Shown here one piece after another: positions 1 to 64,000 of a stretch of 64,000 bases of DNA. The notes below the pieces were generated by a model. It was not told the origin of the DNA. It did not search any database and saw only the letters and a list, made by a program, of their open reading frames with translations. Location of the stretch: NCBI RefSeq assembly GCF_030144855.1, contig NC_082721.1, positions 32,550,001 to 32,614,000 on the forward strand. Reading direction: 5' to 3'. Source of the DNA: Hypanus sabinus (Eukaryota). Positions within the stretch are counted from its first letter, which is position 1; each line of letters starts with the position of its first letter. Both the position numbers and the translations under genes were made by a program.

Positions 1-51
1 GTGAAAGCAAGCTTGATCATTCAGATTTCACACACCATAATCCAAACTAAC

Positions 52-101
52 CATTTTGATGTGCATTGGCCTGTCGAACAAAAGCTGTCCATTGAACATT
101 G
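52..101 (-). CDS. HNRNPM: hnRNP M exon 8 (SMFNGQLLFDRPMHIKM); gene continues beyond the left edge
   Basis: Acceptor ttttcag, donor ATG|GTTAGT, 50 nt; QLLFDRPMH fits hnRNP M. Confidence 0.95.
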
Positions 102-361
102 CTGAAAACAATTAAGGAATCTTAAACATTATATATACACATCTTGAGAATATGCAGGTTTTATCAACTTCAAATATTTCCAAAATATGCATCACTTAAA
201 AGATTCAGATGTAACAACAAATTGCTCTTGGGTTTATAATTTTAAGACTTCATGAACTAAGATCCCAGCAAAGTTATTTTATAATCAAGAAACAAAATGG
301 CCGAGCAGTTGAAAATCCCTACTGCAAATCTAACCAACCAAGACAGTTTCATAAAGGATAC
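102..361 (-). other. HNRNPM: U12-type (minor spliceosome) GT-AG intron 7 of HNRNPM, 260 nt
   Basis: 5' splice site GTATCCTTT (361-353); branch site TTCCTTAAT (119-111) just upstream of the CAG. Confidence 0.93.
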
Positions 362-515
362 AAAGAGCTTGAACTGATTCAATTGGACGTTCAAAGGTTA
401 CTGTGCCCATTCCACGGCTCTTCCCATCTTTGTCTTCAACAATATCAGCCCGTACTACATTGCCTGCCATGGAAAATACTTCTTTCAACTTCTTCCACCC
501 AACTTTGAAATCAAG
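362..515 (-). CDS. HNRNPM: hnRNP M exon 7 (LDFKVGWKKLKEVFSMAG..ESVQAL; RRM2)
   Basis: Acceptor ttttacag; ends at U12-type donor T|GTATCCTTT; 154 nt. Confidence 0.95.
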
Positions 516-1159
516 CTGTAAAATAATCACGAAATTAGCATGCCTCAAATAAAAAAGATAAGGATTCTATATAAATATGCTTTTCCTATCCAATGACAAA
601 GAATGCTCCATTGGGTAATTTATGAGTTTTCATGTGGCCAATATCGTCAACTACCAACTGTTCAGAATATAGTCAGCTGTTTTGCTTAAATTAATTTTTG
701 AATTACTACTACTTCTGGAATAGACACTGTACACGGGTTTAAGATTACACCCATCTTATCAATTTATCTCAGAGATAGGTGGTGCAATTTAATCTTAAAT
801 CAACGTTTAAAGTTTCAGGATATACTAGAATTGATCTCAAACTGCTGCCATGCATAATTTCAATCATGACTAAATGCAATTTCAAGAAATGTCAAAAGCA
901 AGAATTTTTCCTTGAGTAAAAGTAATGCAAAGATTTATTGGCAGATAATAGCTTTCACTGAACAATATTCAGTATAATCTACTTAGAATGAAACACCTAA
1001 GAGTGTTGCAGTATTTACCCCAAAACTTTGTAAATCTAATTCTGGGGGCTAGGCTGAATAAAAATACTTGAATCCTGGATAGCATTTAGCCAAAATAATT
1101 TTTCCTAATACCAACAGCCAATGGGTTCACAAATGATGGGTTGGGCGAAATCAACTACA

Positions 1160-1445
1160 TTTTGCAGGCTTTTCCATTCAAGGGCATTGGTGTTTCCATA
1201 TCAGGCCAATGTACAACCAGTCAATGCAGCACTATTCAGCCAGATTTTCAATTTCCCTCCTATATGCTGACCTGTCACCACCACTGATTTGTCCAATAAT
1301 AGCATAGTCATCAGCAAAATTAAATATGGCATTGGAGCTGTACTTAGCCTCACAGGTATGAAGTGAGTAGAGCAGAGGGCTAAGCACAGTCTTGTGGTTC
1401 TCTTGTACTAATGGAGATGGTGGAGGAGACGCTATTGCCAATCAG
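1160..1445 (-). mobile_element. Rex1/Babar-type LINE RT fragment
   Basis: Translation VLSPLLYSLHT..FNFADD..SAYRREIENLAE resembles Rex1/Babar RT. Confidence 0.75.
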
Positions 1446-1562
1446 AAATTCCTATATTATCTCCAATGGTACACATTTTATACTAATGAAGAGAAGATTA
1501 TATTAATTCTTAATAATCCTCAAATTAAACACCAACTGCAAGATTGTTAGGTATAACACAAA

Positions 1563-2852
1563 AGCAGAAAATATACAGCACAATACAGGCCTTTCAGCCC
1601 ATAAAGCTGTGCCACACATGTCCCTACCTTAGAACTACCTAGGCTTTACACATAGCCCTTTTTCTAAGCTCCACGTAGCCATCCAGGAGTCTCTTTAAAA
1701 AAAACCCTATTGTTTCCACCTCCACCTATTCCATGCACTCACCACTCTGCGTAAAAAAAACTTACCCCTGAAATCTCTTCTGTACCTACTTCCAAGCACC
1801 TTAAAACTATGCTCTCTCGTGCTAGCCATTTCAGCCCTAGGGAGATCCTTGTAGATCTCCTCTGCACCCTTTATTTGGTTTCCACATCCTTCCTATAGAG
1901 ACGACGACCAGAATTGAGTACAGTACTCCAAGTGGGGTCTGACCAGGGTCCTACATAGCTGCAAAATTACCTCTCGGCTAAATCCAATGATCGATGAAGG
2001 CCAATGCACCGTATGCCTTCTTAACCACAGTCAACCTGTGCAGCAGCTTTGCATGTCGTATAGACATGGACCCCAAGATCACTGACCCTCCACACTGCTA
2101 AGAGCCTTATCATTAATACTATATTCTACCATATTTGAACTACCAAGATGAACCACCCCACACTTACCTGGATTGAACTCCATCTGCCACTTCTCAGCCC
2201 AATTTTGCATTCCATCAATGACCTGCTGTAACCTCTGACAGCCCTCCACATTATCCACAACACCCCCAACCTGAGTGTCATCAGTATCTCATCTCTCCAA
2301 TTCCTCATCCAGGTCATTTATAAAAATCACAAGGAGAAGGGGTCCCAGAACAGATCCCTGAGGCACACTACTAGTCACCGGCCTCCATGCAGAATATGAC
2401 CCGTCCACAACCACTCTTTGCCTTCTGTGAGCAAGCCAGTTCTGGATCCACAAAGCAACATCCCCTTGGATCCCATGCCTCCTTATTTTCTCAATAAGCC
2501 TTGCATGGGGTACCTTATCAAATGCCTTGCTAAAATCCATGCACACTACATCTACAGCTCTACCTTCATCAATGTGTTTAGTCACATCCTCAAAAAATTC
2601 AATCAGGCTCATAAGGCACAATCTTCCTTTCATAAAGCCATGCTGACTATTCCTAATCATATTATGCCTCTGCAAATGTTCATAAATCCTGTCTCTCAGG
2701 ATCTTCTCCATCAACTTACCAACCACTGAAGTAAGACTCACTGGTCTATAATTTCCTGGGCTATCCCTACTCCTTTTCTTGAATAAGGGAACATTCACAT
2801 CCCTCCAATCCTCCGGAACCTCTCCCGTTCTCATTGGTGATGCAAAGATCAT
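1563..2852 (-). mobile_element. CR1 LINE (family A), 5'-truncated and internally deleted
   Basis: RT motifs [30 protein letters not shown]; 3' end shared with the copies ending at ~25795 and ~47940. Confidence 0.92.
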
Positions 2853-3356
2853 TGAACTGTTTGAAGCTGCTGTTAGTGATTCATTACGCTACCAAAGACA
2901 GTACTGTTTATAGCATTCTCTGCCACAGAGGAAATTATTACAACCTTTCTCAAACTAGCTCAATTAAAAGAATCTTATACACTTAAACCTGATGTAAGTG
3001 ATCGCTAATTGCAAATGAAACTACAATCATACTTAAGCAACAAGAGCTCCCTATATAATCTTTCACACAAAAAACTCAAACCACAAGCAACATTTTTAAA
3101 AAGCTACAGTGTTGTGTTTAGCGTTTTAAAAACAAACTATATTTAGCATACTACATATTTAAAAATTATAACTGAAAATAGTGTTCTTTACTTTTCTGGT
3201 CAACTACTGCACTTATGACTCTGGTACATCAAACAATTAATTGTACAACAACTTATGCATGTGTTTAAGAAAAGGTCAAATGTTTACAAAAATAATTTCA
3301 TTAATGCTGTTACCTACAACATAATTTAGCAGATAAATATTTTAATTTTAACTCAC

Positions 3357-3554
3357 ATTAACAATAAAGATGGTGCTTCCAAGTCTGCCAGCTTGCAGTG
3401 CACTGAGAACATCTCTGGGGACATTAGGGTTATTCAAGAGAGCTGGAGGGATATTCATTCCAGGACCACCTCCAATGCCACCTCCAACCATTCCCATCCT
3501 GTCGAAGCCACCAAACTTCTGCATCATCCGTCTTGCATGCTCACCATCCAGATC
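3357..3554 (-). CDS. HNRNPM: hnRNP M exon 6 (DLDGEHARRMMQK..LQAGRLGSTIFIVN; RRM1-RRM2 linker)
   Basis: Acceptor gcttag, donor AAT|GTGAGT, 198 nt, 66 open codons. Confidence 0.95.
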
Positions 3555-4209
3555 CTAAGCATAAATGAAGTTAAAATACTGAATAAACAGTCAACATTCA
3601 TCTAAGAAAAACTTAACATTCCTTTACATCATGGCTTTTTTTTAAAAAAAAGAGACCAACAAGGCCTTGGGTCACATTACTATGTTATGTGTGAATTGGT
3701 GCCAGGCAAATAGTTACTGAATCTCAAGAAAAAGAAGAACTCTCACCACTCACAATCTTTTGTACATTGGCAGCACAACTGCAGAAACTTCACATGGCTC
3801 CAGAACACATCCTATACAATCAAATCTCATCGATGCCTCTAGTTTGAGGCTGGAGAGCTGGACCTAATACATCAATACTCACAACCTTCTACAAATGTGC
3901 AGTACAGCATCTTAACATGCTACATCACTGAATACTACAGAAGTTGTACTAGAGCAGTTGTACTATAGCTCTGCAAAGGTAGTCAAAATCGTTCGCATCA
4001 CCGGCTATCAAGGACAGAAAGGAACAAAATAAAGTCCAGCAATATCATGGTGATTTCTACAAAATCTGTTGTGTTTATGATCTGTTCCTCCGCCTACTAA
4101 ACCACCCCACAACACCCCCTACCACCACTATTTATACCTGTCAGAGACACCTTATGGACAGACACCCCAGTATACTTAATATAAAGCAACATACTGTTCA
4201 CTCTATTTG

Positions 4210-5656
4210 CAGCTGCAACAAAGCTTGTGAACCCTTTGCAATTACATTGCTTTCTGCATTAATTACTCAAATTGTGGTCTAATCGCAAAAACAGACAGAA
4301 AATCTGCCTAAACTAATAACACAATTGCACTATTCCTCATCAACTCGGAGTACACCATTTAAACTATCACAGCCCAGGTTCAAAAAAAGTGAACCTCTGG
4401 GGTAATGCCCTCTACAAAAGCTAATTGGAGTCAGGTGCTCCTGCTCTATTTAAAAAAAGACAGGTTACACAAAATTAGTTTACTGACAGAGCCTGCTGTT
4501 CTCAAGAAAGATCTATTTATGTGGACCATGCCTCAATCAAAACCATTTTCAGAGGACCTTAGAAGAATTGAAGAGATGCATGAAGCTGGTAAAGGCTACA
4601 AAAGCATGTCTAAAGACCTGAATGTGCAGTCCACAGTAAGCGAAAATGTCTTCAAATAGAAGAAATTCAATACTGTTGCTATTCTCCCTAAGAGCAGGCA
4701 TCCTGCAAAGATCACACCAAAAGCATAACATGCAATGTTAAAGAAGGCAAAAAAAGAACCCAATGGTAACAGCAAAAGACCTGCAGAAATCTCTAGAATT
4801 TGCTGAAGTCTGTTCATGTGTCCACTATAGGAAAAACACAATGGTGTTCATGGAAGGACACCACAGAGGAAACTAGTGTTCTCCAAAAAAAAATATTGCT
4901 GCACATCTCAAGTTTGCAAAAGACCACCTGGATGTTCCACGATGCTTCTGGGACAATGTTCTGTGGACAAATGAGACAAAAGTTGAACTTTGGCAGAAAT
5001 GCGCACCACTACGTTTGGAGGAAGAAGGGCACCGCACACTAACACCAAAACCTTATCCCAACTGTGAAGCAAGGTGGAAAGAACCTCATGATTTGGGGCT
5101 GCTTTACTGCTTCAGGCAGCTTGCAATCGTTGAGGGAACAATGAATTCAAAATTGTATCAAGACATTCTACAGGAGAATATTGGGGTAGCAGTCTGTCAT
5201 CTGAAGCTAATAGAAGCGGGACGATGCAACAATAGTCTGAAACACACGAGTAAATCAACACAATAGTTTAAAAAGAAAAATAATTGTGGTTTGGAATGGC
5301 CCGAGTCAGAATCCAGACCTTAAATGAAACAACTTGAATGGAGATATGGTCTAAAATTCTCCCTCACCGTTGTGCAAGTCTGATTAGCAGCAGCAAGGAA
5401 CATTTAGTGTGTTTATTGCTGCTAAAGGAGTTTCTACCAATTATTAAATACAAGGGTGCACTTACTTTTTCCAGTCTGGACTGTGAATGAGTAAGCAATG
5501 TGATTAATAAACACATGAAAAAAAAAACGATTGTGCATTATTAGTTTAGGCAGATCGTGTATGTCTATTTTTGTGACCTAGATGAAGATCCGACATTTTA
5601 TTTAATGCAGAAAACCAAGTAATTGCAAAGGGTTCACAAACTTTTTCTTGCAACTG
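4210..5656 (+). mobile_element. Tc1-like DNA transposon, decayed, long TIRs
   Basis: Inverted termini cag(c/t)tgcaa..ttgtgaaccctttgcaattac of >100 nt; frameshifted transposase (MPQSKPFSEDLRR..GKGYK.., WDNVLWTNETKVEL). Confidence 0.9.
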
Positions 5657-6083
5657 CACATACAATTAATCTGTTTATATAAAACATTTTATGTATTTAT
5701 ATTTATAGTATTTTTTTATCTTATTGTATTTTATTGAGCTGCATCAGGTCTCCTTTGCCCTTGAATACTGGAATGGACAGTAAACAATCTTGAATCTTAA
5801 TAATGCAGCCAAATAAATAGGTACTTCCGTGGCCCTATTTTGACAGCACAAAAAAGGCTTGCTTACAGGCTTAGCTGTGAATTAAAAGTGCAATAGAATG
5901 GTTCACTGTAGGTAGAACAGAACAAAATGAGATAATATAAATACTACTTCATAACTAATGTGGGAGCAGCAATGATGCAACTGTAATGCTAATCTTTTAG
6001 ACCCAACTATTCCCAAGGTCAATTGTCCCAATACTGATACAGCCCATCCCCACTTAAATCTGCTTCAAATTTGAATCACTTAC

Positions 6084-6177
6084 CTCTTTTACTTTAAGAG
6101 GTCTTCCACTAAAACTCTGCTTGTCCATTACTTCTACAGCCTTCTTCATGTTATCTTCACTTTTGAACTCCACAACA
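6084..6177 (-). CDS. HNRNPM: hnRNP M exon 5 (VVEFKSEDNMKKAVEVMDKQSFSGRPLKVKE)
   Basis: Acceptor ttttttcag, donor GAG|GTAAGT, 94 nt. Confidence 0.95.
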
Positions 6178-7425
6178 CTGAAAAAGAAGTGCACATTACA
6201 CAAATCCTTCCAGACAATACTTCGGCTTGGAACTGTACATCTAGTTAACCTTTTCATCACTGCTTGTAAATGCGGTAATTACTATGCAGCAGCCTGTCCA
6301 AAAAATTATAAAACAACTGGAAAAAATTAATAGGTCAAGCAGCGTCTGCTGAGGCAAACGGATAGTCTCAATTTCAGATTGTACCCAGCTTCAGGATTGA
6401 GGCTGTTGAGGAATGACAATCAGAATAGAAATGAAGAAAGGTGAGATGGGGGGGGGGGGGGGTCAGTAGATAACAATGGGAACCAGATCAAGGGAGAATG
6501 ATCACTGTTTAACACAGGGCAGGGAAGGTGGAAAGAGAAAAAGTGAACAAGGAGAGAGAACCTGGGTTCACCGCTAGCAGTAGTAAAGAACACAAGAGTA
6601 CAAATTAACATTTGAGGAGCATTTGATAGCTCTGGCTCTGTACTTGGGAGTTCAGAAGGATGATGTGGGAACCCCAGATTCTCCTCCCTTTTGTTCAACT
6701 CCCACCCCCCCCCCCCCCACGTAGACCCATTACCTCACCTACATAGTTGCTTCTGTCTGCTCAAAACCAACATTCTTATCTACCTGTGGTTTAATACTGG
6801 TATAGCCTTGGTTCCTTGGTTCACCTATCCCCACTCACATATGGCCTGAATACCACCCCCCCAATCCAGCTCCACCCGTCACCAGTCTACTTTAACAATT
6901 ACCCCGCCCCAAACATGTATCCACCTACCAGGCTCTTTTCTCATTCCTTGCCTCAATTCAATATACTTGCTTTCTACATAGCATGCTGTTTGACCCACAG
7001 TTCTTTCAACTGTTTACTTTGTCCAGATTCCAGCATCTCGAATCTCTTTGCCACCTTCCCAATCAGTTTTGTATTTCTCAAATTCACCCACCACCCAATT
7101 AGGGCTTAAGCTTACATATCCATGCACCTGTTCCTTACATACACTTCAAATCCCTATTCAAATCTAGTAATAGATAATATGCAGGGAGTTTCACAACATA
7201 ACTCATACATCTATATTCAAAATCTAAAAACATGCAGTTTAGCCATAAATCAAAGAATGGGTATTAGCACCAGAAACCACAGGAACCTTTTTATCTCATC
7301 ACAGAAACATGGCAACTATTAATACCCATTCCATCTCCCAGCAGCATTCTTACATATGTATGGATCAAATTTGGTTTAAATATCTTATTAGGAAAAAGAA
7401 CTGAGAAGACTGAAGGGAAACTTAC

Positions 7426-7433
7426 CCACATCC
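7426..7433 (-). CDS. HNRNPM: hnRNP M exon 4, 8-nt microexon GGATGTGG (G-C-G of RRM1 RNP1)
   Basis: ccaaag|GGATGTGG|GTAAGT; required to keep frame between exons 3 and 5 and restores KSRGCGVVEF. Confidence 0.93.
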
Positions 7434-9280
7434 CTTTGGTCACAGATGATAGCATGTAAAGGAAAAAAATGTAAAAATTAAATAAAGAATATTGATATCC
7501 ATAAAAAATTGAAATAACCTATATTGAGAATACAGGGGGAGTAACTTCATCACCATTTGACTAAAGATTGGTCCTCTGCTGTGTACCCTCTAAAATTTGT
7601 TCTTGCATCGTGTAATGCAAAAGGAAGATCATGAGCTAGTAACAATGCACAAGGAACAGAGGTTCCAGAGAACCAATACAATCCCACCAAATACCCAACA
7701 ATGGGCATAATAGGTGGGACATACCAAGCACAAGCTGGACATCACCACTCAGAGCCGGAAGCAAATTTTGTAAAACAACTGCCACAGGCCACTCTTTAGA
7801 GCACCCAATGGCTGATTTAAGAGACCTGGGAGCACTGGGAGCAGGTTGTATGTTAATAAATTTGCACACAGCTCAGAAAGTGAGACACTAAATGATCTCT
7901 CCAAAAATAACTCATGGTATTTTGCCAGGCTCTTTTAAACATTTCCAGCCTTCAACTCACTAGGACCCATGGGTAAATTCAGAGAAAAACATACTGGTGT
8001 ATATATTAAAGTTCTGATTGAAATGTCATCATTTTCCCATCTAAACCCAGTTCTTTCAAAATGGGGACTATACAGAAAAATTCCTGATTTAACTCTCAAA
8101 CTAAGATACTTTAAAAATTATTCCAAGCAAGACTTCACATTGTGGATAGTGGCAGCTCTACAGCATTAACCAAATATACATGATTTTCATAAACCTTACA
8201 TCAAACTCACTTCCACCATGTGTCTAAAATCCATCCACTTTCACATTTCCATTGACAACTTATTCAACATCCCATTCTATGCTTAACACCATTAAGGATC
8301 AGAACCAAAATATTCCCCGTTTTGACGATTACAGCCCTGGTTAGCATAACATCAGGAAAGACAAAAATACCTGACATCCCTGAACAGTTGCTTGTTTAAG
8401 CTGTATAGCAGATATATTTGGTAATGTTTCTTTTTGACATTATTTGACAAAGTGAACATCCTTCAATCTTCCCACACTAAATACAAAGTGCCAAATGAAG
8501 GCTACGATGATTCAGGGGGGCAAACAACATTATGGATAATCCATTCACTTTACATAATGCACAGGGGTCATCTTTTAAACCTTTAAGGTTCATAAACCAC
8601 ATTTTGTGGTGGGCAAAAAGCAAATATAGCACAATGCTTAGCCATACAAGCATAAAGGTCCAGATTCTGATCAAGTGTTGAACTAACTAGAGGGGACAAT
8701 GTCAAAAAAGTTAGGGGGAAAAAATCAATCACCTCTGACAACTACAACAATTCCAGTTGAAAAGTGCAGATATGATACAATGGACATTTCAGACTTCACT
8801 ACGAGGCTTTCCAATCAAATGACTTACTGTCAAGGCCTACACATATACAATTTTGGCAGGCACCAGACTGGTGCCAGCTGTAGCAAAATGATTGTCTACT
8901 TATCACTGCGTTCAGAAGGCATAGGAGCAAATGTAATGTTGGTGAGGGGAAAATAATAAATCCATTGCATAAACCTTTGACTACTTAACATACTGCATCA
9001 CATTTTCAAGTACTTTTGAAAAACATGGAAACTATCAAAGACAACCAAAATATTAATATGCACTAATTAGTTCAACTTTGACAAAATAGCACCAAATATG
9101 CCTGCTATAGTCAATAGCTTTACATTCACATCCTCGTCTCTCCCCCCACCCCCACCTAGCCACATCACATTTCTAAGCTTCAAAATTCAAAGTCTAACAA
9201 AGCCCACTTCCAGTATTCCATATCCTGTGCATTTTACATTTGCAATGAAACCACAGAAGAACTCATTCTTTATCACTTAC

Positions 9281-9333
9281 CCTCGACTTTCCATCCGCAT
9301 CCATAAAGAGTTCCACGTAAGTAACCTCACCAA
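9281..9333 (-). CDS. HNRNPM: hnRNP M exon 3 (VGEVTYVELFMDADGKSR)
   Basis: Acceptor tttgtag, donor AGG|GTAAGT, 53 nt, RRM1 sequence. Confidence 0.95.
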
Positions 9334-12300
9334 CTACAAACCAGATCCCAGACGAAACATACACGGAAGGAGAAAAGCCAAGAAAACAATTGGAATTCAG
9401 CAAAAACATTGACAACGTTATGTAGTAACCTGAGCCCTCTAAAAGCCCAGAATATCATTCCACATTCCTAAACCTTCTTACTATGCTATGTACAGGTGTG
9501 CAGTGATCCCAAGTCTAACCCAATCTAGAATGGTCATATTAAACTACAACCCTTAATAACATTGTTACCAGTTACTAACAATATTACATACAACAAGCCC
9601 TTTTACGTCTGCCCAGTGTTCTAAACACATACTTCCCAAACTGGAACTCTTCTCAAATGTGCCCAGCCAATAAGGATGTCACGTTATAATATGCAAAATA
9701 CACATCTTCCTCTCTCCCTAATCCACAACCAATTAAATAACAAAATGATCAAAAATCAAACATGAAAGCCATAAACATTCAACAAATTGAGGTTTATAAT
9801 ATTGATAAACAAGCTATTGCATTATATATTGTGACATCCCCACCAGCAACCACCAATAGCAGCAGAGTCTGCTTCCATTATCACCTTCATGACTTTTAAT
9901 CAACTGTGATAAGAATCAATCTGTTATATGACCAAGTTCTTTTTTAAAAATAAACCTAATTAGATCTGATCTCAAGAGTTCCCACCTGCTACATGACTAG
10001 TATCCATTTACATGTACAAACACTAAGCCATCAGCCAAGACAACTTTTAGCACAGACAGTCCCTGTTAATAGCAAGCTGAGGTTTCAAAATGTTTGCTGC
10101 CATCAAGGTCCTTTCCTTTACCTCTACCCCTTCCCTCAGACTTTGAATGGTATATTTCTCAGCTTCACAGGATATCAAAATATACCTTCACAATTTAATT
10201 TTAATTCATTATTCTTATTCTGACAAAAATAAAGGAAGCCAAGCTTTCTTGAATAGAACAGAGGACCAGTAAGAGAAAACAAATATTGCTGCATCAATTT
10301 GTACTGTCTTTCTGTTCATGCAAGATGAGAATTCTTAAGATTTACAAAATTTTAATTTTGCAATGATCAATTTTGAATAGGTTACTTTATACATATAAAA
10401 ACTAAGAATACTGTTTCCTAGATGTACCCACTCAGCAATTAAGACAGTACTGCAGGGATATTAACACTTACACTGAACCCAGAATACATCCCATGTTTAT
10501 GTTCTGTTAATACTAATGGGATAAAATTTCACTTGGACTGGAAAAGGAATGGAGAGGCACAAAAAAAAGGACAGGAGCTAGTACAAATAACTATAATCTA
10601 TTCTCATTAGTTAAGTACATAAATCTGAACGTATGGTGTTAAGATTTTACTGGAGGCTAAGCAGCAATCAATTCCATAAGATTTTCTTCAATGTTACTTT
10701 CTTTTTGAAAAAATATCTACAATTACTGTAATCGTGGCAACATGCCGAAGCAGGGAATTAAACTGTAAATCCACCCTGCATCATAATGCTATTAAGAAAT
10801 TTAAGTATTTCCCAAATGAAAAAATGTGTAGAGTCAAACTTGCTTTTAAAAAGAATTGCCTGCACTCTAATAACTCTGCTGCACTAGGCAGTGGGTCTCA
10901 ACTGTTCTTAACTTGGCTTAGTGTAGTACAAAGACTACATTTAGGCTGAATACAGAGTTTGGTTTCCTACACACCTGTACCACAATAATCCCATCATTCT
11001 ACTATCTAAATCATTTAGACATCATCAGTAATCTACAATACCAAAGACATGTGAAACTGAATGGGCACATTCCCAGTATTACACCAATTTTAGGCCACCA
11101 ACTTTTGAGTCTTACCGCTTGAAGCCATCACTACATCAAGAAAGGCAGGAGTCTACACAAACCTAAAATTGACACTTGGTGATTTCACATGTAAAACAAA
11201 GTCTGCTGATGCTTCTTTCCTGTCAGACTACTAAATACTGGTAACATCAAGTAGTGCTATTCAGCAGCAGCATGCACCATGGTGGACTGTTCACACTTCT
11301 GTTCTGAATGACCAATAATCCTTTTTTACGCAGTTGCTGAACACACAATTGAATGTCAATTTCAAGGAAAAGTCAAGAATGGCTTTCCAGAGTCAAGTGA
11401 ATCAGATGGTTATTGGAAGAATTATAGAATTTCGTTAATATACCAAAAATGAGGCGATGTTAAACATTTTGTTTAAAATATTTACTCCAAACAGCAGAAA
11501 GCATATAATCAAGTAAATGGAACTTCTGCCCACAATTTAGTAAGCTTGCACTGTCCAACTCTAAAGCAAATGATCAGATATTCATAAGGCTGATGGAGCA
11601 GTAGGAAGGAAGTGTGGTTGTGGTAGATGAGACAAAGTAGCACTTCTGTCTCTTCCATGGATGCAGCAACACTTTAAGATAAGTTAAGACTTCTTGCTGT
11701 AGTGACAACTCATTTTAATGAGCTAAATGTAGTTCAATGGTCAAAACACTTTCCTCAACTTAAGGACATATGTTCAAAACTTTGTTCAACTTTACTCCCG
11801 AGTTCCAAATGTTAAGACAATATCCATTGTGTCAGGCTGTTCAAATTACCAATCTTCAAACATTCAATGCATCACTTTGTATATAACACCAACTCCTTAC
11901 CAAATTTGTGAACTTACGAAATGATGGCATTTCCTCACTGACCTTCAACTAAATTGCAAAATGACAAAATATTTTCTTCAGCATTGCTACTGTTTCAGAA
12001 AAGTTACAAGTTAACAAAACTCCAAATGTGCAAAACAATCATGTAATTAAGTGCACCCACAAATTATTCTTAAAGCAATGATACTTTTAACAATAAATAA
12101 AATCACAGTAATATGCACATTGCAACCACTGATTCAGGAAATCTGGATTAGCTGTTAATGGGGATTGAGAAATACGATCTTATAGGATAAAACAATCAAC
12201 ACGCAAGATTCTCAGATACTGGGTGTGATTTCTTTAAAGCAAAGTATGCTCAACAATTTTATAATGCAGCCTTGATAGAGTTTGCACTTTCAGGATCAAA

Positions 12301-14062
12301 TTTCCTGTCAGCCATCAATTCAATGGAATCATGAAATTAAACTGGTTCTATCCAGCACAGGTACTCCAACCTCTATTGGTTAAACAAGCAAAAAGATTCT
12401 AAAAAGTACAATGCACGTGTCTGTGAAAGTACAAAGACTATTGTGTAATTTGTAAAGAACAAGTTTTAAAACTAGAAATCTCTCTCAATTACACTATTAC
12501 CCAACTAAAATAGGTTCCAAGTTCAGGGGATGCTCTTATAAAAAGCCATTCCTAACCAATAGAATTGTGGAGCGCTTGAAAAATTGTTAAATGCAAACTT
12601 GCTGCAATATACACAAGTAGTTTAAAAAAAAACAAATTCTAGTACTAGGTTACATTTAGTACTGATTTAACTGATAATTGAAGCCTTATACCCAAATCTG
12701 TTATGTCTCTTTCAATCAACAATATCAAGATCAGATCCATCCGTTTATTTTAAAATACTATACTAATGAACATTAGTGGATAGAATGCAACAAAGGCATC
12801 AACCCCTCTTTACACAGTCAAACTGGCACCTGTAGTTAAGGTCAAGCTATTATTTCAGGGGTGCACCTTTATCACAATTAGATATATTTTAAAACAGGAA
12901 AAAAAAAGGTGGTTTGAAAAAAAACGAACACCTCTAAAATGTTTAAGTCCATCCTCCCCACAAAGAATGACATGCTAATTTAAACTTTATCCATTTTATT
13001 CCATTTCCAATATTTGTATCATGGTGTTACAGTAGAAAAACAGCAATCAGAACAAATTGTGTATTGTCCATGTTTGAATATTTCCAAAGTACTTCAAGTG
13101 GGATGAGGGTTCATACCCATGGTTCCTCACAATCTCAACTAATTCTCTCAAATTAAAGTTACATTCACACAAAAGAATAGAAATGGTTTGCACACTTTCT
13201 AAGTAAATCAGCTAGTTAGAAGCATTGGAGAATACCTAGAAAGTCACTGAAACATCAGACAATTTAGGGTAACATCCTTAAAAGTCTTAAATATTATGGT
13301 GCCAATTTTCATTTATACCAATTTCACAATCACCTAAATCTAAATACTATCGAACAGTCTCATGATTGATTTCCTCCTAGTTGGCAGAAGACAAAGTGCA
13401 AAATATGCATGTAATTTAATTGACTGGCACAAATTGTTTATCAAATACAGATTACTTATCGGCAACAAAATGAACTGGCATGGCCCAGGGAAGATTAAAT
13501 AGAAGTAACATTTGTTTTCTACCGCAATAACCTTGCCTCCCCCAAACAAAACTGACAGGAACATGCAGGAAGGAAAAAAACGAACACATCCTGTATTTGA
13601 CCTACCAATCTGGGTCCACAGTAGAAAAAAAAGTTATGTTTGATTAGTTCACATGTGCACACACCTAAACTTTCAATAACAAGGCAAAAAAAAAGCCACC
13701 AAAAGAGTGTTTCGCCCGCCTCATAAAATGAATTTACAATTTGATGTGATGATTTTGTGGAATGGTGAAAGAGGCTTAAAAGGATGAAGTCACCTGCCCT
13801 TGATGCCAAATTTTTTGTAATCATCAACATTCTGCTAAATTTGATTCACAATTACTCCTCAGAAATGCTGTAAAGAGACATTTAGTTAAAATTCAACAAA
13901 CATTTCCTCTGGACAAAAGAGGTTCTTCAAGACGATCCATACTCAGCATCAAGGATTGAAGTAAAAATAAAAGCAAATTTAGTTAGTACATGTAATACTG
14001 ATCAATGAAACAACTGAAACTAATTTTAATTTCCAATGAGTACACATTACACCTGACTTTAC

Positions 14063-14247
14063 CTTTCTCTCTCATTAAATCTTTAAGTGTCTGCCATTTC
14101 ATTTCAAATGGGATATTGCTCACAAAAACCCGGAATCTTGCATTTCGGTTGGTTGAATATGGCTCAAAACGGTTTCCTCCACGCTTGCTGCTTTTTTCCT
14201 TTAGCTTATCATTTTTATCACTCTTAAGTGGAGCTTCATTTGTTTCA
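14063..14247 (-). CDS. HNRNPM: hnRNP M exon 2 (..KRGGNRFEPY..RVFVSNIPFEMKWQTLKDLMREK; PY-NLS and start of RRM1)
   Basis: Acceptor ttttcctacag, donor G|GTAAAG, 185 nt; KRGGNRFEPY is the hnRNP M PY-NLS motif. Confidence 0.95.
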
Positions 14248-15169
14248 CTGTAGGAAAAAAAATCAAGTTCAATATTAATTTATTTTGCATACGTACATTT
14301 TGCCCAAAGCTACCTCTGCAAAGATTTAACGAACTTTACCCATGGCACATTGCATCAATACGGAAAATTTTAAATAAGTTTTTAGAGAAAGCAAGAACTT
14401 ATTAAAAATCATGACAGATGCTTAAAGAATATTTACTTTTAAGCTGAAAGGCTAATTTGTTGGTGGGCGAGTAGAAAAATGATCGGTTTCAATTAAGTGA
14501 CTAAAAGGAACTGCGTAATGAAAAATACTCAAGTTTTAGGGGAAAGGGGCAATAAGAAGAAAGCAGTTAAGTTCTTTTGGAGGATGTAGAAAAGCTAGGA
14601 AGTGCCTTAAGGCGAGATATGGTACCAGTCTTGGGGTGGGATGCTGCATGTAGTGAGTGGGAAAGAGAAAGTCTCAGCAAGAAAGAGATACGCGGGTTTG
14701 ATGTGCAAAGAGAAATGAGGGGCGCCGTTGAGAAATGCAAAGATCCGGTGCTAGCATTTAGCTGGTTAAAGGGAAGCATGCGGTTGGGAATGAGACTCCA
14801 GCGGGTTTAGAAAACATAGCACCGATTAAAAAAATCGAAGCTCAACACACAAAGAGTAGGAGACGATTAACATGCGGTGGAACAGTACCGGCATGGTTTA
14901 AATGGGAACGATGAGGCTCTAAGTGAACCAGACAGGAGGACAAAACAATAAATTGTAATACAATTATTTCACGCGAGGAAGATAAACAGCGAGGTTTTAT
15001 TGCCTCATGTGTAGATTAACCTCAAGTATCTCTTTAAGTGTGGAAAATAAAAATATACAAAAAATTGAACTATAAAAGAAATCTACAAAACTAAATTACG
15101 TTGGCATGCCTTTAATTATTAGTTCCAATTCCATTCCCTTTAGGAAGAAAATAGACTTTTCTTTTGGTT

Positions 15170-15730
15170 TGAAGGGCTACCGGGGTTGACTCCGAATCAT
15201 AAGCGCCGCGCCGCCCTTTTGTTCGGCGCCAAGGCCGCGGCCTACATCCTTGTTGAAGCCTGTACCGTTGCCATAGACACACGGCCTTCTCGGGCCGAGT
15301 TTTTCCCTCACAAATACGCACCTCTGGTTCTGATCTTCATCGCCACCGCTTGGGATGTTCTCCTCCTGCTTTTCTTCCAACTCAATGTTGGCGATCGCAG
15401 GTTCTTGGGACGTAGGCTCCAATTCCGCCATCGACGCAGGAACAAAACGACCAACTCGCGCTGCTGAAGTCCAAATGGCCGCCGCGTAGTGACGCGTGAA
15501 GGTTTCTGGGTACTGCCGCGCTCTAAGCCCCGCCCCTCCCCTTCCCCCACCGTCTTTCACTCAAGTGACGACATACTGGGTTTCAGCGCCAAATTGCCGC
15601 GGCGACTGTCCCACGTGCGCACGTCTCGTCTACCTGACAACCGAAGGCGACAGGTGGGGTGTCCGCAATGCAGTAAGAGATCGAGCAACGTGCATCGGTA
15701 GCTGGGTTGCAAAGTTGCTCCCTTCCTTCG
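15170..15730. promoter_or_regulatory. CpG island / promoter of HNRNPM
   Basis: Dense CpG in an otherwise CpG-depleted region; YY1-like GCGGCCATTT on the minus strand (~15473-15482), GC box CCCCGCCC (~15528), E-box CACGTG (~15612). Confidence 0.8.
15322..15431 (-). CDS. HNRNPM: hnRNP M coding exon 1 (MAELEPTSQEPAIANIELEEKQEENIPSGGDEDQNQ, phase 2)
   Basis: ATG at 15431 inside a CpG island; donor AG|GTGCGT at 15321; 110 nt, and the phase joins exon 2 in frame. Confidence 0.85.
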
Positions 15731-16599
15731 GTGGGGCCTTGTATGTAGCTGACCATGAGACCCACATTACACGGGTATATAACATGCGGACCAGTAACTC
15801 CGCCACTCAACAAGATTATGGTCGATTTCTGTCTCAAGCACCGCTTACTTTTACGGTGTCACTCGATGCCTTTAATATCCACAATTTATCAATCCTTGTC
15901 TTATACACAATGACTAACCCACCAAATCTATCTAGGGTAGAGAGGCTACTACGATCAGAGTGAAACAATTTCTCCTCACTCTTAAATGGCTTGTTGCTGT
16001 TCTGAGTCTCTTACTCCAGACTCGCTAGTGTAGGGAAACAGCGTCTCTATTATAACCTTTAAGAATCAACTTTGGTCTCACCAACACCCTTTGTAATCAT
16101 GATAATACATTGTATTTAGGTGAGAGCTACAGTGGCCAGCATACCATTTGCTTTCCTACATATTTGTTGCACTTACGGAGGTGTACAAGGACGCTTCCAT
16201 ATCTTTTTTGTACATCATCATTAAAAAAACATATCAGCTTACCTGGAAGTGAATACTTACTCATTTTTCCACATTGTATCTTCATCCCCTCCATCTGCCA
16301 TGATATTATCCACTCAATTGGTTTGCCTATATCCCTTCGAAATCTCTTCATTCTCTGTACTTCTTGCATTCCCACTTAGTTTTAAAGCAGAGTTAGAAAT
16401 ATGTTTCTTTGCTGCCCTCAGCCAATATGTTGATAATAATTGTGAGTAGGTGGAGCCTAATTAAGTCTCTCTGTACCTGTGTTATAAACTGCAAATCTTA
16501 GAAGGAACCATTTATCTCTACTCTTTAAGCCCTATGGGTGGAAATGGCGCAGAAGTGGGCTGTACCATTGATACCATGCCCGTTTTATATTAATCTTAC

Positions 16600-16835
16600 A
16601 TTTTTCATTTACTGCATAGTGCCTTCAAATCCACCCCTACTCCACTACGTACACGTAGAGGCAATTTGTAATGGCCAATTAACAGACCGGCATGCATGTC
16701 TTTGGGATGTGGAAGAAAAACAGCACAGAGAGGAAACCCATCCAGTCACAGGGAGAACATACAGACTCCAAGCAGACAGCACCTGAGGTTAGAATTGAAC
16801 CTGGTTCTCTGGTACCTTGATGCAGTAGCACTACT
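16600..16835 (-). mobile_element. V-domain (HE1-like) tRNA SINE
   Basis: Reverse complement of V-domain core (gttctccctgtgactggatgggtttcctc..ccacatcccaaagacatgc). Confidence 0.7.
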
Positions 16836-16839
16836 TTAG

Positions 16840-17650
16840 GCCTCTTCTATACCCACCCTTTGCCTCCTGCCAGTCAGCCAATGCTATACTCATTCCTATA
16901 CTAGCATAAATTCCTATTTTGTTTAGCAGCCTCATGTGTGGCACCTTGTCAAAGGCTTTCAGAAAATCCAAGTAAACAACATACACTGAGCCTCCTTTGT
17001 CATCCTGCCTGTTATTTCCTCAAAGAATTCCAACAGATTAATCAGGGAAGATTTCCCCCTTAAAGAAAACGTGCTGACTTCAGTCCATTTCATTGTTTGT
17101 TTCTGAGTATCCCAAAACCTCATCCTAAATAATAGACTCCAACATCTTTCCAACCACTGAAGTTAGGCTAACTGGCTTAAAACTTTATGTCTTTTGTCTC
17201 CCTGGAGTGACATATGCAATTTTTCAGTCCTCCAGAACTATTCTAAAATCTGTTGATTCCTAAAAGATCACTATTAATGTCTCTACAATCCCATCAGCTA
17301 CCTCTTTCAAAACCCTAGGTGACTTATTTACCTACAGACCTTTCAGCTTCTCAAGCACCTTCTTAACAATGTGGCCACAGTCATTTCTGTCCAGTTACCC
17401 TCAAATTCCTGACATGCGGCTGGTGTCTTCTACAATGATGCAAAAGACTTACTGAGTTTGAATGCCATTTCTTTGTTCTTCCCCCTCCCCATCACTACCT
17501 CTCCAGCATCATTTTCCAGCAGTCCAATATCCACTTTCCTCTCTTTTACTTTTTATATATCTGAAAAAAATTTTTGTATCCTCTTTTATATTAATGGCTA
17601 GCTTACTTCATTTTTTATCTTTTCTTTCCTAATTGCTTTTTAGTTGCCTT
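16840..17650 (-). mobile_element. Old CR1 LINE ORF2 fragment
   Basis: Reverse-strand remnants GKSSLINLLEFFEEIT and KAFDKVPH. Confidence 0.75.
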
Positions 17651-20600
17651 CTAAAGGTAACTATACAGTAGAGTGTTATAGAGATACTGTACATAAAAAT
17701 AGATGAACTCAACAAAAGGTATAAATACATTTTTGTATGTATCAAGTGCAACTTGTGAGCAATCAGGTCACCTCCTGGTTTCTCTATTTTTGAAATAGTC
17801 ACCGAGTGGTGGCTGGTGCATTCTGAAAAAGCACATTGCAGCCAACACTTTAGGCCTTCCTTCTTGAGGCAGAAAGAGACATTCAAAGCATGGAAAGGCT
17901 CACGTGAGGAAGTGCGGAAGTTGCCATAGTTTCAGTATTGTTCATGAACTATCTTTTGCCAATTGCAACAGATCTCATGTTTAAGCATATCTAATAAAAT
18001 CCTATGATTAAGGTGGTAAACAAAATGTAACTAGTTAACTAGTAGTACCTCTAGCATTAACTGCAAGCTTTAATCTAGGCAGCAGCCACGTTTCAGGGAA
18101 GGTCTCAAGTGTCACAGAGACTATATTCTGCTTCTCCAGAATTACTCTTATTCGGACAAAAATACAGACAGGCAGTTATTGACCATGTCAAGACTAGAGA
18201 TCATCCAACTTCCTCACTCACCTTGCATCTGATTTTGTAGTCGAAGGATGAGGCCAAATGGAGCAAAAATATATATTCTTGTGGAGGATAGGGATATGAT
18301 GCAGTGCTGAATGGGTACTTTGTATCTTTATTGAAGTAGTTGTCAATCTTTGTTGACAATGTAGCGGTGAAGGAGGAAATGGAAGTGACCATGGATACAT
18401 TAGAAATAAAGAACAGGTACTTGAAATGTTACAGAAATAAAGCACTGTAGATCTGGTAATTGGAAATAAAATATAATACTAAAAAATACTCATCATGATT
18501 TGTGAGGTGTGTGCATTTAAAAGTCATTCATGTTTCAGTCGATTACCTTTAAGCAGAATTGCTGCTGCTTGATCTGGCAATTGGTCCAGGACTTGATCTA
18601 TTTGTCCTTAAAAGCATGGACATTCTCAATGTAGGGAAGATTCTCAGTCTGAATTATATTCATCTATTATAAAAGGATATTAAATGCTGTAAGAAGTCAT
18701 CTAATTCTTCATTGATATGAGGATTGTGTCATATGCAGAACAGGGAGAGGAACTATTGAACTGTGAACCTGACTTTGGGTAAATAATTAGCATTTTAAAT
18801 AAGGCCAAATAATTAAATTATAGCATAGATTATTGAAGGTAAATCATGCCAGCCCTGTTGCTGAAGGCTTTGATGAAGTAACAGCGTTGCAGTGTACCTT
18901 CCTCAATCACTGCCCCTGCCTCCTTGTTTTTCTGGATGAAAAAGTTGCTCCTTGGGTCCCTTTAAAATCTTTCTCCTCTCACCCTAGAACTATGCCCCTT
19001 AGTTTTGGACCCCCCTACCCTAAGAAAAAAGACTTCTATTATCACCTTATCTGTGCCTCCCATAATTTTGAACATTTGTATAAGCTCCTAAAGTTTACAG
19101 AATAAAACCTAGCCTGGCCAACTAGTCCTGAAAATTCAGGCCATGGAGTCTTGGCAACATCTTCATAAGCCTCTGTACTCTTTCCAGTTTAACCATATCT
19201 TTCACATAACAGGTGACCAAAAAGATAAAAAATCAAGAGATTTTGCAGATGTTGGACATCTTGAGCAACACACACAAACTGCTACAGGAACTCGGCAAGT
19301 CAGGCAGCATCAATGGAGGGTAATGTTGGACCCAACTGTTTAATTCTTAAGATTAGACTGTTAGACTGTTTAACTGTTAATTTCTTTGCAGTTTAACAAT
19401 TAATTGTCCTGCTTGTATTTTATATACGTGGAACAGTTTATTATGCTCCCTGATGGCCACAGTATGTATCTGCAGTTATTCAATGTGTTCGCTAGTGGTT
19501 ATTTTAGTGTAATTCTGGAAAGTTCTGGAATCTTTGTTTGGTAATACATTATTTGAATAAGAGCTTTCTCATTGGTTAAATCTATGAATTTGAATGACAT
19601 TTTCCTTTTCTATATACCTGTAGTGTAAAAAGCTGCACTATGAGACAGTGCCATCTTAGATCTTTTGACACACACTCTCTTCTAGTAAACCTCTATCACT
19701 GTTAATTTTCAACTCTCTCTTTGTTCTATTAGCACTTAATAAATTGATCATGAAGCAGCATGTTTTGTGCCTCTTTCCAACTTCTGAAAGAATCTTGGAT
19801 TAAAACATCAGAATCCTAAAGGATTAAACAGTCAACATTTCAGGCCAAATCTTACTCCAGCTACCCTCCTCTACCACTCACACCTATCACCTTCTTTCAA
19901 TCTCCCCTCCCCCCACCCCCAACCTTCTTGTCCTGGCTTCTGACCTTTTCCTTTTCACTGTGGTTTCAGCCTGGAAGTCAACTGTTTACTCTTCTCCATA
20001 GATGAGTTCTTCCAGCATTTGGTGTGTCGACTGAAAATATAGGCACATGGAGTGGTGGGGTTTGGAGGGATATGGTCTGAATGCAGCAAATTGGGACTAG
20101 CTGGGAGGGAACTGTGGATGGCATGGACTGGTTAAGCCAAAGGGCCTGTATCTATGCTGTGTTGGTCTATCACTTCATATTCTATGACATAGCCTTGCCT
20201 GATTCCAATTGACACTACCAGGTTTTTCACTGAGGTGCTATACTTCATGGCTAGTGGATTTCCCATTAGTGGAGTTAATCTGCAGGACAGACCTACACCA
20301 GAATCAGGGTCACCCAATCCCAGCCATTGAATTATAACAAGTTGATAATACTTGTGTGTGTGCATTTTTGGATGATGAGCTCCAAGTCATTTTTAACTCT
20401 CTTAGTGAAGCATACACTAAATGAGTCTTACACTAAATATCTGGATGTCAAAGGTTCTTGACTAATCTATCCCCTCCTATTCAACATGACCCCCAATCAA
20501 AAATTAAGATACACAATGTGAAGTCACCTACTATATTTTGGGAGTTACAACGGAAACAGATGTCACTGAAGAAATTTGGCACTTGGGCAGCCAATGAAAA

Positions 20601-20712
20601 GGCACAAAGCACCATCAGCCCCTGGACTCCTGTATGCTTTAGAGACATTTTTTTGAAGTAAGCATTTTGAAGCACCAAAGTCCAAAGTAAACTTAATATC
20701 AAAGTACACATA

Positions 20713-21069
20713 CGTTCAGTGGCCACTTTATTATGTACCTCCTACACAGTGGCTAGTGGGGTTATATTTGTGGTCTTCTGCTGCTGTAGCCCATCCATTT
20801 TAAGTTTCAACATGTGAGTACAGGGATGCTCTTCTGAGACTTATGTGTGAAAATACCAGGAGATCAGCAGTTTCGAAGGCACTCAAACCACCCTATATGG
20901 CACCAACAATCATTTAATCAAAGCCATTTCTTCCTCATTCTGATCCTTGGTCTGAAAAACAACTGAACCTCTTGACCAAGTCGGCATGCTTTGAGTTGCT
21001 GTAACATGATTGGCTGATTGGATATTTACATTAACAAGCAGGTGAACCTAATAAAGTTGCCGCTGAGTG
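20713..21069. mobile_element. Non-autonomous Tc1-like element
   Basis: TIRs tcagtggccactttatta / taataaagttgccgctga with TA on the left; same family as 52567..53038. Confidence 0.75.
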
Positions 21070-22523
21070 TTTGTTACCACATACTGTCTTGAGATTAATT
21101 TTTTGCAGGCATTTACAGAGAAAAAAGAAGTACAATAGAATTTATGAAAAACTGTAGATAAACAGACAAAGACTGACAAACAACCAATATGCAAAAGAAG
21201 ACAATCTATGTGAGTATCAGTAACACTGTCTCCATGAAATCTTACAAATGTATTAGTAGAACAGACAACATATAAGTAAATATACGTATAGTATTGTTTA
21301 CCTGGGAATCAGTGAAGAATCCTGGAGCTTCTAATATCCCATATACTGGACAATGAAGTCCATTGACAATGAGGTTAAGAACTTAATGTACACATGGTAC
21401 TCTGTAAACAAGGGCATGAAGTGGCAAAATTAATGAAGATTTCATCCTACATGTCTACGTTGGTTGAGTAAGTCCAGCAAATTCACAGTTAATCCTGGCA
21501 AGCCTTAGGCACCAATTTTAAACCAAGGAAGACAAATGAAAAGTATAGCACAAAATGTTCTCCTAATAGAAAGCCAAGTATTCTATACTAATAGAAAACA
21601 GCACAACGTGGCAATCCAGTCTCAAACCATCTATATTTGTGATTTTGCTAGTTACAAAAAACAGGATTTCTTCATTTCATATGTTGAATGCATTGTTTCA
21701 TTTTAGAGCAAATATCATTGTAAAAATAAAGGGTAAAGACGTAGATTCCAAGAATAAGGCCGCATGCGAGTGCAAGGAAGTCAATAGAAAAGGCACAAAC
21801 ACTTACGTAACTTCATGGGATAAAGGATGTAGTCTTTAATGAAATAATATCAAAATTACAAAACTATTTTAATTCAACACCATCAAAGATTCTAGAAAGC
21901 TTCATGTCTCAAACTCAGTAAATAAGATCAGTTATATCAATTACTGTTGCAGAATTGTGAAAAATCTGTTGTGACATTTCAGATCTGGCCTGTTTCAGTT
22001 GTAAACGGCAAGATAAGTTTGTGTACAAACTAACTGTTAAGCAGTCTAGTCTGTTACTAAACACAGTAAATCTAATATTTAAGATCCTAATCCAGTGAAA
22101 ATGTCAAGGGTTTTTCTCTTATAGAACAATAGTCTAAGCATGGTACATGGACCAATGGCAGGAATAATGGCAAGAGGCTGAGTCAAGTGAGCATGGCTGA
22201 CAAAAAAAAGAAGTCTTGGAAGGAAATCTTCCCACCATCATAACAGGTATTACTCAATACAAATGTCAGAGCAGCAGGATTATTTAATTACAGAAAACAA
22301 GATCACAAAGCCTTAATATGCAGAGTTAAATAACGTATTGGAATCCATAGCCAAGTTGTGCCCTAGTAGGAAAACAATTGCCAGCTAAAAACCGCAGAAG
22401 CCAGGTTTATAGATGGATGAGCATTGTGAGAAACACCTCCTAAATTGCACCCACTATGCTAGTAGTGGTAAAATCAGCCAGTATGAAGTTAACGTACAGC
22501 ACAACTGTTTTCCCTTGGAACAT

Positions 22524-23516
22524 CCTAATGAACCACTGTAAACTCTCTGCACTGCTACTCCTCGGCTTGTCAGCTGTTGGGGCTGCAGTTGCCTTCAGCC
22601 TGTGGGCCCGCAGGAAAAATGCCAGGAAGGACCCCTCACAGGAGCAGCTGAACTAGGAGCAGATGCAGCCCAGCAGGAAGTTTGGGGAATGGTGCCCAGT
22701 GTTGAGCGAATGGAAGCTGATAGCTGGAGATGCTCTGGTCTAGTAGTCATAACCAAGAGAGAGCTGGAGGCTGGAAGCTCAGATCCAGAGGTTAGAGAGT
22801 CAGAACGTGAAATGGGAAATCTGTGTCCAAGTGAGAGTAACCTGGATTTACAGGCAGATTATTCAGAGCTCAGCACTGGGAATCTGAATACAGAATTGGG
22901 GAGCCAGAATATTGGGGCTGATAAAAGGGACGAAGGAAAGCAGCATGGAATTAGTCCTCAGGAACAGCCAGATGGAAAGCCAGGTCCTGAGCCAGCTCTC
23001 GGAAATTTTCTTCCAGAGGTGGCCAGCCCAACAAGAACCCAAGTGGGTAAAAATGAGAATACCTGGGGTAAGAATATGATAAATGGAAGCCACAAAGAAG
23101 GAATGGTTGCAGTGAAGAAAATGGAAAATGAAAACAAAGAATGTAATTGTCACAGAAGAGAAAGTGAGATGTGAAAGTGAGGATTAAGCAGTGGGTGGTG
23201 AAGAACAAGTGCAGAATGATGAAGAGAGCCCAGTTTGTGGGTCAGGTGACGCCCCAATGGTGCTGACGGGAGAGGGAAGAGCACCGTTGAGCAGAAGACT
23301 TGAATTTGTAGGAGGAAGGCCAATATTTAAACGAAGGAGGTCCATGGATGTGAGATCAGCGGAGTACAGGAAGGTACTAAGGAAGAAGAATTCAAGAGGC
23401 AAGAGAGGACAGCCAAGAAGAGGTCGAAAATTCAACAGAGATGTGGAGAGGCAGAACACAGAGATGAGGGAGTGGATTTTACATTTTGTAAAGTGCTGCC
23501 CGAAGATACGACAATA
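22524..23516 (+). pseudogene. Unidentified gene-like fragment: N-terminal signal-anchor followed by Glu-rich region, frameshifted
   Basis: ATG at 22528 MNHCKLSALLLLGLSAVGAAVAFSLWARRKNARK; overlapping long ORFs 22602-23174 and 23191-23517; purine-rich, coding-like composition unlike the AT-rich flanks. Confidence 0.45.
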
Positions 23517-25795
23517 GGATGTGCTGGAGTTCTTGGAAAGCATCAAGTTGGATAAGACGCGGGGACCGGAGGAGATGTACCCCACTCTACTGTGGGAGGC
23601 AAGGGAGGATATTGCTGAGCCTCTGGTGATGATCTTTGCACCATCAATGGGGATGGGAGAGGTTCCGGAGGATTGGAGGGTTGCAGATGTTGTTCCTTTA
23701 TTCAAGAAAGAGAGTAGAGGTAATGCAGGAAATTATAGACCAGTGAGTCTTACCTCAGCGGTTGGAAGTTGATGGAGAAGATCCTGAGAGGCAGGATTTA
23801 TGAACATTTGGAGAGGTATAATATGCTTAGGGATAGTCAGCATGGCTTTGTCGAGGGCAGGTTGTGCTGTACGAGCTTGATTGAATTTTTTGAGGATGTG
23901 ACTAAACACGTTGGTGAAGGAAGAGCAGTAGATGTAGTGTATATGGATTTTAGCAAGGCATTTGATAAGGTACCCCATGCAAGGCTTATTGAGAAAGTAA
24001 GGAGGCATGGGATCCAAGAACTTTGCTTTGTGGATCCAGAACTGGTTTGCTCACAGAAGGCAAAGAGTGGTTGTAGACGGGTCATATTCTGCATGGAGGC
24101 AGGTGACTAGTGTGCCTCAGGGATCTGTTCTGGGACCCCTATTCTTTGTGATTTTTATAAATGACCTGGATGAGGAAGTGGAGGGATGGGTTAGTAAATT
24201 TGCTGATGACACACAGGTTGGGGGTGTTGTGGATAGTGTGGAGGGCTGTCAGAGGTTACAGCAGGATATTGATAGGATGCAAAACTAGACTGAGAAGTGG
24301 CAGATGGAGTTCAACCCAGGTAAGTGTGAAGTGGTTCATTTTGGTAGGCTAAATGTGATGGCAAAATATAGTATTAATGGTAAGACTCTTGGCAGTGTGG
24401 AGGATCAGAGGGATCTTGGGGTCTGAGTCCATAGGACGCTCAAAGCAGCTGCACAGGTTGACTCTGTGGCTAAGAAGGCATACGGTGTATTGGCCTTCAT
24501 CAATCTTAGAATTGAATTCTAAGAGAGGTAATGTTGCAGCTATATTGACACTTGGAGTACTGTTCTCAGTTCTGGTCGCCTCACTACAGGAAGGATGTGG
24601 AAGCCATAGAAAGGGTGCATAGGAGATTTGCAAGGATATTGCTTGGTTTGGGGAACATGCCTTATGAGAACAGGTTGAGTGAACTCAGCCTTTTTTCCTT
24701 GGAGCGACAGAGGATGAGAGGTGACCTGATAGAGGTGTATAAGATGATGAGAGGCATTGATCGTGTGGTAGTCAGAGGCTTTTTCCCAGTGCTGAAATGG
24801 TTGCCACAAGAAGACACAGGTTTAAGGTGCTGGGGAGTAGGTACAGAGGAGGTGTCAGGGGTAGGTACAGAGGGAATTTCATCAGTCACTGAAAGTAAGC
24901 ATGCAGGTACAGCAGGCAGTGAAGAAAGCTAATGGTATGTTGGCCTTCATAACAAGGAGAGTTGAGTATAGGAGCAAAGAGGTCCTTCTGCAGTTGTACA
25001 GGGCCCTGGTGAAACCACACCTGGAGTATTGTGTGCAGTTTTGGTCTCAAAATTTGAGGAAGGACATTCTTGCTATTGAGGGAGTACAGCATAAGTTCAC
25101 GAGGTTAATTCCCAGGATGGTGGGACTCTCATATGTTGAAAGATTGGAGTGACTGGGCTTATATACACTGGAATTTAGAAGGATGACAGGGGATCTGATT
25201 GAAACATAAGATTATTAAGGGACTGGAGACACTAGAGGCAGGAAACGTTTCTGATGTTGGGGGGAGTCCAGAACTAGAGGCCACAGTTTAAGAATAAGGG
25301 GTAGGCCATTTAAAACGGAGTTGAGGAAAAACTTTTTCACCCAGAGAGTTGTAGATCTGTGGAATGCTCTGCCTCAGAAGGCAGTGGAGGCCAATTCTCT
25401 GGATTCTTTCAAGAAAGAGATGGATAGAGCTCTTAAAGATAGCAGAGTCTAGGAATATGGGGAGAAGGCAGGAACGGGGTACTGATTGTAGATGATCAGC
25501 CATGATCACAGTGAATGGTGGTGCTGGCTTGAAGGGCCGAATAGCCTACTCCTGCTCCTATTGTCTATTGTAAGTTTTTTATTCAGAGAGTGGTGAGTGA
25601 GTGGAATGGGCTGCCGGCAATGGTGGTGGAAGCGGATACGATAGGGTCTTTTAAGAGACTTTTGCATAGGTACATGGAGCTTAGAAAAATAGAGGGCTAT
25701 AGGTAAGCCTAGTAATTTCTGAGGTAGGGACATGTTCGGCACAACTTTGTGGGCCGAAGGGCCTGTATTCTACTGTAGGTTTTCTATATTTCTAT
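23517..25795 (+). mobile_element. CR1 LINE family A (RT to 3' end), interrupted by a second CR1
   Basis: RT motifs incl. VSKFADDT; 3' UTR resumes at 25571 and ends ttctatatttctat. Confidence 0.92.
24881..25570 (+). mobile_element. CR1 LINE family B 3' fragment nested in family A
   Basis: QVQQAVKKANGML..LEYCVQFWS; distinct 3' UTR ending ctcctattgtctattg. Confidence 0.88.
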
Positions 25796-28700
25796 AACAT
25801 TGTTATGGATATTGTCACAGCTTCTGATTTCATACAGATATGGCCGGATTAGCTACAAGCTCAACAAGGTGTCAGTAGCAAGAAGCACATTGAAGTTAAG
25901 AATGTATTCTGGAAAGACTGAAAATAGTAGGACAAATGAAATTTATAGTCCTCCATAGTGGTTAAAAGGCAAAATTATCAATTATATTTGCTGATTATGG
26001 GAACAGACCACTTTTCCAAGGTTGAGAAACTATTGAAAAATTATATTTGATATGAATACTTTACAATTATGTTTAAAGAGGCTTATGGAAGATTTTGAGG
26101 ATATATTTGAGGAATCATACATAGACCATACAGGGCAGTAAACTCACATGCATTAAGCCAAATGCCAAGCTGATCTATTGTAAACCTAGGCCAGCACGGT
26201 ATACACTAAAACTCAGGTAAAAGAAAGGCTAAATAAGCTGGAACAACAGAAGATATTAGTGGAAGTGTGATGGAAAGATTGGGCAGGTGTACAACAAGCA
26301 GTATCTTTAGCACACACCTCAAGATTTGTATACTGAAATGACAGGAGCTGAGGTCTTTCCTATGGTACAGCTTTGTTGTACCTATACCCAACTTAATGTA
26401 GACAAGGGAATCTAATACTACTTTACAATCAATACCCACAAGAGATTTTATTGTAAACCAAACCACCATATGTGATAAAGTAATCCTTATAAATATTCTA
26501 GGTGACAATGAACAAGTCACTGCAGAGGGCCAGAATTATTTACCAATCGGGTTGACACTCGAATTGAAACAATAAAGGAAGAGCAAAACATTTGGATATT
26601 TGAAGAAGTGTTTAAACTATTTTCATCATCATAATGTCAAGCCTAACAAAGATCATTTTGCCTCTGGGCAGAAAGAAGCAATATATTTAAGTCAGCAAAT
26701 AGATGAGAAGTTGCTATTGTCAGTTCAAAAGAAAATCACCTCTGCATTGATGGAAAGTAATTATGAAAATGTTAGCAAGTAATCAATAGTACAGAGGCCT
26801 CTCTATTTCTTATGAATGCACTTCACATTCACAAAAATTATACCTACAGTTATTTTGCATTAGCCACATTTTACATGCAAACTTACCATTAAACAAAAGA
26901 AGACATGGCTTCTAACAGATGGAAGAAATATCAAGAAGTAGGAAAAACTATAATTATGTATAATGTTGCTACATTACCATATGCAATCATAGAATGCTAG
27001 GATTTTTGCAGATTATTTTATGGGATTCTTTAAATAAAGTTTGTGCTAAATGTTAATTATTTCACATTTGATTTATCATTTGTACAAAAAACATCCACAC
27101 ACTATCCTTATGTATAGTTGAGGGTTGTGCAATTCTGGAAAGACAGCTGTGAATGATGTTTTATTTATTAGATCCATCAGGAGAAAAAGCAAAAGTCTTG
27201 ATATAATAATTTAATATGACATAATTAATTGCTGAAATATTTCTGATATGCTAACCTACAAATGAGAGTTGATAGTCAGAAGTTAACAAAACTGTAAAAG
27301 TTCATGAAATCCAGGAAAAATAAGTTGAGCTTCATAACACAAACTTAGTGAGCTGAAAGGCTTCTTTCAATGTTGTATGACCATTATTATTTTATCATAT
27401 TAGATTTATGAATATTCTATGTTGTATTTAGTCTTACAGTCAGTAATTATTATCAATTCATTGAATAAAAAGACAAGCTAAAGGTTTAAAAGTTCAAGGC
27501 AAATTCTGAAATTCATCTGTGATTACTTCTGAGAATATTGATGGTGTTCTGTTCCTTTTTATAAATTTTATGCTATAGATCAGATACTTAGTAGATTAAA
27601 TAAATTAAATAAATCCATTCTCAAAGCCAAAACAAAGTCTATGCCAAAAATGTGTGCCCTAAGTATTGTATCCAAATATTGTTGTGCATTGTATCCAACA
27701 ATAACAGGAGACCTGTGCAGGAAAGTTTTTAAAGTGGAAAAGCCATTGCATTGAGGCAATTCCACTCTTGCCCTCGGAGGTCTGGGGCCAGTGGTACAAG
27801 TAGTTATCTCAAACTGGGGTTTTCCTTGTTCCAATCACTGACCATGACTTCTGTATCTTGTCGTGCCCTCCACTCTCCACGAAGCTTCATGGATCTACCT
27901 TCTTAGCCATTGGATCTCACTGTTGATCTTATCCACCCAGTCTACTGGTGCTGACTTCACATGCTAGGACAGGCGTGTCCCTATCTCACTGGGGTACATG
28001 CCCTCACCTGCTTTATCCTGCCTGTTGAAGCATTGTACCGGATTGTGGGTGCTGTTACATACAAACTGCTACTTGGAGCCATAGATGAGAGCTGAGTTTC
28101 TGGTGGGGCCCAAAGGTGAGTGAACCGCTCCAGAGTAGACATGAGGTGCTATCCCTCCCAACACACCCCATACACCCCTCCATACATCTAATTAAGAATT
28201 ATTTTGATGAGGATGTTAAGAAATGGAAGATGAAATAGGTTAGACCACTGAAATTTCAACCCATTTAGGTGAAAGGTTTGTCTAACATAATTGTAATCTT
28301 TAAAGTTGAGTAAGTTTGGACTATTAATTAAGTCAATATTTAGAACTTTCAATAAAGATACAAAAGGGGGTGTAAGAAAAAGGAAACCAATAATGCTGAA
28401 GAGGGAGTAGATTAATACTAAATGTGTTGTTTGTTTATTTATTTATTTGAGATACAGCATGTAATAGGCCCTTCTGGCCCTTTGAGCCATTTATATATAT
28501 GCAAGAAATTCTGCAGATGGAGGAAATCCACAGCAACATACTCAAAATGCAGGAGGACACCAAAGAAGGGTCTTGACCTGAAAGATCAACTGTTTCCATG
28601 GATGCTGCCTGACCTGACCTACTGAGTTCCTCCAGCATTTTGTGTATGTTGTTTTGAATTTATGTATTACTGGATGGCAAAACATTTGGTATCTGTTTCA

Positions 28701-30039
28701 TACAATATGCCACTGTATATGGTTGAAGACAACATTAGTGATAACTTTAGATTAGGGAGACATGATAGTTAATGAGGCATTGGAGAAACAGGCCATAAAA
28801 GGATGATCAAACATCACCATTAAACCATACCTTCACATGCTTCTTGTAAGCTATAAAACAATGACACACTCCAGACAGAGCCTGGTAAATTCCTGCAGAA
28901 TGCTGACACAGTGAAGATTCAGGATGTGGCTGAGTCTTGTTCAGTCCAATTTGAAAAGAAAGCTGAAAGAAATGCAGATCAATCAAAGTAACTATTACAG
29001 TGATGCAATTTACATGATGGAATTATATGACAACTCTCCAGCTACCAAAAATAAAAAGATGGCTTATTGAAAAAGATGTAGTCATAGGTTGTTCTAAGAA
29101 TTATCTTGCAAGGATTAGCAAGCGTTCAGAAAAGTTCACGAGGATCATTTGTTCCTCACTGACAATTCAGAGGTGAAGAGCAAGACCATGAGATCAAAGA
29201 TGTACATGATGTAAATCCCACAATTGTTCAAGAGTCAACATGTAATATTCTCAACAAATAAGACAATATTCTTTCATCTAGACATAGAACATCCTGATAA
29301 AGTACCTGATGAAACTAAGATCAATACAAATAATACCACCTCTACTGCAAAGATCACAGAGAGTGTGAACATCTGTACTTTGCAAATTTGTAAAATTCAT
29401 TATTAAGTTAAATCAGTTTAATGTTTTACTAGGAGTGAAAGCAGTGCAATATTTGTAAATACGTCATAGCATTTTGATGTATTATGGGCATGCTGAGTAC
29501 ATAGACAATCTGTGAAGAATCCTTAAATGTAATGCATACACTTTATTTGAGCTTCTTGTTTCATGTATATCTATTTCTACTCTCTTTAATGGACTTCATT
29601 AAAGGTTAAAGGCTCCCAATCACCAATTGTTTTCCCATCACCAATATTAGGTGGACTGCATTGTACTTGCCTCTTTGATCTTGAGTAGTGTAATATCTGC
29701 AATCCTCCTAACTCTTGGTACCTGTATATCTAAGAATACTGACAAATTGTGACCAGTTCTTTACTTGGCTCATTTACTCAAGAAGCACCTCATTTGAAGA
29801 GATAGGTACAGAATAATTTTAAAAAGAGATTGACAAAATTATATATATTATAAAATATCTTTTATGATAAAATAGAAGACTGGTTGACTTATTAGATCTA
29901 TGTTAGCTTAAAGCAATGCAAACTTTTCAATCTTAGACTCCTCTATTTCCCTGCAGCCTTACAAATGATGTGAATAGCAATTGATTTCCTGTGATCTTTT
30001 TCCCACTTTGATAGTAAGACATAGGTTACAGTTACTGGT

Positions 30040-30620
30040 TAATCTATCAACATGTGGAGGGAAACTGGAATATAGGCAGAAACACACACAAGCGCAACAG
30101 GAACATGCAAACTATACACTAACTTCTCCCGCTTAAGGTCAGAACTGAACTGAGATCCTTGGAGTTCTTCTTTTGACTTATAGTGGCAGTTGGCAGTCCA
30201 CCTTAGAGGCACATTACTGCCACCAACTGGACTGGAGTGTGGTGTAGAGAATGAGGAAAAACCCTTACTACTTTTCAAATGAAAGCAAAGTTATCCTAAA
30301 AAGCCCTACAGATGGTAAGTAGTGAAAGACAATACTGTGAATTAAATTAAAGTCACCCCCATAACTTAACAAAGTTTTCTAAATGAAAACTATCAACCCC
30401 AAAGATTGTAATGAAGCCTGCATTTGATTTCTTGCAACCTTATATGCTTCAAACTGTAATAATATATGTTGAACTGTTTCATAATGATGACAAAACCTTC
30501 ACAACCCAGAATGATGCCTTCCAACAAGATATATGGAATAATTAAGCATAGTATGCCCAATTCTAAGTCAATCCCTGGAGTTCTGAGGTGGCAGCACTAT
30601 TCAGTGCAGTGCTGCTGTAC
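30040..30620 (-). mobile_element. V-domain SINE split by a LINE insertion
   Basis: V-domain reverse complement at 30045-30165; tRNA-head remainder resumes at ~30571. Confidence 0.65.
30169..30570 (-). mobile_element. Nimb/I-group LINE 3' fragment with 14-bp TSD
   Basis: Minus translation LRIGHTMLN..HYETVQHILLQFEAYKVAR (C-terminal CCHC-type region); 3' UTR ccagtccagttggtggcagtaatg..aaagaagaa; TSD atccYtggagttct at 30155-30168 and 30571-30584. Confidence 0.72.
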
Positions 30621-31179
30621 AGCCACGTTTTAGCAGGAAGCCACATTTAGGAGAATGTGCAATCTACAATAAAATGCACAGTGAAGCTGCAAACAATCTA
30701 GAAAAGCCTGAGGTGTTTCAGGGGAAGACTCAGGAATTAGTGATCACAATATGGAACTTGGATGGGATGAAGGCTTTGACTTTGTTCTTCCAGTACACAG
30801 GCAGTGGACGTTTTGATTCATTGAAGGCCGATAGTAGTGAGTCGGTCAGAAAACTAAGGTGTTCTTGGGGTTTGATGATGGTGGGGAGAACTTATCAGTT
30901 TAGGGAGCCTGACGCCAGGATATTGTTAAAGATTATGAAGATCCTAGGGATTTGTCTGGCTCTTCGTTCATCGAGATGGGGAGCATAAGTCAATATTCGA
31001 CATTGACTATAATATCATCGGTAAGAGTAGAAATAACTACTCAAGAGTTGATCCATTTACCCTTTCATGATGATTTGTGAACATTCTGGGTACACTCTCT
31101 AGGGCTAGAAATGCCGAGGCAATGCCAATATGTTCCCATGATTTGTGGTACTGCATAGTAAGTGGGTAGGGAACAGTAC

Positions 31180-31720
31180 AGCTTTAAACGTGGCGCTAGC
31201 TCCTCCTGCTTGATCTCGGAAGGTCTCGGCTTCCTTCCTAATAAAGGATCTTGGTAATTTCTTCACCCATTGCGCAGAGCCGAGTGAGCGAGCGGGGATC
31301 GTGCGATGGGGAGCCGAGAGGATGAATATGACTATTTATTCAAAGGTGAGGTATTAATATCTGTGCATTCTCTCTTAAACCCATTCATAATTCCTTTTGA
31401 CCTGGAGTGCGGAAACGACTATAGTTCACACCGTCTTCGGATGCTTTCCCATCAACACTGAACGTTTATGTTCTAGTTGAGCGGCGAGTGTAAATTATAA
31501 GAACGAATTAGCTGCCTCTGCTTCGCTACCGATTTTGCAAAAATCTTAAGAGACTTATAAAAATAAATTTATTCATCAATGTATGTGTATTTCCGCTACA
31601 TATTCAGGCGTCTGTCTTTATATTAGCACGGTGATTCAGCCGATGATAGTGGCGTGGGTGGGGTCTGGTGTGGTTCCCTGCCTTGGCGGTTTAATCGAGG
31701 GTTCCGCTAATTTATTTTGA
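31180..31720. promoter_or_regulatory. CpG-enriched promoter/first-exon region of RAB11B
   Basis: Local CpG enrichment around the ATG at 31306. Confidence 0.7.
31306..31345 (+). CDS. RAB11B: Rab11b exon 1 (MGSREDEYDYLFK)
   Basis: 40 nt, donor G|GTGAG; canonical Rab11 N-terminus. Confidence 0.95.
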
Positions 31721-33039
31721 AATAATTCCAATAGAGTTGCCATCTTCTTTGCTTTAATATACAAGTTTCTATACACATGTTAATTAGGTCTACATTTTTA
31801 ACGTTTCAGTACATAAATGGTGAGGGGAGACCTTGGACTATTGTTGGGTTTGGTCTGCTTTCTTGAAGCGGTTTTGATTGAAATGCTGCCTATTGCAAAT
31901 CATCAAGGGTCTTTATTCCGTATGCAGCAAGTGTGCATGTTAACAAAGTGAATTCATCTCCCTGCCATCGCTTGAAATCTGATGTAGCTGCTTGACTTGC
32001 TGAGTTCCTCCAGCATTTTGTATGCGCAGGGCTGTATTGTCTTCTTGGTGTCATTTTTATTGCTAGACCAAGTTCTAATTGAAAAGATCAAGACCCTGTA
32101 TTTTTGTTTTTAGTTCCAGACCCAAGACCACAATCTCTCATCTTCCCAGTTCTTTATCCCTGCTTGTGAAGTGGACCTTAATGAGCCACCCTGATTAATA
32201 ATCCAAGCATAAGTAAATTGAATTGTAACGTTAATTTTCAAATAGACTGAGGTCTGTGATGTAAATTGTCATATCTGGCTTTAATACACATCCCCAGAGC
32301 TCTAGCTTGTGGTTTTAAATAAAAGATCAACAGCCAGAATCTCCACAGATTCACCCTAGCCTGCTGAATCTTTACAGTATTTCCTGGTTTTATTTACCCT
32401 GCAGTGAAATTAATGGAGCATTGTATGGATGAAATGTGGGCTTAACTGACTTTGGAGCAGAGTGGAATCACTCTCATACAAAACATTCAAGGCTTTGGAT
32501 CTGACTTTGAAGATTAGTCTCTGTCTGCTTCTCTGTGAAATTAGTACAGGAGTGTATGCCCTGCTCCATGTTTTGATACTTTTTTGTTAACTTGATCTCA
32601 CAGGAAAAAGAAACCAAGTATAATATAAAACAATATGCCAATTCACTATTTGCAGTCTTATCTGCCAGGTGATAAAAGTTAAAAATTATCTCCTCTCCCC
32701 AAGTATTATTTTTTTAAATTATCCTGATCTGCTGGTGTGGCTACTCAGTAATTCACCTCTTGGAACATTTTGACTATAGCAATGTAAGTTGTCCCATCAT
32801 AACTGGAAATTATATATTAAAATATAGAAAATACAAGGTAACTTTTTTTATACTAACAGGTATGTTTTGACATTTAATCAGCAAATTTTACAGGAATTTT
32901 GGTCGTGGAGAAGTAAGAGTTAATTAAAATCAGTGCCTCAGTAAAATTAGGGATCTCTGAGAAACAGCATGAGTTTATATGAGATATTTCTACTGCAAAT
33001 ACTCAGGAAGAAATGTAAGAACTGCGACAAAAATGAGTT

Positions 33040-33750
33040 TTTTTTATTGTGCCCAAATTTGCTTAATGTTACTAAGTTAGTGCTGGGAAAACATGTTATG
33101 AGGAGGAGGTAAAAAATTTATAATGGGATATAGTTTGGTTAACTGATAGACAAAAATTGGCATTTAGTTGTTTTAATAGTGAGGGCTGTTGGAATGCTGC
33201 TGAACAGAGGGAACTGGATTTCCTCAAATATCAGTGGGAGGAATATTTTTTACAGCTTAGGACTCCTTTATTTAAGAAGGGATACACTGTTTTGGCAATT
33301 CCTGGGATGAAGTTTCTGTCTTATGAGGAAAAAGTTGAGCAGTTTTGGTCTATAAGAAAGTGTTTTTTTTAATCAATCTTATTGAAATATTTAAGACTCT
33401 GGCATAACAAGATAGATGTTGAGAGAACATTTCTCTTGAGGTAAATATTTCCCCTGATGGGCAAGTCTCTAATAGGTTGCCCATTTAAGACAGACAGACA
33501 AGGAAGAAATTCTTGTGGAGATCTTTACCTTTGAAATTCTCAAATCTACAGAACTCTGAAAGATAAAGAATGGAAATATTCAAGACCAAGTTGGATAGAT
33601 ATTTGATGCACAGAGAAGGCCAAGTACAATGAGAAATAAACATGAGAGTGAAGTTGAAGCCAGGATTAGCAGTTCAAATCTAATGGATGAGTGGCCCAAG
33701 CCCAATGGGACATATGTCTGACTTATGCTCTTTACTTCTTATGTTCCTAT
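33040..33750 (+). mobile_element. Highly decayed CR1 3' fragment
   Basis: Residual CR1 ORF2 C-terminus and 3' UTR ending acttcttatgttcctat. Confidence 0.55.
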
Positions 33751-34591
33751 AATAGGAAGTTGTGAAAGCAGAAAGTTCAGACAGATGTAAGATTACTGCA
33801 TGGGTTAATATGCAGCTAACAGAATTAGGAGAGAGTCACAAACAGAGTCACAAAATGTTTAATTAACTTTTTTTGTTTAATAATATATTGACACTTTCTT
33901 TGCATTTCCTGCTGCTACTTCCCTATGTCTACAGAAAGTTCTATAATTCTAAGGTTCTTTTGTAGGATTTTATTTCACTGAAGTCAGCGAATTGTAGCAT
34001 AGAAGCAGGCCATTCAGGTCATCAAGTCTGTACCAGATAAATCTGTGATTTAATGCAAGAGCATTCCAGTTAGTCCTATCCCCACTCCCCTCTCCCCATC
34101 AGTCTTGCAAAGTCTTTCCTTTCAGATACTATAAAGCTCCGTTCTGAAAGCTATAATTGAACTTGACTCCTCTACAACCCCTGACATTGCATTGCACTTT
34201 ATTTTGGTTATTTTGTCGTGAATCACCTTTACCCTTTGTCACCTGATTGTTTACCCTTTTACCAGTGATAGTAGTTCATCTATCTACCAGTATAATACTA
34301 TCTGTATAATACTGTATAAATCTGTCAACACAAGTGATTTTAGCATCTTTTGATAGCTGAATCAACATTTTATAGATAATCATCATGCTCTTGTACCTTA
34401 TTTTAAATAAAGCCTAGTACCCCATTTATGTTTTTATCTACCTAATCACTTGTAATGAAATTTGTACATGTACCTCCAGATCTCTAATATTTTACATATT
34501 TTAGAATTGTGCCCTTTAGTGTATATTACTTTATCCTTGTTTCCAAAATATAATCACTTTTATCAGCATTACATTTAATCTGTAAACTAAC

Positions 34592-37500
34592 ATCTCTACA
34601 TGTCTATCCGCTGACACGAGTACATCATTGAGAAGCAACAGGAAGCCAATGACCATCTTCTCACCACTCTCAAAACAACTCTCCATCCCATCGCAGTAAC
34701 CCTGCACCAGTCAACCTGCTCCCTTGGAGCCCCAGCATTCTGGTGCCCAAAGGCTTTGACAGATTCCTAGACCAATGTTGCAATGTTCTGTCCCAGTGCA
34801 TCTTGCACTTCGAGCTCAATCATCTCTGTATTCTATAACCAAGCCAACATTACTTGTATTATTTTTCTCAACAGTGTTCTCTGACTAGGGCCACAGCTAA
34901 CTGGGACAGTAAAACCACCACTTACTATAAATCTGAGGAATTCATCACTGAAATGTGTTGGGTTTTCAACCATCCAGGAAATGGAGGGGAAGCATGATAT
35001 CAGATACTTCACCTGCATCAAGGCTCATGGTCAGTGCTGGATTACACCATAGAATTTAGGACTCTTGTAGCAGAGAATGCTGAAGTGCTGCTAGCCCATT
35101 ACCATCACGTCCTTACAAAGTGCTTGAAAGATGAGCTGTCTGCTTAGGAGATGCCCACCGATGTCAAAAACCTCATCACTCTGGCCCTCCATATTGACAA
35201 CTGTCTTATGGAATGTCCCTCCAGATCACCAGCCAGAACTCCAGTTCTGATCCCTGAACCATTTCAGGCTGCAGGATTCTGATCAGCAATGCTTCCAGAA
35301 CCCATGCAGTTTGGGAGAGCTCCCTTAGCCACACCACCCCACCCCACTCCACCCACTTCCACCAACAGCGTGAGAACTGATGGAGAAACAACTTGTGCGA
35401 TTACTGTGGAGCAGCCAATCACCCACACACATAACGCCCATTGCATCTGGGAAACAGCACCACCAAGTAGAGACAAGGGGCCTTCTGTCTGTTAAGTTCC
35501 CACTGGCCTCTCACTCTCTCCGTCCTCTCCACACCCTGATGGCTCTATACACACGGGACATTCTGGTGGATCCTAGCTCAGCAGACAATTTTCTAGACTG
35601 GACTTCGTGTGTGCAGCTTGGACTCTCTACTGAGCCTATCTCTCACTCCTTCTGCATCATGGCAATTGACAGATGTCCCTTGGGGTCTATAATGATCAAA
35701 GAACATGCACGTGGCCTATGCACATGAGCATTGGAGAGCACCGCAAGTCTATTCAATTCCTCCTTAGTGACTCACCCAACACTCCTCTCATCTTAGGTTA
35801 CCCCTGGCTCTCCACTCAAAACCCTCACTTCACTTGGTTACCTGGTTCACTGCTGAGCTGGGGATCTACCTGCCTACCACCTTAGTTGACTTCACCTTGC
35901 AAATCTGTGGAGACAGAGGAAACCCTTGACCTTACCATACACCCACAGGGATGCTACCACTATGCATGGCCTTCAGTAAAGGGGAAGCCAGCACTCTGCT
36001 GCCTCATAGACCATACAGCTGTGCACTGACCTCCTTTTGGGCACCATCCCTTCCTGATGTTGTCTGTTTTCCCTTTCCTCTGAGCCCCAAACAATGAATG
36101 ACTACATCACTGAAGCATTACAGCATAGCTTCATTTGACCCAGTCTGCAGCTGGTGTAAGATTCTTCTTTGTCACAAAGTAAGATGGGAGTCTCTGTCAT
36201 TGCATTGACTACTTGATGGATAGCACATTTGAAACATTCCATGGGGCCCAGATCTTTACAAGGCTGGATCTAAGGAGCACTTGTAACTTAATCTGAATCT
36301 GCCATTGGGATGAGTGGAAGACAGTGTTCATAGCATCCACTGATCACTATGAGTACTTGGTGATGCTTTTTGCACTTTCCAACAGTTCAGCCATTTTCCA
36401 AGCCTTCATTAATGAGATCCTCTGAGAATACCACACAGGTATCCACCTTCTCCAAGAACCTCAAGACCACGTCTGTCATGTCTATTCAGTCCTTCAGCAT
36501 CTTCTCAAAAATCAGCTGTACTGCAAGTTAGAGAAATGTCAGTTCCATACCCCTGTCATTTCCTTTGGGGTTTCATCCTGTTACCCCAAGACATAACCAT
36601 GGACCCAGAGAAAGTATGTGCTATTGTTGACAGGCTCCAACCACACTCCCTCAAACAACTCCAGTGCTTCTTGGGTTTTTCCAAGAAAACCAGCATTTTA
36701 TCAGGAACTGCAGCCAAATCACTGCTCCTCTCACCTCCCTCACTAAATCACCTACCTTATGGATAACCTGGTCTGTTGCTGCAGACACTCTTTCAAGTGG
36801 TAGAGGAGATTGCATCTGACATGGATGCCAGGGCCATCTACTCCCAGCAAGGACTGGACAGGAAGACACACCTTTGTGCCTTCTCAAACAAGTTCAACTC
36901 TGTACAGCACCATTATGGAACAGGAGACAGAGCTACTTGCCATTAAATGGGCCTTGGAGGAATGGAGATACAGCTGATGGGAAATACTGAGTGCTTCCTG
37001 ATCTGGACTGACCACCAGAACCTCGTATCCATACCAAAGACCCACCAATCACACCCATGCCAGGCTTGGTGGGCCATCTTCTTTGAGCAATTCAACATCA
37101 CCATCTCCTACTGACCTGGCTCCAAGAACACTAAGGCGGACACCCTGTCTTGACAGTTCAACTCAGCTGAAACAGAGATTGACCCTCAGCCCATCATTCC
37201 ATCCTCACAGATCCTTGCTCCAATCATCTGGGGTATTGAGAACCAAATCTGTCAGGCCCTGCAGCACTAACCTGCTCCAGCTGACACACCTGATAACTGC
37301 ATGTACTTGCCAGTGGCCATGGACTCTGGGGCACTCTAGTGGGCCCACTCCTCACCCCTTTCCAGTCATCTAGGCACATGATGGCCTGTGGATTTTCAGC
37401 TTTCCAGTTCTAGAGGCCCAACCTCATTGCAGGTGTACATCAGTTTGTCACTGCCTGCCTTCAATGTGCCCAGCCCAATTCCTCCAAACTGCAGCTCCTA

Positions 37501-38597
37501 CCAGTCCCCCACTGCCCGTGGTCCCACATCATCCTGGATTTCATCATGGATGATACTTTGCTGCCTCCAATTCTTCAACATGGAAGAAGTAATCTGTTCT
37601 GGGTCAATCTGTCTCATAGTCTACACACTTCTCTGTCACAAGTATGTCACCCTTTGAAGTGCTTCATGGCTACCAACTCCCATTGTTCCTCACGAAGGAG
37701 CCAATGGTGGAGATTCTGTCCACCATTGCTGGAATGCTTGGAAGAGGGTGCAGAGAGTCATCCTAGTTGCCAACCATGTCTATTGCCACCAGGCCAACTG
37801 CCAGTGGCACCCAACCGGATTACTCTGGCCTGGGATTGCGTATGGTTGTCTGCCCGAGATCTTTCCCTGTGCACTGATTCCCATAAGCCCTTGACTGGTT
37901 CATTGGTCCCTTCAAAATTATCCATCACATCAATCCAGTCACTTGCACCATCCAGCTGCCACCATCCCTCAGGATTTTACCTCCCTTCCACGTGTCCTGC
38001 CTTAAGCTCGTTGTTCATGGTGGACCCCTCAGTGCACCTGAGCCTGCACCTCTGGAACCTAGAATGGTGGAAGGTGATCCCATGTGCTCAATTTACCAGT
38101 CGATGGATTCACATCATCGTGGATGGGGTATACAGTATCTGGTCAACTGGGAAAGGTACGGCCCAGAGGAGAGGTCTTGAGAGCTGTCCAGTTTCATCTT
38201 GGATCTATCATTCATCGAAGAGTTCCACCGGATCCATCTGGATAGTCCTGGTCTGTCAGGTGCTAGGTGTTTGTGGGTTGGGGAGGGTCCTGTCAGGCCT
38301 GCACAGGCTGGCACCTCCCAGGAGTCAACTGCTTCTCATTTCCAACTCATCACCTGCACCCTATTTAAACTTATCTCTTATCCACAATTCTTTTTCACCC
38401 ATTGAACTAGCCAGCCTCAACCAGTTGCTCCTAGCCTTCAGTTACCTTCTTGCCTGTGGGTTTAGTATCTATTCTCTCTCGTTTTGTGGCCCCTCGTGGC
38501 TTGTTATTTTTGAAATCTATTATTAAAGTTATCATTCATTACTGAATCATCTCCACTGTACTGCTTTTAGGTCAAAGCTCCTCTACATCTCCTGATA
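34592..38597 (+). mobile_element. Chromodomain-bearing Ty3/Gypsy (sushi-like chromovirus), decayed
   Basis: Gag PEPMQFG; protease LVDPSSADNFLD; RT/RNase H remnants; chromodomain IQYLVNWERYGPEERS; PPT ggggaggg then 3' LTR tgtcagg..tgata. Confidence 0.88.
38291..38597 (+). repeat. 3' LTR of the chromovirus
   Basis: Starts TGTCA right after the PPT; contains ATTAAA; ends ctctacatctcctgata, echoed by ctctacatgtctatccgctgaca at ~34594-34616. Confidence 0.75.
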
Positions 38598-40116
38598 GTC
38601 ACCCAATTTGTACTTGGTTTTCCACTGTATTGAAAAGCCCATGGTGAATACTGAATACAGTATACTGGATAGGAAGATGTCCAAGTGACTACCTTCTGCA
38701 CATAGAACTAATGGGTTCTAGAATGCTGGGAAGAGAAGAGTAGTAGGATAGGTGTTGTGTCTAGAGAAACTTCTTCAGCATTCCTGGAAGAGAAGTAGCC
38801 CTTAATAGTAAATTTAAATCAAAAACTGCCAGTTCTGAAACAAAGTGCAGAAGGCCATAGACAGATAGGTCAAATTTGGGGTGGGATAAAGAAATAAAAT
38901 GACAGGCAAACATGTTTGGAAAATTGAAATCTCCTTCCTTGCTTCAGCTGCATCCCATGTGGACCATGTGGCTTATCCACTTTAAGAGCAGTGAGCCTTT
39001 CCAGATCACCTCTTTAGCCCATCTGGAATCTCATCCGTATCTTTCATAGCTACGGCTGCAATGTCATCCTCCATGATCAAGACTGCTTCATTTAATGAGC
39101 TATCCATGTACCCTTGAGTTTTCCCTCTGGCCTCTGAATGGCCCCTTGTTCACTTACCTTTAGAATACTTTTAAGATTCCTTTTCAGATTTAATGCTAGC
39201 TTTTTCTCATGCACTCTTCTTTTCTCTAACTTCACCTCTTCAATATTCTCTGATCTTACTTACTTTAACAGTCTGGCTTCTGTCATCAACCTTTTCCTGT
39301 CTTTTTTTTATTCACTGTCTTCTTGATCATCTCAGGTGCTCTGTCCTTAATTTCTCACTTAAGCCCACCCATCTTCATAAACTTAGCACTTGAATAGGGA
39401 AGGGGAAGAGAGATACAAGTTTAATGCTGCAAATGGGTTTAGCTAGATAATGAGAGGTGGAGAAAGGTCTAGCTGGATTGCTTTTTCATTGAGCCATAGA
39501 GCTGGTACAGATTCAGATTTGCATTCATTTATTTATCACTTGTACATTAAAACATGCAACGAATGTGCGGTTTGCATTAACGACCAACACAACCTAAGGA
39601 TATGCTGGGGACAGCCTGCAAGTGTCCAGTGCAAACATAGCATGCCCACAGTGTTCATCTAAACACCACTACCACCACCAACAACAACAAAAACAACAAT
39701 ACAAAACAGAACACAGCAACAAGCCATAGTTGGCATGAGCAAAGCAAAAGGGCCCATTTCTTTCCTTTGTGTTTCAATGATTCTGTGATTCCATTTTCAT
39801 TATATTCTTAGCCTCACTAATCCCAGGTGAGTTCAGGGATGTTAGATTCCTTCCTTCAGCCAAAGTTCAACTGTCTTAACTGAAAAACAGCTTTGAATAA
39901 GGGAAAGGCTCCTACTTGAACCCAACTACTTAGAGCTAATGGTGAAGGAAACATGCATCTTTTATTTGTCCTCCCCTGTTCAAAAGGAACTGGCTGTTGC
40001 AACACTTACCAGATTTCCTATTTCTGCATCTTATTCGTCATCTGATAATCCAGTGCCAATTTCTGTTGAACATGTTGTAAATTAGATTGATTATTCAAGG
40101 GGCAGAGTCAGAATCC

Positions 40117-40405
40117 ACGGTAGTTCTACCACAATAGCGTAGGGTTAGTGCAATGCTATTACAGCTCAGGGTGTTGGAGTTCAATTCCGGCGTCTTCTGT
40201 AAGGAGTTCATACGTCTTCCCTGTGGAATGCGAGGATTTTCCCTGGGTGTCTGGTTTCCTCCCACAGTCCAAAGACCTACCGGGTAGGTTATGTGGTCAT
40301 TGTAAATTGTCCCGTGATTAGGCTAGAGTTAAATTGGGATTATTGTGGATTGCTGGGGTGGCAAAGCTCAAAGAGGAGAAAGGAACTACTCTACACTGTA
40401 TCGCA
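40117..40405 (+). mobile_element. V-domain (HE1-like) tRNA SINE
   Basis: B-box-like gagttcaattcc and V-domain ggtttcctcccacagtccaaagac. Confidence 0.8.
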
Positions 40406-41854
40406 AAATAAAAATTGCAACACAGTTTGATGGAATATTCCCTGTTGAAATATTAATCTGCTCTCCTTTCCTAGGTAATACCAGCCCTTCTACATGTTCC
40501 TTCTGTTTTGTTTCATCATCCTAAAATTTGTTATGAATTATTTTGTAATGGCAGCAAATCATTTTTCTAATGATGCTCTGGAAATAACATTTGAAATAGC
40601 ACATGCCTTTGAACAGAGAAGTTCCCTTTGTTTCACCCATTGCTCTTTCCCCATATTCACTGCTACCTAGATCGATTTGTTTCTAATGAGAGGTCCCTCA
40701 TCTCAAACATTATCTGTTTCTCTTTTCACAGATGCTGCCTGATCTGTAGGGTTATTCCAGCATTTTCTATTTTCTGTCTTTACAAGTGGGTTCAGTTTTT
40801 CTTCTCTATTTGTACAAGCCTTTTTTGTTGGGCAGGTCCCACAACTTTATCATTAACAGCAAATTACACAGAGAAAAAAGCTCCATTTAAGCCATTTTCA
40901 CCCTAACCAAGATATTCCCTTTATTCTACTGATACCTCCTCCACTTTCTGTCTTAGTGAAAATAAAATAGTTTCTCCCTTTTTCCCAGTTCTGACAAATG
41001 TGTGGACCTCAAATGTGTGTTCTCCTCTTTCCACAGATCTGCCTTTCCTGCAAAATTTTCTTATCATTTCCTGTTTTCATTTGAAATGGACCAATTTAGG
41101 ATTATAACTTGATGCTGGTACAATTTAATACTTGGTACCTAGACTAATGTAGGACTTACTTCACTCCTAGATGCCCGCTGGCTATTCTTTGGACTCTTGG
41201 AGGAAGAGTCCACTCACTGGTGTAATATATGATTAACACTTGGGGTCTCATTCAATAAAGTCCTCAATAATAGATTCAAAGTGGATTTATTATCAACAAA
41301 TGTATAAATTATATACCTTGAAATTCGTCTGCTTTCAAGCAGCCTCAAAGCAAGAAACCTGAATAATCAAATTCTAAAAAAAAGGTCAAAAACCACTGGG
41401 TGGAGAAAGAGAGAGAGAAAGAAACAGGCACATATGTAGACAATAGAGGCAAGTCAACAGCATCCCAAATCAGACTGAGTTCCAGATCCACTCCCTGAGC
41501 AGCCGGGGTAGGCCCAAGCCTCAGCACCTACTTCATCACACAGGCGGGCAGATGCACAGCAGCCAGATCAGTTCACAGCCTCAGCACCACGGAGAAAGTG
41601 ATAAACATTTACGGGAGAACAAGCAAAATCAGCCCAAGCTTCACCTCCGTACCCAACACTCGGGCTTCCGGTCTATCTGGGCCAACATTTAAATTGTCCA
41701 AGCAATGCACAAACTGAGGGTTCTGGATTTGATGTATGCATTATACCACATTAGTTCAATGCACTTTGCTTTTTTTATTATTAGCTTTGTCACATCTGCA
41801 TCGAATCCTACAGTGAAATGTGCTATTTGCATGAAATCAAATCATATCAGTGAG

Positions 41855-41990
41855 GATCACAAACAAGAGAAAATCTGCAGATGCTGGAAATCCAAGCAAC
41901 ACACACAAAATGCTGGAGGAATTCAGCAGGTCAGGCAGCATCTATTGAAAAAACTGCAGTCGACGTTTTGGGCCGAGTCCCTTCATCAGT
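41855..41990 (+). repeat. Short dispersed repeat (gatgctggaaatcc..ctcagcaggtcaggcagcatct), possibly Penelope-related; other copies near 6330, 7000, 19230, 20000, 28500-28650, 31985, 40730, 44250, 59450
   Basis: Recurs in both orientations across the window, often as inverted pairs; superfamily is inferred. Confidence 0.6.
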
Positions 41991-42404
41991 AAGGATGGTG
42001 CTGGGCAGCCAGCTAATATTGACATTCTTCCATGGCCGACATAGCACCAGGAAGAAACCATGCAGTTAAGGGGAAAATGTACAAACACCTTACTGATAGT
42101 GGTGGGAATTGAACCCCAATCTTATAGTCGCCACTGTTAAGTGTTGCACTAGCTGCCACACTACCGTGCTGCCAGTGTGATGGTGGATAAGAATAGTACA
42201 GTTGCCAGCAATCACCCTGAGGGTTGGAGAAAATTTAAGGGAGGATGAAATAAGACTCTGAGAAACCAATTTGTTTGCTATTTTCTTGAATCTGCAGCAA
42301 AGAGATGGTTAGATTTAGGCCAATAGTTTATGCTAAAACCCAGATGACACTACTCTCTTCTAATCCTTTCAGCATGCATTTCTGTTTCTTTGTTCATTGT
42401 GCTT

Positions 42405-43305
42405 AGGAGGGAGATTGAAAATCTGGCTGAGTAGGGCCACAACAAAACCTTTCACTCAATGCTAGCAAGACTTAGGAGTTAATTATTGACTACAGGAGGA
42501 GGAAACCAGGGGTCCATGAGCCAGTCCTCATTTGGGGATCAGAGGTGGAGAGGTCAGCAACTTTAAACTCCTTGATGCTGTTATTGCAGAGGACCTATCC
42601 TGAGTCTAGCACATAAGTGTAATTAGGAAGAAAGCATGGTAGCACCTGTAATTCCTTAGAAGTTTGCTAAGATTCAACACAACATCTAAAACTGACAAAC
42701 TTCTATAGATGTCTGGTGGAGAGTACATTGACTGGCTGCATCACAGCCTGGTATGGAAACACCAATGTCCTTAAACAGAAAAATCCACAAAAATTAATGG
42801 ATATGGCCCAGTCTGTAATAGGTAAAGCCCTCCCTGCAGTAAGCACATCTACACGGAGTGCAGTCACAGGAAAGCAGCATCCAGCCTCAATGACCCCCAC
42901 CACCCAGGACATGCTCTCCTGTCACTGCTGCCATCAGGAAGGAGGTACAGAGGCCTCAGGACCTTCACCATCACATTCAGGAATAGTTATTACCCCTCAA
43001 CCATCAGGCTCTTGAACCAATGGTGGTAACTTCACTTGCCCCATCACTGAACTGAACAACTTACGGGTTCACTTTCAAGGACTCTTCATTTAATGTTCTT
43101 GATATTTATCGCTTATTTATTCATTTACTTTTTATTTTGTCTGTGCATGTTTTCTTCTGCACATTGGTTGCTTGTTCTGTTGGGTGCGGTCTTTTAGTGG
43201 TTCTATTATGGCTCTTGGATTTATTGAGTATTCCTGCAAGAAAACAAATCTCAGAGTTGTACACAGTGACATGTATGTACTTTGATAATAAACTTACTTT
43301 GAATT
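42405..43305 (+). mobile_element. Rex1/Babar LINE 3' portion
   Basis: EIENLAE.. and ESTLTGCITAWYGN; same family as 1160-1445. Confidence 0.8.
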
Positions 43306-45579
43306 TTATTTACTTTCTCTTGAAATATATTTATACAATTCACCTCAGATACTTCAAGTTCCACGTTTTAAATATTTTGGGATGAAGTAAAGCAATAGGA
43401 AGTTTACAACTAATGAAGATTGTTGTCAGGCAACTTTCTAATCGCGCAGCTGTTATATTTCCTGCTGTACATGTTAATAAAAAGCAATTTCAATCTATAG
43501 CAGACACATTGTGACCTCTGACAGGATGGAGGCAGAGGTTTGCCTAGCCAGTCTTCCTGTATTTTAGTATCAGTTAATCCCAGGCTGTCTATTAGATTGC
43601 AGTTTTCTTTGGTATCACTGGCATTGTGTTAGTATCTTCAGAAGTCATTCATGTGTGCCCATGGTTTTATCAGTAATTTTTGCTGAGACTAAAATAAATA
43701 AACCTCCTTTCACATTTTTCCTGCTAGTCTCACAAGTATTCGCATTTTGTGGTATCTCAGTTAGCCAGGCAAACTCCATGCATAAAGTTAGACAGTCTTG
43801 ACAGGTTTTTTAACCATAGAGGCCCCATAGCCGAGCCTAGTTGTACAGAATGTTGCTGCAAACATTTTCCACTGGTTTGTTACAGGATAGTATTTACGGC
43901 AAGGAGCCTGGTTGCTGTTCCCTTCCTTCATTTGGATTGGCAGAAGTGAAATGTTGCTAAAATGCCTCAGTTCAGAGCATAATTTTTAATGGCAAGCAAG
44001 ATGGCACACCCAACATCTCCATCCCCTGACTTCCCACTGAACCTCTGGAGGAGCTCAAACTGTTCATGTGGCTCCTTGAAGTAAATGCATGTCACAAATT
44101 ATCCTGCATAAGAGGTAGAAGCAACGGTAGGCTATTTGGCCCCTTGGGCCCATTCTGCCATTCACGTCTTGACATATCTTTTGCCTCAGTACCACTTTTC
44201 TTCACTAACCCAGTGCCTCCTCACTGTGTTAAGAAATCTGTAACATGGGAGATTCTGCAGATGCTGGAAACCCTGAGCAACGCATACAAAATACTAAAGG
44301 AACTCAGCAAGTCAGACAGGATCTGTGGAGGGGATGTTTTGGGCCAAGATACTGTCAGAAATCTGTAATTTATGGAGGATGTAGGCACTGACAAAAATCT
44401 AACCTACTAATGAATCGCCAGCTTTATGAGAAGCAGCACCTGTACTCAAGTACACATTGTCTGGGGGTACCTATACCCAGTGCAAGACAGCACTCTGATC
44501 ACCTGTAATGTGTGTCAGCAACTGGGAACAGCTAGCATCTAAGGAGTCTGTTTCCTAGTGATAATCAGCACATAGTGAGCACATTTTCAAAGGGAGCTCA
44601 AGCCCTTAGAGCTTGTACTCCTTTGAGAATCAGCACCTGAGGAACCTTTGGTAGATTGAGAGTGAACGTGCGGGGAATGAACCCCCTAGTAAGAGTCAGC
44701 ACTCAGGAAACCTGTAGTTCAGGGAGACCCAGCTCTGCAGGGGAGCTGCTTCTAAAATGATTCAGCAAAGTGGAATATGGAGTGGGCAAGTGCAGAAAGA
44801 GATGAGACATTCTGTCTTTGTATAACTGTGCATGTTTGTCTACGGTTCTGTGCACAGTACTAATCGAGATGGGGAAAGGGTGTAAACGCAGAATGAATTG
44901 ACTGGGGAAAAGGAAGGGAAAGCGGGAAAATTAAAAAGGCTCTGCAAATGAACTAATTAGTACAGGGAGATAACTGCTTACAAAATCTCTGGAGGAAAAG
45001 CAAAGGATGAAATCCTCTTTCTGCCATGTGTCTTTTTCTGATGTCTGCTCATGCAGAAGTCGCATTTGCAATTTTCCTGTTGTGCTTTTATTTTGCTGAA
45101 CCTGGAAACTGATTCAAGTATAACCTGTCAATTTTGTGTTTTGTGTATGTTCTGTACCCAACGTCTTCAACAAAACTTTCTTTGTAAAGGGATTAGAAAT
45201 GGAGGTCATCTTGGTACAGTTTACAAAAGGGTAAATCGAAGGAGAAGTAATTTCAAGTAATTCCAGCATCATTCTGAAAGGAATCAGCATTCTCAAATGA
45301 GTACAATGGGTCAGGTTTGTGGCCAGCTTCCATGTCCAAATAGGGAAGTGGGTTATGGATAACAGGTAAAATCCCCAAGGAGTAAGAATGGCATTCCACA
45401 GATGAAGCCTGATGACTCATGTAGTTACCAGCAGCAGGTGACAGAACTGTGGCAAGGGTTTGGCAGCAGGTATCCCCTTACAGAATTAACTGCATGAAGG
45501 GAGATGAGAAGATTGTGCAGCTGTGAATGATGCAGTCAATCATTCTACCGTGGATTTACTGAAATGTGTCATGCTGTAA

Positions 45580-45801
<222 letters not shown>

Positions 45802-45968
45802 TGAGGACCTTCTTTTGTTCATGTCTTTCTCTGCTTTGTCTCCCTATATTCTTAGGCCAAGGCCTACTTTGTTTCCACAATTATCAGTGAACTTTCCAGA
45901 CTTCTCTGATGCCTTTGTATACCCAATTTACAGGAAATCAAAGAAGGTTAGCTTAAGTATATACTTCT

Positions 45969-47940
45969 TGAGAGATAGGGCAGTGACAGGGGACTCTATA
46001 GTTAGAGGGTCAGATGGACGATTCTGTGCACCCAGGAAAGAAATGCGGATGGTAATTTACCTCCAAGGTGCCGGGGTCCAGGATGTTTCTGATCGCATCC
46101 ATGACATCTTGAAGTGGGAGGGAGAACAGCCAGAGGTCGTGGTACATATTGGTACCAACGGCATAGGTAGGAAAAGAGAGGAGGGCCTAGAAAAAGACTA
46201 CAGGGAGTTAGGAAAGAAGTTGAGAAGCAGGATTTTAAGGGTAGTAATCTTGGGATTACTGCCTGTACCACGTGACAGTGAGTATAGGAATAGAATGAGT
46301 TGGAGGATAAATGCGTGGCTGAGGGATTGGAGCAGGGGGCAGGGATTCAGATTTCTGGATCATTGGGACCTCTTCTGGGGCAGGTGTGACCTATACAAAA
46401 AGGACGGGTTGCACTTTAATCCGAGGGAGATTTGCTAAGGCTACTGGGGAGAGTTTAAACAAAAATTGCTGGGGGTGGTAACTGAAGTGATGAAGGGAAA
46501 TATTGGCTCACAAATAAGGGTTGGAGACAGTGCAAAAGGAAGGATAGGCAGGTGATAGAGAAGGAATACGTTCAGTCCGATGGTTTGAGATGTGTCTATT
46601 TTAATGTAAGGAGTATCATGAATAAAGTGGATGAGCCTAGAGCGTGGATCAGCACTTGGAGCAATGATGTCATGGCCATTACAGAGACCTAGATGGTGCA
46701 GGGGCAGGAATGGCTACTTCAAGCGCCAGGCTTTAGATGTTTCAGAAAGGACAGGGAGGGAGGCAAAAGAGGTGAGCCGTTGCACTGTTGATCAGGGATA
46801 GTGTCACGGCTGCAGAAAAGGAGGAAGTCATGGAGGGATTGTCTACGAAGTCTCTGTGGGTAGAAGTTAGCAATAGGAAGGAGTCAATAACTCTACTGGG
46901 TGTTTTTATAGACCACCCAATAGTAACAGGGACATCAAGGAGCAGACAGGGAGAAATATTCTGGAAAGGTGCAATAATAACAGGGTTGTCGTGGTGGGAG
47001 ATTTTAATTTCCCACATATCGATTGGCATGTCCCTAGAGTGAGGGGTATAGATGGGGTGGAGTTTGTTAGGTGTCTTCTGGGACCCCTACTCTTTGTGAT
47101 TTTTATAAATGACCTGAATGAGGAAGTGGAGGGATGGGTTAGTAAACTTGCTGATGACACAAAGATTGGGTGTGTTGTGGATAGTGTGGAGGACTGTCAG
47201 ACGTTACAACAGGGCATTGATAGGATGCAGAACTGGGCTGAAAAGTGGCAGATGGAGTTCAACCCAAATGAGTGTGAGGTGGTTCATTTGGTAGGTCAAA
47301 TATGATGGCAGAATATAGTATTAATGGTAAGACTCTTGGCAGTGTGGAGGATCAGAGGAATCTTGGGGTCCGAGTCCATAGGACACTCAAAACTGCTGCA
47401 CAGACTGACTGTGGTTAAGAAGGCATATGGTGCATTGGCCTTCATCTATAGGAAAGATGTGGAAACCATAAAAAGTTTGCAGAGGAAATTTACAAGGATG
47501 TTGTCTGGATTGGGGAGCATGCCTTATGAGAATAGGTTGAGTGAACTCAGCCTTTTCTCCTTGGAGCGACGGAGGATGAGAGGTGACTTGATAGAGGTGT
47601 ACAAGATAATGAGAGTCATTGATCATGTGGATAGTCAGAGGCTTTTCCCCGGGGCTGACCTGCATGAGAGGGCATAGTTTTAAGGTGCTTAGAAGTAGGT
47701 ACAGAAATGTCAGGGATACATTTTTTACGCACAGAGTGGTGAGTGCATGGAATGGGCTGCCAGCGGCGGTGGTAGAGGTGGAAACGCTAAGGTCTTTTAA
47801 GAGACTCCTGGATGGCTGCATGGAGCTTAGAAGAATAGAGGGCTATGGGTAAAGCCTAGGTAGTTCTAAGGTAGGGACATGTTTGGCACAGCTTTGTGGG
47901 CCTAAGGGCCTGTATGGTGCTGTAGGTTTTCTGTTTCTAT
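45969..47940 (+). mobile_element. CR1 family A: ORF1 SGNH esterase domain + endonuclease, internally deleted into the RT C-terminus and 3' UTR
   Basis: GDSIVRG, HIGTN, DGLHFN (ORF1); VVGDFNFPHIDW (EN) joined to LGPLLFVIFINDL at ~47075. Confidence 0.92.
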
Positions 47941-48199
47941 AGCATAGCTCTGGTGTCCCAAGAGCTCTCCAACCAGGAAGGAGAATGACATACATTAACA
48001 TAGAGAACTGCCTAGCCTTTGGGACTGCTCCTCCTACCTGTAGTGATTGCCCAGTTAGGTTTCTGTTGAAGCAAGAATATTATAGAACTCTTCATTTCAA
48101 AAACAATCTGAGTATTCTGGTTGGGGCCATTAGCTGACCAATGGATGATTGAAGTGAAACAGAATTGGTGAGATTGGGCTGGGCTTTTAAGGTTCAGGG

Positions 48200-48800
48200 C
48201 TCAGATTAAGATAAGGTTGTTTAGTGTCATATCCAGTAGATAAGTGTAAAACAGAACAAAATAATTATTACTCTGGATCCAATGCAGCACAAAAAAAAAT
48301 TAAAAATATAAATACATAACTTAGATACATAGACTGTATGTACATAAAGTGATGATCAGCCCTACTGCTTGGGAAAAGTAACTGTATTTGAGTTGATCTT
48401 GGTGTGGCTGTTACGTAGCCTCCTCACTGATGAGAGTGGGGCAAACAGGCCAGGGTGGGTTGGATCATTCATGATATGGCTGGCCTTTTCTCTAGCACCT
48501 GTCTGAAAATACATCCTTGATAGCGGATGGGGAGGTGTTGGGCAATTTTGACTACCTGTTGTAGAGCCTTCTTGTCTGTGTTTCCATACCTCACAGTGGT
48601 GCAGCTTGTCAGGATGCTATCCACTGCACTTCCCTAGGTCATGAGGATTGATGTGTATAATCCAGCTCACTTCAGAAAGTAGAGGCATTGGTGAGCTTTC
48701 TTGATTGGGTAGAATGTGTTCTGGGACCATAAGAGGTTACCAGAGTTGTACACTCCCAGGAAATTAAAACTGTTCAGTGTCCACTGCGATGTAAAGAGGG
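48200..48800 (-). mobile_element. Decayed Rex1/Babar-like LINE 3' fragment
   Basis: Reverse complement resembles the 42700-43000 region (ILTSCTTV..YGN). Confidence 0.55.
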
Positions 48801-49930
48801 GTGACAAATCAGAGTTGATAAATTGGGCGATCTAGTGTTTTCAAATGAGAGAGAGTTGGGAGAATTTAGGTGAAATCACTTTGCAGGGAATAACATTCTT
48901 TGATGCCCTTAGGCTATAGAATTTGCTATTGCTCAGGGCAGGACCCATTATAAAATGGCTGGAGTGAATGAGAAAGTTGATTATTACATTTCACTTGGTC
49001 CAAGTGCATTTTCTGCCACAAAAATGAAAAATAGGAATGCATGATTGATTTTCTAGGCAGGGCTTCACAGGATCAGTTTTTTTTAAGATCTAACTTTCAC
49101 GGGTATAGCTCTGTAAATGTTAAATGCTGGTCATTCTTCCATACTTGGTCTTGCTGGGTTCAACATCTCTGATATTTAATATTGGGGTACAGGTTCATAG
49201 ACTGTTACTGGAACACATATTCTTGAGCTTCAAGCTTCACACTTTCTCTAGAGGTATAGGTTTCCAGACCCAATCTCACTGGGGTACAGGTCCTCTAGCA
49301 AGGTGCCTTGGGAGTACAAGTTTGAGGATGCTGTCTTTTGGTCAAGGTCCTTAAAACTGTAGCAATGATATTGTTTCATGGACAGCATCTCATGAGGTGC
49401 AGATTCCAGGATACGGCCCAAGCTGGAGAATAAATATGGCCCTTCACAAAGCTTCAGGTTGCTGGATACACTCTCTGGCTGGGAACCAGGTCTCCAACTG
49501 AGATACAGACCCCTGTGAATTGTCTTTTATATGTTTATGGGGGTCTCAAATGTTTTTGCAACAAGAGAAAAAATTCCTGGATATTTTCCCTCACTGGGAA
49601 TAAGTCCGGCTACTGTCTCTTGCTAGAGTGCAGGGTTTCTTTCTCATTGGGGGATAGGTACCCAGATATTGGAATATACCCAAAGCCTACATCCTACTGG
49701 GGTACTGGTCCCAGATCCCATTAGTCACAGAGGTAAAGTACTTTGATTATTGTCTTAGGCTAGAATATATGGACGGATGTCATCTGCCTTGTGTTCTGTT
49801 TTGTCTGTGGGGTATGAACGTCTGTGGGGTATGAACTGTTAATTTCCTGTAGGGTGGACAGCACCAGAGGCAGACTTGAAAAAAAAATAGCTTATTTATT
49901 TGTTTCATCCCAACTCAGCATGAAAACTGA

Positions 49931-50191
<261 letters not shown>

Positions 50192-50399
50192 TGAAAGCTA
50201 TCTAAAACCATCCTCCACCCAGCAGGGGAAGTTAGGACATTTTATTAGACCATTTCATTCACTTGCTGCTTCCTCTTTCTCTATTTCTGGTAACAGCATT
50301 TCTTATGATGTTGTAAGAGGCGTCCCACTGAGTCTATGTCAGCTCTCAAAACAGTTCCTCAATGGTGTTTTTCCCCACTTATTTCCCCGCAATCCCTTC

Positions 50400-50610
50400 T
50401 CTACCATGTCCCCACTGATTCATCTACACTCATCCACTTTAAGGATATCAGTTAATTAACAATATCAACATATCTTTTAGATATGGAAAGGAAACAGGAG
50501 CACGAAAACCCACATGGTAACAGGAAGAATGTGCAAAGCCCAAGGTTAGGATTAAACTCAAGTCACTTAAGCTGTGTGTTAGCAGCACCAACCTTTATGC
50601 CATAGTGCCA
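50400..50610 (-). mobile_element. V-domain SINE, decayed
   Basis: ggaaacaggagcac..acccacatggtaacaggaagaatgtgcaaa is the reverse V-domain. Confidence 0.6.
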
Positions 50611-51197
50611 CCTAGCATTACACCTGCTTTATTGATGTGCTGATGCACCTTGGGCATATGCATGCTGCAGCATTGACACAGTAAATGATTTCCCTGTTTT
50701 CCTCAAAGAAATTTGTTTTCCATCTTTATGGGAATTCTGAGGTTTCCCTTCTAAGGTCTGAGTGATGGGTTGTCCAATTGTTTGCTCAGCTGTTGCCAGC
50801 AATAAATAAAAGGAAATAGGATCATAATGCCCAGAATTTTAAACTGTGTATAAACACCATGCTTGATTCTAATGATTAAATTGAATTATGTATTACTCAG
50901 TTCAAAATATCTAATGAAAAGTTAAAGGGTGAATTGAGAGGCCACTGATAGAAAACTTGAGTTTTCTTCTGCATTGAACATTTCTAGTTTTCACCCATAA
51001 TTTGTAATGTTTGTGTTGCAACAAATTTACAATGGACAATAAATGAAACAGACAGAGATATGACAAACAGGAAATTAATGTTAAGTTTTCATTTTCTCTC
51101 AGTACTTGAATGGAATCATACTTCATTCTAAATTTCCTCTCCTTCATTTGAAACATGAGCTATACTGATAAACCCTGTGTAAAAGGATTTCTCTTGA

Positions 51198-51419
<222 letters not shown>

Positions 51420-51686
51420 TGAATCAAGTATCTACACTGTGAACTAAATCCAAAAGAAATCGGAATGAAATAGAATACTAAATTTTCAATCAAAATGGGA
51501 GGTCTACTACTTGAGGTTAAAATAGAAAAATGAATTATGCCCTTCAGTGCTTTCTACCATCAATGTTTTGAGTTAGAAATCCTTAATCAGACCATTAGTA
51601 GTCTTTCAATGTTCATACTGACAGGACGAAAATCTACTTATATAAGGAGTTGGGTTCAATGTGATTAACATTATTTTCTTTTACAG

Positions 51687-51829
51687 AAATTTACCGCATT
51701 GTTTCTCAGAAGCAAATCTCAGACCGGATGGCACACGAAACACCTGGCAGTGATGTGGTTGAGATTGATGTGCCCCCAACAAGTGATGGGCAGAAATCTA
51801 GTAAACTGCAGTGTTGTCAGAATATGTGA
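51687..51829 (+). CDS. RAB11B: Rab11b exon 5 ([47 protein letters not shown])
   Basis: Acceptor ttttacag; hypervariable tail (VPPTxDGQK..KLQCCQN) is Rab11b-like; total 217 aa with CCXXX prenylation motif. Confidence 0.92.
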
Positions 51830-52315
51830 CCCACTTATTTGTTCTAATTCCCCACCCCAGCCTGTCCATTGTCGTGTGTTTGGAACATTTAAGTCCAACC
51901 ATTGAACAATTTTATTTTGTTTTGCTGTTACCATAAGCAGCAAATAATTGCCTGAAATGTACAGGTGTTTGCTCAATGCCAACAGACAAGTTGCCACTAA
52001 TTTAACCAGCCTCTAACTCTCAGCTGAGAGTAAAGAAACGGAGGCAAGCTGACAAAGTTTTCCATGGCATTCTACAGCCTGGATGATGGAAGGAAAGCCT
52101 TGCCTGTTTGCATCTCCAAAGACCTTAGAGAGGTGACCGGGTACAATCTCATTCCAGTTCCAAATGGTTCTGGATCCACAGCACAAACCTGGAATAATTT
52201 AGGACAAATTCAATTTCAGTTCATTTGAAGTGATTTAAGAGAAAATATTTAAGCAGAGATGAAATATTTGTTCTACTAAAGAACATCTGCTGTTTTATAG
52301 TAAATACAATTAAAA

Positions 52316-52321
52316 AATAAA
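52316..52321 (+). terminator. Probable RAB11B polyadenylation signal
   Basis: AATAAA preceded by ATTAAA and followed by GT-rich gcgtgtttgggctgtttctg. Confidence 0.65.
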
Positions 52322-52566
52322 TGTTAAGTTCCAGCAGCGTGTTTGGGCTGTTTCTGCATTTCCCTGCATAGCCGTTCTTTAATGTCCCGATGGTTATTTA
52401 AGTGCAAAATAATAAGACCATCCCAACCATGTTCAGCCAGGAATACTAAGTAGATGATCAGTTTCTTCTGGAAAATTTCACTGTCAAACAAGCCAGTCTT
52501 CCATCAGTTTGATGTACTCCCTTTGATAGCAGGAAATAGATGAGAGTACTCAGGTACTGATATATA

Positions 52567-53038
52567 GACTCAGTGACAACTTTAATAGGTGCAGGAGTGG
52601 AACCCGATGTGGTCTTCTGCCATTGTAGCCCATCCACTTAAAAGTTTCATCGTGTTGTGCATTCAGGGTTGCTCTTCCACTCACCACTATTGTAACACTT
52701 AGTTGTTTGAGTTACAGTCACCTTCCTGTCAGCTTGAACCATTCTCTTTTGACCTCTCTCATTAACAAGGGATCTTTGACCACAGAACTGCCAGTTAATG
52801 GATGCTTTTTGTTGTGTGTGAAAATCCAAGGAGATTAACAGTTTATGAAATACTCAAACCACCCTATCTGACACCAACAATCATTCCATCGTCAAAGTCA
52901 CTTTGATCACGTTTTCCCCCATTTTTGACTATGTCTGCATACATTTATGCATTGAGTTTCTGCTGCATGATTGGCTGATTAGATATTTGTATTAACAAAT
53001 GGGTGTTCACATGCACCTAATAAAGTGGTCACTGAGTG
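52567..53038 (-). mobile_element. Tc1-like deletion derivative
   Basis: TA-flanked TIRs; minus-strand remnant LVNERGQKRMVQADRKVTVTQ of a Tc1 transposase. Confidence 0.8.
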
Positions 53039-53249
53039 TATAGCAAAGGCTATGGGACCAAGCAACATCCCATCATTAATATTGAAGGCTTGCATTCCAA
53101 AGCACACATTTCCAATACAGTTACAACAGTGGCATTTACCTATCAATCTAGAAAATTGTCCAACTATGTCCTCTCCGCAAAAAATGCAAGACAAATACAG
53201 TCTGGCAAATATCACCCAATGAATCGGTCTGTCCTGATACATCAGCAAA

Positions 53250-54240
53250 AGTGGTGGAAGGTGTCATCAATGGTACTGTTAAGCAGCACCCTACTCACAA
53301 ATAACCTCACCTGAATGATGCTAAAATGGTTCCACCACAACTGCTGTGCTCCAGGCCTCATGGACTAAGAGCTGAATTCTAGAGGTGAGAGGTGATTGTC
53401 TATGCAGTATGTGTGACAGCAATGAGCCCTGGTAAAAGTGAAATCAATGGGGATCAGTAGGGAAACAATCTAATGGTTGAGATTGTTGGAGGTCAATCAT
53501 AACAGCCATAGCTATTATTGCAGAAGTTCCTTATGTGCTAAGCTCAACCCTCTTCAGCTGCTTGACCATTCGATCAGAAATGGCCTAGTTCTGATGAACA
53601 CACAGCGTTCAATCTCATTCACTACCAAAAAATACACGAATCAGCCCATGTCTACATACAGTCCAACCTAGACAATGGGCTGATAAGTGTTGCATTACAG
53701 AGTGCACTACAAGGGCAAGTCAAGGATTACTTCCAACAAAAAACAATTTAACAATCCAGCTTTAATATTCAAAGGCTTTACCATTGCCAAATCCCCACCA
53801 GCAACATTCCTGGAGTCATCATTGACCAGAAATTTGAAGGGACCAACTACATCAATACTGTGACTACACATACAAATCAGAGGTTAGGTATCATAATAAT
53901 CCTGAGGTATCCTGACACCCAAGCCTTTCTACCAGAGACAAGTCAGTAAATTGATGGAGTACTTGTTTCTTCCCTGGATATTGCAGCTCCGACAACTCAC
54001 AAGATGCTTGACACCATACAGAACAAAACAGGCCACTCAACTGGCACCCAGCCACCACGGGCTCTCCATGCCAGTGGTGTACACCAACCAGTAAATACAC
54101 TGTATAATAGACTGTTCTCAAGTTACCTAAATGCAAGAGCAATTGCATGCAACCATGGAAAGACTGCATCCGCAGAATTGTCTATACTTTTCATCTTCTT
54201 ACCCTGGAAAGGATACTCATCAAAAAGGGAATGCATTAAC
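53250..54240 (+). mobile_element. Old CR1/L2-group LINE fragment
   Basis: Degenerate RT-like and C-terminal sequence; no long intact ORF. Confidence 0.45.
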
Positions 54241-54865
54241 AATTAACTTGACTGGTTCCAGGGACACAGTTTACATACAAGAAGAGATTGAGTAGACTGG
54301 GACTTTATAGATTTAGATCTCATCTGGACATACAAAATTCTTGAAGAAATTGGCAAGTCTAAAACCAGAGGGCACAATTTAGGATAAAACTGAATAGAGA
54401 AAAAGATTTTAATTGGGGTACTGAATGTCTGGAGTTTTCTATCCCAGAGGTCTGTGGAGACTAAGGTGTTGAGTTCACTCAAAACATAAATTGTTAGATT
54501 TCTGGACATTGAGGGATACAGAAACACTACAGGAAAATGGGACCGAGGTACAATGATAGATGGCCTACTCCTGCTCCTATTTCTTGTGTTATAAATATAC
54601 ATAAGAAGATATAAATATAGAGGTGGAGATTTATAGAGAATAAGATAGTCAAGAGTTGAGATGAAGATTGAAATCTTGTTGGATGAAAGGTCACAAACCA
54701 ATGAAGATACATATACTTGAGACATATACTTCAGCATTTGGAGAATAAGGATTTTAAAGGGAAGCTGAAGACGTTATTCAAAGTAGGGGATGTCTAAGAG
54801 GAATGTGTAATGTGTCATTTAATTCATGTTGTCTGGACCAAATCTTCACTCCCACTACCATCCCT

Positions 54866-57524
54866 ATATAACCATATAACAATCACAGCACAGAAACAGG
54901 CCATCTCGGCCCTCCTAGTCCGTGCCGAACTCTTAATCTCACCTAGTCCCACCTACCCGCACTCAGCCCATAACCCTCCACTCCTTTCCTGTCCATATAC
55001 CTATCCAATTTTACCTTAAATGACACAACTGAACTGGCCTCTACTACTTCTACAGGAAGCTCATTCCACACAGCTATCACTCTCTGAGTAAAGAAATACC
55101 CCCTCATGTTTCCCTTAAACTTCTGCCCCCAACTCTCAAATCATGTTCTCTCGTTTGAATCTCCCCTACTCTCAATGGAAACAGCCTATTCACGTCAACT
55201 CTATCCCTCTCAAAATTTTAAATACCTCGATCAAATCCCCCCCTCAACCTTCTACGCTCCCATGAATAGAGACCTAACTTGTTCAACCTTTCTCTGTAAC
55301 TTAAGTGCTGAAACCCAGGTAACATCCTAGTAAATCGTCTCTGCACTCTCTCTAATTTATTGATATCTTTCCTATAATTCGGAGACCAGAACTGTACACA
55401 ATATTCCAAATTTGGCCTTACAATGCCTTGTACAATTTTAACATTACATCCCAACTTCTGTACTCAATGCTTTGATTTATAAAAGCCAGCGTTCCAAAAG
55501 CCTTCTTCACCACCCTATCTACATGAGACTCCACCTTCAGGGAACTATGCACTGTTATTCCTAGATCTCTCTGTTCCTCTGCATTCCTCAATGCCCTACC
55601 AGTTACCCTGTATGTTCTATTTGGATTATTCCTGCCAAAATGTAGAACCTCACACTTCTCAGCATTAAACTCCATCTGCCAACGTTCAGCCCATTCTTCT
55701 AACCGGCATAAATCTCCCTGCAAGCTTTGAAAACCCACCTCATTATCCACAACACCTCCTACCTTAGTATCATCGGCATACTTGCTAATCGAATTTACCA
55801 CCCCATCATCCAGATCATTTATGTATATTACAAACAACATTGGGCCCAAAACAGATCCCTGAGGCACCCCGCTAGTCACCGGCCTCCATCCTGATAAACA
55901 ATTATCCACCACTACTCTCTGGCATCTCCCATCTAGCCACTGTTGAATCCATTTTATTACTCCAGCATTAATACCTAACGACTGAACCTTCTTAACTAAC
56001 CTTCCATGTGGAACTTTGTCAAAGGCTTTGCTGAAGTCCATATAGACTACATCCACTGCCTTACCCTCGTCAACATTCCTCGTAACTTCTTCAAAAAATT
56101 CAATAAGGTTTGTCAAACATCACCTTCCACGCACAAATCCATGCTGGCTACTCCTAATCAGATACTGTCTATCCAGATAATTATTAATACTATCTCTAAG
56201 AATACTTTCCATTAATTTACCCACCACTGATGTCAAACTGACAGGTCTATAATTGCTAGGCTTACTTCTAGAACCCTTTTTAAACAATGGAACCACATGA
56301 GCAATACGCCAATCCTCCGGCACAATCCCCGTTTCTAATGACATCTTAAAGATCTCTGTCAGAGCTCCTGCTATTTCTACACAAACTTCCCTCAAGGTCC
56401 TGGGGAATATCCTGTCAGGACCCAGAGATTTATCCACTTTTAAATTTCTTAAAAGCGCCAGTACTTCCACCTCTTTAATTGTCATAGGTTCCATAACTTC
56501 CTTACTTGTTTCCCACACCTTACACAATTCAATATCCTTCTCCTTAGTGAATACCGAAGAGAAGAAATCATTCAAAATCTCTCCCATCTTCCTTGGCTCC
56601 ACACATAGCTGACCACTCTGATTCTCTAAGGGGCCAATTTTATCCTTCACTATCCTCTTGCTTTTAATATAACTGTAGAAACCTTTCGGATTTACTTTCA
56701 CCTTATTTGCCAAACCAACCTTGTATCTTCTTTTAGCTTTTCTAATCTCTTTCTTAAGATTCCTTTTACATTCTTTATATTCCTTGAGCAATTCCTTTAC
56801 TCCATGCTGCCTATATCTATTGTAGACATCCCTCTTTTTCCGAACCAAATTTCTAATATCCCTTGAAAACCATGGTGCTTTCAAATCTTTAACCTTTCCT
56901 TTCAACCTAACAGGAACATAAAGATTTTGTACCCTCATAATTTCACCCTTAAATGATCTCCATTTCTCTATTACATCCTTCCCATAAAACAACTTGACCC
57001 AATCCACTCTCTCTAAATCCCTTCGCATCTCCTCAAAGTTAGCCTTTCTCCAATCAAAAATCTCAACTCTAGGCCCTGTCCTGTCCTTCTCCATAATTAT
57101 ATTGAAGCTAATGCTATTGTGATCACTGGACCCGAAGTGCTCCCCAACACATACATCTGTCAGCTGACCTATCGCATTCCCTAACAGGAGATCCAACACT
57201 GCCCCATCTCTAGTCAGTACTTCTATGTATTGTTGCAAAAAAACTATCCTGCACACATTTCACAAACTCTAAACCATCCAGCCCTTTTACAGAATGAGCT
57301 TCCCAGTCTACGTGTGGAAAATTAAAATCTCCCACAATCACCACCTTGTGTTTACTACAAATATCTGCTATCTCCTTACACATTTGCTCTTCCAACTCAC
57401 GCTCCCCATTAGGTGGCCTATAATACACTCCTATCAGTGTTACTACACCTTTCCCATTCCTCAATTCCACCCAAATAGCCTCCCTACAGGAGCTCTCTAA
57501 TCTATCCTTCCAAAGCACCGCCAT
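54866..57524 (-). mobile_element. Relatively young CR1 LINE (family C), 5'-truncated in the endonuclease domain
   Basis: Long ORF2 pieces of 104, 378, 232 and 78 aa (GDFNFP, SKYADDT); 8-nt tail repeat (gttatatg)n. Confidence 0.95.
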
Positions 57525-58244
57525 AATCTGAGTATTTTGCTAGATATCCAGGATTATCTATCTTTTCTTTGATCTAAAGAAGTCAGAGGTATCTTCCATC
57601 TGTGAACAGATGCTTAGAAGTACCAGCACCACTCCTTTCTAGGATATAATGATCAACTTTTTTTAGGGCAGAGTTATTGCTTTGATGCTTCAAAAGCTGA
57701 TAATACAATACCACTTGTTCATTACACTTCACTCTAATACTCTGTAATGGAAAATGTTTTCAGTACTAATATCATTGAAAATACAGGAGAATGTAACAAG
57801 CAGCATTGCAAAAGTGAAATGGCAAGCTATGAATTCACAGACATGGATTTGTATGGGTCAATGGACAACATATGACCTGAAGGATAATCCATAGAATGTT
57901 AGCTCTCTGACAGCTTGACCAAATGGACTGTGTTTACAGAGGCACCTATAGACAAAAACAACATTTGGCATCACTGCTAAAGCCAACAATACTTTTACAG
58001 TTAATCACATGTGCTCTTTCCAGCAGAAGACAGATCAAATCAGAAGAAGCAGCCTCACGCAATTCCATCTGTCATCTTACAAGTATACCCAGCACACCAA
58101 CTATTAATCTAGCCGGCAACTCAATGCAGATCAAGTTCAAAACTTTAATTTCTCTTTTAGTCTACAGGACTTTAATACACATATGTATAACATAAAATAG
58201 TTATAGCAATGAAGTTCATCAAACAGAATGGAGTTTGAATAAGG

Positions 58245-58250
58245 TTTATT
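58245..58250 (-). terminator. Candidate poly(A) signal of an unidentified minus-strand gene
   Basis: AATAAA on minus with U/GU-rich downstream sequence and a TGTAAATA Pumilio-type element at 58370-58377. Confidence 0.45.
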
Positions 58251-61200
58251 CCAGGTACTAAATTGAATTGTGAGTACATGTATCTTATTTATAAAATGGA
58301 ATTAAGATAATCAGCCAAAGGCATTATAATAATTGTGATAATAAGAGTACAATAATTGGATATACAGTATATTTACAATTTAAAGCAACTGCAAACCAGA
58401 TAGTTAAGACATCATACATTCAAAGAATAATGACATTAACAACATATATAGTAATTAACTACCATTGGGACAAAAACCACAGGAACGTATTCGACACCTG
58501 GTGAAGTGCCTGAAGTCTCAATTCATTTCCATGCAAAAAAGTCCTTTCTGCAAAGAGCTTGGTATAGTCTTTTCAAAAACAGTCTTTACAAAAACATATT
58601 TCAAAAATAAAACATTTGGAAATAAGTGAATGAAACATCATTGATTGAATTAATGTTTTCATATAATAAGCTTTTTGACTCTTTCAAGAGATGGTACAAA
58701 GAGAAAGAAGCAATTACTGAACAGTTTCCATCCTCAACAAGAATTTACTCCACAAAGTTTCAAATTCAACCAACAGTAAATCAATACAAAACAGAGCTGT
58801 ATTCTGTTCAAGTAATTTTAGAGTGTCATTATCAAACACTTCAGGTTTAGAGAGGATTTTTAGGCAACCTCCTTTTGCCACAAGTCTTGTTCTTCATTCA
58901 ATGGAACTAACAAAAGCCCATCTAAGTAATGGATTAAAATATGCTTTTACCTTCCTAAAATGTGACAAGTACTATTTTGGTATAATCAGATAGAGAGATT
59001 TATAGAAGAGGGAATTTTTCCAAAGATTAATTCCCAAAACTTTGCATTGGAGATATAAATCAGTGCATCATGGTGATTGAATTAACATACAAACAACTCC
59101 TCAATGGGATTCTAGCTACTGATTTCTTTGTGCAAATTCAAAGGTGCTTTAAAGATAAAAGATCTTACTAAAGATTTTGCCTCATACTTTTATTTTCTCT
59201 TTCTGTGTAACTTTAATTTCCACGAGTAATGTTCTTCCTGTACCTTATTCAAATACCCATTATTGATTTGATTCAAGAGCTCCTGCAAAGGCTACTGGCA
59301 AAATATTTGACTATAACAGAACTGAGCCAGGCAACATACATGCATGCCATTAAGCAGGAACAGTGTTATGAAGCATGATAAATGCCCTCTTTCAATTTAG
59401 GCATTTGTGTCGAAAACTACTGTTGCTGAAGTCTGTAATAAAATTTAAAAATGCTGGAAACATTCATTAGATCAGGCAGCATCTGTGGAAAAGAGAAATA
59501 GTTAACGTTAGAGGTCAAAGACCCATTGACATGTTGTCTACCACATGTTTTCAGCATTTTTCTTTTTATTTCAGGTACTGGCAGCTTCTATTTTACCTTA
59601 ACTGATTAAGTAAGGAGTGGGATCAAACTTGGAATTCTTGTTCTGCATGGTTCAGCCAGATGCTGTGTCTTTTTTGAAATCAAACTTATTTTTGGAATAC
59701 TAAAAAATTAGAAACATGCACAAATAAATCTACTAAGTGCATATAATAACTAATTTTAAATGCTAAGTAGTTGATTTAGATTATGAGCTCCATTAATCCA
59801 TGTATGTAATCTTGCTCTAGATAAAATAGAAACTTTTAACTTTTACACTTAACTGGTTGCAAACACATTGCATCTCCTATTCTATTCTTTGGGAGATTTA
59901 ATTTTGAGAAATATTCTAACAGTCAAGTGTATAAAACTGTACCATTTTCATATGTGGATTTCCAGTGCATTATTATCTCATCCAAAACATTAACTCCTGA
60001 CTTACCTCCAATGAGTCTGAAAGATAGCACAGAATAGTGAGGCACATTTATTTAGATAATCAAAATAAAGAATTCTACCAATGTCAAGAGTGGAATCTGT
60101 TTCTTGAATCCATTTAATTCATGACAACCAATCAATGAAGAAAAACAGAGCATGAGACCAGGGCTCTGGGAACAAAATTAGAGTTTTGAAAATCCTGTCA
60201 TAAATATCTACGCATCAATTAAGACATTTTAAAACTTTGAAAAACAATAAATAAAAATGTATTAGCTGAAGATCCAAATGGAGGATCTTTAAAGTAAATT
60301 GGTACAGTATTTTATGTAAAATTAGAGTTCTGTTCCATTTTCAGACGGAAAAGAGTCTCAGTTTAACAACTAGAGTACAATCTTTTGTTATCTTTCCACA
60401 TCTATTAATCCAAATTTTGTGCAACTATGAAAAATACATCTCAGCTACATTTCTACAATTTTGAGAGTGATTTTTGCCACAATGCCAATTTAGTCAATGG
60501 TTATTCTTAAAATACTTGATAATTCAAAAATGGATCAGTTTCCTAACTCTGGCTGGGCCAAGGATTCAGGGGTTGTTGGTCAACATTTGATACATTAACA
60601 TGCAGCTATCCTTTAGAATACAAACAAAGAATTATTTTATTGTATAAGGGCTAGCCCATCTTTTTTCACCAAGATATCAATAAATGTGCACTGAGCAACA
60701 GAAGTCAGTTGACGATGATCAGGAACAGGAAACTTAATTGATATCCCTTCCCTTCTTGGCATTGGGATCACTGGATACTTGTTTAATACCATGACCACAT
60801 TACTAGCATCAGATCAGGAATTCATTCATCATCTCCCACCGTAATTTCCCTGAACCATGTAACATTCCTTGAATTTTTGCTAACTTTATATTCAACCAAG
60901 TACATTGAGTGTCCAACCAATTCACTACATCTCCACATTTCAATCAACACCTCAAAAATAAACCCAATGGAATGAGTACATCTATTAATGCATATATAAA
61001 CACTTTGAAAACCAGCTTTGGACGAAGATTAAATATTTTTTTAAAAGTGCAGATCAAATGTTAAGAATCTGCAGCAAAAAAAGCAGAATTCCAATCCTGA
61101 TTCACTTTTAACTTGGTGAACAATTAACTGAAAGATTCAAAGGGCAGCAACTTGGTTACATTTTGTAATTTCTATGCCTTTAAGCAAAAATTAAAAAAAA

Positions 61201-62069
61201 CTATGTCTGTAGCACATATGAATACAATTCTATGGACACTATTAAAAGCTACCAAGAAAAATCTATAGAATAAAACATGTTTAGTCAGCACACAAAAATT
61301 ACTGAAAGGGAATTAAAGTAAACAAATTAAAGCTCAAAGTAAAGCAATATCAGAAATTTCAAGGAAATTCAACTTAATTCTACAGTTTTATATCTAAACT
61401 CCTCAGAGAGATGCTTATAGAGTACCGACAATGAGATATACACATTACCCAAATCGGCAAAATTTCTTTGAGTCATTAGGCAGTAAAATAATAGCTTTTC
61501 AAGCATTAAGTGTTCAAAAACATCATTAACAGATTATATTGCTAAGATTCTGTATATTACCAGAAGAAAGGCTGTTGCACACCACTGTTCCTTTCATAGT
61601 TGATATTACCATAAACCAGGTAAGCTTCTACTGTTTTCAAACTTATTCAAGTAACAAACAATGGGGAAGTTCTTTCCAATGCTGATAATACTGTGATTTT
61701 ATTCATAAACTAGAATAAGCTCAAATAAAAAGGTTCAATTTAAGAAAGTAAAATATTACAAACTTTTCTTAATTAAATGCTTAACTCAGAGTTAGAGTTA
61801 TGAAGTGAGATGTGCCAATCTTACCCCATCTAACCCTTAACTTGTACATTCTAGTCTGATACTTCAGATGTTATACTGACTGAAGCTACTCAGTCTTGTT
61901 TAGATAACATAATAAACCACTGTTTCTCTGTTCCATCAAATATAAAATACACTAAACGAGCATGTGGCTTTCACAGTCTCTTCAACAATAACCAACATAG
62001 TTCGCAGCACTCCTTTATTTTGCATTGCTGTTTCTACACCTTTATACACTGTCTGTTAGGGATAGTGAC

Positions 62070-63090
62070 ATCTGGTCATACGGGGCTAGGAAGCTTCAAC
62101 AGGGCCTAGGGCAGGGACAGACGCAAACTGGTCCAGGAAGAGGTGTGAACAGCTATTGAGGAAGTCTGTACCACCCAAATGGGGCAGCAGAGAGCTTGGA
62201 CAAGGTGGGATGGTGCGCTGAAGCGGAACATCTTCTGTTCCAATCTTTGGCAGGCAGAACCCCATTGCATTAAGTTCATGATCCAGGCTGTATACAACGT
62301 CCCGCCTAGTGCACTGAACTATTTTGCTTGAGGCAAAAGCAGGGCACCATCATGTCCTCTCTGTCCTGGAAGAGAGGCCCTGGAACACATCCCCAGCAAC
62401 TGTCCAAAAGCCCTGGGAGAAGGTCGCTACTGCTGGTGCTATGACCAGGTGTTGAAGGCAGCGGCAGAAAATATCTCCTCAGCCATGCACCTCTGCCAAT
62501 TCAGAAAGCCCAAAGCCTTTGTCAAAGCTGGAGACCAACCATAGCCTCAGCCCAGATCACCTGCGAGCTTGCTCATCATGGTGTTTAACTGGCAACCAAT
62601 AATTAATCTTGGCAAGCAATTAAAGTTCCCTGACTTCATCACAGCATCTTCACTGAGGTCTGACATGGTCATTCTGAAAGAAACCTCAAAGCAGGTGCTT
62701 TGGGAAGACCAGATTGAAGAGACATTTGAGTGTAAGAAGGCCAAATACCAGGAGCTGGTAGAGCAATGTCAGATTCAGGGGTGGAGGGCATGTTACAAGC
62801 CTGTAGAGGTGGGGTGTAGAGATTTTGCTGGCTGCTCACTCTGCAAAGCATACTCTCTCCTTAACATTACTGTAGCTGCAAACAGAAGAGCCATCAGGAC
62901 TGTCAAGGATGCTGCTCTAAATGGCTATGGATCAAGAGGTGTGACCTGTGAACCAATGTTGCTGGGACACAAGCCAGGACCGGATCAACCTTGAACAGAT
63001 CGCCTGGCCAAGGGTGTATAATGTTGAAACACCCAATGACCCCAGGTTACATGAGTAACGGTGTGACCCAGCACATCTTAGGATCTATCT
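62070..63090 (+). mobile_element. HERO-type (R2 group, RLE-encoding) non-LTR retrotransposon 3' fragment
   Basis: CCHC CPLC..EH..NC; RLE region LRSDMVI..WEDQIEE..KKAKYQELVE..VEVGCRDFAG. Confidence 0.82.
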
Positions 63091-64000
63091 CAGCATCATA
63101 CAGATTGTTCAGCAAACACATGCTGATCACTTTGATTACAAGAATAATAATGAAAATTCTTCAATGAAACAGTAATCCAATAGTTGTGGTTGTGAAATGT
63201 TTTGGGATATTAAAAGAATGTGATAAGACTATTTTTGAAATATTAGTGATCAATTCAATTAAATTTACTTTATTAGTTAAAATTTTAAAAGTTATAAATA
63301 GATGAAAACCAGAATTTCCAATAAAAAAGCTCCTTTTTATGCTCTCATTACCACTCTAATTCAATGAAGATATATCCACTAGGTTCAATTCATCATTTGA
63401 AAAATTGGTTTAAAATAAAAGCACATTTGTATTCTGAATAAAATGAAACATTACTACATAAAAAATAAGGCCATAATGCTTAAAACCTAAAAGTGCATTT
63501 CCAATGGGACAACAGGTTATCTTCTTACCTAACACTTGTTTTTCTGCAAGTGTTTTAAACTGATAGCATCATAAATGCATTTATTTAATATTTTATGAAT
63601 GATCAACAACTTTGAAAGATAATTAAAAGGTGAGGTGTGAGGTCCATAACATGTGTTCAATTTTCTACTCTTTAACACTGTATCACCAATAACTTGTCGT
63701 AAATACAAATAATTTACAAAACACAGACACGAACGTGAAATGAGAGATGAAGAGTGCTGTAGAGTTTTATCAATACTGGTGTTCTCTGGTACACTACTAT
63801 TCATTTTAGTTCTGGAATCTAAAAGATAAATGAAAACTGTTGAACAAAATTTATCATATATTTTTCAGTCTCCTTAAGCTTGTGTTCAAAGTTTAGATAA
63901 TTTTTGGAACTTCACAAAAGTAAATTTAAAATGTGCATCAGGTATTCTATGACAAAACTATAGTAAGTGGTATATTCATTGAAAACTAAGTTTTAATACT

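Follow-up and report, generated by a model that had tools for sequence, protein, structure and literature searches.

A decayed PLCD1-like first coding exon fused to a 5'-truncated CR1-like LINE in Hypanus sabinus: a candidate template-switch chimera

The window analyzed here is a 64,000-nucleotide stretch of the genome of Hypanus sabinus (contig NC_082721.1, positions 32,550,001 to 32,614,000, forward strand), and all coordinates without another label refer to it. Between 22524 and 25795, a copy of a PLCD1-like exon (22524-23516) is fused head-to-tail to a CR1-like LINE, with both parts on the + strand and an excess of G over C running continuously from one into the other. The LINE comprises a decayed, 5'-truncated ORF2 of a family termed family A here (23517-24866), a fragment of a second CR1-like family (24867-25574), and the family A 3' UTR and tail (25575-25795). 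The pentamer AACAT occurs at both edges, at 22519-22523 and 25796-25800, and the block lies between two strongly decayed flanks. A first-pass annotation described the upstream kilobase as gene-like sequence attached to a CR1 element, and this description holds: the segment has PLCD1-like homology and no second copy in the 64-kb window.

Judged from its sequence, 22524-23516 is a pseudogene fragment that derives from a PLCD1-like gene and covers, in decayed form, most of its first coding exon (about codons 1-313 of 342). The sole phmmer match among 1.84 billion representatives was XP_062905177.1 of Mobula hypostoma (E 9.5e-39), which is annotated as PLCD1-like, and two Mobula PLCD1-like proteins are the only homologues of the segment that were found. 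At the nucleotide level, blastn aligned 790 nt at 73.4% identity to the Mobula locus (L001, 10013-10768), within a single exon spanning 10001-11026, and tblastn with XP_062905177.1 covered residues 17-296, spread over three frames. In the Mobula protein, the 342-residue N-terminal exon is followed by PH, EF-hand, X, Y and C2 domains. The window copy begins between 4 and 27 nt before the ATG and ends 87 nt short of the donor splice site of the exon. The parent gene that the earlier annotation proposed to search for is thus represented, in Mobula, by the PLCD1-like gene whose first coding exon was identified as the donor.

Several features read from the sequence at first sight agree with this assignment. 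An ATG at 22528 lies 4 nt after the originally proposed 5' boundary, and is followed by the remnant of an N-terminal hydrophobic anchor with a basic cluster (22543-22629), which aligns to residues 6-34 of XP_062905177.1; 22543-22608 translates to 22 uncharged residues and 22609-22629 to RRKNARK. The frameshift noted originally is also present, as the frame is broken relative to the Mobula exon by indels of 1, 2 and 11 nt, and the copy contains several stops. Differences from Mobula are spread evenly across codon positions 1-3 (0.26, 0.26 and 0.28), and provide no handle for dating. The suggested resemblance to STBD1 or AKAP1 has been abandoned: Pfam detected no domain in three ORFs of the segment, including the CBM20, KH and Tudor domains of those proteins, and its homologues are solely the Mobula PLCD1-like proteins. 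STBD1 had been considered on account of the anchor and of an 'EVWGMVP' motif that resembled the Atg8-binding site of STBD1; in the alignment, this motif sits in a 21-nt insertion that is missing from the Mobula homologue. An origin from a transposon gag or ORF1 was also tested, with a negative outcome, given that the segment is unique in the window and maps to the first exon of a gene in two species. The ORF1 of the CR1 elements in the window encodes an esterase, and the segment has no similarity to it. Two further searches returned nothing, namely an exact look-up of the ORFs in public assemblies and a word-index protein search of the 190-aa ORF, the latter carrying no weight since only hits of 105-332 aa were allowed.

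No other PLCD exon was found in the 64-kb window, from which it follows that the copy is a dispersed partial one. There is no synteny between the window and the Mobula PLCD1-like loci, and no homology to parent intron or promoter sequence was found at the window copy. The entire donor part falls inside one exon in both Mobula species, with no intron to lose, and intron loss is therefore uninformative. The product of the donor gene is a PLC-delta paralogue predicted to carry a membrane anchor at its N-terminus, and it is annotated in Mobula (manta and devil rays) only. In a protein collection that includes those of Hypanus sabinus, no protein outside Mobula exceeded 64% identity to the PLC core of the Mobula protein. 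At the Mobula locus, diverged PLCD-like fragments flank the gene on both sides, and could be paralogues or pseudogenes.

The downstream part of the block is most readily classified as a CR1-like LINE, based on its reverse transcriptase (RT) domain, the short repeated units at its 3' end and the esterase ORF1 of a sister copy. Pfam RVT_1 was detected at 23769-24285; the element lacks ORF1 and is 5'-truncated from just upstream of the RT domain. Family A sequence is 85% identical to window positions 2852-1845, 84-90% identical to 47076-47705 and 79% identical to Mobula L001 54214-52877. One sister copy in the window carries an ORF1 at 45731-46435 with an SGNH/GDSL esterase domain (PF13472, E 2.4e-11); over the 3' part of this sister copy, identity to the focal element is 82-90%. 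Motif reading also points to endonuclease-type sequences preceding the RT in two copies, those at 57480-55200 and 46991. The 3' UTR and tail (25575-25795) are 82-89% identical to window 47721-47953 and Mobula L001 32579-32352. The tail consists of two TTTCTAT-type units at 25779-25795, common to three other copies, without poly(A), and its end at 25795 is the same point at which the Mobula copy of the family ends. The predicted fold of the tail was no better than that of shuffled sequences (z -0.49), and an Rfam search of the 21-27 kb interval found nothing.

Within this element, about 700 nt at 24867-25574 belong to a second CR1-like family; they form a 3' fragment that shares the orientation of its host, carries a tail of its own and matches Mobula L001 1587-903 at 77.5%. 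The fragment is nested, because sister copies of family A are contiguous at this point, both in the window (47705/47721) and in Mobula (52877/52879). Its insertion into family A followed the main event or was separate from it. The original description of a 5'-truncated CR1 with its normal tail consequently stands as regards the RVT_1 domain and the tail end at 25795, but the element is interrupted by the nested LINE and is not one piece.

Donor and LINE meet at 23515-23517. The CR1 copy in Mobula (L001 54214->52664) aligns from 23517 onward, while donor homology reaches about 23514; the junction is pinned to this interval because the Mobula copy extends upstream into CR1 ORF2 sequence that is missing from the focal copy. 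No filler separates the two parts, and microhomology could amount to at most 2-3 nt. By our own reading, there are no convincing splice-site features at the junction. Nothing of the donor exon remains after the CR1 tail. The last 60 nt of the segment had also been considered as CR1 ORF2 on the strength of an 'SVFT..ED' motif; they align to the Mobula PLCD exon, and true CR1 sequence differs there. The core of the first proposal, a host-gene fragment continued directly and in the sense direction by a 5'-truncated CR1 whose 3' end is intact, is therefore retained.

The outer edges of the block are defined less sharply. The flanking AACAT repeats reported originally are both present, the 3' copy directly after the CR1 tail, where it remains a candidate target-site duplication. 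However, the pair does not constitute evidence of such a duplication, because shared pentamers are expected by chance: in shuffled sequences, the two 90-nt boundary zones share a mean of 6.7 exact matches of at least 5 nt, and one or more such matches occur with a probability of 0.999. The 5' copy, moreover, lies in an edge zone (22497-22523, + strand) that resembles the Mobula sequence upstream of the ATG, with 16 of 27 positions matching in an ungapped alignment (P about 3e-4). The resemblance extends over the 17-27 nt upstream of the 5' boundary, where both sequences have GGAACA at an identical offset (P about 7e-4 for the end-anchored score). As this similarity takes in AACA, the 5' boundary is uncertain within 22497-22524. 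The zone could represent target DNA, the end of the donor 5' UTR or microhomology of both, and its AACAT may be donor-derived.

Beyond the edges, motif reading of translations suggests a zinc-knuckle-like motif in the very decayed left flank (21961-22496, + strand), and protease-like and Ty3/Gypsy-RT-like motifs in broken frames in the right flank (25801-26600, + strand). At this motif level, the left flank may derive from the gag and protease region of an ancient LTR retrotransposon. The claim that removal of the block rejoins a continuous Gypsy protease is not borne out: Pfam found no retroelement in eight flank pieces, no LTR pair was found in the 12-40 kb interval, and a tblastx comparison of the flanks with the window and with the Mobula locus gave nothing.

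The best reading of the block, to which we give roughly an even chance, is a chimera produced in one step through template switching by a CR1 RT. In this scenario, target-primed reverse transcription would have begun at the 3' tail of a CR1-like LINE RNA, whose end today lies at 25795, and proceeded through about 1.57 kb of CR1. Just upstream of the sequence coding for the RT, the enzyme would have abandoned this RNA for a PLCD1-like mRNA, which it joined about 940 nt inside the coding sequence and copied to its 5' end or close to it. The product would then have been sealed into an old, decayed repeat: 5' sequence of a host mRNA followed by 3' sequence of a LINE, nonfunctional as a gene from the outset and subject to decay ever since. 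The second CR1-like fragment would have been inserted in the CR1 part later. Template switching is the most economical explanation. The sequence itself establishes what the two parts are, that they have one orientation and meet directly, that the 3' end of the LINE is intact, and that the 3' part of the donor and all its other exons are missing. The origin of the donor piece from RNA and its arrival in a single event, like the switch itself, are inferred. The switch onto a cellular mRNA envisaged in the first-pass annotation is thus compatible with the donor, the orientation and the direct junction, but it is a candidate mechanism rather than a demonstrated one, and the donor is a single exon.

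A rather unlikely alternative is that two separate events built the block, with a partial copy of the PLCD1-like exon, derived from RNA or DNA, arriving first and a CR1 inserting later within or next to it while the sequence downstream was lost, or the same events in reverse order. The lack of a significant target-site duplication around the whole block would suit this history, as would the several insertions that the region has received, including the LINE nested in the CR1. Against it, the shared orientation and the filler-free junction would both have to be coincidences, and the donor piece starts at the start of a coding exon without intron or promoter sequence. Everything 3' of the junction would also have to have been lost entirely, given that no exon remnant follows the CR1 tail.

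Read-through, or 5' transduction, is a less probable route to the same anatomy, in which a 5'-truncated sense CR1 resided in the first exon of the parent gene, or of a paralogue or pseudogene, and a transcript started by the gene promoter and ending at the CR1 tail was retrotransposed by way of ordinary CR1 3'-end recognition. It has the merit of preserving the stringent recognition by CR1 of its own 3' end (PMC5470649; PMC3747384), and the diverged PLCD-like fragments on both sides of the Mobula gene could be such paralogues or pseudogenes. However, neither Mobula species carries a CR1 at the corresponding point of exon 1, and, as we read it, the junction sequence has no convincing features of a splice site.

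It is very unlikely that PLCD1-like genomic DNA was captured as filler when a truncated CR1 insertion underwent repair at its 5' end. The similarity to Mobula genomic sequence does run 17-27 nt upstream of the ATG, and by our own reading an AG exactly 4 nt before the Mobula ATG could be a splice acceptor, in which case the upstream stretch would be intronic. Yet this stretch may be plain 5' UTR, no intron 1 sequence is present, and filler DNA of 1 kb is, as a matter of general knowledge, unusual. Least probable of all is a multi-copy chimeric family that was fused once elsewhere and then spread by means of its CR1 tail, since, although SINE families arise from CR1 tails in just such a way (PMC5729268), no second copy occurs in the 64-kb window or across two 61-kb stretches of Mobula DNA, except for the gene's own exon.

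The interest of the template-switch reading lies in the specificity of the enzyme. CR1-type LINEs recognize their own 3' ends, which is the usual explanation for the scarcity of retrogenes in CR1-dominated genomes (PMC5470649; PMC3747384). A host-mRNA head on a CR1 tail would represent a route around this stringency, in which the RT would begin with its own RNA before switching to another template. Taken alone, a single dead copy changes little. A broader version would have the CR1 RT of rays jump repeatedly onto host mRNAs, with the copy described here doubling as a possible fossil of an anchored PLC-delta paralogue and the Mobula anchor exon possibly shuffled likewise; taken as a whole, this is a long shot. 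If true, it would mean that 5' exons, here a membrane anchor with its start codon, have been moved around a genome in which the predominant LINE is unable to produce ordinary retrogenes. Of its components, the copy could be the fossil of a membrane-anchored PLC-delta paralogue, of which no annotated protein was found outside Mobula, and in Mobula the exon encoding the anchor might have been acquired through similar shuffling. A genome-wide count of such junctions would quantify how often a stringent LINE moves host exons.

Among known products of retrotransposition, the block shares with processed pseudogenes its dispersed location, its decay and its content of exon sequence only; it differs in that the donor 3' end and poly(A) are missing and a LINE stands in their place. 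Target-primed reverse transcription starts at the 3' end of its template, and a donor piece without its own 3' end is therefore not an ordinary processed pseudogene. Closer parallels are the bipartite chimeric retrocopies that Buzdin and colleagues reportedly attributed to template switching by LINE-1 (U6-L1, mRNA-L1 and similar). As in those chimeras, a 5' part, here probably from cellular RNA, is joined directly and in the same orientation to a 5'-truncated LINE 3' part with an intact 3' end. In the L1 chimeras the cellular part reportedly reaches the 5' end of its RNA; the ray copy begins 4 to about 27 nt before the ATG. In contrast, the LINE is CR1-like and without poly(A), and the L1 cases are defined by a target-site duplication, whereas AACAT is at chance level. 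Chimeric retropseudogenes of the fungus Magnaporthe grisea are reported to arise through template jumps of the MGL LINE that fuse cellular transcripts to LINE 3' parts (PMC2104539). This example likewise credits a non-L1 LINE with such fusions; it involves a Tad-like fungal LINE, a non-coding partner RNA and several copies, whereas the ray block contains one copy of a putative protein-coding mRNA piece in a vertebrate. Template switching by a CR1 RT itself has been proposed for the tRNA heads of tRNA-CR1 SINEs such as PittSINE (PMC5729268), in which the enzyme would pass from CR1-tailed RNA to another cellular RNA and so place a new head on a CR1 tail. PittSINE differs in having a Pol III tRNA head and in forming a transcribed multi-copy family, as opposed to the putative 1-kb mRNA-piece head and apparently single dead copy of the ray block. 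Template-jump accidents of this kind are thus already known, and the fusion in Hypanus sabinus is most likely another case.

The block at 22524-25795 joins a fragment of a host gene (22524-23516) to a 5'-truncated CR1-like LINE (23517-25795). An ATG at 22528 opens a frame encoding an uncharged 22-residue stretch followed in translation by RRKNARK, as quoted in the first-pass annotation; this frame breaks downstream, and two other frames carry on coding-like sequence. Pfam searches of the donor segment yielded no domain, and a word-index protein search with its longest ORF, limited by length, gave no match. Searched exhaustively with phmmer, 1.84 billion representatives yielded exactly one match (E 9.5e-39; 58% identity over 175 residues), namely XP_062905177.1 of Mobula hypostoma, annotated '1-phosphatidylinositol 4,5-bisphosphate phosphodiesterase delta-1-like' (PLCD1-like). 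This homology leaves unsupported both the likeness to STBD1 or AKAP1 proposed earlier and the reading of the segment as a transposable-element gag or ORF1, which the same annotation had named as the case against itself. The segment shares 73.4% nucleotide identity over 790 nt with the Mobula first exon, and in tblastn spans residues 17-296 of the protein across three frames. The full alignment runs from the ATG to approximately codon 313, with the exon end another 87 nt away. Seven of its indels have lengths divisible by three; three others, of 1, 2 and 11 nt, produce the frame breaks of the segment. The last third of the fragment is also open in the CR1 RT frame (23191-23772, interrupted by just one stop, located at the junction), probably by chance in purine-rich sequence.

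The Mobula protein has a 342-residue N-terminal extension ahead of the usual set of PH, EF-hand, X, Y and C2 domains; the extension opens with the hydrophobic anchor and basic cluster that it shares with the window segment. The extension is encoded by one exon with a GT donor site (10001-11026 of the M. hypostoma locus, L001), and the PH-domain exon lies 6.3 kb further on. The corresponding long first exon of the M. birostris model (L002 10001-11434) carries an in-frame 408-nt tandem duplication (L002 10013-11176; 136 extra residues) that is absent in M. hypostoma. In these predicted models, the first exon specifies a predicted membrane anchor at the N-terminus, then a basic cluster and approximately 300 residues of acidic low-complexity sequence, all ahead of a complete PLC-delta; a membrane-tethered PLC-delta would be unusual. 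An N-terminus of this type was found only in proteins of the two Mobula species in the collections searched. The PLC core itself shares only 64% identity with PLCD1a from Mobula and dasyatid rays. No protein outside Mobula in the collection, Hypanus sabinus proteins included, exceeds 64% identity to this core, and thus no same-species parent was found; nor do the Hemitrygon akajei or Hypanus sabinus annotations include a closer protein. In stingrays the parent paralogue may have been lost or have decayed, or it may lack annotation. The window retains a first-exon copy of a paralogue for which stingrays show no closer annotated protein.

As judged from sequence comparison, the donor segment is a dispersed partial copy rather than the gene itself. 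No other PLCD exons were found in the window, and comparison with 61 kb around each of the two Mobula genes revealed only repeats in common. One of these, a short interspersed repeat at 20748-21210, 1.3-1.8 kb upstream of the block, recurs in and near intron 1 of the Mobula gene (L001 4465-4626, 11162-11221, 12232-12282 and 13404-13475); it is read as a common repeat rather than a trace of shared locus history. The flanks of the block read like a very old LTR retrotransposon, given translated motifs resembling a zinc knuckle on the left and a protease and Ty3/Gypsy RT on the right. Since no Pfam model supports a retrotransposon in the flanks and no LTR pair remains around the block, the continuity of a Gypsy protease across the site, suggested in the first-pass annotation, is unproven.

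The LINE portion contains a Pfam RVT_1 domain (23769-24285) and shares 79-90% identity with three other copies in the window and with copies in Mobula DNA. The tail, composed of TTTCTAT-type units, stops at 25795, the exact end point of a same-family Mobula copy. Assignment to a CR1-type element fits the ORF1 of a sister copy (45731-47953), which encodes a GDSL/SGNH esterase domain (PF13472, E 2.4e-11). In this sister copy, ORF1 looks intact and ORF2 passes from an endonuclease-type motif directly into mid-RT (approximately 46991-47100), indicating that it is internally deleted. The minus strand at 55200-57480 carries a longer copy from a more distantly related CR1-like subfamily, 65% identical to the focal copy at the nucleotide level, in which 366 consecutive codons without a stop span the endonuclease end, linker and RT start. 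The focal CR1 is itself interrupted, a feature that had gone unremarked, by a ~700-nt 3' piece from a different CR1-like family (24867-25574), which lies in the same orientation and has a tail of its own; in sister copies of the host CR1 family the sequence runs unbroken across the insertion point. The 10 nt with which the nested fragment opens (GGTACAGAGG) also occur in the host CR1, 25 nt upstream, and no clear target-site duplication was seen around it.

Donor homology extends to approximately 23514, and the same-family Mobula CR1 copy aligns from 23517 on, with further ORF2 sequence upstream that the focal copy lacks; this places the contact between the two parts at 23515-23517. There is no filler at the junction, with at most 2-3 nt assignable to either part. 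Both parts have the same orientation, and purine and G>C skew are continuous through them. The 3' edge is well placed at 25795/25796. The 5' edge is ill-defined, as similarity to Mobula continues upstream of 22524: in an ungapped comparison anchored on the ATG, 16 of 27 positions from -4 to -30 match (P ~3e-4; end-anchored score, P ~7e-4). AACAT is indeed present at both edges (22519-22523 and 25796-25800). As a candidate target-site duplication, this pair lies within chance: after shuffling, the two 90-nt boundary zones have a mean of 6.7 exact matches of at least 5 nt in common, so a shared 5-mer alone is not evidence, and the 5' copy overlaps a GGAACA within the upstream Mobula match. Possible origins of the 5' AACAT are the donor 5' UTR, microhomology used in 5' joining, or a true target-site duplication with chance upstream similarity.

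The preferred reading, given about an even chance of being correct, is a one-step chimera formed by CR1 template switching. Reverse transcription would begin on the LINE RNA at the nicked target before moving to a host mRNA; switching after initiation would bypass the stringent recognition by CR1 of its own 3' end. Such a template change would be expected to leave a host-mRNA piece that keeps the 5' end and lacks the 3' end, followed in sense by LINE 3' sequence. An ordinary processed pseudogene would retain the mRNA 3' end. The whole donor part lies in a single exon, with no intron position inside it to show loss.

Two separate events plus a deletion would be an unlikely route to the block. 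Read-through from a CR1 inside the parent or a paralogue is decidedly doubtful. Capture of the donor as filler at the DNA level is highly improbable, though an AG exactly 4 nt before the Mobula ATG, a possible splice acceptor, speaks for it. A multi-copy chimeric family is given the lowest probability, the 1-kb donor segment being single copy in this 64-kb window.

Template switching by CR1 reverse transcriptase has been put forward as the origin of SINEs with tRNA heads (PMC5729268), and chimeras with the present layout have been reported for other LINEs (PMC2104539). That CR1 strictly recognises its own 3' end is commonly invoked to explain the few retrogenes in CR1-rich genomes (PMC5470649; PMC3747384). 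With a truncated LINE of intact 3' end, a head matching cellular RNA and a direct sense junction, the block is probably a further example of the known LINE template-switch chimeras, working in the same manner as those of L1 and MGL and as the tRNA-CR1 fusions that founded SINEs.
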